IMG/VR virus record: IMGVR_UViG_2854395284_000002
Coordinates: 1-27,637 of that record
Length of the DNA stretch: 27,637 nt
Reading direction: 5' to 3' (one strand)
From: a virus
Lineage: Duplodnaviria; Heunggongvirae; Uroviricota; Caudoviricetes
Shown: positions 1 to 27,637 of the stretch, piece by piece
Layout: each line of letters starts with the position of its first letter
Numbering within the stretch: the stretch's first letter is position 1
Made by a program: the position numbers and the translations under genes
Notes under the pieces: model-generated
Database searches by the model: none
Seen by the model: the letters and a program-made list of their open reading frames with translations, nothing else
What the model was told of the DNA's origin: nothing

Positions 1-74
1 AGAGGATCAGTGACTTTGCCCTTTTGAGGATCAACTGGGTTGCCCTGGGACATAGAGAAAACCTTGTTGGGGAT

Positions 75-103
75 ATTATAACCTCAGATTTTCTCCATGT
101 CAA
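75..103 (-). promoter_or_regulatory. Consensus sigma70/SigA promoter firing leftward out of the window
   Basis: Minus strand reads TTGACA (103-98), a 17-bp spacer, then TATAAT (80-75), directly after the stop of the upstream gene. Confidence 0.85.
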
Positions 104-721
104 CTATCCCACTACTCTAACTTCTGCATAATACATACCTGAATTAAGAGCTTCAGAATGGTTGTCGACATAAATATCAACGCATCCACTCGGTACTCCA
201 CGATCTTCTACCGTGTAGATCTGACCGTTAATTTCTACTTCAGTTCCAAACGGTAAATCAGCCATGGCAACTGTTCTGCCAGCTACAGGATATGCACCAG
301 ATGCCGTTGGACTGCCAGCCCAAGAACCATTGCAGCTTACGCATCCACAATAGTGAGTAATTCGATATGTACCGAGACTATATCCAGAATACGATGTCGT
401 TACTGGTGATGACTCAATTGATTGGGATTGTAGAATGGGTTCAGGAACTAGAGGTACATCAGAAAGATATTCGTTGGACATATAGAACATCTGATCATCA
501 ATCTTTACTTTTGCCCAGTTGTTATCTGTAATTTCTAAAACCTCTACAGAAGATCCATACGGTAAAGCTCCGATTTTCTTTGTGTTAGTGGAATTTCCAA
601 CACGATAATTAAGACCGATGGTAGGTTCAACATATTTAGTCTCTGCATTAGCCAATGTTGGGGTGAGTAAAACGGTTAGTAGAGTTACAGTAGTTGCTAG
701 TTTTTTCTTAAAATTATTCAA
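104..721 (-). CDS. Secreted SH3b + 3D-domain cell-wall protein (lytic-transglycosylase-like)
   Basis: AGGAGG lies 9 nt before TTG at 721. Signal peptide (KKK-hydrophobic-ANA), SH3b (LNYRVGNSTNTKKIGALPYG...WAKV) and 3D domain (TASG...VAMAD...YTVEDRG...VDIY) are visible. Confidence 0.8.
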   Translation of the reverse strand: MNNFKKKLATTVTLLTVLLTPTLANAETKYVEPTIGLNYRVGNSTNTKKIGALPYGSSVEVLEITDNNWAKVKIDDQMFYMSNEYLSDVPLVPEPILQSQSIESSPVTTSYSGYSLGTYRITHYCGCVSCNGSWAGSPTASGAYPVAGRTVAMADLPFGTEVEINGQIYTVEDRGVPSGCVDIYVDNHSEALNSGMYYAEVRVVG

Positions 722-725
722 TGGT

Positions 726-965
726 TTAGACCTCCTGACTTTCATATACTTGTACTTCTTTAGCAAGCTCTGCTGTTAGTTCACCTTCATAGGTAAATTC
801 CACTGGTTTATTTAGAGCTAGTGAAAAGATACCCATAATTGATTTGGCGTCAACAACATATCTTCCAGATACAAGTGTTGCATCTCCAGGATATTTGCTG
901 ACTGTCATAACAAACGCTTTTACTTTATCAACGTTATCAAGAATGATTTGTTTTTGTAGTTTCAT
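726..965 (-). CDS. HPr-like protein lacking the His15 site
   Basis: AAGGAG precedes ATG 965. VDAKSIMGIFSL matches the HPr Ser46 motif, and the protein has no His. Confidence 0.75.
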   Translation of the reverse strand: MKLQKQIILDNVDKVKAFVMTVSKYPGDATLVSGRYVVDAKSIMGIFSLALNKPVEFTYEGELTAELAKEVQVYESQEV

Positions 966-988
966 TGTTTTGTTCTCCTTTGCATAAT

Positions 989-1189
989 TTATATTTTGCA
1001 ACAATACCCACATGAGGCATTGGTACATTCATACCATTCTTCCCATCCAGCTCCCATATATTCATATTTTTGGAACTGAGGAAGCATAATTGATCCGCAG
1101 CGTGGACAAGTTAATATTCTCTCATCCACTGCTGCACATTGAGCATCCCATGCCCAGTTTTCTTCTCTGTATTGTAGATCGTCGTCCAT
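989..1189 (-). CDS. Small Zn-ribbon protein
   Basis: CPRC...ECTNASC motif. ATG 1189 abuts the dUTPase stop. Confidence 0.55.
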   Translation of the reverse strand: MDDDLQYREENWAWDAQCAAVDERILTCPRCGSIMLPQFQKYEYMGAGWEEWYECTNASCGYCCKI

Positions 1190-1190
1190 A

Positions 1191-1946
1191 TTAGTTTTTA
1201 CCTGTACTTCCAAAGCCGCCACGACTTTTGCCGCTTAGTTCTTTAACAGTTTCGAAATGAATTTCTGGCTGTTTCTTCATGATACGGAACTGACAGATAC
1301 GATCGTTTTTATGGATAACTGTATCTTCCATAGCAATAGCTGGATATCTCCAACAGTCCTGTGGCCCACAGAACATGTTGTCAATGACCGCTTGGTGGTT
1401 ACTTTGGATAATTTTAAAATTCTTATATGTACTGCTACGTGGTACAATATGAGCTTCATATCCATCAGGAAGTTTCATTCCAACACCAAGAGAAATAAGT
1501 CTAAATTCACCTTTTTTGATGTGAACATCTTCTGCAGCTCTTAAATCAATCCAATCACCATTCTGAATTGGTGCAATCGGTTCAATGTCTGCAAAGTATT
1601 TAATTTTAATTGTTTCTGTATCCATAGTATTATTCTCCTCTTCTTTTGTTTTCTTTAGGATTTTTTGGTTCACCATAGTTTTCATAATACGATTAATTTT
1701 TCTATCAATCTCTTTTACAATCTTGTTATTACCATATTCTCTGTTGTAATAAGGAATATAGAGCTGATTATGATCTGAGTCGAACACTTGATAGAATACG
1801 TCCTGTTCTTCAATATCAATATATAGACGAAACTCAATCGTATCTTTATATACACTCCTTCGATAACAACCAAAGGCGAATCCATTCTTTCTGAGCTTAT
1901 TATTTGAGAGATCTGTTACTAATTCATAATTGTTTAAGTCAAGCAT
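1191..1946 (-). CDS. dut: Trimeric dUTPase with a ~107-aa N-terminal extension and an internal start at 1625
   Basis: Motifs WIDLRA, PRSS, VID, DRICQ and RGGFGSTG are present. GAGGAG precedes the internal ATG at 1625. Confidence 0.85.
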
Positions 1947-2617
1947 ACAGATACCTCCTTGCTTAGATATTTGAGAAAATCATCCCATTGTTTCTCAGAA
2001 TGGATAAATTCCTTACCCTTAAGCATTTTTTTACGCATCAGTTTTTTAATTGGCTCAGGCTTATATTGTTTCATTTTCTGCATATGCTCAAAGATATAAT
2101 TGGATGTAGCACGAGATATGATAAGAAATTTATCTTTTGGGACATCTTTTACAACCTGTTTATACTGTTCAAGATCAGATTCTGGTATTTCATATTTTTG
2201 TTTTGGGAGATTTCTAGTTGAGAATGGTGAAATATCTGCTCCATATGTGAATGCCTTAAGAAGTGTTGCAATATAAGAAAGGTCTTTTGGATGAAAATGA
2301 AATTCAATTTCTTCATCATTTTCCATGATATGTTTTACTGTTCCTTCTGACAATAGTTGAGGATAAAGTTCTTCGTATGGGATTTTATCTTCAATTTGAA
2401 GTTTATCTAACGCAATTGTTCTGAGAATGTTGTGACCCCTTCCAATTGATGGAATGTAAGCTACAAGATCATTTCTGCCATAATAATAGATTTGATTACC
2501 ATATTGACACTTGATATAGATATCATCTGTATCAAGATTTCCTTTATCGTCTCGTGGAAAATCATTTGTATCATGATCTAGATTAGCCATTAGACGATAT
2601 GTTCCTTTGTATTTCAT
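1934..2617 (-). CDS. Hypothetical phage protein (possible ACG start at 2632)
   Basis: 227-aa ORF in a tightly packed operon. GGAGG at 2644-2640. Confidence 0.7.
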
Positions 2618-2643
2618 TAGTGGACTTGGCGTAATATCACCTC

Positions 2644-2922
2644 CTAGTATTCTTCGTACAGTGTTTCGTTGCTAACTGGGATTTTATTCTTTTCAGCTTG
2701 TTTAACTGCTTTAAGAGCTTCTTTTCGATCAAAGAAGATCGTCTTGCCAATATTATCATAGCTGAAAAGATATGCTATTTTAGTACGTTTTTCCATGCCA
2801 CAGAACCATCTGTTTTCTTCATTAATAGTACGAATTTTAAGCTCGTATACATCGTATAAGCCCAATGTTGGCATAATTCTGGCGTAGTATAAAATGTCAT
2901 TTTTATGTAGTTGTTGTGTCAT
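2644..2922 (-). CDS. Hypothetical protein
   Basis: 92-aa ORF whose start overlaps the nrdG stop. Confidence 0.65.
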   Translation of the reverse strand: MTQQLHKNDILYYARIMPTLGLYDVYELKIRTINEENRWFCGMEKRTKIAYLFSYDNIGKTIFFDRKEALKAVKQAEKNKIPVSNETLYEEY

Positions 2923-3470
2923 TTGTTATCCTCGTATAAAATAATTTTATTTTGAGCAAGAGTTTTTTGCACATCAATTACTCGTTGATTGGATGACCCA
3001 CACCAATGTAAAGAGACATCACGTAGTTCTTTTTTATACCGACCGTCAACAATGACATCACATAAAGAGATTAGTTTTCTTGTTTGTTTCAGACGTTTAT
3101 CTCTTTCTGGATTAAAATCACCAGTTATAACAGGCCAGATTAATTGTTCAAATTTGTAGCCTGTGTATAACCATATCGTTTTATTCGGATATTGTTTTTT
3201 GATTTTTTGTGTAATATCTAATACAGTTTCAATATTAGATTCAAACATTGGATCTCCACCACTCCAAGTAATGCCACTAATATAGTCTTTTGATATTTGA
3301 TCCATAACTTCTTGTTCTGCATCATTATTAAATTCAATGCCACCGTGTGGATTCCAGGTTTGAGGATTTTGGCATTCTGAACAATGATGGCTACATCCAG
3401 ACACCCACACAACAACTCTTAGTCCGTCTCCATTATTTTGGTCTGGATATGTAATATTGTGATAATTCAT
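2919..3470 (-). CDS. nrdG: Anaerobic ribonucleotide reductase activating radical-SAM enzyme
   Basis: CSHHCSECQN (CxxxCxxC), GGDP and GSSNQRVID motifs; adjacent to nrdD. Confidence 0.95.
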   Translation of the reverse strand: MNYHNITYPDQNNGDGLRVVVWVSGCSHHCSECQNPQTWNPHGGIEFNNDAEQEVMDQISKDYISGITWSGGDPMFESNIETVLDITQKIKKQYPNKTIWLYTGYKFEQLIWPVITGDFNPERDKRLKQTRKLISLCDVIVDGRYKKELRDVSLHWCGSSNQRVIDVQKTLAQNKIILYEDNK

Positions 3471-3524
3471 ATTTCTCCTAACAGGGCTGGAAATAATACA
3501 TCCAGCCCATATAATATTTAATGA

Positions 3525-5687
3525 TTACATGCTTACCCTGTCCTTGATTTCTGCATTCTTTGCTTCGTTATAGCGAGTTTGACCGTGAACTCTTGTAAAC
3601 CCTAAGTACCCGTTCATTCTGTCGATCTTTGTAATCATTTTACTTCCACATTTTGGACAAGTATCCATTTCTACTTGCTGGTATCCACAATCTTCACAAT
3701 AACACATTGCAAGATTTACACCTTCATAGAACCCTTTATTCATTGCTCTAAGTACAAGTGTTTTAATTGCCTGTTTGTTATAGCCAAGATTATATCTACA
3801 GTATTGAATTTTCCCACCGTTAAACAGATTCCAGAATCTTCCTTCCTTATCTTGTTTTTCAATCGGATTCATATCTTCTGATACATGGCAATGGAAACTA
3901 TTGCTTACATATTCTTTGTCGGATACGTTTTCAATAATCCCATAAATTTTACGGAATTGCTCTACCTGCAAACCACAAAGTGACTCTGCGGGCGTACCGT
4001 AAATTGCATATAAAATATGGTCTTCTTCCTTGATTCTGTTTGTGTAATCATTGATATACTGCATGACCTCTAAGACAAATTGCCCATCTTCTCTAATAGA
4101 TTTTCCATTATAAAGTCTCTGAAGTTCATTCAGTGCAGTGATACCATAACTCATTGTCATTGGAGGAAGAATAGATTTAATTTTATCATCTGGATTTAGA
4201 TGTCCACCTAAAAAACCACCTTCACAGAAAGCAACCGGATTAACACTGGCATGAAGCTCTCCAATGTAATCATAGGTTCTTTTATGTAATCCACGAACAA
4301 GTTCAAGATAGTAATCTAATACTTCATAAAAATCTTTTGACTCTCTACGAGCTTTTGCAAGAATCATTGGAAGATGCAAGGAAACAACCCCAAGATTAAA
4401 TCTTCCTTTAAAAATTGGTGTATCATTTTCATCTGCTGGATGCATACCACCACGTTCATACCATGGACTAAGAAAAGCCCTACACCCCATAGGACTAACC
4501 ACTTTTTTATATTTTTTATACATTTCTGCTACATATCCATCGCCAGTTAAAGATAACCAATCCGGATACATAGTTTTTGCGCTGCAATCAATTCCTGCAT
4601 TAAACACATCTGCACTCGGATATTTATCCGATCCATCACCATGCAATTCTTTGTCATATAGAAATACGATTTTAGGGAACAATACAGGACGTTTAAATCC
4701 TTTTTTACCCTGTCCGTCCTTATGTACATTAAGAAGCGTAATTGCAGCCATTTTGCCGAATTTAGACGTAGCAAGACCAATAGTTATCGTAACGAATGGA
4801 TAATCCCCTCGACTCGAAGAAACCGAGTTCAATTTATATTCAATTCCTTGCCAACCTTGTTCAAAGTCACGATGTACTTTATTGGTTGCATATTTATCTG
4901 CTATATCATTGAGTAAATCATTATCGAATTCTGAATCTACACAAAAAGATATGTCTTTAAATTCATCAAAATATTTTCTATATGATTTTTCTGCATATGG
5001 TTCAAGAATCTTATCTGCTTCTGGAACGGTAAAACCACCATATTGTTGCGCTGCTGTTGATAAAATAATATCTCCCATAACATCAAAAGCCGTATCCAAA
5101 TAGTTTGGCTCATTATACCAAATGTTACCCATTTCAAAACCGTTTTTCATAACATCCCCTACGTTAAAAAGGCAACAATTAATCGTATCGAGTCGAGCAG
5201 ACCTATCATGGATATAAATATATCCATCTTTTGCTGCTTGTTTTTCTGCATATGTTAAAAAGAATTTTTTATATAATTCACTATTCAGCTCGTTGAAAAT
5301 CAGGCTTCGCTTCGTTGCAACAAGGGCGCTGTCTGTGTTGGCATTGCTCTTGTCTCCGATGTAGCGGATGGACTGGCTACGCTCATATACTTTATCCATC
5401 ATATGTACAAAATCTTTTTTGTAATTCCGATATTCTTTATACATTTTGGCTACTTTTGGGTAGTCTTCTTCCAATACAGCTTCGACGATATTATGCATAT
5501 CATAAATTTCGATGCTTGTATCATCATCGTAGTTTTCTTCGATTTCTTCCCAAACATCATTCAGGATTTTTTCATAGTCTTGATTACTTAGTTCAACCAT
5601 TGCTCTTCTTGCAGCTTTATTGCAAGCATCAATGATTTTTTGCTCTTGATATTCTTCAATTGTTCCATCTTTCTTTACTACTCTCAT
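3525..5687 (-). CDS. nrdD: Class III anaerobic ribonucleoside-triphosphate reductase
   Basis: N-terminal ATP cone (MRVVKKDG), SPMGCR, TPAE, C-terminal CxxC...CxxC and glycyl-radical RMNGYLG. Confidence 0.95.
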   Translation of the reverse strand: MRVVKKDGTIEEYQEQKIIDACNKAARRAMVELSNQDYEKILNDVWEEIEENYDDDTSIEIYDMHNIVEAVLEEDYPKVAKMYKEYRNYKKDFVHMMDKVYERSQSIRYIGDKSNANTDSALVATKRSLIFNELNSELYKKFFLTYAEKQAAKDGYIYIHDRSARLDTINCCLFNVGDVMKNGFEMGNIWYNEPNYLDTAFDVMGDIILSTAAQQYGGFTVPEADKILEPYAEKSYRKYFDEFKDISFCVDSEFDNDLLNDIADKYATNKVHRDFEQGWQGIEYKLNSVSSSRGDYPFVTITIGLATSKFGKMAAITLLNVHKDGQGKKGFKRPVLFPKIVFLYDKELHGDGSDKYPSADVFNAGIDCSAKTMYPDWLSLTGDGYVAEMYKKYKKVVSPMGCRAFLSPWYERGGMHPADENDTPIFKGRFNLGVVSLHLPMILAKARRESKDFYEVLDYYLELVRGLHKRTYDYIGELHASVNPVAFCEGGFLGGHLNPDDKIKSILPPMTMSYGITALNELQRLYNGKSIREDGQFVLEVMQYINDYTNRIKEEDHILYAIYGTPAESLCGLQVEQFRKIYGIIENVSDKEYVSNSFHCHVSEDMNPIEKQDKEGRFWNLFNGGKIQYCRYNLGYNKQAIKTLVLRAMNKGFYEGVNLAMCYCEDCGYQQVEMDTCPKCGSKMITKIDRMNGYLGFTRVHGQTRYNEAKNAEIKDRVSM

Positions 5688-5854
5688 TTCTCCACCTCCT
5701 CATGAATTTCTTCTTTCTTCCAAGTGTAATTGCAGCAGTTATTCATTTGCTCCAATTCTTCATCAGCACTCTTGGAAATTTTACACAACGACATTACAGT
5801 TGTGCAAAACCCAATCCCAAGAACTGCTCCAAGTACCACATAAAGTACACTCAT
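5684..5854 (-). CDS. 56-aa single-TM membrane protein (not in the ORF track; DUF3789-like by eye)
   Basis: GGAGG then ATG 5854; MSVLYVVLGAVLGIGFCTTVMSLCKISKSADEE.... Its TGA overlaps the nrdD ATG. Confidence 0.65.
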   Translation of the reverse strand: MSVLYVVLGAVLGIGFCTTVMSLCKISKSADEELEQMNNCCNYTWKKEEIHEEVEK

Positions 5855-5867
5855 TATTAGTTACCTC

Positions 5868-6065
5868 CTACCTTTTGATATATCCTTGACCACCATCTCT
5901 GCATTTAATACAGATATGGCTACAAGGCGATTCACTGTAATTTGATTGTCTTGTTACAGCTTCAATGATATATTCTCTGTCTTGTCCTTCGATTTCTACA
6001 GTAATAAAATCATCTCCCATTTGTTTTAGTGTACGGCATAGCTCGCCGCTTGTTCCAATATACAA
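5868..6065 (-). CDS. Hypothetical protein
   Basis: 65-aa ORF with an upstream GAAGG, filling the operon gap. Confidence 0.6.
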   Translation of the reverse strand: MYIGTSGELCRTLKQMGDDFITVEIEGQDREYIIEAVTRQSNYSESPCSHICIKCRDGGQGYIKR

Positions 6066-6083
6066 TGTCTAATTTTCTTCCTT

Positions 6084-6647
6084 TCATAATAGTAAATGTG
6101 CAATATCCGTCCAATTCATTAACCTCTTTCCAGCCCAATCTTTATTCCAACTATAAATATCCCCAAAACAATATTTTTCTTGAGCATTACTTGTTTCTAA
6201 CATATGTACCGAATCATCAATAAGAATGCCATCGCTCATATCTATATGTGATTTATCTTTGTATTTTTTCATATTTACACCAATAAATTCTGGATAGAAA
6301 AGATACTGATTAATCCACTGTTCTTTTTGTTTTAAGTTTGGAGAATAACCCATGCTAACAATTTTTACCTGATATACTTTTCCAAGTTCATCAATAATTT
6401 CATGTGCATCTGGCATAAATTCCAGTTCATAAAAGAATCGTGGTGTGTTAAAGTATGTATTAATGTATTCCTTAGATGTACAGGTCAATTCTTTAAAATC
6501 ATATGAGTTAATCTCCCACCAATTAACATGATGGAATTTCTTATAATATTCAAAGTCTTCGTTGTATAGGGACACAATCGTTTTGATCGTGTCCACTAGC
6601 GTATTATCGAAGTCAATATAGATCGTTTTAATATCTGGTCTATACAT
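6084..6647 (-). CDS. HAD-family 5'(3')-deoxyribonucleotidase-like protein
   Basis: IYIDFDNTL (DxDxT) and ILIDDS motifs. Confidence 0.8.
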   Translation of the reverse strand: MYRPDIKTIYIDFDNTLVDTIKTIVSLYNEDFEYYKKFHHVNWWEINSYDFKELTCTSKEYINTYFNTPRFFYELEFMPDAHEIIDELGKVYQVKIVSMGYSPNLKQKEQWINQYLFYPEFIGVNMKKYKDKSHIDMSDGILIDDSVHMLETSNAQEKYCFGDIYSWNKDWAGKRLMNWTDIAHLLL

Positions 6648-7197
6648 TGTTTTTATTCAAATCCTTTCGAATAATGTTTATCATTTTTTCTACAGAAGTT
6701 TCCAATGACCTGTCATTGAGAATACGATAATCAATTAGATTAGATTTTTCAAAATTGCTGAACGAATCATTTTCTGCAGCATAGTTCTGTTTCCATGAAT
6801 CATAGTCACCACGTTTCTTTGCACGTTCTTCTGCAGTTGTATATGGGGTTGTAATATAGATAGATACTAGACGGACATCTATATCTCTTGTTTTGAGTTT
6901 AAGTGTATATAATCCGACTGGATCAATGATATAGAAATTAGAATTTAAGATTTGCTCTTTTGTTGCAAAACTGCAATATCCAACTCGATCTGTATATGCC
7001 ACCATGTTTGGTTTATATTTTTCAACGTCATCAGGTGAAATAAAAATATGATCTGAATTATCAACTGTTTCGCCTGGTCGTATAGATCTGGTTGTATAAG
7101 ATTTAAGAACCGTCATATTTAATTTCTTAGCAGCTTCTTTGGCAATAGAGGATTTGCCAGAAGAAGTTCTGCCAAGGATACAATATAGTGTGTGCAA
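6640..7197 (-). CDS. Guanylate-kinase-like P-loop nucleotide kinase
   Basis: GRTSSGKS P-loop and SYTTRSIRPGE. TTG start after GGAGGAG. Confidence 0.8.
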   Translation of the reverse strand: MHTLYCILGRTSSGKSSIAKEAAKKLNMTVLKSYTTRSIRPGETVDNSDHIFISPDDVEKYKPNMVAYTDRVGYCSFATKEQILNSNFYIIDPVGLYTLKLKTRDIDVRLVSIYITTPYTTAEERAKKRGDYDSWKQNYAAENDSFSNFEKSNLIDYRILNDRSLETSVEKMINIIRKDLNKNNV

Positions 7198-7203
7198 AAG
7201 GAA

Positions 7204-7824
7204 TCACTCCTCTCCATGTAAACTGTAGAAGTATTCGTTATATAAATCATATCTTTTCTGAATATTTAGCCAATCCATTTCTTTGTTGTTCTCTCTGAGC
7301 CATTTCTGAAAACGGGAAAAGAATCCACACTGTGTAAATTCAGGGCATCCTGCTCTATAAATACAATTTGGAACAAGAATATTTGATTCGAGTGGATGAT
7401 TTTTATGTAATTCAATCTTAAAATCTTCCGCCAATTCTTTTGCTTCATCAGTTGCTGCTCCACATAATCTTTTTCTCCAAGAATCAATAACATTTTGCAT
7501 ATTTGCATATCCATCAAAATTAACAGGCGCATCTTGTGGTTTTCCTGATCTTGGAATATCATCTTTTAATCTATCATCTCGTTGAGTACTAATAAATTTT
7601 TCAAACTTATGTCTGCTCCATTCTGTACTAACCCAGTATGGAATTTTTTTCCACGACCAATCAAATTCAAGTAATCTAATTGGCGAATGTTCAGACACAA
7701 GTAGTTTACTCATCCATTTTTCTGTGGCATCTTTGTCAGTAAACTCTTTGTTATCTGTAGTTCTGCAATGATTTTTCACTCGTTTCCAGTCATCATTAAT
7801 CCAATTAAAAATTGTTATTCCCAT
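7204..7824 (-). CDS. thyX: Divergent flavin-dependent thymidylate synthase (ThyX-like)
   Basis: SEHSP, EWSRHK...STQR, RLCGAA..E and PNCIYRAGCPE motifs. GGAGG precedes ATG 7824. Confidence 0.7.
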   Translation of the reverse strand: MGITIFNWINDDWKRVKNHCRTTDNKEFTDKDATEKWMSKLLVSEHSPIRLLEFDWSWKKIPYWVSTEWSRHKFEKFISTQRDDRLKDDIPRSGKPQDAPVNFDGYANMQNVIDSWRKRLCGAATDEAKELAEDFKIELHKNHPLESNILVPNCIYRAGCPEFTQCGFFSRFQKWLRENNKEMDWLNIQKRYDLYNEYFYSLHGEE

Positions 7825-7826
7825 TT

Positions 7827-8072
7827 TTATACCTCCCATAATGTCATATCATTTTTAAAATTATCAAGAACTTTTTCATCATCTGTTAAAATCTCCACAT
7901 ACGCAGGTGCGTCAATCGCAACGCTTAGTACACCCATCAGAGATTTAGCATCAAGAACAAGTCTTCCGTGAATATAATTGATATCCCAATCTTTATATTC
8001 TCCACATTTAGCTACGAATAAACTTGCATTGTTTACTGTTTTAAGACAGATTTTAATTTTGCGATCATTCAT
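7827..8072 (-). CDS. Second HPr-like protein lacking His15
   Basis: LDAKSLMGVLSV Ser46-type motif; no N-terminal H-x-R-P. Confidence 0.75.
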   Translation of the reverse strand: MNDRKIKICLKTVNNASLFVAKCGEYKDWDINYIHGRLVLDAKSLMGVLSVAIDAPAYVEILTDDEKVLDNFKNDMTLWEV

Positions 8073-8089
8073 ATTTTTCACCTTCTTTC

Positions 8090-10123
8090 TTAGCTGATGT
8101 ATTCTAGGAATTCATCTTCACTCATAATTTTTACACCAAGGCTCTTTGCTTTCGTATTTTTACTTGACGTAGAATTAACATCATTATTGATCAATGCAGT
8201 AACCTTCTTCGAAATCGATCCAGATACTTTTCCACCTAGAGATTCAATCTTCTCTTTGAGTGCATCTCGATTCTCGAAATGTTTCAAACTACCGGTAACA
8301 ACAAATGTTTGTCCCGTCAAATCTTTTCCGCTACTTGTTTTGAGAGATACTTTCTTTGGCGTTTCGAATGTAAATTCTTTACCAAGTTCCCACACGTTAC
8401 TACATTCTCTATTGAAATATTCATCAAGTGAATTAATAATAGAATCTCCAATGCCAGGAATATGAGAAAAGAATTTTGCACCTGGATGCGTCATATCTCG
8501 TACAAAACTTTCGAATTGATAATCTTCCGCCTCGGCAATAACTTTACTTGCTGTTTTGCCAACAAGAGGAATTGATAATGCATATAAAAATCTATCCAGT
8601 GTGGTATTTCTGCTCTTTTCAATTGAATCAAATAGTTTGGAAACTGATTTCGAACCGAAACCATCAAGATTTTTCATTTGTTTTTCGTACTTGGTGAGAT
8701 AATAGATGTCTTGGATAGAATTTAACCATCCTAGAGAAATGAATTTTTGAATTGTCGCTTCAGATAAACCATCAATATTCAGTGTGTTTCTACTAACTGC
8801 ATGAGTTAGTTTGCCAAGTAATTTGCCCTTACATTCAGGGTTTGTACACCATAGAACTTCTGAATCGTTTTCTTTAATGATTTTAGTTGGTTCGCCGCAT
8901 ACTGGACATTTATCAGGAATATGAATAAAAGATTTTTCCATATCCTTTTCAAATCCATCTGAAATGAACTCTTCTGCCCAACGCAATTGGGGAATTATAA
9001 GATTGGCTTTAAATACGCCAATTCTTTGTCCTCTGAATGGACGAGGCATTAGTTCTCGCATGACAGAAACATTATGTAAAGAAGCTCTCTCTACAGTACT
9101 CCCTTCAGTTTCCACAGGTTCAAATACTGCAGTCGGTGTTAGAATACCCGTCTTACCCATTGTGAATTCGATATCTTTCAATGTAGTTTCTACGGAATCG
9201 TTTTTTACTTTAAATGCGATACCATTCCTGTTGTGGTGTTCTGTACTACCAAGAGACTTACCGTATTCTACATCTTCAAATTTAAATACAACCCCATCTT
9301 GTGGAAGGTGCTTTTCTGCAGCAAGACTAATAAAATTATCAATTTTACATTGTAGCTCTTCATTTTGATAATACTTTAAACCTAATACTTCACACGGAAC
9401 AATACTAAACCCTAGCTTCCCTGCTTCAAGTAATCTGAAATAAAAACTATCATGTGCTTCATAATCGTTATTGCTAATTGCTAGAATAGGATCAACTTCT
9501 TCTACCACTTCCCAGGCATACCAACTTAGTTTTCTGTCTTTGACGACCGATGTATCCAAACTTGAAAGTGTTCCTGCAGTAAGATTACGGCTATTTTTAT
9601 ATTCTCCATTTTTATTGATCTCTTCAAAGTCATCAAGCTTGATTAAAGCTTCACCATCGATAACATATTTGCCCTTTTTATTAATACGTAGTGGAACATT
9701 CATAAACTGTTTTACATGCTGTAAAATATCATTTCCTTCTGTACCATTGCCACGAGATTCCGCCCCGATTAATTCACCATCTTGGTAAATCAATCTACAA
9801 CTAATACCATCAAGTTTAATAGAAGCTACAATATCGTGTCCTGCTGCAAATTTTTTGATTTCTTCTACAGAGTGGCATTTGTCAAGACTTAACATAGGAG
9901 TCTCATGTTTTACTTTGATAAGTGATTTTAGTACTGCTCCACCAACTCTATTGACTGGGCTGTTCGGAAATACTGTATTTGCTTCTTCTTCCAATTGCTT
10001 TAATTCAAGTAACTTTGAATCAAATTCGGCGTCACTCATAAGTGTTGTTCCTGATCCATAATAAGAATCTGATGCCCTATTCAGATCATGAATCAGTTCT
10101 TTCATTCGTTTGATCTTATCCAT
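8090..10123 (-). CDS. ligA: NAD-dependent DNA ligase
   Basis: KLDG adenylation motif, SRGNG, OB fold, CPVC...CTNPEC Zn finger, HhH and BRCT (FVVTGSL). Confidence 0.97.
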   Translation of the reverse strand: MDKIKRMKELIHDLNRASDSYYGSGTTLMSDAEFDSKLLELKQLEEEANTVFPNSPVNRVGGAVLKSLIKVKHETPMLSLDKCHSVEEIKKFAAGHDIVASIKLDGISCRLIYQDGELIGAESRGNGTEGNDILQHVKQFMNVPLRINKKGKYVIDGEALIKLDDFEEINKNGEYKNSRNLTAGTLSSLDTSVVKDRKLSWYAWEVVEEVDPILAISNNDYEAHDSFYFRLLEAGKLGFSIVPCEVLGLKYYQNEELQCKIDNFISLAAEKHLPQDGVVFKFEDVEYGKSLGSTEHHNRNGIAFKVKNDSVETTLKDIEFTMGKTGILTPTAVFEPVETEGSTVERASLHNVSVMRELMPRPFRGQRIGVFKANLIIPQLRWAEEFISDGFEKDMEKSFIHIPDKCPVCGEPTKIIKENDSEVLWCTNPECKGKLLGKLTHAVSRNTLNIDGLSEATIQKFISLGWLNSIQDIYYLTKYEKQMKNLDGFGSKSVSKLFDSIEKSRNTTLDRFLYALSIPLVGKTASKVIAEAEDYQFESFVRDMTHPGAKFFSHIPGIGDSIINSLDEYFNRECSNVWELGKEFTFETPKKVSLKTSSGKDLTGQTFVVTGSLKHFENRDALKEKIESLGGKVSGSISKKVTALINNDVNSTSSKNTKAKSLGVKIMSEDEFLEYIS

Positions 10124-10325
10124 TTACCGATTTCTCCCCACACATTTCTTTTAAATATTCAAGCAATTCATTGTCTTCCAGATAATAAATATCAATATGT
10201 TTACATCCATCCAGCCATTTTTTAAAACCATCCCAAAATTGACCAATTCTCCAATCTGGTCTATATGTCATGTGTAATCTTGTTACTTCATTATAAAAAT
10301 TATATAATCTATTTGGATCTCTCAT
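10116..10325 (-). CDS. Hypothetical phage protein (MRDPNR...PDWRIGQ)
   Basis: RBS present; stop overlaps the ligase start. Confidence 0.65.
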   Translation of the reverse strand: MRDPNRLYNFYNEVTRLHMTYRPDWRIGQFWDGFKKWLDGCKHIDIYYLEDNELLEYLKEMCGEKSVNG

Positions 10326-10342
10326 ATTTTCTTTCCTCTCGA

Positions 10343-10651
10343 CTATTCTGTGATTTCTACAAATGTATTTGTTTCTGGTTCATACTTATATGGAAGACCA
10401 TTTGGCGCAAAATATGGTGATGGTGTTGTTGAAGCTCGACCATATCCAATTGATCCGTTCCAAAAATACACGATTTTTGTTGTACTATCATAATATAAAT
10501 ATCCACCAATGTTAATTAAATTATCGGTTCCAAGAGATTTTACTGTTACAGTATCGTTCGTTTTTACATTTGCTTGTGCTGATTCTACTCTACATCCTGA
10601 AAATGATAGTAAAATACTGACACACAAAAATATTAGTAATTTGTTTTTCAT
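10343..10651 (-). CDS. Putative lipoprotein
   Basis: MKNK-hydrophobic-LSFSGC lipobox. Confidence 0.65.
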   Translation of the reverse strand: MKNKLLIFLCVSILLSFSGCRVESAQANVKTNDTVTVKSLGTDNLINIGGYLYYDSTTKIVYFWNGSIGYGRASTTPSPYFAPNGLPYKYEPETNTFVEITE

Positions 10652-10655
10652 GGTT

Positions 10656-10940
10656 TTACCTCTTATAAAAACTGCTTTTTAACATACCTTCTTTAATTAA
10701 TTCATAAACAATATCAAGATAATCTCTTTTATCGCTATATCTGCAATTGGCATTTTTATGAATTCTTTGATCGTCCTTTATCCAATCATTTACTCCAAAA
10801 TATATATTACTAACAAATAACATCTTAGACCCTCGTGCTACACAAAGATAATAACACTCTGTATCTTTTGGCATTCCTTTACATTTTTTAAATCCGAATT
10901 TTTCAAATTCTTTTGCTGGTACTGTCGGAATTAGCATCAT
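10656..10940 (-). CDS. Hypothetical protein
   Basis: GAAAGG precedes ATG; 94 aa. Confidence 0.65.
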   Translation of the reverse strand: MMLIPTVPAKEFEKFGFKKCKGMPKDTECYYLCVARGSKMLFVSNIYFGVNDWIKDDQRIHKNANCRYSDKRDYLDIVYELIKEGMLKSSFYKR

Positions 10941-11340
10941 CTATTACCTTTCTTGTAAATTTATATTCTTCACCAAATTGATCAGTTGATTTACAATTCC
11001 ATCGTCCTAAATTAAACAACTGCTCTTTGTACCCATAACGTTTAAGCCATTTTTTATTAATTCTCTTCTTATGATGTTTTCTTGCTTGGATTTTCTTGAC
11101 ATACAAAATATTAACTTGATCTGGCGTCTTAGAAAGATCAGCGCTAAGAATTGCTGGATTGATCTTTGATATATTTGCTGAAAACGAAAGAGTTCTTTCA
11201 TCTTTTGTAATGATTGGTTTATACCTTATATAATCATGACATTGTTCGACTGTATTTCGTGTCATATTAATCTCTTGTATGTCATTAAAGAAACATATTT
11301 TTTCTTTGATTTTGGGTCTACCATGGTAATCCCACCACAT
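10903..11340 (-). CDS. Hypothetical basic protein; 5' end possibly disrupted
   Basis: 145-aa ORF with a weak start. See the finding at 11280-11372. Confidence 0.5.
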   Translation of the reverse strand: MWWDYHGRPKIKEKICFFNDIQEINMTRNTVEQCHDYIRYKPIITKDERTLSFSANISKINPAILSADLSKTPDQVNILYVKKIQARKHHKKRINKKWLKRYGYKEQLFNLGRWNCKSTDQFGEEYKFTRKVIDDANSDSTSKRI

Positions 11341-11361
11341 ACACGCTCATTCATTCAATAA

Positions 11362-11577
11362 TTAATATTCATTATTCTCTCCGTCATCTTCTGGTGGAGC
11401 AAGCTCTAAACCTAAGATTTGTCCTACTTCATATGCAGCATACGATGTACCACAAGATTCTCCATCAAAGAAACAATCATAATAATTTCCTTCTGAACGC
11501 TGTGGTGTAAATCCACATGCATATGGATCATAGTTTTTATTAACCCATTCTTTTAATTTTTCAATCATTTCTTCCAT
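11362..11577 (-). CDS. Hypothetical acidic protein
   Basis: GAGG RBS; 71 aa. Confidence 0.6.
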   Translation of the reverse strand: MEEMIEKLKEWVNKNYDPYACGFTPQRSEGNYYDCFFDGESCGTSYAAYEVGQILGLELAPPEDDGENNEY

Positions 11578-11649
11578 AGTCGATTCCTCAGTGTATTACC
11601 TTATTTTGGTTATAATAGCAAAGATAAATGAAACCCAAAATTCATATAT

Positions 11650-11919
11650 TTATTTATCATCTGCATAGAAATCGCAAAAATCATTCTCATCTGTAAGAGT
11701 TTTTAATTCCTTACACAAATCAAATGTCATAACGTTCTGACAACTAGAATTTGGACATCTAACTGTGCATTGACTAGGTTTTGGGTTAATACATCTTGGA
11801 ATACAAGCTTCAGACCTTGCAAAAATAAATACTGTACCACATTTGTTACAAACACAACCATACTTTCTTTCTGGATCTGGTTTCTTTATATGGTCATTAT
11901 GTACTGCTAATATTCTCAT
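11650..11919 (-). CDS. Zn-finger hypothetical protein
   Basis: CNKC...CPNSSC. Start overlaps the stop of the PAPS-reductase-like gene. Confidence 0.65.
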   Translation of the reverse strand: MRILAVHNDHIKKPDPERKYGCVCNKCGTVFIFARSEACIPRCINPKPSQCTVRCPNSSCQNVMTFDLCKELKTLTDENDFCDFYADDK

Positions 11920-12911
11920 TGTTTGATTCTCTCCTTCTCATCCATCATTTTTCTAAACTCCATGTACTTTCTTGTATATTCATAAGAATCTTTGAAAATA
12001 TTCGTTACTGCTTTATATAGTTTAGGTTCATACTTCTCAATTACATCTAATTCATTCTCAAAATCTCTTCCATAAGGACAACCACAACATCCTGTACGTT
12101 TTAATCCATATTCCGTATAACATTTGCTATGTATAATCCCATACGCTTTCTCATAATCTTCTTTATCTGAATTTTTATACCAAAACAACGGTCTGTAATT
12201 GTCATACTTATCACTCTCATCGAAGCAGTTACCATATCTAACTCTTGCACCACCCTCAGTTTTTCGTACACCAAATATATTCAGATCATAATCTTCCTCT
12301 TTTAGCAGGTTATGAATTAAATCTTTTTTCGCATATTTGCAGCATCTATTTGAAATTTTAAATGTTGGATTGTTTTGAATCATAAATTCTTTTAGATATT
12401 TATTTCTACGAATATTGAAGTTATCTGTTAGATTTGTATTGCACCACCATTGTAATGCAGATTGACATTTCGGATACTTCTTATATAATGTATCAAAGTC
12501 TTCATCTTCCCACTGAAAGTTATGTCTTTGTAACCGTTGTAAAAATTCACTTGTAATCTTAGACATAAACGGTTCTCCATAATTCTTGCAACTTGCAGGA
12601 ATTGGAATTTTAGGACGTTTCTTTACAAACGTAATATCATATCTTTCTTCAAGATATTTTAAATGATTTTTCGTGGCTTGATATTCAAGACCTGTATCAA
12701 ACCATACATAATCTACCTTGTTATCTTTATCACATCTCCAAACAATATCTAACATTACATCACTGTCTGAACCGCCAGAGATTGCACAAACAATTTTCTT
12801 ATACTTTGTATTGTTAATAATTGCCCATGCACGAATCAAGTTGTCACAAATCATTTGATTTACAGGACAACCATTTAATAATTCCTCAATTGTATTAGCT
12901 TTCTGTACCAA
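11916..12911 (-). CDS. PAPS-reductase/DndC-family PP-loop Fe-S protein (copy 2)
   Basis: SGGSDS PP-loop, RCCKYAKK, GVRKTE..R, RPLFWY and RTGCCGCPY. TTG start. Confidence 0.85.
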   Translation of the reverse strand: MVQKANTIEELLNGCPVNQMICDNLIRAWAIINNTKYKKIVCAISGGSDSDVMLDIVWRCDKDNKVDYVWFDTGLEYQATKNHLKYLEERYDITFVKKRPKIPIPASCKNYGEPFMSKITSEFLQRLQRHNFQWEDEDFDTLYKKYPKCQSALQWWCNTNLTDNFNIRRNKYLKEFMIQNNPTFKISNRCCKYAKKDLIHNLLKEEDYDLNIFGVRKTEGGARVRYGNCFDESDKYDNYRPLFWYKNSDKEDYEKAYGIIHSKCYTEYGLKRTGCCGCPYGRDFENELDVIEKYEPKLYKAVTNIFKDSYEYTRKYMEFRKMMDEKERIKQ

Positions 12912-13085
12912 TATGTACTTTCCTCACTGAAAATTATTTCATTTCAATGAGGCAAAGCCATACTTCGTGAGTGTCTTTTTACGTCACTATCACATTGCTT
13001 TTTCGATTTATATTAACCAATGATCCGTCTTCTATAAATCATCGTGACAACCTTTGCTGCACAAAGGTATTAAATACATATGGTA
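12906..13085 (-). ncRNA. Structured intergenic RNA, module copy 2
   Basis: Terminal 13-bp long-range stem (13085-13073 with 12919-12906, one bulge, one GU); 7-bp hairpin 13050-13068; 8-bp stem 13005-13040; 11-bp RBS hairpin 12922-12952. Confidence 0.65.
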
Positions 13086-13090
13086 AAAAG

Positions 13091-13447
13091 CTAACCAATC
13101 GGTAGTACAGCTTCGCAAAGTCTTTCTATGTTGTTTATTTCACAATTTACCATCTTGTGATTTGGATTATCATTATTATAATCTCTCATAAACATATCTA
13201 GCCAGAAATCAAAATACTCATCATCTGCACTTGAATCCATTACTGCATATCTATCAACTGTTTTATAATTACCTTTTTCTGTAAGATAAGATAAATTGAC
13301 TTTATATACCGGCAATGTAATTTTTGTTTTCAAGAAATTCTTTGGATGTATATTTCTTAGTTTTTCTTTTAAATCTGAATCATAAATTTCAAATACGTCA
13401 ATTCCTGTCCTTAGAGAACAGTTTTTAAAAAACTCACTCGGATGCAC
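13091..13447 (-). CDS. Small unknown protein, module copy 2 (paralog of 14954-15277)
   Basis: GTG start after GGTGG; HPK...YLTEKGNYK motif. Confidence 0.75.
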   Translation of the reverse strand: MHPSEFFKNCSLRTGIDVFEIYDSDLKEKLRNIHPKNFLKTKITLPVYKVNLSYLTEKGNYKTVDRYAVMDSSADDEYFDFWLDMFMRDYNNDNPNHKMVNCEINNIERLCEAVLPIG

Positions 13448-13477
13448 TACTTTTCACCACCTTTCTACCAATAAAAC

Positions 13478-14758
13478 CTAGAACAACGCACAACCTTGAG
13501 CCTTAAACGACTCCACCTGCTTGTCCCACTCTTCTTTTGTCCAATCAAATTCTTTCATCAAACATTTCTTACAATAGAATTTATTAACTTGTCTTCCATG
13601 TATTTTTAAGTTCATTGAAAGAACTTCCTTATGTTTTATTCTCTTATTGCACTCACAACATTTCTTATTAAAATATTGCAGCGCAATCTGTTTATCAATT
13701 CCTGTATACTTTACAAATTCATCAATAACTTCTTGTGTTGGCTCACTTCTAAACACACCACCATTCCATGCTTGAGTAAGATATTCTTCAATTGTGCAGT
13801 TCATAATCAGCCATTTCTGATTACTTATAAAATCTTCTCTTAGAATATCTCTCCATCTTTTATATGCTTTTGAATACCAATATTTATCAAGAATCCATGT
13901 TGACTTCGCATAATATGGACAAGCACAATGGCATCCAACTCTTGAATATCCTTTTTTATATTTTGGATTAACTTCAATATTTTTCCAAAATGTATAAAGC
14001 CAAACATCTAATTCCGTCCACTTTCTAATAGGAAGTATTCCTTGCCAGCATGTGTCTCCCCATTCGGAAGTATTAACCCATTCGTCTTGATAATTGCTTC
14101 TTGTATTGGATTCTTCATTTCTCATTCCCATAAAAATTAAATACGGATGCTTATTATCAAGCTGAGAGACCATAACTCCAACTTTAAAAATCCTACAACA
14201 GAATCTTGAAAATCTTGATGGAATCATAGAATCAGATTTCACATATTGATAAAACCCTTTGTCTGGATTCATGATTTTACAGTTCGGAAACCGTTTAACC
14301 ATCTTATATGTGTCAGCACAATCAAGTGATGTGTTGTTGAATATTGCTTTTGTGTTTGGATATAGTTGTCGAACTAAATGACATGTAACCATAGAATCTT
14401 TACCCATAGAAACAGGTATTATTGGAGTATATACATCATAATCTTTGATCTTTTCACGTATTAGGCATAAAGCTTCATGTTCAATTTCTCTCAAATGATT
14501 TTCTTTGAGATTGACCATTGTTCTCCAATCTATTAGGTCTACTTCAGATGAATCTTCATAAGATTTTAATTTTAGAATTTCTACTTTTTCTAGGTTATCT
14601 GATACTTTAACTCTGCAAAATTTATGTTCTACAAGTTGACTATCAAAGCCTTTTATAATCTGTTTATCAAGCCAAAAGAATCCTTCTTTTAAATAAGGTA
14701 ATTCTTCGCCAGAAGTGTCTCTTAAAAATTTGATATATTCATTGTATATCGGATTCAA
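13478..14758 (-). CDS. PAPS-reductase/DndC-family PP-loop Fe-S protein with C-terminal Zn finger (copy 1)
   Basis: SMGKDS, RFCCRIFK, GMRNEESNTR, PIRKWTELDVW, GYSRVGCHCACPY and C-terminal CCEC...YCKKC. TTG start. Confidence 0.85.
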   Translation of the reverse strand: MNPIYNEYIKFLRDTSGEELPYLKEGFFWLDKQIIKGFDSQLVEHKFCRVKVSDNLEKVEILKLKSYEDSSEVDLIDWRTMVNLKENHLREIEHEALCLIREKIKDYDVYTPIIPVSMGKDSMVTCHLVRQLYPNTKAIFNNTSLDCADTYKMVKRFPNCKIMNPDKGFYQYVKSDSMIPSRFSRFCCRIFKVGVMVSQLDNKHPYLIFMGMRNEESNTRSNYQDEWVNTSEWGDTCWQGILPIRKWTELDVWLYTFWKNIEVNPKYKKGYSRVGCHCACPYYAKSTWILDKYWYSKAYKRWRDILREDFISNQKWLIMNCTIEEYLTQAWNGGVFRSEPTQEVIDEFVKYTGIDKQIALQYFNKKCCECNKRIKHKEVLSMNLKIHGRQVNKFYCKKCLMKEFDWTKEEWDKQVESFKAQGCALF

Positions 14759-14944
14759 TTGTAATCTTCCTTTAACTTTTGGATTTTACCAATTAGTTAA
14801 AGGAGTCTATCTTATGCTTAGAAACCAATTATTTTAGGTCATAGTGTAAGATTTTACGTTTTAACCTTATGTCGCTATGTTGCTTTGGTAATACAAGCCA
14901 TCTCGCTATACAACCCTGATTACAGGGATTTGATTACAATTGAA
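14754..14944 (-). ncRNA. Structured intergenic RNA, module copy 1
   Basis: Perfect 13-bp terminal inverted repeat (14754-14766 / 14932-14944); hairpin CCCTG-TAAT-CAGGG 14914-14927; 10-bp RBS hairpin 14768-14804. Confidence 0.65.
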
Positions 14945-14953
14945 AAATATTTA

Positions 14954-15277
14954 TTATTCAAGTTCTAAATAAAGTTTTCCGAAATAAACCGCATCAAGAA
15001 TTTCTACGTTTGATATCGTTCTTTCCGGATGTTTTTCATTAAGTTCTTTAATATGATTCATGAATTCCTGATCGACAGAATCCCATGCATTCTTATCTAA
15101 GAACATATACTTTACTGCTTCTTTTGGATTTCCACGAGCAGTTGTATACTTATATTTAATCTTCCAAGTTGGAATAGGAATTACTTCACTTGCAATCTGT
15201 TTTGGATGGCAGTTTTTAACTTCTTCCATTTCACTGTCATCGTACTTACAAACTGCTTGTAATTCAGATATTTTCAT
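14954..15277 (-). CDS. Small unknown protein, module copy 1 (paralog of 13091-13447)
   Basis: AGGAGG precedes ATG 15277; HPK...YTTARGNPK motif. Confidence 0.75.
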   Translation of the reverse strand: MKISELQAVCKYDDSEMEEVKNCHPKQIASEVIPIPTWKIKYKYTTARGNPKEAVKYMFLDKNAWDSVDQEFMNHIKELNEKHPERTISNVEILDAVYFGKLYLELE

Positions 15278-15350
15278 TTTGACTCTCACCTCCTGATTAT
15301 TTATTCTCTACTTCGACAAAAATCAAATGAAAAATTAATTTCATAATTAG

Positions 15351-15540
15351 AAGCACGTTCATTTCCGTACTTCATGAGAGCATCCTTGTCCCTGACTACG
15401 TGAGGGTTGCGGTTTGTTCCAGAGTATTATATTCTGAATTCACAGGTTCAACTCATACACCCATCGGTTGACTGAAATATTGCTAACAGTCTTCACCTTT
15501 ACCTTTTCACCATCTCAGACTTTCAGTTCCTTTCACCGCA
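15351..15540 (-). ncRNA. Candidate multi-stem ncRNA
   Basis: ORF-free and relatively GC-rich. TGCGGT/ACCGCA encloses ACTGAAA/TTTCAGT, GTCT/AGAC, CAAC/GTTG and TTCAGA/TCTGGA, followed by CCCT/AGGG and GAAGTACG/CGTGCTTC hairpins. Confidence 0.45.
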
Positions 15541-15557
15541 TTTATCTTTTTATTATT

Positions 15558-15743
15558 TTATTTCCAATTAAAATACGGAGTATATCTTCCACAGAAAAGA
15601 TTGCAGCATCTTTCCTTATATACAAACTTATTATTCTCTAACACACATTCTCTAACCATAGATTTTCCGCACATCGGACATTTCTTTGTGATTTTACTAT
15701 TTTTATTGCCAATCTTTACTTCATATCCAAGTAATTCATGCAT
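15558..15743 (-). CDS. Small Zn-ribbon protein
   Basis: CPMC...CCNLFC; GGGGG RBS-like tract upstream. Confidence 0.55.
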   Translation of the reverse strand: MHELLGYEVKIGNKNSKITKKCPMCGKSMVRECVLENNKFVYKERCCNLFCGRYTPYFNWK

Positions 15744-15765
15744 AAATTAATTACCCCCATGACAT

Positions 15766-16500
15766 TTATTCTCTTATCTCAAATAATTTTTCCACTGCTT
15801 TTACACGCTTGTTATTATCAATTGTTCTTTTTACTTCTTGTTCCCAAATACAATCCCATCCTGAAGGTGCTTTATGTTCACTAACCAGAACAATATTCTT
15901 TTCGCTCATTTTTTCCGCCCAATTCCAAAATCTATCATAATCAAAGTTTTTGCTTGTACCATATTGTTTTACTCCGCAATATGGAATATCACAGTAGAAT
16001 AAACAGTCAATTCTATCAGAATATAACTCTTCATAATCTCCGCATTGGAACAGAATATCTTTTAATCGTGGAATCTGTTCTAATAGGTTTCTTCTTGCTT
16101 CATCATAATAATTTCTTTCAGTTCCAGCTTTTGTACATACAACGCCTGAATATCCACCATCAAAGAATCGTCCGTTATAGCTCGCAAGAAATCCAACTGC
16201 TCCAATATACCAGCCAGGATATGTATTTAAGTCTTTGTTGAAGCATTCTCTTACTTTTGAGTAATGTTCTTTTGTAATAAAATCTGGAAGACTTTGAATC
16301 CGATTTAGATTCTTGAATATTTCTATAAGATATTTATGATTATCGGATGCAATTTTTGTATCACATTGAATCTTGTCAATGATATTGCATCCACCACAGA
16401 ACGGCTCTATATATGTTTTTATATCATAATCTTTTATTCTCTGCTGAATAATCGGAATTATATATTTCGATATTCGAGACTTTGATCCCATGTATTTCAT
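15766..16500 (-). CDS. D12-class (Dam-like) N6-adenine DNA methyltransferase
   Basis: KYMGSK, YIEPFCGG (SAM-binding motif I) and FYCDIPY (DPPY variant). Confidence 0.9.
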   Translation of the reverse strand: MKYMGSKSRISKYIIPIIQQRIKDYDIKTYIEPFCGGCNIIDKIQCDTKIASDNHKYLIEIFKNLNRIQSLPDFITKEHYSKVRECFNKDLNTYPGWYIGAVGFLASYNGRFFDGGYSGVVCTKAGTERNYYDEARRNLLEQIPRLKDILFQCGDYEELYSDRIDCLFYCDIPYCGVKQYGTSKNFDYDRFWNWAEKMSEKNIVLVSEHKAPSGWDCIWEQEVKRTIDNNKRVKAVEKLFEIRE

Positions 16501-16680
16501 TAACAACTATTAAGAGCAAAGAATTCTTTAATGTACGTACAAATCTCATACTCCTTTCGTTAAGTTTTCTTAATAAAAATTCAATTTCATAACTAGATGT
16601 TTGCAACCATCTAATATATTATTCTCTTGTCCAATTGGAAATTTCGAGCAGAAACGCTCTAAGAAGTTATTTTAAAATTA

Positions 16681-16983
16681 CTATTTGATATCTCCATTCA
16701 TCTTTGCATTGAAGATAGCTTTCAGATATTCTTGTGGATTATCTTTTGCAGCCTGGAATCCTCTTTTCTGTCTCTGAATATCATCTAGTACGGGCTTATA
16801 CTTTGGACTATTGCCTACTTCATTCCTATATTTTTGCACCTCTTCACGAGTTACAATTTCTTTGTCCACTAGAATTCGCAACACTACTTGTACATCAACC
16901 AATGCTTTCATAATAGTTTCCTGCATCTGTAATTCATGCAAGGCTTCGTCTGGTTTATAATAAGAATCATTGCTTACCGCCAA
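16681..16983 (-). CDS. Hypothetical protein
   Basis: GGAGG RBS; 100 aa. Confidence 0.65.
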   Translation of the reverse strand: MAVSNDSYYKPDEALHELQMQETIMKALVDVQVVLRILVDKEIVTREEVQKYRNEVGNSPKYKPVLDDIQRQKRGFQAAKDNPQEYLKAIFNAKMNGDIK

Positions 16984-17203
16984 TATTTTTACCTCCTAGA
17001 TTATCTAACTCTTCTTCGACTAATGCGTTAATCTTCCTCCAACAAGGAATGCATATATGATATAGTTGCCCATGTAGACGACACGATCTAAGATATACAA
17101 TCATATCATCATTTAGTTCTCTGTCACATACCTTACACATACAACCCTTTTTTGCGTGTCGTATTTCTACTTCATTAAGATTACCAATAAAACTTCTGTC
17201 CAT
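16967..17203 (-). CDS. Zn-finger hypothetical protein
   Basis: GGAAGG precedes ATG 17203; CKVC...CIPC. Confidence 0.6.
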   Translation of the reverse strand: MDRSFIGNLNEVEIRHAKKGCMCKVCDRELNDDMIVYLRSCRLHGQLYHICIPCWRKINALVEEELDNLGGKNIGGKQ

Positions 17204-17217
17204 TTTTATTTTCCTTC

Positions 17218-17400
17218 TTACTCCACATAATCCGTGAATTCTTTGCCACAGCATAAGCATTTGACGGTCTGGCATTCTACAATACCACTTGGCAAGAATT
17301 TATATACAAACTGTTCACCGGCTGTTGCATGTGACACACATCCATTTTCTTGATGTCTTTTACACCAATTGTCTATTCTCTTACTTGTCTCAAATGTCAT
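17218..17400 (-). CDS. Small Cys-rich hypothetical protein
   Basis: GGAGG RBS; KCLCCGKE. Confidence 0.6.
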   Translation of the reverse strand: MTFETSKRIDNWCKRHQENGCVSHATAGEQFVYKFLPSGIVECQTVKCLCCGKEFTDYVE

Positions 17401-17404
17401 TATC

Positions 17405-17533
17405 TTACCTCCTGTTTGTTAATAGAATACAATCTCCAATGTAAAATAAGGCAATCATCATAAAATTCATATCTGTAACCTTTGCTCCACTGCCATAACA
17501 AAACATCATAAACATAAACCAAAGTATACTCAT
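17405..17533 (-). CDS. 42-aa hydrophobic (two-TM) protein, not in the ORF track
   Basis: AGAGG then ATG 17533; MSILWFMFMMFCYGSGAKVTDMNFMMIALFYIGDCILLTNRR. Fills the gap exactly. Confidence 0.55.
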   Translation of the reverse strand: MSILWFMFMMFCYGSGAKVTDMNFMMIALFYIGDCILLTNRR

Positions 17534-17534
17534 A

Positions 17535-17741
17535 TTAACCCTCTTCTAAATCTTTCAAATTAATCCAACCTAAATCATCAGGTACTTTCCAAACTTTGAT
17601 TAATCTTTCATTTATATACCAACACTTATCACACTTCCATTTCCATGTAATATCATGATCTGGATGACCAAAGCTTATGTAAAAATTTTTGTATTCTTTT
17701 TTGCAACAGTCACATTTTTCATGTGTAATAATTCGACTCAT
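17535..17741 (-). CDS. Zn-ribbon hypothetical protein
   Basis: GAGGTG precedes ATG 17741; CDCC...CDKC. Confidence 0.6.
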   Translation of the reverse strand: MSRIITHEKCDCCKKEYKNFYISFGHPDHDITWKWKCDKCWYINERLIKVWKVPDDLGWINLKDLEEG

Positions 17742-17773
17742 GCTCCACCTCTCATTGAAAAACATATTTCATG

Positions 17774-18046
17774 CTATTTGCTTATATACAAACTACCATC
17801 AGCCTTTAATCTTGGATTTATTGCAGTACCAATCCCTTTCTGATAAAGTTCACCAGACACGACAATATAATTTACTCCTGTCTCTTCGTCTACAAGCTGA
17901 TAAGTTTCCATCTTTCCATTTTGATTCTCAAACCATATTTTTAATGGTTTATCTTGTTTTGCTTCGACAGAAGTTCCACATGCTCCAATAACAAATCCAC
18001 ACAATACAAAACCTGTTGCAAATATTAAACCTTTAATTTTCTTCAT
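17774..18046 (-). CDS. Exported/lipoprotein, DUF6440-like
   Basis: Hydrophobic N-terminus ending GAC; VDEETGVNYIV...INPRLKADG. Confidence 0.65.
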   Translation of the reverse strand: MKKIKGLIFATGFVLCGFVIGACGTSVEAKQDKPLKIWFENQNGKMETYQLVDEETGVNYIVVSGELYQKGIGTAINPRLKADGSLYISK

Positions 18047-18049
18047 CTT

Positions 18050-18247
18050 TTACCTCGCATTTCTTTTACAGTACTTAATAATATTATCTTTACATTTGTC
18101 ACAAATTCTTACTTTATAATTTCTTTCTGTTCTTATAGGCACTCCTACAGGATAGTCCCATCCATTCCAATCGGAACAATCTAGTGTAATTCCATTACTT
18201 TTAGATATTTCTTTTCTGCAAATATCACACACTTCAATTACTGCCAT
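18050..18247 (-). CDS. Zn-finger hypothetical protein
   Basis: CDIC...ICDKC. Confidence 0.6.
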   Translation of the reverse strand: MAVIEVCDICRKEISKSNGITLDCSDWNGWDYPVGVPIRTERNYKVRICDKCKDNIIKYCKRNAR

Positions 18248-18250
18248 TTA

Positions 18251-18432
18251 CTACAATTCCTCCACCTCTTCATCAGAAATCTCTTTATATTCTACTTCAT
18301 ATCCTAGATATTTCAGGAGATCAATCTAATCATCATAATCAATTCTATATCCCTTTCTGAAAAATCCTCATAGTGAAGAACTATATAGTCATCGGATTCA
18401 TTTGTTGCAATCTGAATTTTATTACTTTCCAT
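18251..18432 (-). pseudogene. Disrupted ~60-aa gene (frameshift plus in-frame TAG)
   Basis: GAGGTG then ATG 18432 (MESNKIQIATNESDD...). The -1 frame continues GYRIDYDD*IDLLKYLGYEVEYKEISDEEVEEL to TAG 18251. Confidence 0.55.
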
Positions 18433-18444
18433 AATTCTCACCTC

Positions 18445-18822
18445 TCAATCGTATGGCATCCATTCTGGATCTCTATATACTTCTTCATTTTCACAATACA
18501 CTTCATCCATATCAAAATAACCATCACATCCAGATAAAGCCCATGATAAACAATTTATCATTTTCATTACTTCTGATTTATTGAATACTGCAAATAATTG
18601 ATTCTTGTCATAGTCTGCAATAATATTCAAATCATCAGTAGACCAATTTGTTTGTCTATTTATATCTTTTTCTGTACTATAATTATGTGTTGGAATTATA
18701 TTTAAATTGCAATTATTTCCAACTTTAATATGCAAATTTTCATTTATAAATTCAGATACATACTCTGCATATACGGTTCCACTAGGCTCTTTTAACAATT
18801 GTTCTTTTGTCAAAATTCTCAT
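18445..18822 (-). CDS. Hypothetical protein
   Basis: GAGGTG RBS; 125 aa. Confidence 0.65.
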   Translation of the reverse strand: MRILTKEQLLKEPSGTVYAEYVSEFINENLHIKVGNNCNLNIIPTHNYSTEKDINRQTNWSTDDLNIIADYDKNQLFAVFNKSEVMKMINCLSWALSGCDGYFDMDEVYCENEEVYRDPEWMPYD

Positions 18823-18826
18823 GTTC

Positions 18827-19102
18827 TCACCTCATTTCTACTTCACCAAATTGCATTGTATTATCACAAAAAGTCTTCATCGCACAATACGTCCCGCACA
18901 AACCATTTGACTGAGCACCTGTTAATCCGTCACAAGAAAGTCCAATTATGTTTACTAATTCGTCAATTGTATCTTCATTCATAAACAAATATGGTTTATA
19001 TCCGTTCTCAAGTTTATAAGTGTGAATCTTTTCATTTAGTTTCATAAAATCAAATTTTTTAGTTGTAATTGTAAATCTATCAGGTTTCATAGCTTTACTC
19101 AC
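18827..19102 (-). CDS. Hypothetical protein
   Basis: Packed ORF with GAGGTG; the start may be ATG 19090. Confidence 0.6.
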   Translation of the reverse strand: MSKAMKPDRFTITTKKFDFMKLNEKIHTYKLENGYKPYLFMNEDTIDELVNIIGLSCDGLTGAQSNGLCGTYCAMKTFCDNTMQFGEVEMR

Positions 19103-19115
19103 CTCGTTCCTGTTT

Positions 19116-19397
19116 TTACAAAAAATAAACGAATGATACCAAATAATGCAAAACTTGATCAGTTACATATGATATTTTTTGATATCTCGCCTTTAGCGGA
19201 TCAATAATACAGTGTGTCAAAAAAACAACTCCAAGCTGCCAGGTTAATCCAAATGCAAGGTAAAATGGTAAACAATACAACGCACAATGTACGAATAAAT
19301 GATACCAATTACTTCCTTTAGTCTTTGCAATAAAGTCACTTTGTAAAACATAATCACCAACCAAATGACAAAACACTAATAAAATTACCTTATTCAT
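19116..19397 (-). CDS. DUF3307-like membrane protein
   Basis: HLVGDYVLQSDFIAKTK...H..LY...H..ID..K...DQVLH pattern. Confidence 0.75.
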   Translation of the reverse strand: MNKVILLVFCHLVGDYVLQSDFIAKTKGSNWYHLFVHCALYCLPFYLAFGLTWQLGVVFLTHCIIDPLKARYQKISYVTDQVLHYLVSFVYFL

Positions 19398-19653
19398 ATA
19401 TCCCATCCTTTACTTTAACAGGACAGTTATGTGCATCATAATAATTAACAATCTTATTCTCTTTCATGTCAATTTTTACATAAGCACTTGCATGTGGAAA
19501 TCCACCATCAAATCCTTTTACATACATATAATCATCTACAGTTTTAGTTCCAACAATCTGAAGATAGTTTTCTTTAAACCATTTTCCCGAAATATTTTCT
19601 GCATATTCTTTGAAAATATCGTGATAATTATAATCTTCGTGCATACCAATCAT
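19390..19653 (-). CDS. Hypothetical protein
   Basis: AAGGAG RBS; 87 aa. Confidence 0.6.
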   Translation of the reverse strand: MIGMHEDYNYHDIFKEYAENISGKWFKENYLQIVGTKTVDDYMYVKGFDGGFPHASAYVKIDMKENKIVNYYDAHNCPVKVKDGIYE

Positions 19654-19694
19654 ATTATTATCTCCTTAAATTCTCCAATGAAAGAGTGATTTCG

Positions 19695-19841
19695 TTATTC
19701 TTTCTCTAACACCATAATTGCTTTGTAATATTTGCTATTACACGAACTGGCTTCGATTTTATATCCCTCAGATAAATATTCATTCATTTTGTTTTCAAAG
19801 TCTGTCTTATTTTCTATCTCTAAAATAATACATTTTTTCAT
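19695..19841 (-). CDS. 48-aa hypothetical protein
   Basis: GAGGT precedes ATG 19841 (MKKCIILE...). The longer start in the ORF track lacks an RBS. Confidence 0.5.
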   Translation of the reverse strand: MKKCIILEIENKTDFENKMNEYLSEGYKIEASSCNSKYYKAIMVLEKE

Positions 19842-20018
19842 AACAGTTACCTCTTTTATCTCGATCCGTTTGCATCTACTTGTCAGCATTGAAGCTATTA
19901 CCATCCCATGAATTATAGCTTGTTTGCATTCTTGATTATCTTTGAACACTGTTGCATCAATTATCTATCATATTCTTCCGTCATCCCTATGTATAAGCAA
20001 GCCAATGAGTAAGGTAAA

Positions 20019-20219
20019 TTATCCATCACTTAATTTCCTTCCACATATAGGACAATAATTAATTTTAATATTACATGTATAATAATCATCGTCACATTTA
20101 TGCCAGATACAATAGATATTATTTATGTTGTCATATGTAATACAATTGATAAACCCTTCTCTGTTAATTGGATGAGTTGCATTCAATTCTAATTCAAGCC
20201 CATCGCAAAATTCACACAT
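20019..20219 (-). CDS. Zn-finger protein (MCEFC...YCPICGRKL)
   Basis: GAAAGG RBS; terminal CxxC pairs. Confidence 0.65.
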   Translation of the reverse strand: MCEFCDGLELELNATHPINREGFINCITYDNINNIYCIWHKCDDDYYTCNIKINYCPICGRKLSDG

Positions 20220-20338
20220 TTATTTTTAATCCTTTCTGTTAATGGCTGTTCTACCCTTGAGATGCTGCTATTAGGCTCACATGGTAGATAACTATTTAAA
20301 CTACACTGTTATACCATCACTCAATTGAAATCGACATT

Positions 20339-20923
20339 TCATGCTCGTATTACTCTACAAATACGCTCATATTTGGCGTAAATTTTTCCGTTTTGTTCGT
20401 TAGAATACTTTTTTACCAACTCTTTCATTTTCTCGTTAATGTCTTCCTTATTTACGTCAATTTCATAAGCATATATACATGTTTCGTCATCATATACTTC
20501 TTTCATAACTCGAATAAGGTCTACGATTTCAGTCTCTATTTCTTTTTTCTCATGGTCTTTCTTCCACTGTTTAAGGATTTCAATAACTTGTTCAGGTTTA
20601 TCTTTTCGGAAATCTTGACACGTTATCTTCCCTTTTACTTTACCAATAGGACATCCATTAAGGCATTTATGTTCGCAACAAATTTCGCCTAAAATCTTAG
20701 TTGCTTCCGCTGCTGTCAATTCGTCTAATAGTTCGAATTCTGATTCAAAACCAATTCTCCAAACATGTTCATCGCCACAATCTACGTTAAAACCGTCTTG
20801 GTAACAAGTAAGACCATCTGTAGAAGGTCTATTAGTAATAATACCAATTTTTCCTTCTGCGCCATAACAACCAGTAGTTGCTCTGACAATTTTAATTTTA
20901 TCTCCAACTTTATATTTCATCAT
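20339..20923 (-). CDS. Hypothetical protein
   Basis: GGAAGGA RBS; MKYKVGDKIKI N-terminus typical of phage accessory proteins. Confidence 0.65.
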   Translation of the reverse strand: MMKYKVGDKIKIVRATTGCYGAEGKIGIITNRPSTDGLTCYQDGFNVDCGDEHVWRIGFESEFELLDELTAAEATKILGEICCEHKCLNGCPIGKVKGKITCQDFRKDKPEQVIEILKQWKKDHEKKEIETEIVDLIRVMKEVYDDETCIYAYEIDVNKEDINEKMKELVKKYSNEQNGKIYAKYERICRVIRA

Positions 20924-20940
20924 TCTTTTTCCTTCCTTTA

Positions 20941-21384
20941 TTATCTTTGCGTTTTTTCATTTTCATCTTCCAACAGTTCAGGATTGTCAAATATGTTGCC
21001 TACAGTATGGAAACCATCTAAATCCGCCCAATATCCCAAGTCTTTTCCGAGAAACTTAATATTGTTCCACTTAATTGCGAAGCATCCGTTTTCATACACA
21101 ACTGTTCCCTTATACCATCCAACCTGAACAATATCTCCCTCAAAGATTTTCTTTCCGATCTTGTCGGTCAGCCCTGTGTACTGGCAAACTGTATTCGGGT
21201 CAACATCATAAAAACCAATGCCTTCAATGTCCCATTCGTCACAAGCCATTCCATTATACTCGGCAATCACCAAATCACCGACAAAAACGTGCCTAGGTTT
21301 TTGATAACCATCGTCAAACAAATATCCATCTACCCATTCACCATTATCGACACGTTTCCCTCTAAAAAGTATTTCTCTATTCAT
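20941..21384 (-). CDS. YopX-family protein
   Basis: MNREILFRGKR..NGEWV.G, CQYTGLTDK.GKKIFEGDI and VGNIFDNPELL. Confidence 0.9.
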   Translation of the reverse strand: MNREILFRGKRVDNGEWVDGYLFDDGYQKPRHVFVGDLVIAEYNGMACDEWDIEGIGFYDVDPNTVCQYTGLTDKIGKKIFEGDIVQVGWYKGTVVYENGCFAIKWNNIKFLGKDLGYWADLDGFHTVGNIFDNPELLEDENEKTQR

Positions 21385-21492
21385 AATCTTCTACTGTCTC
21401 CATTTTTTTTCAGATCCTCAATAAATCAAGATTCATTAATTATCTTTCATGAATTTCTCTAGATTTAAACACATACACTTAATTAAGATACT

Positions 21493-21954
21493 TTATGCTT
21501 CCATATAATTAAATTTGACAATATCCATAGAATCATCCATCCCTTTTTGACTAAGCAGATCGAGAAGATTAGTTCCAAAATGATCATCTTGAATGAAAAT
21601 CTGTTTTACACCATATCTGGAACACATTTCTATAATAATATCTGCTGCAGCGTCTGTTTTAGAACACCATTTTGAATATACGATTTCAGCTTGCGGTGCA
21701 GACACTGCAATTTGAATATTATTTTTATTTATATTAACATAAAGTGTATTATCCATATTTGTGCCAAGCTTTTTACGATTTTCAATGCGTTTCAATCTTT
21801 CGCGCTCTTTTGGCGAAATTTCATCATCAATAATTATATCTTCTAAATCTAATAAACATTGTTTAAACCATCTAGAATCATCTCCCGCTGCTGGATTATA
21901 TGTTTGCAATTTCTGAATAATCTCTAATGCTTTATTTTCTAATTCTTTATTCAT
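21493..21954 (-). CDS. Hypothetical protein
   Basis: AAAGGA RBS; 153 aa. Confidence 0.65.
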   Translation of the reverse strand: MNKELENKALEIIQKLQTYNPAAGDDSRWFKQCLLDLEDIIIDDEISPKERERLKRIENRKKLGTNMDNTLYVNINKNNIQIAVSAPQAEIVYSKWCSKTDAAADIIIEMCSRYGVKQIFIQDDHFGTNLLDLLSQKGMDDSMDIVKFNYMEA

Positions 21955-21985
21955 CTTTTAGTTTCTTCCTTTCAATTTTTCTATA

Positions 21986-22143
21986 ATATGTGGGTATGGA
22001 TTTTCACCATACATAGCTACTCACACCCTTCTGCCTAATCAGACCCAGTATCATCAGCTATTTCACTGTTTCAGATACCGACGGAATTGAACCGTTAGAG
22101 CAACCTATCTGTCATTAGCGTCTACATATTCCGCCACCACACA
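21986..22143 (-). ncRNA. tRNA-shaped RNA with a ~105-nt insert replacing the anticodon and variable arms
   Basis: Acceptor TGTGTGG/CCACATA, class-II-like D arm TGGCGGAATATGTAGACGC, T arm GTATGG-TGAAAAT-CCATAC; no encoded CCA. Confidence 0.6.
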
Positions 22144-22147
22144 TTAT

Positions 22148-22339
22148 TTATTTTAATTCATAACATGAACAAAATATTCTTGGTAAATACTCGACAAACC
22201 AATCTTCTATAATTTTATCTTTCACTTTGCATACATAGTAGTCTGGTGTATACATGTCCTTTGGCATTACAAGCACATTATATTTACAGTATTTACATCG
22301 TCTATGTCTTTTTCTATAGTCAACAATTTTCTTTTCCAT
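22148..22339 (-). CDS. Small Cys-rich basic protein
   Basis: CKYCKY...CKVK...FCSC. Confidence 0.6.
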   Translation of the reverse strand: MEKKIVDYRKRHRRCKYCKYNVLVMPKDMYTPDYYVCKVKDKIIEDWFVEYLPRIFCSCYELK

Positions 22340-22348
22340 AACGATATC

Positions 22349-22527
22349 TCATTCTTTCGTCAATTTTCTTCCGCACCATGGACAATAATTGATATATTCT
22401 TTATCATGAAAAAACCATCATCATAACTATCACATACCATCGTTTCGATATCCAAATAATATTCATTAGTCAGTGGATCGATAAAAATTCGATTATCATC
22501 AGATTCATAGTTACAATATCTGCACAT
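22349..22527 (-). pseudogene. Frameshifted Zn-finger gene (paralog-like of 20019-20219)
   Basis: MCRYC... in frame 0 and YCPWCGRKL in the -1 frame after the T6 run at 22409-22414. Confidence 0.6.
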
Positions 22528-22542
22528 TACATAATCACTTCC

Positions 22543-23316
22543 TTATAATAGTCTAATAATTTGTTCATATAAGCAAATATCTTTGTCATTAATAGCTTTA
22601 TTAATATGCATATGCCCAAACAAATGTCTTTTATATTTTGTCGTAACTTTTATATCTTCTAGATAATTTGTAAGGACATCTGGTTCATATAAGTTATTAC
22701 CACTCATAAGATATAATTCTGACGTCGAAGGACTGTGGGTGATAATAAAATCGACCATATTGTTATTCTCTTTTAATACATTGATTCCATGCTGCATTTC
22801 CTCATCAGTTGGCAATTCCTCTTCCCACCAAGATAAATTCTTAACACGATACATATATTTACCTTGTTTATCAAGTTTCTTTGCTTTTTCCTGCCAATTA
22901 GAATCATTGTAATCAAGAATGCCATCTTGAATATCATGGCTGCTTGCCCCACCAAAAGCGAAGAACTTTGTTTCATCAATTGTAAATACTTCTCCCCGTA
23001 TAAGATGTAATACATGGGTTCTTATCTCATGTACTTTGCCGCCATGCCATTCTTTTATAGGATAAGTTGAAAGTCTTTTGTGATTTTCATGATTCCCATC
23101 TACAAATACTGTTGTAAACGGTTTTTTGTTAAGCCAATCTAACCAGTACTTTTCTTGTTTACTTTCCTTATCTCTATTCCAAACAAGACCGAAATCTCCA
23201 AGAATAATAACTACATTTTCATCTTTGTTATTAAAAAAATCCTTTTGTTCGTAGAAACTATTTTTACTTAACCTGGTAGGATCTCCATGTATATCACCAG
23301 TCACATATACTGCCAT
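22543..23316 (-). CDS. Calcineurin-like metallophosphoesterase
   Basis: GDIHG, GDFG, GNHE, THS and FGHMH motifs. Confidence 0.9.
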   Translation of the reverse strand: MAVYVTGDIHGDPTRLSKNSFYEQKDFFNNKDENVVIILGDFGLVWNRDKESKQEKYWLDWLNKKPFTTVFVDGNHENHKRLSTYPIKEWHGGKVHEIRTHVLHLIRGEVFTIDETKFFAFGGASSHDIQDGILDYNDSNWQEKAKKLDKQGKYMYRVKNLSWWEEELPTDEEMQHGINVLKENNNMVDFIITHSPSTSELYLMSGNNLYEPDVLTNYLEDIKVTTKYKRHLFGHMHINKAINDKDICLYEQIIRLL

Positions 23317-23353
23317 AGCTCATCAGCCTTCCATCTTTTATCATCCTGACAAA

Positions 23354-23812
23354 TTATTCTTTATCTTCTCTTGCTCTCCATGCTTCCAGAACTGTCAATA
23401 ATCTTTGTCCTTTTTTAGTTAACCAGCATCCACCAATACTACTCCCATGTGTTGTAAAATCTTTGTCATCAAGAATATACATCATGAATTGTAACAGACC
23501 ATATTGAATGTCGTTATTATAATCAAGCAAAAGATCATTTTTGTATCTATCAATAACCTCCTGATAATCAATTTTTGATATTACAAATTCGTTTCGTATA
23601 TTTAGATATCTTCTTATCGTCTCATATGTAAATTCTGGATTTCCACATCCGCATAGACCCAATTCTTCGTGCATGTAAAAATCTAGCAGTGGATCGATAA
23701 GACTTTCTTCGTACCATTCTTTTCTATATCCCTTTATGACATCGTTGTTATATGCGATATTAGATTCTGGATAATTGTCTACAATGTATTCCGCTATTTC
23801 ACTTAACTTCAT
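23354..23812 (-). CDS. Hypothetical phage protein (CGCG; HGSSIGGCWLT.KG)
   Basis: GGAG RBS; 152 aa. Confidence 0.65.
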   Translation of the reverse strand: MKLSEIAEYIVDNYPESNIAYNNDVIKGYRKEWYEESLIDPLLDFYMHEELGLCGCGNPEFTYETIRRYLNIRNEFVISKIDYQEVIDRYKNDLLLDYNNDIQYGLLQFMMYILDDKDFTTHGSSIGGCWLTKKGQRLLTVLEAWRAREDKE

Positions 23813-23824
23813 ATTTTTATTCTC

Positions 23825-24061
23825 CTACCACGCAATTTTATATTCTGTTTCGTTATACTGTGTTGAAGATGTAATTTTGTATCCTAGTTCTTTCAGGTAA
23901 GCAATTGTGGCTGATGAAATGTTAGTTTCATAAATCCAACAACTGTACTCACCCTTACGCATTGCTGCCTCGATTTCAGGCACAATAGACGCTAATTCGG
24001 CATCTATTTGCTCTTTGTATGCTTTGTTCGAGATATTTCTTGCTTCTTGTGCTGTAAACAT
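23825..24061 (-). CDS. Hypothetical protein
   Basis: AGGAG RBS; 78 aa. Confidence 0.65.
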   Translation of the reverse strand: MFTAQEARNISNKAYKEQIDAELASIVPEIEAAMRKGEYSCWIYETNISSATIAYLKELGYKITSSTQYNETEYKIAW

Positions 24062-24069
24062 ATATTCTC

Positions 24070-24567
24070 CTATTTAAATAAATTCTTTAAGTAATATTCA
24101 AAGTATCCTCTGATAAATAATCCAGAATATTTATTGTCTGGCATAAAGAAGATTGGAATATTGTACTTAAACCATATAGAATGCAGCGAAGCCCAAAATG
24201 ATTTCTTATTATATTGAGTATCATAATTCCCAGATGCAATATCGGCATAAGAACCATTTTCAATCAACAGTACTTTATTCTCTGGTGCCAAACATAGTTC
24301 CTTCTCAAATCTATCTCTGCCATTTGTCAAATTACCACTAATTTCTTCCAGACTGCCTTTGCGCTCCACGACAATCTTTTTATCAAAGTATAATGGTCTT
24401 GGAATAGAAAGCTTTTCATTCTGTTCGAGCATAAAACTATAATCACCATATGCCAGTGCTTTCTTTTTATATTTGATGTCTTTTCTATCGAAATAATCAG
24501 TGATGTGAGAGAACGATTTTTCCCTCGTATCGATCAGAATAACGATGGAGGAGATTAGTTCCTTCAT
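24070..24567 (-). CDS. ERCC4/XPF-family nuclease (possible junction resolvase)
   Basis: IDTRE, GDY and VERK...E motifs. Confidence 0.85.
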   Translation of the reverse strand: MKELISSIVILIDTREKSFSHITDYFDRKDIKYKKKALAYGDYSFMLEQNEKLSIPRPLYFDKKIVVERKGSLEEISGNLTNGRDRFEKELCLAPENKVLLIENGSYADIASGNYDTQYNKKSFWASLHSIWFKYNIPIFFMPDNKYSGLFIRGYFEYYLKNLFK

Positions 24568-24592
24568 CTCTTTATCTGTATATTTGTAATTG

Positions 24593-27500
24593 CTAAATAT
24601 CTTGAACCACCTCCTCTACATTATTTTTTACTGTGAATTTTCCAAGCCAAAATTCGAATTTATCCGGAACTTCCTTATATATTTTCTTTCCTGTTTTGGG
24701 ATCGACCTCGCCCGTTGGTTCTTTTTTATTTTTCTTTTCCAGGGAAATTATGTATAGAATTGAACCAAGTTCGAATGGATTACGATTATATTGACTTGTC
24801 CACATTTTGACTGTTCGTGTTTTACCGCTATAGATTTCAAATAACTTAACATTCACAATAGATTTTTTGATGTCTAATTCAGAAACATAATATAAACGTC
24901 TATTCACTTCTGGATCTGAACCACTCACAATTCCAATAATTTCCCTCTGATTGTCAAGTCTTTCTTTTAAAGTTACTTTTTTGTATGGTATTTTAGAAAT
25001 TAATTCACATAAGACTTTTTCAGAATCAAGTTTATTAAACTGTTTTGCTGTCTCATTTCCATATTGAGCAAGTATAACAAATGAGATATTATTTTTCTCT
25101 GCCTTATCCTTTGAAATTTGTTTTGCGCCTTTTAACAAATCATATAATTTTGCAGTCTCAAGCAATGTATTCACATCACCATACTTCTTAAAATAATTAA
25201 TTCTAATAAGTTTATTGACTATAGTTTTATTGATTGAATTTAGAAACAGCACATCAAGTACATCAGTAAATGTTTTATATTCCGATGTTCCCAATTCATA
25301 AAGAGTGTTAACGACTCCTTCACCAAACCCTTTTACGCTTGATAAATTAGGATATATAATCATATTCTTTTCATTGATTGTGACTTTTCTATTGTCTGCT
25401 CCAAATTCATAATCTCCTAGTTTATATCCCCAAAATTTAATTGCTTCTTTCACAAGAGCATCAATTTTATCTTTTTTATTCTTCTCTTGATAATGATTAA
25501 TTGCTACTTCATAAAAAATCTTAGTATGATGAGCTTTAAACCATGCCTGATAAGCAGAATCACCACCCATGCTATAAGCATGAGGAGAGTTGAAGGCGTA
25601 CAGGCCAGAAGACTCAATTACATTCCAAACATTATTAAAATTATCTGTTTTACCAATCTCTTTTTTCCAACCTTTAATTAATCGCTCTTGTAATTCTTTT
25701 AACATTTCAGGATGCAGCCTATATTTTTTCTTTGAAATATTTTTAATAACACCATATGTTTCTGTCATCCTTAATTGTAAGAAGGATAGTACTTTCATAA
25801 TTGATTCCTGATAAAGCATGAAATGAGCTGTATCAGATAACAAATCATCAATCTTTTTTTCTCCAGTTGTATATGGTTCACGATTTAAAAAAGTACTAAG
25901 TAGTGAAGCAAAGCCTGGTCGAATTGCTGCAATAAAACTACTTAATTCTGCCAGGTTCTGCGGTTTATATTTTTTTACTCGATTGGTAGTAGCTTCTTTT
26001 TCGCATTGATTTATGCAACATGTAATACCATTTGCATAAATGTCCCATGTCTTTTCATCTCCATCAATCATATGTCTCAGTTCTTCAAACGTAGGAACTT
26101 CCTTACCAATACTATGAAAAAATTTATACGTAAGATATACACTATCTACAATAAGAAAATCCTCTTTTACATACCCAAATTCATCAAGATAACCACCTTC
26201 AATAGCAGCGCATATAGTTCTTTTCCCAGTCGATTCTGAAACAGCACTAATTAATCCTACTTCTCTTCGAATGTCTCCATCAAAAATGAAATGTCCACAA
26301 GCATGTACTTTTAAGTTGATTGTGATTCCCTGATAATCATTGCTTTGCTTAAATAACTCTAAATACTCTTCTGGAATATAATCTTCAACATGAATCTCTT
26401 CCTTTTCATCATCGTCGGCATATTTCAATGCTTTATTATATTCGTCCAGATACTTCGAAATTTGGTTCGCATCTTCTGGGCGCACATCATTTGCTCCCGC
26501 ATATAATTGCCATGCAGCTTTTTCTTTTAATTTTTCTATTGCCATTAATGGATAACATCCATGTTCACCTAGCAATTTTCTCGCCGCTCTTACAAAAGGC
26601 TCTTGTGTGGCAACGTTCATGTCAATATCAGGCATTTGTCCTGCAAGAACACGTTCTTTCGTTAAAAATCGTTCCGGATAAATTGGAATGTCGGCGTTAA
26701 AACGGTCTACAGTAGTAAGTCCCAACAATTTGTTTGTAATAAATGATGCAGCACTACCTCTTGAGGTAGTAGTTAAAATTCCTCCTTCATTATTAACTGC
26801 ATCATCTATAATTGATTTGCTCGTCAAAAAGTAATCGACTACGCCAGCTTCCATAACCTGTTTTGCTTCATAACGAATGCCATCAGCTTTTTCTTTAGAC
26901 TTATCCTTTTCTTTTGCATAAGCCCGATTTAAAATATCTTTATAAATTTTGCATTTTTCTTTATAGGTTTTATCTTTATAAACACTTGGTATTTTAAATT
27001 TTCTATCTAAAACAATTACTTCGCATTCCGATACAAAAACATTGGTGTTCATAATCGCTCTAAATATTTCCTCTTTATTTAGAACTCCCTGTTCTATAAA
27101 CCTTTTTATAACCGTCTGAGTATCTGGATAATCAAGATACCATCCCTTTTCGTCTGGATAATTGATGTTCTTATATTTTAGAATCTGATCACGTTTAATA
27201 GAATTTTCTTCTTTAACATAATGACTATCAAGGCCACAGATGATCTGAATATTATGTTCTTTTGCAATTTTCAATATTCTTTTATTGAGTTCTTTTTGCT
27301 TATCGGTATTGTGATATTGAACTTCAAGAAAAAAATTATCTCCAAAATACTTATGGACTTTCAGCCAAACTTCTTCAGCATCTTCATAGTTCCACCCTGC
27401 TAAACATGCAGACGTAATGATCACATTGTCTTTTGGGATGTTAAATAATAGTTCTAAATCAATGCGTGGTTTATAGTAATATCCATCAATGTTTGCCATA

Positions 27501-27637
27501 GATAAAGCAAAATTAATATCTCGACGTCCCTCTGCATTTTTTGCTGCTATGATCATATGACAATTTGCTCTGTCTTTTTCTTTTCTATCTTTTACCCAGT
27601 AAACTTCCGAAGAATGAATATATTTAAGATGTTCTTT
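24593..27637 (-). CDS. dnaE: DNA polymerase III alpha subunit (C family), 5'-truncated by the window
   Basis: Frame stays open to 27637. PHP domain (CHMIIAAKN, SACL, DSHY), SRGS, catalytic PDID, HACG, KEDFL and FNSPHAYS. Confidence 0.95.
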   Translation of the reverse strand, partial: KEHLKYIHSSEVYWVKDRKEKDRANCHMIIAAKNAEGRRDINFALSMANIDGYYYKPRIDLELLFNIPKDNVIITSACLAGWNYEDAEEVWLKVHKYFGDNFFLEVQYHNTDKQKELNKRILKIAKEHNIQIICGLDSHYVKEENSIKRDQILKYKNINYPDEKGWYLDYPDTQTVIKRFIEQGVLNKEEIFRAIMNTNVFVSECEVIVLDRKFKIPSVYKDKTYKEKCKIYKDILNRAYAKEKDKSKEKADGIRYEAKQVMEAGVVDYFLTSKSIIDDAVNNEGGILTTTSRGSAASFITNKLLGLTTVDRFNADIPIYPERFLTKERVLAGQMPDIDMNVATQEPFVRAARKLLGEHGCYPLMAIEKLKEKAAWQLYAGANDVRPEDANQISKYLDEYNKALKYADDDEKEEIHVEDYIPEEYLELFKQSNDYQGITINLKVHACGHFIFDGDIRREVGLISAVSESTGKRTICAAIEGGYLDEFGYVKEDFLIVDSVYLTYKFFHSIGKEVPTFEELRHMIDGDEKTWDIYANGITCCINQCEKEATTNRVKKYKPQNLAELSSFIAAIRPGFASLLSTFLNREPYTTGEKKIDDLLSDTAHFMLYQESIMKVLSFLQLRMTETYGVIKNISKKKYRLHPEMLKELQERLIKGWKKEIGKTDNFNNVWNVIESSGLYAFNSPHAYSMGGDSAYQAWFKAHHTKIFYEVAINHYQEKNKKDKIDALVKEAIKFWGYKLGDYEFGADNRKVTINEKNMIIYPNLSSVKGFGEGVVNTLYELGTSEYKTFTDVLDVLFLNSINKTIVNKLIRINYFKKYGDVNTLLETAKLYDLLKGAKQISKDKAEKNNISFVILAQYGNETAKQFNKLDSEKVLCELISKIPYKKVTLKERLDNQREIIGIVSGSDPEVNRRLYYVSELDIKKSIVNVKLFEIYSGKTRTVKMWTSQYNRNPFELGSILYIISLEKKNKKEPTGEVDPKTGKKIYKEVPDKFEFWLGKFTVKNNVEEVVQDI

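Follow-up and report, generated by a model that had tools for sequence, protein, structure and literature searches.

Organization of the locus

The window, meaning the whole stretch of DNA analysed here, covers 27,637 nucleotides of a Caudoviricetes genome (IMG/VR record IMGVR_UViG_2854395284_000002). According to the coordinates of its open reading frames, a small-protein gene, a structured RNA and an enzyme gene follow one another in an order that is present twice in tandem, with all six parts on the minus strand. Both copies lie where the original prediction had placed them. The features are as follows:

15766–16506, minus strand: Dam-like DNA methyltransferase (phrog_56, E 2e-32), upstream of the modules and given for context only
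14954–15277, minus strand: small protein 1, 107 aa, ATG start at 15277, member of an unnamed family
14754–14944, minus strand: class A RNA (copy 1), from fold and covariation
13478–14758, minus strand: enzyme 1, 426 aa, TTG start
13091–13447, minus strand: small protein 2, 118 aa, GTG start, paralog of small protein 1
12907–13084, minus strand: class C RNA (copy 2), from fold and covariation
11916–12911, minus strand: enzyme 2, 331 aa, TTG start, from a clade other than that of enzyme 1

The intergenic spacers proper extend from 14759 to 14953 (195 nt, copy 1) and from 12912 to 13090 (179 nt, copy 2); the slightly wider coordinates given earlier delimit the folded element together with the start codon. 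The other neighbours of the modules are small hypothetical proteins. Methyltransferase genes also flank the modules at loci L021, L024, L019 and L026.

The small-protein family

The proposed duplication is borne out by the small proteins, which form a true paralogous pair (BLASTP, 29% identity, E 2e-12); the family HMM finds small protein 2 at E 6e-41. Small protein 1 has 27 close homologs, mostly of 107 aa, and this agreement in length supports the ATG at 15277 as its start. A profile search extends the family to 207 clusters at 50% identity, with a typical length of about 110 residues and with many phages of Bacillota as carriers. Tandem small-protein genes exist in the family, as do proteins in which two or three domains are fused. 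No match to the small protein is found in Pfam, PHROG or NCBIfam, and Foldseek searches of PDB, AFDB, BFVD and the ESM Atlas, together with a language-model atlas search, return only uncharacterised relatives. Searching the INPHARED phage collection by tblastn with three family members gives no match, and a scan of species-representative bacterial genomes finds zero small proteins.

The AF2 model of small protein 1 has a pLDDT of 91.7, and the protein is probably a dimer. Its best fold likeness is a weak one to the rRNA-binding protein eL20/LX (VIA-align, Z 5.6–6.5), within the range expected of chance arrangements. The family is slightly acidic (median pI 5.9), with basic and aromatic residues confined to a beta-hairpin. 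Two other identities were considered and rejected: a split-off domain of the enzyme, given an hhalign probability of 0.1%, and a ubiquitin-like sulfur carrier (TtuB/ThiS/MoaD), given that the C-termini are variable (…LELE, …LPIG, …LSIE) and not Gly-Gly. Beta-grasp proteins are absent among the fold matches.

The PAPS-reductase-like enzymes

Both enzymes exceed the curated cut-off of PF01507 (PAPS_reduct, 22.5 bits), enzyme 1 with 94.6 bits (E 9e-27) and enzyme 2 with 47.1 bits (E 3.5e-12), and each matches phrog_424 at 1e-26. The PP-loop motifs SMGKDS and SGGSDS place them in the PAPS_reduct superfamily, and the best Foldseek matches are APS/PAPS reductases. Enzyme 1 consists of an N-terminal beta domain, a PP-loop core with the PAPS-reductase fold and a C-terminal four-Cys ribbon; two groups of cysteines, C187 C188 C276 C280 and C367 C370 C396 C399, are invariant across its clade. 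The cysteine motifs of enzyme 2 are RCC and GCCGC. This CC...CxxC-type pattern resembles that of Fe-S PAPS/APS-reductase relatives, so that a [4Fe-4S] cluster is putative, and the earlier description of both enzymes as Fe-S proteins holds at the level of motifs; that as PP-loop proteins with TTG starts is confirmed.

The two enzymes are only remotely alike (E 0.002). Neither reaches the CysH/APS reductase cut-offs of NCBIfam (TIGR00434, 165 bits; TIGR02055, 235 bits), enzyme 1 scoring 52 and 47 bits and enzyme 2 scoring 28 and 28. The DndC model (TIGR03183, cut-off 290 bits) matches neither window enzyme; a relative at locus L028 obtains 30.9 bits. In NCBIfam, the closest models represent PAPS-reductase-like families that are uncharacterised. 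The enzymes probably modify nucleic acid. None of the four module proteins contains a reverse transcriptase domain, and the likeness to retrons that had been suggested is one of gene order only.

Structure and conservation of the intergenic RNA

Both RNAs follow a common plan: helix P1 closes the element, P2 and P7 are hairpins, and the core has several helices and is pseudoknotted. Their elements are located as follows, all on the minus strand:

Class A, P1: 5' arm 14932–14944; 3' arm 14754–14766, holding the TTG start codon at 14756–14758
Class A, P2: 14914–14927; core: 14804–14930
Class A, pseudoknot: 14847–14852 with 14809–14814
Class A, P7 (Shine-Dalgarno hairpin): 14769–14803; Shine-Dalgarno sequence (SD): 14766–14773
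Class C, P1: 5' arm 13075–13084; 3' arm 12907–12917, holding the TTG start codon at 12909–12911
Class C, P2: 13051–13067; P3: 13004–13041
Class C, pseudoknot: 13044–13048 with 12983–12987
Class C, P5: 12997–13001 with 12954–12958; P4: 12990–12993 with 12967–12970
Class C, P7: 12922–12952; SD: 12918–12925

The claim that both spacers are structured RNAs is supported by shuffling and by covariation. The native folds are more stable than those of shuffled sequences (z -6.7 for copy 1 and -4.8 for copy 2), with none of 200 shuffles as good. In class A (18 sequences), 95% of cells pair and 11 pairs change on both sides; in class C (19 sequences), the values are 90% and 18 pairs, and in each class none of 500 shuffles is equal. 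Covariation backs all helices, including the pseudoknots. The fold can be assigned to the mRNA, since many G-U pairs are found on the sense strand. The R2 model scores the class C element at 129.8 bits. Classes A and C are joined by covariance-model cross-hits through an intermediate class B, and their own models do not detect each other directly. All three classes contain motifs such as GGUUG, AUAGYG and GUAAAA, and the RNA is conserved at least as well as the flanking proteins. The element is absent from Rfam: release 15 gives zero matches at the gathering threshold in the whole window, and searching positions 11800–15400 up to E 5 gives only a chance snoRNA match inside enzyme 2.

P7 buries the Shine-Dalgarno sequence of the enzyme gene, and the 3' arm of P1 buries its start codon, which is usually non-AUG. 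Among class C modules, 71 of 72 use TTG; the 18 complete class A modules whose enzyme gene is of the enzyme 1 type all do so. In nearly all spacers, the 5' arm of P1 starts 0–13 nt past the stop codon of the small gene. Among 68 unique spacers, the duplex between the stop-proximal and start-proximal segments has a median energy of -15 to -18 kcal/mol, compared with -9.2 ± 3.3 kcal/mol for shuffles. In 67 of these 68, the stop adjoins the 5' arm of the helix, its 3' arm holds the start, and at least two of the three start-codon bases are paired, which is the geometry of structural coupling. In the free RNA, fold computation leaves the ribosome-binding site only about 0.1 unpaired. When 12–18 nt after the stop are held single-stranded in constraint folds, the start codon is freed (0.4–0.9) and the SD remains buried. 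The coding strand of both spacers contains no promoter-like or terminator-like site. In RNA-seq data, one metatranscriptome and one unlabelled run contain contigs of relatives and no further information on ends, processing or splicing within the spacers.

A hidden single gene, read by stop-codon recoding, an intron or a ribosomal hop, was also considered. The 6-base identity between the end of the small gene and the start of the enzyme gene (TTGAAT, ATTGGT) would land out of frame and is missing from the other RNA classes, and this candidate was rejected.

A compact, pseudoknotted RNA with invariant loops between two phage cistrons is a common setting for small ribozymes. The core might accordingly cleave itself as a ribozyme, or be processed by an RNase, so that the small-gene and enzyme messages are split and differ in stability. 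This is very improbable: no known ribozyme family is matched even at E 5, and a P1 that joins both ends of the element and carries the start codon fits translational control better.

Linkage of the three parts

Where the contig leaves room, family members are followed by a gap of 164–257 nt and then by an SxGxDS PP-loop enzyme; the sole exceptions are two solitary fringe members. The linkage is also recovered from the RNA alone. The RNA pattern locates 80 loci, of which 72 have both flanks and 8 lie at contig ends, with 0 exceptions, and a second pattern has both flanks in 5 of 6 loci. In species-representative bacterial genomes, the pattern gives 12 chance matches, all without the small protein or the P2 hairpin. 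Because the order recurs in related loci having contig room, the layout is not due to chance, and the three parts form the conserved linked unit that had been proposed. A check for homologs without the spacer and PAPS-reductase-like gene, and for small proteins that fail to align, left this claim standing. In the original prediction, no enzyme of this family was said to be described with a dedicated partner protein and an intervening RNA; descriptions of the protein or the RNA are absent from Rfam, Pfam, PHROGs and NCBIfam, and the literature searched describes neither these nor the module.

These data bear on the possibility that the core is a metabolite-sensing riboswitch, whose ligand would stabilise or break P1 and P7, with the small protein serving an unrelated role as enzyme partner or in anti-defence. 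The element does have a conserved, covarying, aptamer-like core with an expression platform, for which a ligand is putative. The pseudoknots, strongly conserved unpaired bases, closing P1 and sequestered SD and start codon are typical of translational riboswitches, and three motifs are common to all classes. Against this, the element never occurs as a free-standing 5' leader, and an ORF of the small family always precedes it; the core diverges so fast that the class A and C models are mutually blind, although one genome shares one metabolite pool; and no Rfam family is matched. A riboswitch is consequently regarded as unlikely.

Exchange of the cassette among enzymes

The clades of the small proteins and those of the enzymes are incongruent, whereas RNA class tracks the small-protein clade. 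Such tracking could also stem from co-inheritance of adjacent DNA. Enzymes 52–57% identical to enzyme 2 occur in cultured Clostridium phages without the small protein and without the RNA; in the 52% identical protein of Clostridium phage CS266P3, translation starts at an ATG overlapping the upstream stop (ATGA). By clade comparison, the small protein and RNA move together among unrelated enzyme clades. Since the pair is shuffled in this manner and a relative of enzyme 2 lacks both parts, it is an accessory cassette and not the cofactor of a single enzyme. The cassette is portable and stands outside the catalytic machinery, and the earlier notion of a cognate enzyme for each pair becomes doubtful.

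The same observations weaken the view that the RNA, alone or together with the small protein, works as a partner of the enzyme, acting in trans as a processed ribonucleoprotein that provides a substrate, scaffold or guide for nucleic-acid modification. The strict linkage of three parts and an RNA conserved as well as its flanking proteins or better would suit such a role, as would the uncharacterised nature of the nearest NCBIfam models and the action of the PP-loop enzymes TtuA and TilS on RNA. It is nevertheless improbable, because a close enzyme homolog dispenses with both RNA and small protein, the cassette is exchanged among unrelated enzymes, and the element includes the SD and start codon of the enzyme gene itself, which makes it part of the mRNA, and is not framed by a promoter or terminator. 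A related reading, in which the small protein and RNA form a ribonucleoprotein working with the PP-loop enzyme, with the RNA for example as scaffold, substrate or guide directing a nucleic-acid modification, and the start-codon lock is a mere cis assembly on its own message, is given similarly little credence. If it were true, phages would possess an RNA-assisted modification system of a new type.

A proposed translational gate

The preferred reading, to which a probability of about 0.5 is assigned, is that the module is an operon-internal, portable translational gate placed before a PAPS-reductase-like enzyme, with the small protein as the likely ligand of the core. Free ribosomes would be barred from starting on the enzyme gene. 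A ribosome ending the small gene would melt P1 at its base, precisely where the start codon is paired. The compact core would keep stop and start near each other, and the enzyme could therefore be made only through coupling or reinitiation over about 180 nt. As core and small protein diversify jointly, and tandem or fused repeats exist in the family, this protein is the likeliest ligand; it would bind the RNA and set the degree of gate opening.

A simpler possibility is pure coupling, in which the RNA does no more than oblige the enzyme to be translated by ribosomes arriving from the small gene. The small protein would leave the RNA untouched and act on PAPS-reductase-type enzymes as a class, either as their stoichiometric partner or as a regulator. 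The conserved stop-to-P1 geometry, the start codon inside P1, the weak start codons, the overall acidity of the small proteins and the classic ATGA overlap in the CS266P3 relative are all consistent with it. An enzyme-contacting partner should, however, co-diversify with the enzyme, which the incongruent clades contradict, and a plain clamp would need neither conserved loop sequences nor two pseudoknots. Pure coupling is considered unlikely.

Several observations count against the gate itself. An acidic family is unusual for an RNA binder, and the SD stays buried in the constraint folds even with P1 opened. The conserved core of 130 nt would be superfluous for simple coupling, and its ligand could differ from the small protein. 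In the L024 module, P1 is weak (-4.3 kcal/mol).

Within the functional reading of the original prediction, the linked unit and the paralogy stand, and "gating" agrees with an anatomy in which covarying helices sequester both SD and start codon. The proposal that the pair guides the enzyme is not supported, the retron analogy is confined to gene order, and the cognate enzyme is doubtful.

Significance

Three elements are missing from current databases: a protein family with some 200 clusters, a superfamily of pseudoknotted RNAs that has at least three classes and is supported by covariation, and a strict gene order by which both are linked to phage PAPS-reductase-like enzymes, which are suspected DNA-modification or anti-defence genes. 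The RNA and small protein are useful as markers to find and classify such enzymes in large gut phages and Clostridium phage-plasmids. Should the proposed gate prove to operate, it would represent bacterial termination-dependent reinitiation over a folded element of about 180 nt with a dedicated protein ligand, and two orthogonal copies in one genome would constitute a natural specificity experiment.

Comparison with known systems

Long-range, structure-mediated translational coupling is known from the MS2 coat/replicase operator and from the E. coli rpmI-rplT operon, in which a long-range pseudoknot is the binding site of L20; in both cases, the protein that binds the RNA structure is encoded by the operon itself. 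The module shares with them an upstream cistron, an RNA hiding the downstream ribosome-binding site and, as proposed, opening by the upstream ribosome. It differs in bridging 164–257 nt, in having an RNA and a protein unrelated to those systems, and in combining a dedicated family of about 110 aa with a double-pseudoknot core of about 130 nt that is portable within one enzyme superfamily only. It resembles translational riboswitches in three features: an aptamer-like core that is conserved and pseudoknotted, a P1 that closes the element, and an SD and start codon that are occluded. Unlike them, it is an internal part of an operon and immediately follows an ORF that is always present; core and ORF product diversify jointly, and Rfam has no match to it.

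The enzymes share the PAPS_reduct fold, the PP-loop and CC...CxxC-type cysteines with the stand-alone phage "PAPS reductase" of phrog_424, DndC, SspD, BrxP and IbrA. Their setting is also in common: DNA methyltransferases are neighbours of the window enzymes, and the region is of a kind typical for DNA-modification or anti-defence genes. In contrast to DndC, SspD and IbrA, the partners DndB/D/E, SspB/C and IbrB are absent, and the DndC and CysH cut-offs are not reached. None of these enzymes is known to be preceded by such a small protein and RNA.

Finally, Aca-type anti-defence regulators bind RNA motifs in the leaders of acr operons (PMC13551039). They are HTH or RHH proteins acting on short hairpins at the operon's 5' end, and phage PAPS reductases are named as likely anti-defence cargo (PMC13551039). 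The module resembles this arrangement in that a small phage protein shares an operon with a structured RNA before probable anti-defence genes, its control being putative here. It differs from Aca in its protein fold and in its RNA, a large pseudoknotted element inside the operon.

Organisation of the double module

The window belongs to a 143-kb virus record, has a low G+C content and carries all of its genes on the minus strand. The replication functions that it encodes include DNA polymerase, NAD-dependent ligase, NrdD, dUTPase and similar proteins. A Dam-like methyltransferase sits just upstream of the double module, whose ORFs lie at the positions originally predicted:

14954-15277, minus strand: small protein 1
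Between small protein 1 and enzyme 1, minus strand: class A RNA (closing helix P1, P2 hairpin, extended P3, P4 hairpin, P6, P7 hairpin)
13478-14758, minus strand: enzyme 1
13091-13447, minus strand: small protein 2
Between small protein 2 and enzyme 2, minus strand: class C RNA (P1, P2, P3, P4, P5, P7, and a pseudoknot of GUCAC with GUGAC)
11916-12911, minus strand: enzyme 2

The claims that the small proteins are paralogs and that both enzymes are PP-loop, PAPS-reductase-like proteins starting with TTG were borne out: the former share 29% identity (E 2e-12), both enzymes have a TTG start codon, and PF01507 and phrog_424 match both. The enzymes show only a remote likeness to each other (E 0.002). 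Between the enzyme 1 stop codon and the GTG with which small protein 2 begins lie just 30 nt (window 13448-13477), containing a strong Shine-Dalgarno (SD) sequence, AAAGGTGGTGA. Consequently, the two modules look like one transcript. Upstream of small protein 1, about 270 nt without an ORF (15290-15557) follow a conserved, zinc-ribbon-like 61-aa ORF (15558-15743).

Conservation of gene order

The small-protein gene, the RNA and the enzyme gene are linked. The layout anticipated by the original prediction recurs: a gap of about 200 nt followed by a PP-loop enzyme lies behind small-protein-1 homologs in 25 IMG/VR loci reached through close homologs of this protein, in phages of about 50-210 kb. 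Modules 1 and 2 occur there singly or 1-2 kb apart, so that each is a separate unit. A profile search extends the small-protein family to 207 clusters at 50% identity, for which no library searched provides a name, and the same gene order was found in 16 further contexts around distant members. The only exceptions are two solitary fringe members (L144:1562-1933 and L145:2501-2830), which are distant (E about 1e-7) and have neither an RNA nor an adjacent PAPS reductase; the first of these loci also has, 1.7 kb downstream, a divergent module that is complete.

Searching in the opposite direction, from patterns of RNA words alone, gives the same result. The class C pattern returned 100 stretches; among the 80 loci listed, 72 have both flanks, the contig leaves no room in the other 8, and there are no exceptions. 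In the 72 loci the gap is 164-180 nt, and the enzyme starts with TTG in 71. With a class B pattern, both flanks are present in 5 of 6.

The module in L020 (4001-5430) is decaying: its small protein and its class A RNA have stayed intact, and the enzyme 1 gene is reduced to a 79-aa remnant, followed by unrelated genes and then a complete module 2. In L023 (3971-4512), the RNA and enzyme are intact and the small-protein-1 homolog is shortened (95 aa); because it stops early, the gap reaches 253 nt.

Plasmid p1 of Clostridium botulinum BKT015925, which is phage-like and 203 kb long, carries a class B module (L160, NC_015417.1 40942-42915) adjacent to genes for an NAD ligase and cytosine methyltransferases. 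The annotation there calls the small protein hypothetical and assigns the enzyme to the PAPS reductase family, with no entry for the RNA.

RNA structure

Both spacers are structured, folding with z-scores of -6.7 (spacer 1) and -4.8 (spacer 2) against shuffled controls. Neither has a match in Rfam 15, even at E 5. In class A, GGUUGUAUAG comes after the P2 hairpin, and the P4 loop UAAAACGUAAAAUCUUA forms a pseudoknot with UAAGAU further downstream. In an alignment of 18 distinct class A sequences, pairing holds in 95% of cells, and 11 pairs have changes in both partners; none of 500 shuffles reached this, and pairing falls to 30-46% when the partners are slid. Covariation also occurs in P1 and P7. 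The corresponding figures for class C are 90% of cells paired and 18 pairs with both partners changed. The sense strand has many G-U pairs, which indicates that the fold is a property of the mRNA, and the coding strand of both spacers contains no promoter-like or terminator-like site.

The class A and class C models do not match each other's spacers. Both give weak matches to class B spacers, full-length and in the correct place for class A (E 0.07-0.4), and likewise for class C (E 0.02-1). Class B thus bridges the other two, and the two spacers of the window are, judging by these matches, distant homologs. Common to all three classes are helices P1, P2 and P7, a GUAAAA loop, a GGUUG linker whose partner is the 5' half of the P4 loop, and pairing of the loop region with the segment immediately 5' of P7.

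Sequestration of the enzyme start

The RNA buries the ribosome-binding site of the enzyme gene. The SD lies inside P7 (AAAGGAAG in module 1, GAGGAAAG in module 2), and the start codon lies inside the P1 3' arm. The post-stop segment and the region around the start form a duplex whose median over 68 unique spacers is -15 to -18 kcal/mol, compared with -9.2 +/- 3.3 for shuffles. This duplex begins 0-13 nt past the small-gene stop in nearly all cases, and at least two start-codon bases are paired in 67 of the 68. According to partition-function folds, the ribosome-binding site is only about 0.1 unpaired. Holding 12-18 nt past the stop single-stranded, which mimics what a terminating ribosome might do, frees the start codon and leaves the SD buried.

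This geometry, together with established knowledge of structure-mediated coupling, suggests that a ribosome leaving the small gene would couple translation of the enzyme gene across the RNA. Among other readings, the RNA might act as a metabolite riboswitch, less probably as a pure coupling clamp, less again as part of a working ribonucleoprotein, and least of all as a ribozyme.

Small protein and cassette portability

Beyond coupling, the small protein might bind the RNA core. Its AF2 model is confident (pLDDT 91.7) and combines a pair of short helices with a long beta-hairpin, one more helix and a third long strand. Conservation (HP.Q, Y.Y.T.RGN.K...KY, N...P.R..SNV.IL) is concentrated on the hairpin and the last strand. 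Only one structural neighbour turns up repeatedly, the ribosomal protein eL20/LX, with Z of 5.6-6.5, within the range of chance arrangements. Fused two- or three-domain small proteins precede one RNA and one enzyme in L141 (1870-2499) and L142 (3001-3855), as does a tandem pair of small-protein genes in L143 (363-1108), which hints at a dimer or oligomer. Co-diversification, this repeat architecture and the weak fold resemblance are consistent with core binding, whereas the slightly acidic composition of the family (median pI 5.9) argues against it. A relationship of the small protein to the enzyme N-terminal domain was also considered and rejected, as no relation was found.

Small-protein clade and RNA class go together, and in BLAST matrices small-protein clades do not match enzyme clades. 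For example, the small proteins of loci L038 and L039 align at 141-159 bits and their enzymes at 25 bits. Three enzyme clades are found behind small-protein-1 relatives; in L021 and L024, such a relative and a class A RNA precede two further, unrelated enzyme clades. Relatives of enzyme 2 follow class C RNAs, a class B RNA (L027) and the L141 RNA. Clostridium phage CS266P3 (OP172777.1, L001:2055-3868) encodes an enzyme that shares 52-57% identity with the enzyme 2 clade. For this enzyme, no frame yields a small protein and the RNA models give no match; its ATG overlaps (ATGA) the stop of the gene upstream, which encodes a Cys-rich protein of 270 aa. The cultured phage offers a natural cassette-less comparison, so the small protein and RNA are accessory to the enzyme.

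Comparison with known systems

The protein, the RNA and the trio have no description in Rfam, Pfam, PHROGs, NCBIfam, PADLOC-type literature or the papers searched. The enzyme core has the APS/PAPS reductase fold, with a cysteine pattern compatible, as a motif, with an Fe-S site. The enzymes fall short of the NCBIfam cut-offs for CysH and DndC, and the closest NCBIfam models, which describe PAPS-reductase-like families that are uncharacterised, all score far under cut-off. Neighbouring methyltransferases suggest a role in nucleic-acid modification, and phage PAPS reductases are regarded as likely anti-defence genes (PMC13551039).

Follow-up and report, generated by a model that had tools for sequence, protein, structure and literature searches.

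Two adjacent modules on the minus strand of a 27,637-nt stretch of viral DNA (the window) from a large gut phage carry, between a gene for a small acidic protein and a gene for a PP-loop enzyme, a leader RNA of about 190 nt that is conserved and covarying, with a pseudoknotted core in the second module. We consider it somewhat favoured, with a probability of roughly 0.55, that this leader holds the enzyme gene translationally OFF and that the RNA and the small protein form a cassette controlling the timing or the amount of the enzyme. The RNA and the small gene together are a portable accessory cassette, whose role is most likely that of a translational gate and not of an obligate guide or cofactor. 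Genes resembling PAPS reductase are among the commonest annotated "auxiliary" genes of phages (phrog_424), and we know of no established role or mode of control for them. Literature searches turned up no account of the leader RNA or its small protein.

All features lie on the minus strand. The tandem order is small protein A, a spacer of 195 nt and enzyme A, followed by small protein B, a spacer of 179 nt and enzyme B. Small protein A (14954-15277, 107 aa) starts with ATG behind a strong and open AGGAGG Shine-Dalgarno (SD) sequence; a GTG at 15289 is an alternative start, although an unlikely one. Small protein B (13091-13447, 118 aa) starts with GTG, and enzyme A (13478-14758, 426 aa) and enzyme B (11916-12911, 331 aa) both start with TTG, that is, UUG in the mRNA. 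An earlier sequence-only reading had recognized two back-to-back modules of small protein, spacer and enzyme; these are real and their ORFs lie where it placed them, while its spacer limits need adjustment. The limits 14944-14754 are the exact outer edges of the closing-stem inverted repeat of spacer A, and 13085-12906 fall within one base of the outer edges of the closing stem of spacer B; the true stop-to-start spacers are 14759-14953 and 12912-13090, respectively.

Upstream of module A lies a gene for a D12-class (Dam-like) DNA adenine methyltransferase (15766-16506, minus strand; PF02086, 1.3e-13). The small gene is preceded by a DNA methyltransferase also in L093/L094 (C5 type) and in L095-L097 (N6/N4 type). 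Apart from PolIII alpha, NrdD, LigA and the two enzymes, no ORF of the window reaches 300 aa, and the modules sit in a phage replication module rather than in a defence island. A search with ARAGORN gave neither tRNA nor tmRNA, and a terminator scan detected no terminator-like site on the coding strand of the spacers.

The type-B leader RNA (12894-13090) comprises the spacer and the first codons of enzyme B. Spacer B has a minimum free energy of -57.6 kcal/mol (z=-6.9), which none of 200 shuffles equals, and the type-B covariance model, R1, scores the leader at 223 bits. Among 36 distinct sequences, 97.8% of the cells are paired, with 16 compensated pairs; slid partners, in comparison, are about 40% paired, and none of 500 shuffles is as good. 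The closing stem P0 is formed by a 5' arm, ACCAUAUGUAUUU (13072-13084), beginning 10 nt downstream of the small-B stop codon, counted from its first base, and by a 3' arm, AAAGUACAUAUUGGU (12907-12921), that holds the UUG start of enzyme B (12909-12911). This 3' arm co-varies with an AUG start in L081/L083 and with an altered next base in the L112 group. Hairpin P2 (13005-13040) and a near-invariant loop, GUAAAAAGACAC, lie inside the pseudoknotted core (12967-13048). The two pairings of the core, S1 (13044-13048 with 12983-12987) and S2 (12990-12993 with 12967-12970), are both 100% paired, and both covary: S1 changes from GUCAC/GUGAC to GCCGC/GCGGC in L081/L083, while in the sequence groups L016/L102 and L087 S2 has G-C in place of A-U. 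A nested alternative to the pseudoknot contains mismatches. A hairpin, CCUCAUUGAAA...UUUCAGUGAGG (12922-12952), is predicted to sequester the SD, with a mean pairing probability of 0.88 for the SD window.

The type-A leader RNA (14740-14953), made up of the spacer and the paired first codons of enzyme A, is built in a similar manner. Spacer A reaches -54.6 kcal/mol (z=-6.4, again with 0 of 200 shuffles as good), and the consensus fold of 12 sequences has 11 compensated pairs. The 5' arm of its P0, UUCAAUUGUAAUC (14932-14944), begins 13 nt downstream of the small-A stop codon, again counted from its first base, and the 3' arm, GAUUACAAUUGAA (14754-14766), holds the UUG start of enzyme A (14756-14758). 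The stem covaries, from U-A to C-G in five sequences and from G-C to A-U in two, and the start codon is predicted to pair with a probability of 1.0, where shuffles average 0.10. A hairpin predicted to sequester the SD, CUCCUUUAAC...GUUAAAGGAAG (14766-14805), gives the SD window a mean pairing probability of 0.89.

Both spacers thus share an architecture of closing stem, first hairpin followed by GG-UUG, ACGUAAAA and SD hairpin, and common descent of the two RNA types is plausible. The claim that they share fold and sequence words is borne out for the architecture, and less so at the level of the covariance model, since R1 gives spacer A only 13.7 bits (E=0.09). Pairing of the enzyme start codon with the first 35 nt past the upstream stop is predicted in all 14 representatives, which cover at least four RNA types, with probabilities of 0.5-1.0 against shuffle means of 0.08-0.10 (one start base is unpaired in L091), and the SD window is predicted to be 66-89% paired in these sequences. 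A conserved, covarying structure masking SD and start codon directly upstream of the enzyme ORF is what is expected of a cis-regulatory leader.

The folds can be placed on the sense RNA by their strand asymmetry, as G.U outnumbers A.C by 116 to 5 cells; the sense fold is also the more stable one in 45 of 48 sequences. That the spacers are non-coding follows from the 1- and 2-nt indels in the alignments and from the extra hairpins inserted at one junction. The perfect 13-bp inverted repeats that flank spacer A, together with the mobility of the cassettes between contexts, would also suit an element acting as DNA, for instance a recombination site, an origin, or an insert that resembles a MITE and is bounded by terminal inverted repeats. 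Such a reading is extremely unlikely in view of the same strand asymmetry, of the compensatory changes in internal helices, of a repeat that includes the start codon and co-varies with it, and of the single R1 match in the 143-kb record, where no second one was found.

At the gathering score, Rfam 15 yields no match in the whole window, and searches with both spacers and with the distant homologs L081 and L075 at E up to 10 return chance-level matches only. The leaders constitute a new family of large, pseudoknotted RNAs that Rfam lacks and that has diverged into two to four types or more. Neither the sequence nor the alignments show a tandem array of direct repeats like that of type III toxin-antitoxin RNA, each module having a single unit of about 190 nt. 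Other candidate functions were considered and rejected: in the case of translational bypass, the candidate landing sites checked by eye leave the enzyme reading frame; an intron is ruled out by the size of 170-240 nt; and a hammerhead-like core in type B (CGAUGA...GAAA) has essential core positions that are missing or variable.

The small proteins A and B are paralogs, as the sequence-only reading had held in naming a significant alignment as the test: they are 29% identical over 83 aa (E=2e-12). Both are acidic (pI 5.4 and 5.3, with a family median of 5.6), and clustering at 50% identity divides their family into some 208 clusters. No known family was retrieved from Pfam, PHROGs, NCBIfam or PADLOC, nor with a profile against PDB sequences, and by these comparisons the small proteins are a new family; taken together with the Rfam result, this upholds the description of the system as novel. 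The AF2 model of small protein A has a pLDDT of 92. With the small-protein model, Foldseek retrieves nothing from the PDB at E of 0.001 or below, and the best VIA-align hit, an archaeal ribosomal protein with Z 6.5, lies within the stated noise. A BFVD fold search returned a family member alone, the ESM Atlas hypothetical phage and Bacillota clusters only, and three single-protein scans of IMG/VR with distant family members no matches. Fusions or split genes of small protein and enzyme were sought among the best 150 of the 208 family clusters; none is fused and none exceeds 284 aa. Nor are the N-terminal 110 aa of enzyme A related to the small protein (hhalign probability 0.1%).

Both enzymes match PF01507 above its gathering cut-off of 22.5 bits (enzyme A, 9e-27, 94.6 bits; enzyme B, 3.5e-12, 47.1 bits) as well as phrog_424 (enzyme B at 1.3e-26), and resemble each other only distantly (E=0.002). 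The PP-loop motif is SMGKDS in enzyme A and SGGSDS in enzyme B, where it is invariant among relatives; a short enzyme at L095 has SFGKDS. Equally invariant in the relatives of enzyme B are the CC...CxxC cysteines C190, C191, C275 and C278, and enzyme A has a similar set (CC and C-x-C-x-C) with a C-terminal CxxC...CxxC tail. Family, PP-loop and TTG start are therefore as the sequence-only reading described them, while the Fe-S character that it also gave them is suggested by these cysteine motifs; in the Fe-S subgroup of APS reductase and DndC, a CC...CxxC set binds a 4Fe-4S cluster. The TTG is kept in all close relatives, with ATG at the same aligned position in distant ones. Among PADLOC profiles, enzyme A matches BrxP at 7.8e-33, over only model positions 79-360 of 779 (the PAPS-reductase domain), and enzyme B matches BrxP (9e-9) and SspD (5e-4); NCBIfam and PDB matches of enzyme A are CysD/CysH-like. 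None of the window's ORFs of 300 aa or more is a partner ATPase of the DndD, SspC or BrxC type. The enzymes are probably DNA-modifying.

From the side of the small protein, linkage has no exception: every family gene with enough downstream DNA is followed by a structured spacer of 167-245 nt and a PP-loop/PAPS-reductase-like gene. The linked three-part unit, which the sequence-only reading had proposed to test in this way, therefore stands when viewed from this side. The converse fails, however. Among 80 close relatives of enzyme B, 25 have neither RNA nor small gene, some of them in spite of 94-95% identity; RNA and small gene are present together in 55 of 55 loci and absent together in 25 of 25. 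In five cassette-less phage records, one of them 100% complete, no small-family gene occurs anywhere, so that related phages with complete or near-complete genomes do without the cassette, and the enzyme tree requires at least five gains or losses of the cassette. The type-A cassette is found ahead of two unrelated PP-loop enzyme clades, and the cassette overall is confined to three. Because RNA and small gene strictly co-occur and so many enzyme relatives do without them, they behave as a portable accessory cassette, and the idea of an obligatory partnership between each pair and its enzyme is not supported.

The confinement to three clades and the exceptionless linkage could be taken to indicate that the RNA, with or without the small protein, acts in trans with the enzyme as a ribonucleoprotein, in which it might guide the enzyme, confer specificity, serve as a scaffold or be the substrate. 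Structured RNAs are indeed the targets of certain other PP-loop Fe-S enzymes, TtcA and TtuA being examples that act on tRNA. Such a role in trans is quite unlikely, however, given the nearly identical enzymes and the complete related phage that lack both parts, the repeated gains and losses, and a 3' arm that is the enzyme's own start site; moreover, there is no reverse transcriptase (RT) among the ORFs scanned. The RNA has no hypervariable segment able to serve as a guide, so that the guiding function once suggested for the protein/RNA pairs lacks support, while the gating function suggested beside it fits the anatomy, in which the RNA is predicted to bury SD and start codon of the enzyme. 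A more elaborate version is just as doubtful: RNA and cognate acidic small protein would be a dedicated ribonucleoprotein accessory of PP-loop Fe-S enzymes, plugged onto different clades, where it could be a scaffold for specificity, activation or sulfur relay, or else supply an RNA that is a substrate or a mimic, with the start-codon pairing secondary and coupling assembly to synthesis.

A metabolite-sensing riboswitch, responding for example to an enzyme-related sulfur or nucleotide metabolite, would account for the pseudoknotted core, the near-invariant, unpaired purine-rich stretches and the SD-sequestering expression platform, with the small ORF as a mere neighbour. That status is hard to reconcile with the strict co-occurrence of RNA and small gene (55/55 against 0/25) through at least five joint gains or losses. 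Riboswitch aptamers usually keep one core, whereas types A and B differ in theirs to the point that R1 misses type A, and Rfam has no match; we regard this explanation as unlikely.

It could also be imagined that the chief function resides in the acidic small protein, which would inhibit or chaperone the enzyme or else inhibit a host defence protein, and that the RNA only enforces order and stoichiometry, small protein first. The strong and open SD of the small ORF, as opposed to the masked SD and UUG start of the enzyme, and the acidity of the family are in line with this, as are weak fold matches that include small phage inhibitor proteins such as p56 and Gp2 (Z about 4). These matches are within noise and below that to the ribosomal protein, many phages keep the enzyme while lacking the small protein, and the proposal overlaps with the gate; as a separate explanation it seems very unlikely.

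In the favoured reading, the translational gate, each module would be a single transcript from which the small ORF is freely translated owing to its strong, open SD. The weak UUG start of the enzyme, paired with bases just past the small-ORF stop, and the SD, buried in its hairpin, would keep the enzyme OFF. The likeliest opener would be ribosomes that terminate at the small-ORF stop and, in doing so, unwind the outer closing stem and free the start codon; this would amount to a structure-bridged translational coupling, the fold setting the start codon beside the terminating ribosomes. Alternatively or additionally, and among the likeliest openers too, a factor may bind the conserved pseudoknotted core. 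Several observations sit less easily with a gate. Melting of the closing stem alone would leave the SD hairpin intact, the stop may lie so near the stem simply because phage genomes are compact, and the acidity of the small proteins is unusual for an RNA-binding regulator. In addition, the stretches that are near-invariant although single-stranded point to a specific, putative ligand or partner. The occurrence of the cassette only ahead of PP-loop enzymes suggests a tie to enzyme chemistry beyond a generic translational gate.

Wherever enough downstream DNA is available, the small-protein family is never found without such a leader RNA, and the simple architecture, in which a predicted fold joins an upstream stop and a downstream UUG start across about 180 nt, is testable. 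It offers a handle on the timing of a potentially DNA-modifying phage enzyme, BrxP/DndC-like and adjoining DNA methyltransferases, and the leader is a candidate new riboswitch or ribonucleoprotein for structural work.

Among known systems, the RNA phages MS2 and Qbeta come to mind, in which long-range pairing masks the replicase start until the coat gene is translated, and coat protein then binds the start-site hairpin. Here as well, sequence at or close to the upstream cistron is predicted to pair with the downstream start and mask it, translation of the upstream gene is a plausible opener, and its product may feed back on the RNA, although binding by the small protein is putative and the protein acidic. 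In contrast to these ssRNA phages, the modules lie on the mRNA of a dsDNA phage and have no sequence relation to them, and the masking partner is situated just past the upstream stop, closing a multi-helix pseudoknotted domain of 170-240 nt. With translational riboswitches and the autoregulatory leaders of ribosomal proteins, for example the L20 and S15 pseudoknots, the leaders have in common their conserved structure 5' of the gene, the presence of a pseudoknot, unpaired nucleotides that do not vary, and sequestration of the SD; they differ in being tied always to one upstream small gene, in their several diverged types and in the lack of an Rfam match. The resemblance to retrons drawn by the sequence-only reading comes down to terminal inverted repeats around a non-coding RNA that adjoins an effector-like gene. 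Pfam and PHROGs reveal no RT domain in the flanking ORFs (10.9-16.5 kb) and the larger ORFs of the window, the 3' repeat is a translation start, and the setting is a phage replication module. The enzymes share the PP-loop fold family and the CC...CxxC cysteines with DndC/SspD/BrxP, CysH and CysD. BrxP is required for DNA phosphorothioation (PMC12914056); unlike it, the phage enzymes are short, stand-alone and without the DUF4007 part. Finally, the juxtaposition of an upstream stop and a weak downstream UUG start recalls termination-reinitiation coupling in bacterial operons, which requires overlaps or very short intergenic distances (PMC10666635, PMC6728339). In the present family, stop and start are 167-245 nt apart along the sequence, and only the fold would bring them close; if the gate is real, translational coupling would extend past this short-distance rule.

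The window opens an IMG/VR phage record of 143 kb (completeness 61% by CheckV estimate) and covers its initial 27.6 kb, with a GC content of about 32% and every gene on the minus strand. It encodes a replication and nucleotide-metabolism module consisting of PolIII alpha, NrdD, an NAD-dependent ligase, a dUTPase, a ThyX-like protein, a 5'-nucleotidase and a Dam-like methyltransferase. Relatives stem from human-gut viromes and from MAG contigs of Clostridia or Bacilli. The layout proposed in the sequence-only reading, a small gene, a spacer and an enzyme gene occurring twice, is borne out at the ORF level. In module A, small A (14954-15277, minus strand; ATG start preceded by AGGAGG) is followed by a spacer of 195 nt and by enzyme A (13478-14758, minus strand; 426 aa, TTG start). 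After a gap of 30 nt, module B presents small B (13091-13447, minus strand; GTG start), a spacer of 179 nt and enzyme B (11916-12911, minus strand; 331 aa, TTG start); both spacers are read on the minus strand as well. At 29% identity (E=2e-12), the two small proteins qualify as paralogs; they are acidic (pI 5.3-5.4; family median 5.6), and their fold matches are uninformative. Both enzymes match PF01507 (9e-27 for A, 3.5e-12 for B) and phrog_424, and both contain PP-loop motifs together with cysteines of the CC...CxxC type, a set without variation among relatives; their likeness to each other is only remote (E=0.002).

Upstream of small A, about 270 nt (15290-15557, minus strand) lack any coding-strand ORF of at least 40 aa and separate it from a 61-aa Cys-rich ORF (15558-15743). 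This region folds only modestly (z=-1.8), seems by eye equivalent to a spurious upstream "ORF" in the related locus L104, and may be a promoter or leader. At the other end, an 89-aa Cys-rich, zinc-ribbon-like ORF (11650-11919, minus strand) shares 4 nt (ATGA) with the end of enzyme B, stop codon included; it is found again 3' of enzyme B in several loci, and in L172 a homolog lies instead upstream of an enzyme that has neither small gene nor RNA. In some contigs a BrnT/BrnA toxin-antitoxin pair directly follows the module (L083/L084:4217-4739).

Seen from the small protein, the linkage is strict. The sequence-only reading would have been contradicted had small-protein homologs usually lacked a spacer of 150-200 nt and a PAPS-reductase-like gene behind them, and it withstood this test: among close relatives of the two small proteins, all 76 of 76 IMG/VR module instances show a small gene, a spacer of 167-206 nt and an enzyme, in that order. 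A profile search against 1.84 billion representative proteins yielded 208 clusters, the best 150 of which range from 47 to 284 aa, some with two or three tandem domain copies and none fused to an enzyme. Wherever distant members have enough contig (L075, the contig of P0122, L081-L089 and L091-L097), a gap of 174-245 nt and a PAPS_reduct or PP-loop gene follow, and the linkage is likewise kept in five MAG contigs retrieved by the RNA core pattern. A different, short PP-loop enzyme (L095:3033-3788) stands behind a type-A small gene and the RNA of type A (the module A spacer) in L095-L097 and L182. Here the gene caller took an internal ATG, while the true, conserved UUG lies within the closing stem of the RNA, termed P0, and adds 15 residues that include the SFGKDS PP-loop motif; their exclusion explains why the called protein has almost no Pfam hit.

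Some family members (P0067, P0076-P0079, P0100, P0149 and P0185) consist of two or three small-protein domains fused in tandem (188-284 aa). L075 also encodes such a protein, and its double-domain form (L075:3001-3618) is still followed by a structured spacer of 203 nt and a PAPS_reduct gene that starts with AUG. On the contig of L004, shared with L070, small B contains an in-frame TGA (L004:6005-6007) at the conserved Gly of its Y-x-T-x-x-G-N-x-K motif, and the RNA and enzyme B 3' of it are intact. Either a nonsense mutation or a sequencing error accounts for it; since the remaining genes of the contig read through normally, recoding is unlikely.

Seen from the enzyme, the picture is different, and an obligate three-part linkage does not hold. 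Among the 80 closest IMG/VR relatives of enzyme B, 55 are preceded by the type-B RNA, and in 55/55 of these a small-family ORF terminates at the RNA; the other 25 lack both. The latter include L099-L101, whose enzymes are 94-95% identical to enzyme B, and in Clostridium phages CS266P1-4 the enzyme stands directly behind another gene. In five phage records among these 25, including one that is 100% complete, no small-family gene was detected by a search that recovers both copies in the record of the window. Well-supported branches of a maximum-likelihood enzyme tree force at least five gains or losses of RNA and small gene. The RNA and the small gene therefore travel as one unit, a cassette that is dispensable for the enzyme and can precede at least three PP-loop enzyme clades. 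The idea that the RNA is an obligate ribonucleoprotein component, a guide or a substrate of the enzyme is weakened, and so is the analogy with retrons: many near-identical enzymes do without RNA and small gene, the RNA has no variable segment, and no RT appears among the ORFs scanned against Pfam and PHROGs. That the cassette is a dedicated ribonucleoprotein accessory of PP-loop enzymes is a minority reading that seems rather improbable, though if true it would be far more remarkable.

In L062-L069 (about 2470-2705), a relative of enzyme A, 73% identical and starting with ATG, stands directly before a complete type-B module; neither a small-A gene nor a type-A RNA was detected upstream of it. 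Some phages have thus likewise shed the cassette of module A or never acquired it. Cassette-less relatives of enzyme B have upstream non-coding regions of 74-250 nt with conserved hairpins of their own, at about 1400-1500 in L099/L100/L104, in L109-L124 and in L160/L166/L169/L172/L173/L176. One such leader contains mutually exclusive hairpins (AGAUUGYRCAAUCU versus AAUCUCU...AGAGAUU) just 5' of the start, and the L109 group apparently has a UUG start again. One and the same enzyme may therefore be under the control of different leaders.

Both spacers are predicted to fold strongly (A, -54.6 kcal/mol, z=-6.4; B, -57.6 kcal/mol, z=-6.9; matched by 0/200 shuffles) and without any family match in Rfam. 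They are better conserved than the flanking proteins: in L071/L072, for example, the RNA core is nearly unchanged although the proteins share 56-60% identity with their counterparts in the window. In both types the 5' arm of P0 begins 10-13 nt past the first base of the small-ORF stop codon, followed by a first hairpin, GG-UUG, a multi-helix core and a last hairpin in which the Shine-Dalgarno (SD) sequence pairs with an anti-SD of the CUCCUUU or CCUCA type. The 3' arm of P0 extends from the SD to just beyond the enzyme start codon, so that the UUG itself is predicted to be paired. Across 14 representatives, drawn from at least four sequence types, predicted pairing of the start codon with the initial 35 nt past the upstream stop has a probability of 0.5-1.0 (0.08-0.10 in shuffled controls), except for one unpaired start-codon base in L091, and the SD window is 66-89% paired.

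When 36 distinct type-B sequences were aligned to the covariance model, and the alignment thus fitted to it, standard pairs occupied 97.8% of cells and 16 pairs showed compensatory changes, a number reached by 0/500 shuffles. Shifting the partners by 1-3 columns lowers pairing to about 40%, and an independent MAFFT alignment gives the same picture. The type-B core is best described as a pseudoknot, whose helices S1 and S2 are each 100% paired, whereas the nested alternative contains mismatches; the two folds may be alternative states. S1 changes from GUCAC/GUGAC to GCCGC/GCGGC in L081/L083. The S2 change, from A-U to G-C, is seen in the L016/L102 group and in the L087 group. These two compensated groups also carry an extra hairpin of 27-28 nt (L016:4355-4581 and L102; L087:1257-1480) at the same type-B junction, between the pseudoknot and AGUAUGGCUUU. 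Type A has 11 compensated pairs among 12 sequences; they include pairs of hairpin P3 and of the closing stem, where U-A becomes C-G in five sequences and G-C becomes A-U in two. Where the start is AUG instead of UUG, or the next base differs, the 5' arm of P0 alters to match. Indels of 1 and 2 nt in the spacer alignments, together with the extra hairpins of type B, point to non-coding sequence. With 116 G.U against 5 A.C pairs, and with the sense strand folding better in 45/48 sequences, the structure can be assigned to the mRNA strand. This asymmetry excludes a DNA-level or MITE-type element, as do covariation in internal helices and the single copy in the 143-kb record. The type-B model scores 223 bits on the type-B RNA of the window and only 13.7 bits (E=0.09) on type A; the two RNAs have a common plan and some sequence words and may be homologous. 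A pure metabolite riboswitch is weakened by the differing cores of the two types and by the strict tie of the RNA to the small gene.

The best-supported reading is that the cassette RNA acts in cis as a translational gate. The small ORF has a strong, exposed SD; the enzyme has a weak UUG start, with its SD predicted to be masked and its start codon locked in P0. As the P0 partner lies within the footprint of a ribosome terminating at the small-ORF stop, or a few bases past it, termination would open the outer portion of P0 and uncover the start codon, placed beside the ribosome by the fold. The pseudoknot and near-invariant unpaired stretches argue for an additional specific partner of the RNA. 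The small protein is the obvious candidate because of the strict co-occurrence, although its acidity is unusual for an RNA-binding regulator and its fold matches are uninformative. The substrate of the enzyme is probably DNA, judging by the similarity to BrxP, DndC and SspD (enzyme A matches the PAPS-reductase segment of BrxP at 7.8e-33), by the part that BrxP plays in phosphorothioation (PMC12914056) and by the methyltransferase context, as a DNA methyltransferase gene recurs just upstream of the module. A partner ATPase is absent among the large ORFs of the window.

No description of these RNA types or of the small-protein family was found in the family libraries and literature searched. The principle, a structured leader that masks a ribosome-binding site and is coupled to an upstream cistron, is already known, and the proposed gate would resemble the coat-replicase control of ssRNA phages. 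It would be unlike ordinary termination-reinitiation, which requires overlaps or very short distances (PMC10666635, PMC6728339).

Follow-up and report, generated by a model that had tools for sequence, protein, structure and literature searches.

Two conserved structured leader RNAs upstream of PP-loop genes in a large gut phage

Two small ORF–leader–PP-loop gene modules

The window, by which we mean the whole 27,637-nt stretch of DNA analyzed here, belongs to a large gut phage with a 143-kb genome. Its minus strand carries two spacers; each has a small ORF on one side and, on the other, a PAPS-reductase-like (PP-loop) gene that starts with TTG (Table 1). The two small proteins share 29% identity (E 2e-12). 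The C-terminus of PP-loop protein 1 is Cys-rich, and PP-loop gene 2 has a weak match to the TilS domain in NCBIfam (E 8e-4). Each small ORF stops 0–9 nt from the 5′ arm of P0, a long-range helix described below: the consecutive TAA TAA stops of small ORF 1 end 9 nt ahead of the 13-bp arm in leader 1, and the outer arm of leader 2, UGGUUAGC, shares nucleotides with the UAG stop that ends small ORF 2. In leader-1 homologs the distance ranges between 9 and 17 nt. No further copies of either leader family were found in the 143-kb genome.

Table 1. Features of the two modules, numbered by position in the window
Feature	Position	Strand	Description or basis
Small ORF 1	14954..15277	-	107 aa from ATG; strong SD 5′ of the ORF
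Leader RNA 1 (spacer-1 family, class A)	14759..14953	-	fold z, covariance-model matches, covariation
Leader 1 P0 5′ arm (TTCAATTGTAATC)	14932..14944	-	13-bp perfect helix; compensatory changes at 3 pairs
Leader 1 P1 hairpin CCCUG/CAGGG (14914-14927) and invariant GGUUGU (14910-14915)	14910..14927	-	fold, covariation, conservation
Leader 1 P2 (UGU..ACA, GC..GC) around hairpin P2a (14882-14898)	14870..14912	-	covariation
Leader 1 pseudoknot region	14809..14866	-	P3, P4, P4a; covariation and loop conservation
Leader 1 P5, 10-bp SD hairpin (14795-14804 with 14768-14777)	14768..14804	-	3′ arm is the Shine-Dalgarno AAAGGA; covariation
Leader 1 P0 3′ arm (GATTACAATTGAA)	14754..14766	-	contains the TTG start, 14756-14758
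PP-loop gene 1	13478..14758	-	426 aa, PAPS_reduct (Pfam E 9e-27), phrog_424, TTG start
Small ORF 2	13091..13447	-	118 aa; paralog of small ORF 1
Leader RNA 2 (spacer-2 family, class A2)	12912..13090	-	fold z, covariance-model matches, covariation
Leader 2 P0 5′ arm: inner UACCAUAUGUAUU (13073-13085), outer UGGUUAGC (13090-13097)	13073..13097	-	fold, covariation
Leader 2 P1 ACCUUUG/CAAAGGU (13050-13068), GGUUGU (13047-13052), start of P2 UUGUCAC	13044..13068	-	fold, covariation
Leader 2 P2a (13033-13040 with 13005-13012), P2 3′ arm (12987-12993), P3	12967..13040	-	covariation
Leader 2 P5, 11-bp SD hairpin (12942-12952 with 12922-12932)	12922..12952	-	3′ arm is the Shine-Dalgarno GAGGA; covariation
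Leader 2 P0 3′ arm: AGUACAUAUUGGUA (12906-12919), outer AAAGCUAA (12895-12902)	12895..12919	-	TTG start 12909-12911 inside
PP-loop gene 2	11916..12911	-	331 aa, PAPS_reduct (Pfam E 3.5e-12), phrog_424, TTG start

The arrangement recurs in related phages. Small ORF 1 has 47 homologs, always followed by a gap of ~195–245 nt and then, where the next gene was assigned, by PAPS_reduct; small ORF 2 has 61 homologs, and each of those on the four contigs that were fetched has a leader and then PAPS_reduct downstream. The order of small ORF, leader and PP-loop gene is kept down to ~50% small-protein identity, and the leaders are always linked to this one enzyme family. Among more distant PP-loop homologs (43–55% identity), most have no leader but a short SD spacer of the ordinary kind. 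A related leader type without the small ORF carries, from our reading of the sequence, a 13-codon mini-ORF that ends in hairpin P1. Leader type B and locus L066 retain the hairpin followed by GGUUGU, and type B also retains ACGUAAAA; the ORF upstream of L066 has no significant similarity to the small proteins.

Both small proteins are acidic and lack a Cys4 motif, and no zinc finger or RNA-binding fold was recognized. The AF2 model of small protein 1 (pLDDT 94) has an alpha-alpha-beta-beta-alpha-beta fold, for which a search returned no PDB match at E ≤ 0.001 and a single look-alike in AFDB, probably a member of the same family.

Conserved RNA structure on the sense strand

The whole-leader fold z-scores were -6.16 for leader 1 and -6.21 for leader 2, with 0/200 shuffles folding as well, while the antisense strands folded worse (z -4.7 and -4.2; for copy 2, -43.1 versus -59.7 kcal/mol on the sense strand). 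A preliminary description of this DNA had placed three elements in both spacers: a 13-bp long-range stem (P0) whose partner contains the TTG start, a hairpin (P1; CCCTG/CAGGG in one copy, ACCTTTG/CAAAGGT in the other) ending in GGTTGT, and a 10–11-bp hairpin (P5) burying the Shine-Dalgarno sequence. All were located as claimed, the long-range stem in copy 2 being bulged. That stem is beyond chance: the 13-bp Watson-Crick run of leader 1 has p = 0.0004, and the duplex energy between the 5′ arm and the start region has p = 0.005 in copy 1 and p = 0.0003 in copy 2.

Homologous leaders were gathered from IMG/VR, ENA and Logan contigs. Model R2, built for the leader-1 family, gave 30 matches and model R1, built for the leader-2 family, gave 36, all in one orientation relative to the gene. 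In alignments fitted to the model, which gave the largest counts (MAFFT-only alignments of less diverse sets gave 5/53 and 4/55 pairs), compensatory changes were present at 24/56 pairs in the spacer-1 family, compared with 9.3 ± 1.9 in column shuffles and 3–7 in slid controls. The spacer-2 family had such changes at 19/53 pairs, compared with 10.2 ± 1.7 in shuffles and 2–4 in slid controls. On the sense strand G-U cells outnumbered A-C cells by 70:23 in leader 1 and 112:15 in leader 2. Nucleotide identity was 80–86% across the leaders, 72–76% in the flanking coding sequences and 70–72% in the small ORF. Conservation spans the whole leader: 64% of the unpaired columns are at least 95% conserved, and the unpaired words GGUUGU, UAU(U/C)ACC and UAAAACGUAAAA are invariant. 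Based on the fold z-scores, the compensatory changes, the G-U excess, the leader identity and the conservation of unpaired columns, we conclude that each spacer is a conserved structured RNA acting on the sense strand. The same conclusion had been proposed earlier from a comparison of the two putative paralogs with each other, which is not a test of covariation; it is the homologs that support it.

In leader 1 all five pairs of hairpin P2a covary (5/5), and its loop is the conserved UAU(U/C)ACC. In the pseudoknot region, P3 pairs GGU (14864-14866) with ACU (14843-14845), and its pair 90:109 occurs as C-G and as U-A, in 12 sequences each; P4 pairs AUCUUA (14847-14852) with UAAGAU (14809-14814) and has two covarying pairs; and P4a pairs 14837-14840 with 14823-14826 and has four. 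Both stems of the resulting H-type pseudoknot thus show covariation, and its invariant loop UAAAACGUAAAA contains ACGUAAAA at 14852-14859. A candidate anti-anti-SD pairing in leader 1 (GGUUAAA with UUUAAC) showed no covariation and was dropped. P0 of leader 2 is imperfect as well as bulged, and seven of its pairs covary, as do 7/8 pairs of P2a. P3 of leader 2 (12982-12987 with 12967-12973) carries ACGUAAAA at 12977-12984 and includes an A-U to G-C change. An alternative extension in leader 2 pairs 12954-12964 with the start region.

Neither spacer matches a named RNA family, in agreement with the novelty suggested by the preliminary description. Rfam 15 at the gathering score gave 0 matches to any family over the whole window, and relaxing the search to E up to 10 over 12700-15100 returned only noise (snoRNA and CRISPR models, E 5.9–8.8). 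A literature search for an RNA motif associated with phage PAPS reductases found nothing relevant. The PAGEV motif, considered as a candidate PAPS-reductase-associated motif, was set aside because the paper describes a plasmid-associated motif of Vibrionales. The leaders therefore represent two uncatalogued structured RNA families with strong covariation, present in dozens of related phages of a widespread 100–200-kb gut group. The genes they precede are members of the phage "PAPS reductase" (PP-loop) family, about which little is understood, and lie beside DNA methyltransferases.

Both leaders follow a common plan, with the long-range helix over the start codon, a 5′ hairpin then GGUUGU, a ACGUAAAA loop and the SD-burying hairpin. 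It had also been claimed that they share a series of words in the same order, which proved to be at chance level: the colinear chain scored 48, against 42.4 ± 6.0 in dinucleotide shuffles (p = 0.20) and 39.7 ± 7.0 in random genome windows (p = 0.13). Within the families, conservation is confined to GGTTGT, ATAG(C/T)GAC and ACGTAAAA; it does not extend to AAAGCAA and ACACT, which in copy 1 are arms of covarying helices. BLAST detected no similarity between leader 1 and leader 2. The spacer-2 family models R1 and R3 scored leader 1 at 10.4 and 9.8 bits, not significant (E 0.21–0.92), these being the best or joint-best non-self sense matches in the window, and the spacer-1 family model R2 detected none of leader 2, type B and L066. 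Since neither word order nor covariance models link the two leaders, we infer the proposed paralogy of the RNAs from the duplicated flanking genes and the shared topology.

Predicted masking of the ribosome site and a proposed translational lock

In both predicted structures the Shine-Dalgarno sequence and the start codon are paired. Opening positions -18..+12 in silico costs 28.7 kcal/mol in leader 1 and 21.5 kcal/mol in leader 2, the two highest values among the 39 genes of the window, for which the median is 7.3 and the next highest 13.5 kcal/mol. This predicted masking favors a cis-regulatory role. On balance, we lean toward the view that the leaders are double locks on translation, acting in cis, which ribosomes translating the upstream small ORF would open in part and which would require a second input as well. 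Each spacer would be the 5′ leader of its PP-loop gene, in which P5 would pair the Shine-Dalgarno sequence and P0 would pair the weak TTG start with sequence just after the small-ORF stop, or overlapping it in copy 2, giving a default state that is predicted to be OFF. Ribosomes finishing the small ORF would then unwind P0 at its 5′ arm and free the adjacent start codon, so that the enzyme would be produced only alongside the small protein.

When the footprint of a terminating ribosome was held unpaired, the predicted cost of opening the start codon fell in both copies: in copy 2 from 12.9 to 5.5 kcal/mol, and in copy 1 from 12.5 to 8.7–6.7 kcal/mol. The cost of the Shine-Dalgarno sequence stayed at 13–15 kcal/mol, and the whole ribosome site still cost 17–18 kcal/mol in silico, above every other gene, suggesting that coupling alone is insufficient. 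Because coupling would leave both P5 and the conserved multi-helix core closed (in leader 1 the core includes the pseudoknot with its invariant UAAAACGUAAAA loop), a second input that recognizes the core is probably needed. Candidates are the small protein, as Com for mom, the enzyme, or a metabolite. Such a lock would serve to keep a nucleic-acid-modifying enzyme under tight control. Three further observations weigh against this proposal: the distance between stop and arm varies among leader-1 homologs, a 190-nt multi-helix pseudoknot RNA is more elaborate than simple coupling requires, and the small protein is acidic, with neither a zinc finger nor a recognized RNA-binding fold.

The coat-replicase "Min Jou" interaction of MS2 is a long-range translational coupling in RNA coliphages. 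As in MS2, a long-distance helix is predicted here to join the downstream start region to sequence at the upstream ORF, and upstream ribosomes could unmask the downstream start. The differences are that the 5′ arm here is found immediately past the stop codon, or overlaps it, and is not internal to the ORF; that the Shine-Dalgarno sequence has a locking hairpin of its own; and that the 170 nt in between fold into a structured core that is conserved. A second parallel is phage Mu, where Com opens a translation-inhibition structure of the mom mRNA (PMC6483171). Both systems have a small ORF directly upstream on the same transcript, an RNA structure that hides the Shine-Dalgarno sequence and start codon of the enzyme, and an enzyme, encoded amid DNA-modification genes, that probably has to be tightly controlled. 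Com, however, is a 62-aa zinc finger, whereas the proteins here are acidic, 107–118 aa long and free of Cys4; and mom has one hairpin, compared with ~180–195 nt and 6–9 helices here.

Other readings of the leaders

It is possible, though doubtful in our judgment, that the leaders form a new class of sensing RNAs, in which the core (the pseudoknot UAAAACGUAAAA loop and the hairpin with GGUUGU) binds a metabolite, the small protein or the enzyme. If so, small protein, RNA and PP-loop enzyme would make up a three-part unit gating or joining nucleic-acid modification, the leaders would be a functional alternative, in abundant human-gut phages, to the DNA flip-switches of sister phages, and any ligand would point to the function of the enzymes. 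The leaders are compact and directly testable.

A metabolite riboswitch, in which junctions and pseudoknot would be an aptamer whose ligand stabilizes or destabilizes P0 and P5 and so switches PP-loop translation, seems to us unlikely. The leaders resemble translational riboswitches as multi-stem RNAs with invariant junctions and a pseudoknot, placed upstream of one gene family with a sequestered Shine-Dalgarno sequence. The several helices with invariant unpaired GGUUGU, UAU(U/C)ACC and UAAAACGUAAAA are those generally expected of a conserved aptamer, the covariation in both stems of the pseudoknot, the costly ribosome site (21.5 and 28.7 kcal/mol), which has the form of a generic expression platform, and the constant linkage to one enzyme family agree with it, and the retention of the hairpin with GGUUGU in type B and L066, and of ACGUAAAA in type B, points the same way. 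They differ from known riboswitches in that no Rfam riboswitch matched, even at E up to 10, and in that a search for a mutually exclusive ON structure with covariation support found none. Moreover, the two cores are very different and neither model detects the other, so that one shared ligand pocket is not evident, and no established pathway for these enzymes suggests a ligand.

We consider it improbable that the P0 duplex is cleaved (by RNase III, for example) to release a ~170-nt product that would function together with the small protein and the PP-loop enzyme, whether as a cofactor, a substrate or a decoy. P0 does extend to ~18–26 bp when its extensions are counted, the three-part module is both conserved and duplicated, and PP-loop enzymes include RNA-modifying members, to which the weak TilS-domain match of gene 2 may be relevant. 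There is also precedent for a phage DNA-modification enzyme with an RNA co-substrate in Mom, which uses Gly-tRNA (PMC13219725). However, cleavage of P0 would fall within or next to the enzyme's start codon, burial of the Shine-Dalgarno sequence has no role in such a model, and a scan of the sense strand inside either leader for sigma-70-type promoters and for terminators found neither of the leader's own.

T4 e, soc and I-TevI are established cases of temporal masking of ribosome binding sites. A similar scheme here, with early read-through transcripts hiding the ribosome site and a late or phage-specific internal promoter giving short translated ones, would account for sites hidden by upstream sequence, but we give it very little credence given the lack of a sigma-70-like promoter on the sense strand of both leaders, the ability of P5 alone, which most internal transcripts would keep, to hide the Shine-Dalgarno sequence, and conservation over the whole leader and not of a promoter only.

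Just as far-fetched, in our view, is an inverton, in which a recombinase would flip a segment that has the P0 arms as its inverted repeats, and so connect or disconnect the gene start. The arms do form 13-bp inverted repeats (perfect in copy 1), the right one holding the start codon, and relatives carry truly invertible ~150-bp cassettes at exactly the same position 5′ of the same PP-loop genes, apparently for the same purpose of gating modification genes. Against this, 0/30 leader-1 and 0/36 leader-2 instances were flipped (0/66, compared with 3/10 for the cassettes), and flipped-junction patterns had 0 true matches in IMG/VR, three raw matches being unrelated. Metagenome contigs of leader 1 gave 0 flipped junctions compared with 6 normal ones. 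The copy-2 arms are imperfect and bulged, and the covariation of internal helices and the sense-strand excess of G-U over A-C are of the RNA type.

The same gene start in sister phages carries either an invertible DNA cassette or an RNA leader, which suggests strong selection for tight or variable expression of the enzyme and allows two ways of regulating one gene to be compared in nature. Among the relatives, the cassettes of loci L139 and L140, and likewise those of L070 and L072, are inverted with respect to each other up to the start codon, and across ten loci 7 cassettes were in the forward and 3 in the reversed orientation.

Two structured leaders conserved as RNA

Both spacers are predicted to fold far more stably than dinucleotide shuffles (-54.6 kcal/mol, z -6.16 for spacer 1; -59.7 kcal/mol, z -6.21 for spacer 2). 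The minimum-energy folds have a common outline. The TTG start lies inside the 3′ arm of a long-range closing helix (P0), GGUUGU comes after a 5′ hairpin (P1), and beyond the internal helices the Shine-Dalgarno (SD) sequence forms the 3′ arm of a last hairpin (P5). Comparison with shuffles gave p = 0.0004 for the 13-bp perfect P0 helix of copy 1, and pairing of the 5′ arm to the start region, judged by duplex energy, gave p = 0.005 (copy 1) and p = 0.0003 (copy 2). The stems and words named in the preliminary description were all found in place. The words it reported as shared between the spacers in the same order, however, occur at chance level (p 0.13-0.20), and homologs vary freely at two of them, AAAGCAA and ACACT.

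Protein-guided searches of IMG/VR for homologs of the two enzymes yielded 68 and 80 loci, and the regions upstream fall into a few types: A (that of spacer 1), A2 (that of spacer 2), B and C. Type B keeps the hairpin and the GGUUGU that follows it, plus ACGUAAAA, and type C is a short cassette very different from the other three. Further leaders were gathered through small-protein homologs in ENA and Logan contigs, reaching phages in which the small protein is only ~50% identical. Small-ORF homologs are followed every time by a gap of about 130-245 nt, and the next gene is PAPS_reduct wherever assigned; in contigs L234/L235 it is an unassigned 236-aa gene.

In alignments fitted to the covariance models, 93% of cells pair in family A (24 distinct sequences) and 24 of 56 pairs changed on both sides, against 9.3 ± 1.9 in column shuffles and 3-7 in slid controls, and 97% of cells pair in family A2 (23 sequences) with 19 of 53 pairs compensatory, against 10.2 ± 1.7 and 2-4. 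MAFFT-only alignments of closer relatives gave 5/53 and 4/55 compensatory pairs. Every family A helix is supported by the covariance-model alignment. One 3-bp stem, GGY/RCC, is C-G in 12 sequences and U-A in 12, and together with a 6-bp helix (AUCUUA/UAAGAU) it makes a pseudoknot whose loop holds the invariant UAAAACGUAAAA. Conservation of at least 95% was found in 64% of unpaired columns and 52% of paired ones.

Three independent observations argue for function as sense-strand RNA. On that strand G-U pairs greatly outnumber A-C mismatches (70:23 and 112:15 cells). For copy 2 the predicted fold of the sense strand is 16.6 kcal/mol more stable than that of the complementary strand. Between phages whose flanking coding sequences share 70-76% identity, leader A reaches 80-86%. 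Neither leader matches an Rfam family, even at E up to 10. We conclude that each spacer carries a conserved structured RNA, as first proposed, and that the two are new leader RNA families. PAGEV, considered as a PAPS-related motif, was ruled out as a plasmid motif.

Some leader-2 homologs (L073:2792-3008, and L253-L255 at about 1985-2010) have a ~25-nt extra hairpin between internal helix P3 and the AGUAUGGCUUU segment, a site that tolerates insertions in this family. Type B leaders (loci L009:2860-3003, L010, L013, L044 and L061) lie 5′ of homologs of the 426-aa enzyme and lack the 110-aa small ORF; they carry instead a mini-ORF of 13 codons (MKILRTRKESTLS), which has an SD-like sequence and ends inside the P1 hairpin.

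A module present twice

The window forms the opening 27.6 kb of a virus record of 143 kb and 35% G+C; the genes in this region lie on the minus strand. The module, a small ORF, a spacer and a PAPS_reduct-domain (PP-loop) gene, occurs twice in tandem, between a D12 adenine methyltransferase upstream and, on the downstream side, an NAD-dependent DNA ligase.

Components of the two module copies in the window
Copy	Feature	Positions	Strand
1	Small ORF	14954-15277	-
1	Spacer	14759-14953	-
1	PAPS_reduct-domain gene, TTG start	13478-14758	-
2	Small ORF	13091-13447	-
2	Spacer	12912-13090	-
2	PAPS_reduct-domain gene, TTG start	11916-12911	-

At 29% identity (E 2e-12) the small proteins are paralogs, and the two enzymes are mutually distant (E 0.002), with a phrog_424 match in both. 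The flanking genes thus indicate that the module was duplicated. The leaders had been described as paralogous RNAs, and here the duplicated genes and the common topology stood, but BLAST detected no similarity between leaders 1 and 2, the A model did not detect spacer 2, and the A2 models matched spacer 1 at only 10.4 and 9.8 bits (E 0.21-0.92). These matches span exactly the spacer and are the best or joint-best non-self sense-strand matches of the A2 models in the window. It is therefore plausible, though not proven, that the RNAs share an ancestor; what the leaders demonstrably have in common is the topology and two short motifs, both also present in type B. The outline of a hairpin followed by GGUUGU, a closing helix with the TTG start and an SD hairpin also occurs in L066, a locus from a distant, probably TGA-recoded phage.

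Among distant homologs of the 426-aa enzyme, an in-frame TGA replaces a conserved Trp codon in L066:3001-4257, and L068:3001-4272 contains an in-frame TAG. Recoding of stop codons is probable in these phages. DNA methyltransferase genes (D12, N6_N4, C5; one with an intein) regularly precede the module (contigs L229, L230, L234 and L238; 15766-16506 in the window), which fits a DNA-modification neighborhood. A non-coding stretch of ~270 nt (15290-15557, minus strand) lies 5′ of small ORF 1 and 3′ of a 61-aa Cys-containing ORF (15558-15743); folding of 15280-15770, the stretch with its flanks, was not clearly more stable than that of shuffles (z -1.4).

Masking of the ribosome site

Opening positions -18 to +12 is computed to cost 28.7 kcal/mol for enzyme gene 1 and 21.5 for enzyme gene 2, the two highest values of 39 window genes (median 7.3, next highest 13.5), which bears out the proposal that the SD sequence is buried and the TTG start paired. 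The small ORFs cost only 5.4 and 9.7 kcal/mol. In these models masking is the clearest functional signal of the leaders, and we conclude that they are predicted locks on translation of phage PP-loop genes. A sense-strand scan inside both leaders found no sigma-70-like promoter and no terminator, which argues against transcription attenuation and a T4-type internal promoter of the sigma-70 kind.

In copy 2 the UAG stop of the small ORF falls within the outer part of P0, and in copy 1 P0 begins just 3′ of the TAA TAA stops; this geometry fits the idea that a ribosome ending translation of the small ORF frees the start codon. The start-codon region, which costs 12.9 kcal/mol in copy 2 and 12.5 in copy 1, needed 5.5 and 8.7-6.7, respectively, once the ribosome footprint was kept unpaired; because the SD hairpin still costs 13-15 and the whole site 17-18 kcal/mol, such coupling would be a partial key at best. 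The nearby terminating ribosome might re-initiate without need of the SD sequence, or P5 might be opened by a second factor, as the elaborate and conserved core suggests. We lean slightly toward opening linked to the upstream ORF together with a second input; the main rival, a small-molecule riboswitch, seems unlikely.

Among worked examples the nearest is com-mom of phage Mu, where a translation-inhibition structure covers the start of a DNA-modification gene and is opened by a small protein encoded upstream (PMC6483171). Unlike Com, the small proteins here are acidic and without a zinc finger, and their predicted alpha-alpha-beta-beta-alpha-beta unit (pLDDT 94) had no significant match in a structural search.

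Invertible cassettes at the same gene start

An invertible DNA switch was considered for the leaders, as cassette C in relatives truly inverts: it covers ~150 bp directly 5′ of the same PP-loop genes, as far as their start codon, and is inverted between L139:2845-2999 and L140 and between L070:2848-2995 and L072 (seven forward and three reversed among ten loci). For both leaders the test was negative. All covariance-model matches lie in one orientation (30/30 for leader 1, 36/36 for leader 2), flipped-junction patterns had no true match in IMG/VR, metagenome contigs gave 0 flipped against 6 normal junctions for leader 1, and internal covariation and G-U bias are not expected of a DNA switch.

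Cassette C is bounded by short inverted repeats that include the start codon (TTTTTTCAT/ATGAAAAAA; AGTATTTT/AAAATACT). At loci L046-L052, with which L065 is listed among the cassette loci, the inversion takes in the first 56 codons.

From sequence comparison, the RNA leader and the cassette appear to be alternative devices at the same gene start. Locus L006 (2700-3000), compared with window 14759-15340, carries a C-like cassette in place of small ORF 1 and leader 1, with the left junction at a palindrome, ATGAAATTAATTTTTCAT (window about 15330), and the right junction exactly at the TTG start. Since the 426-aa enzyme is kept at 93% identity across this exchange, the leader module behaves as a swappable cassette.
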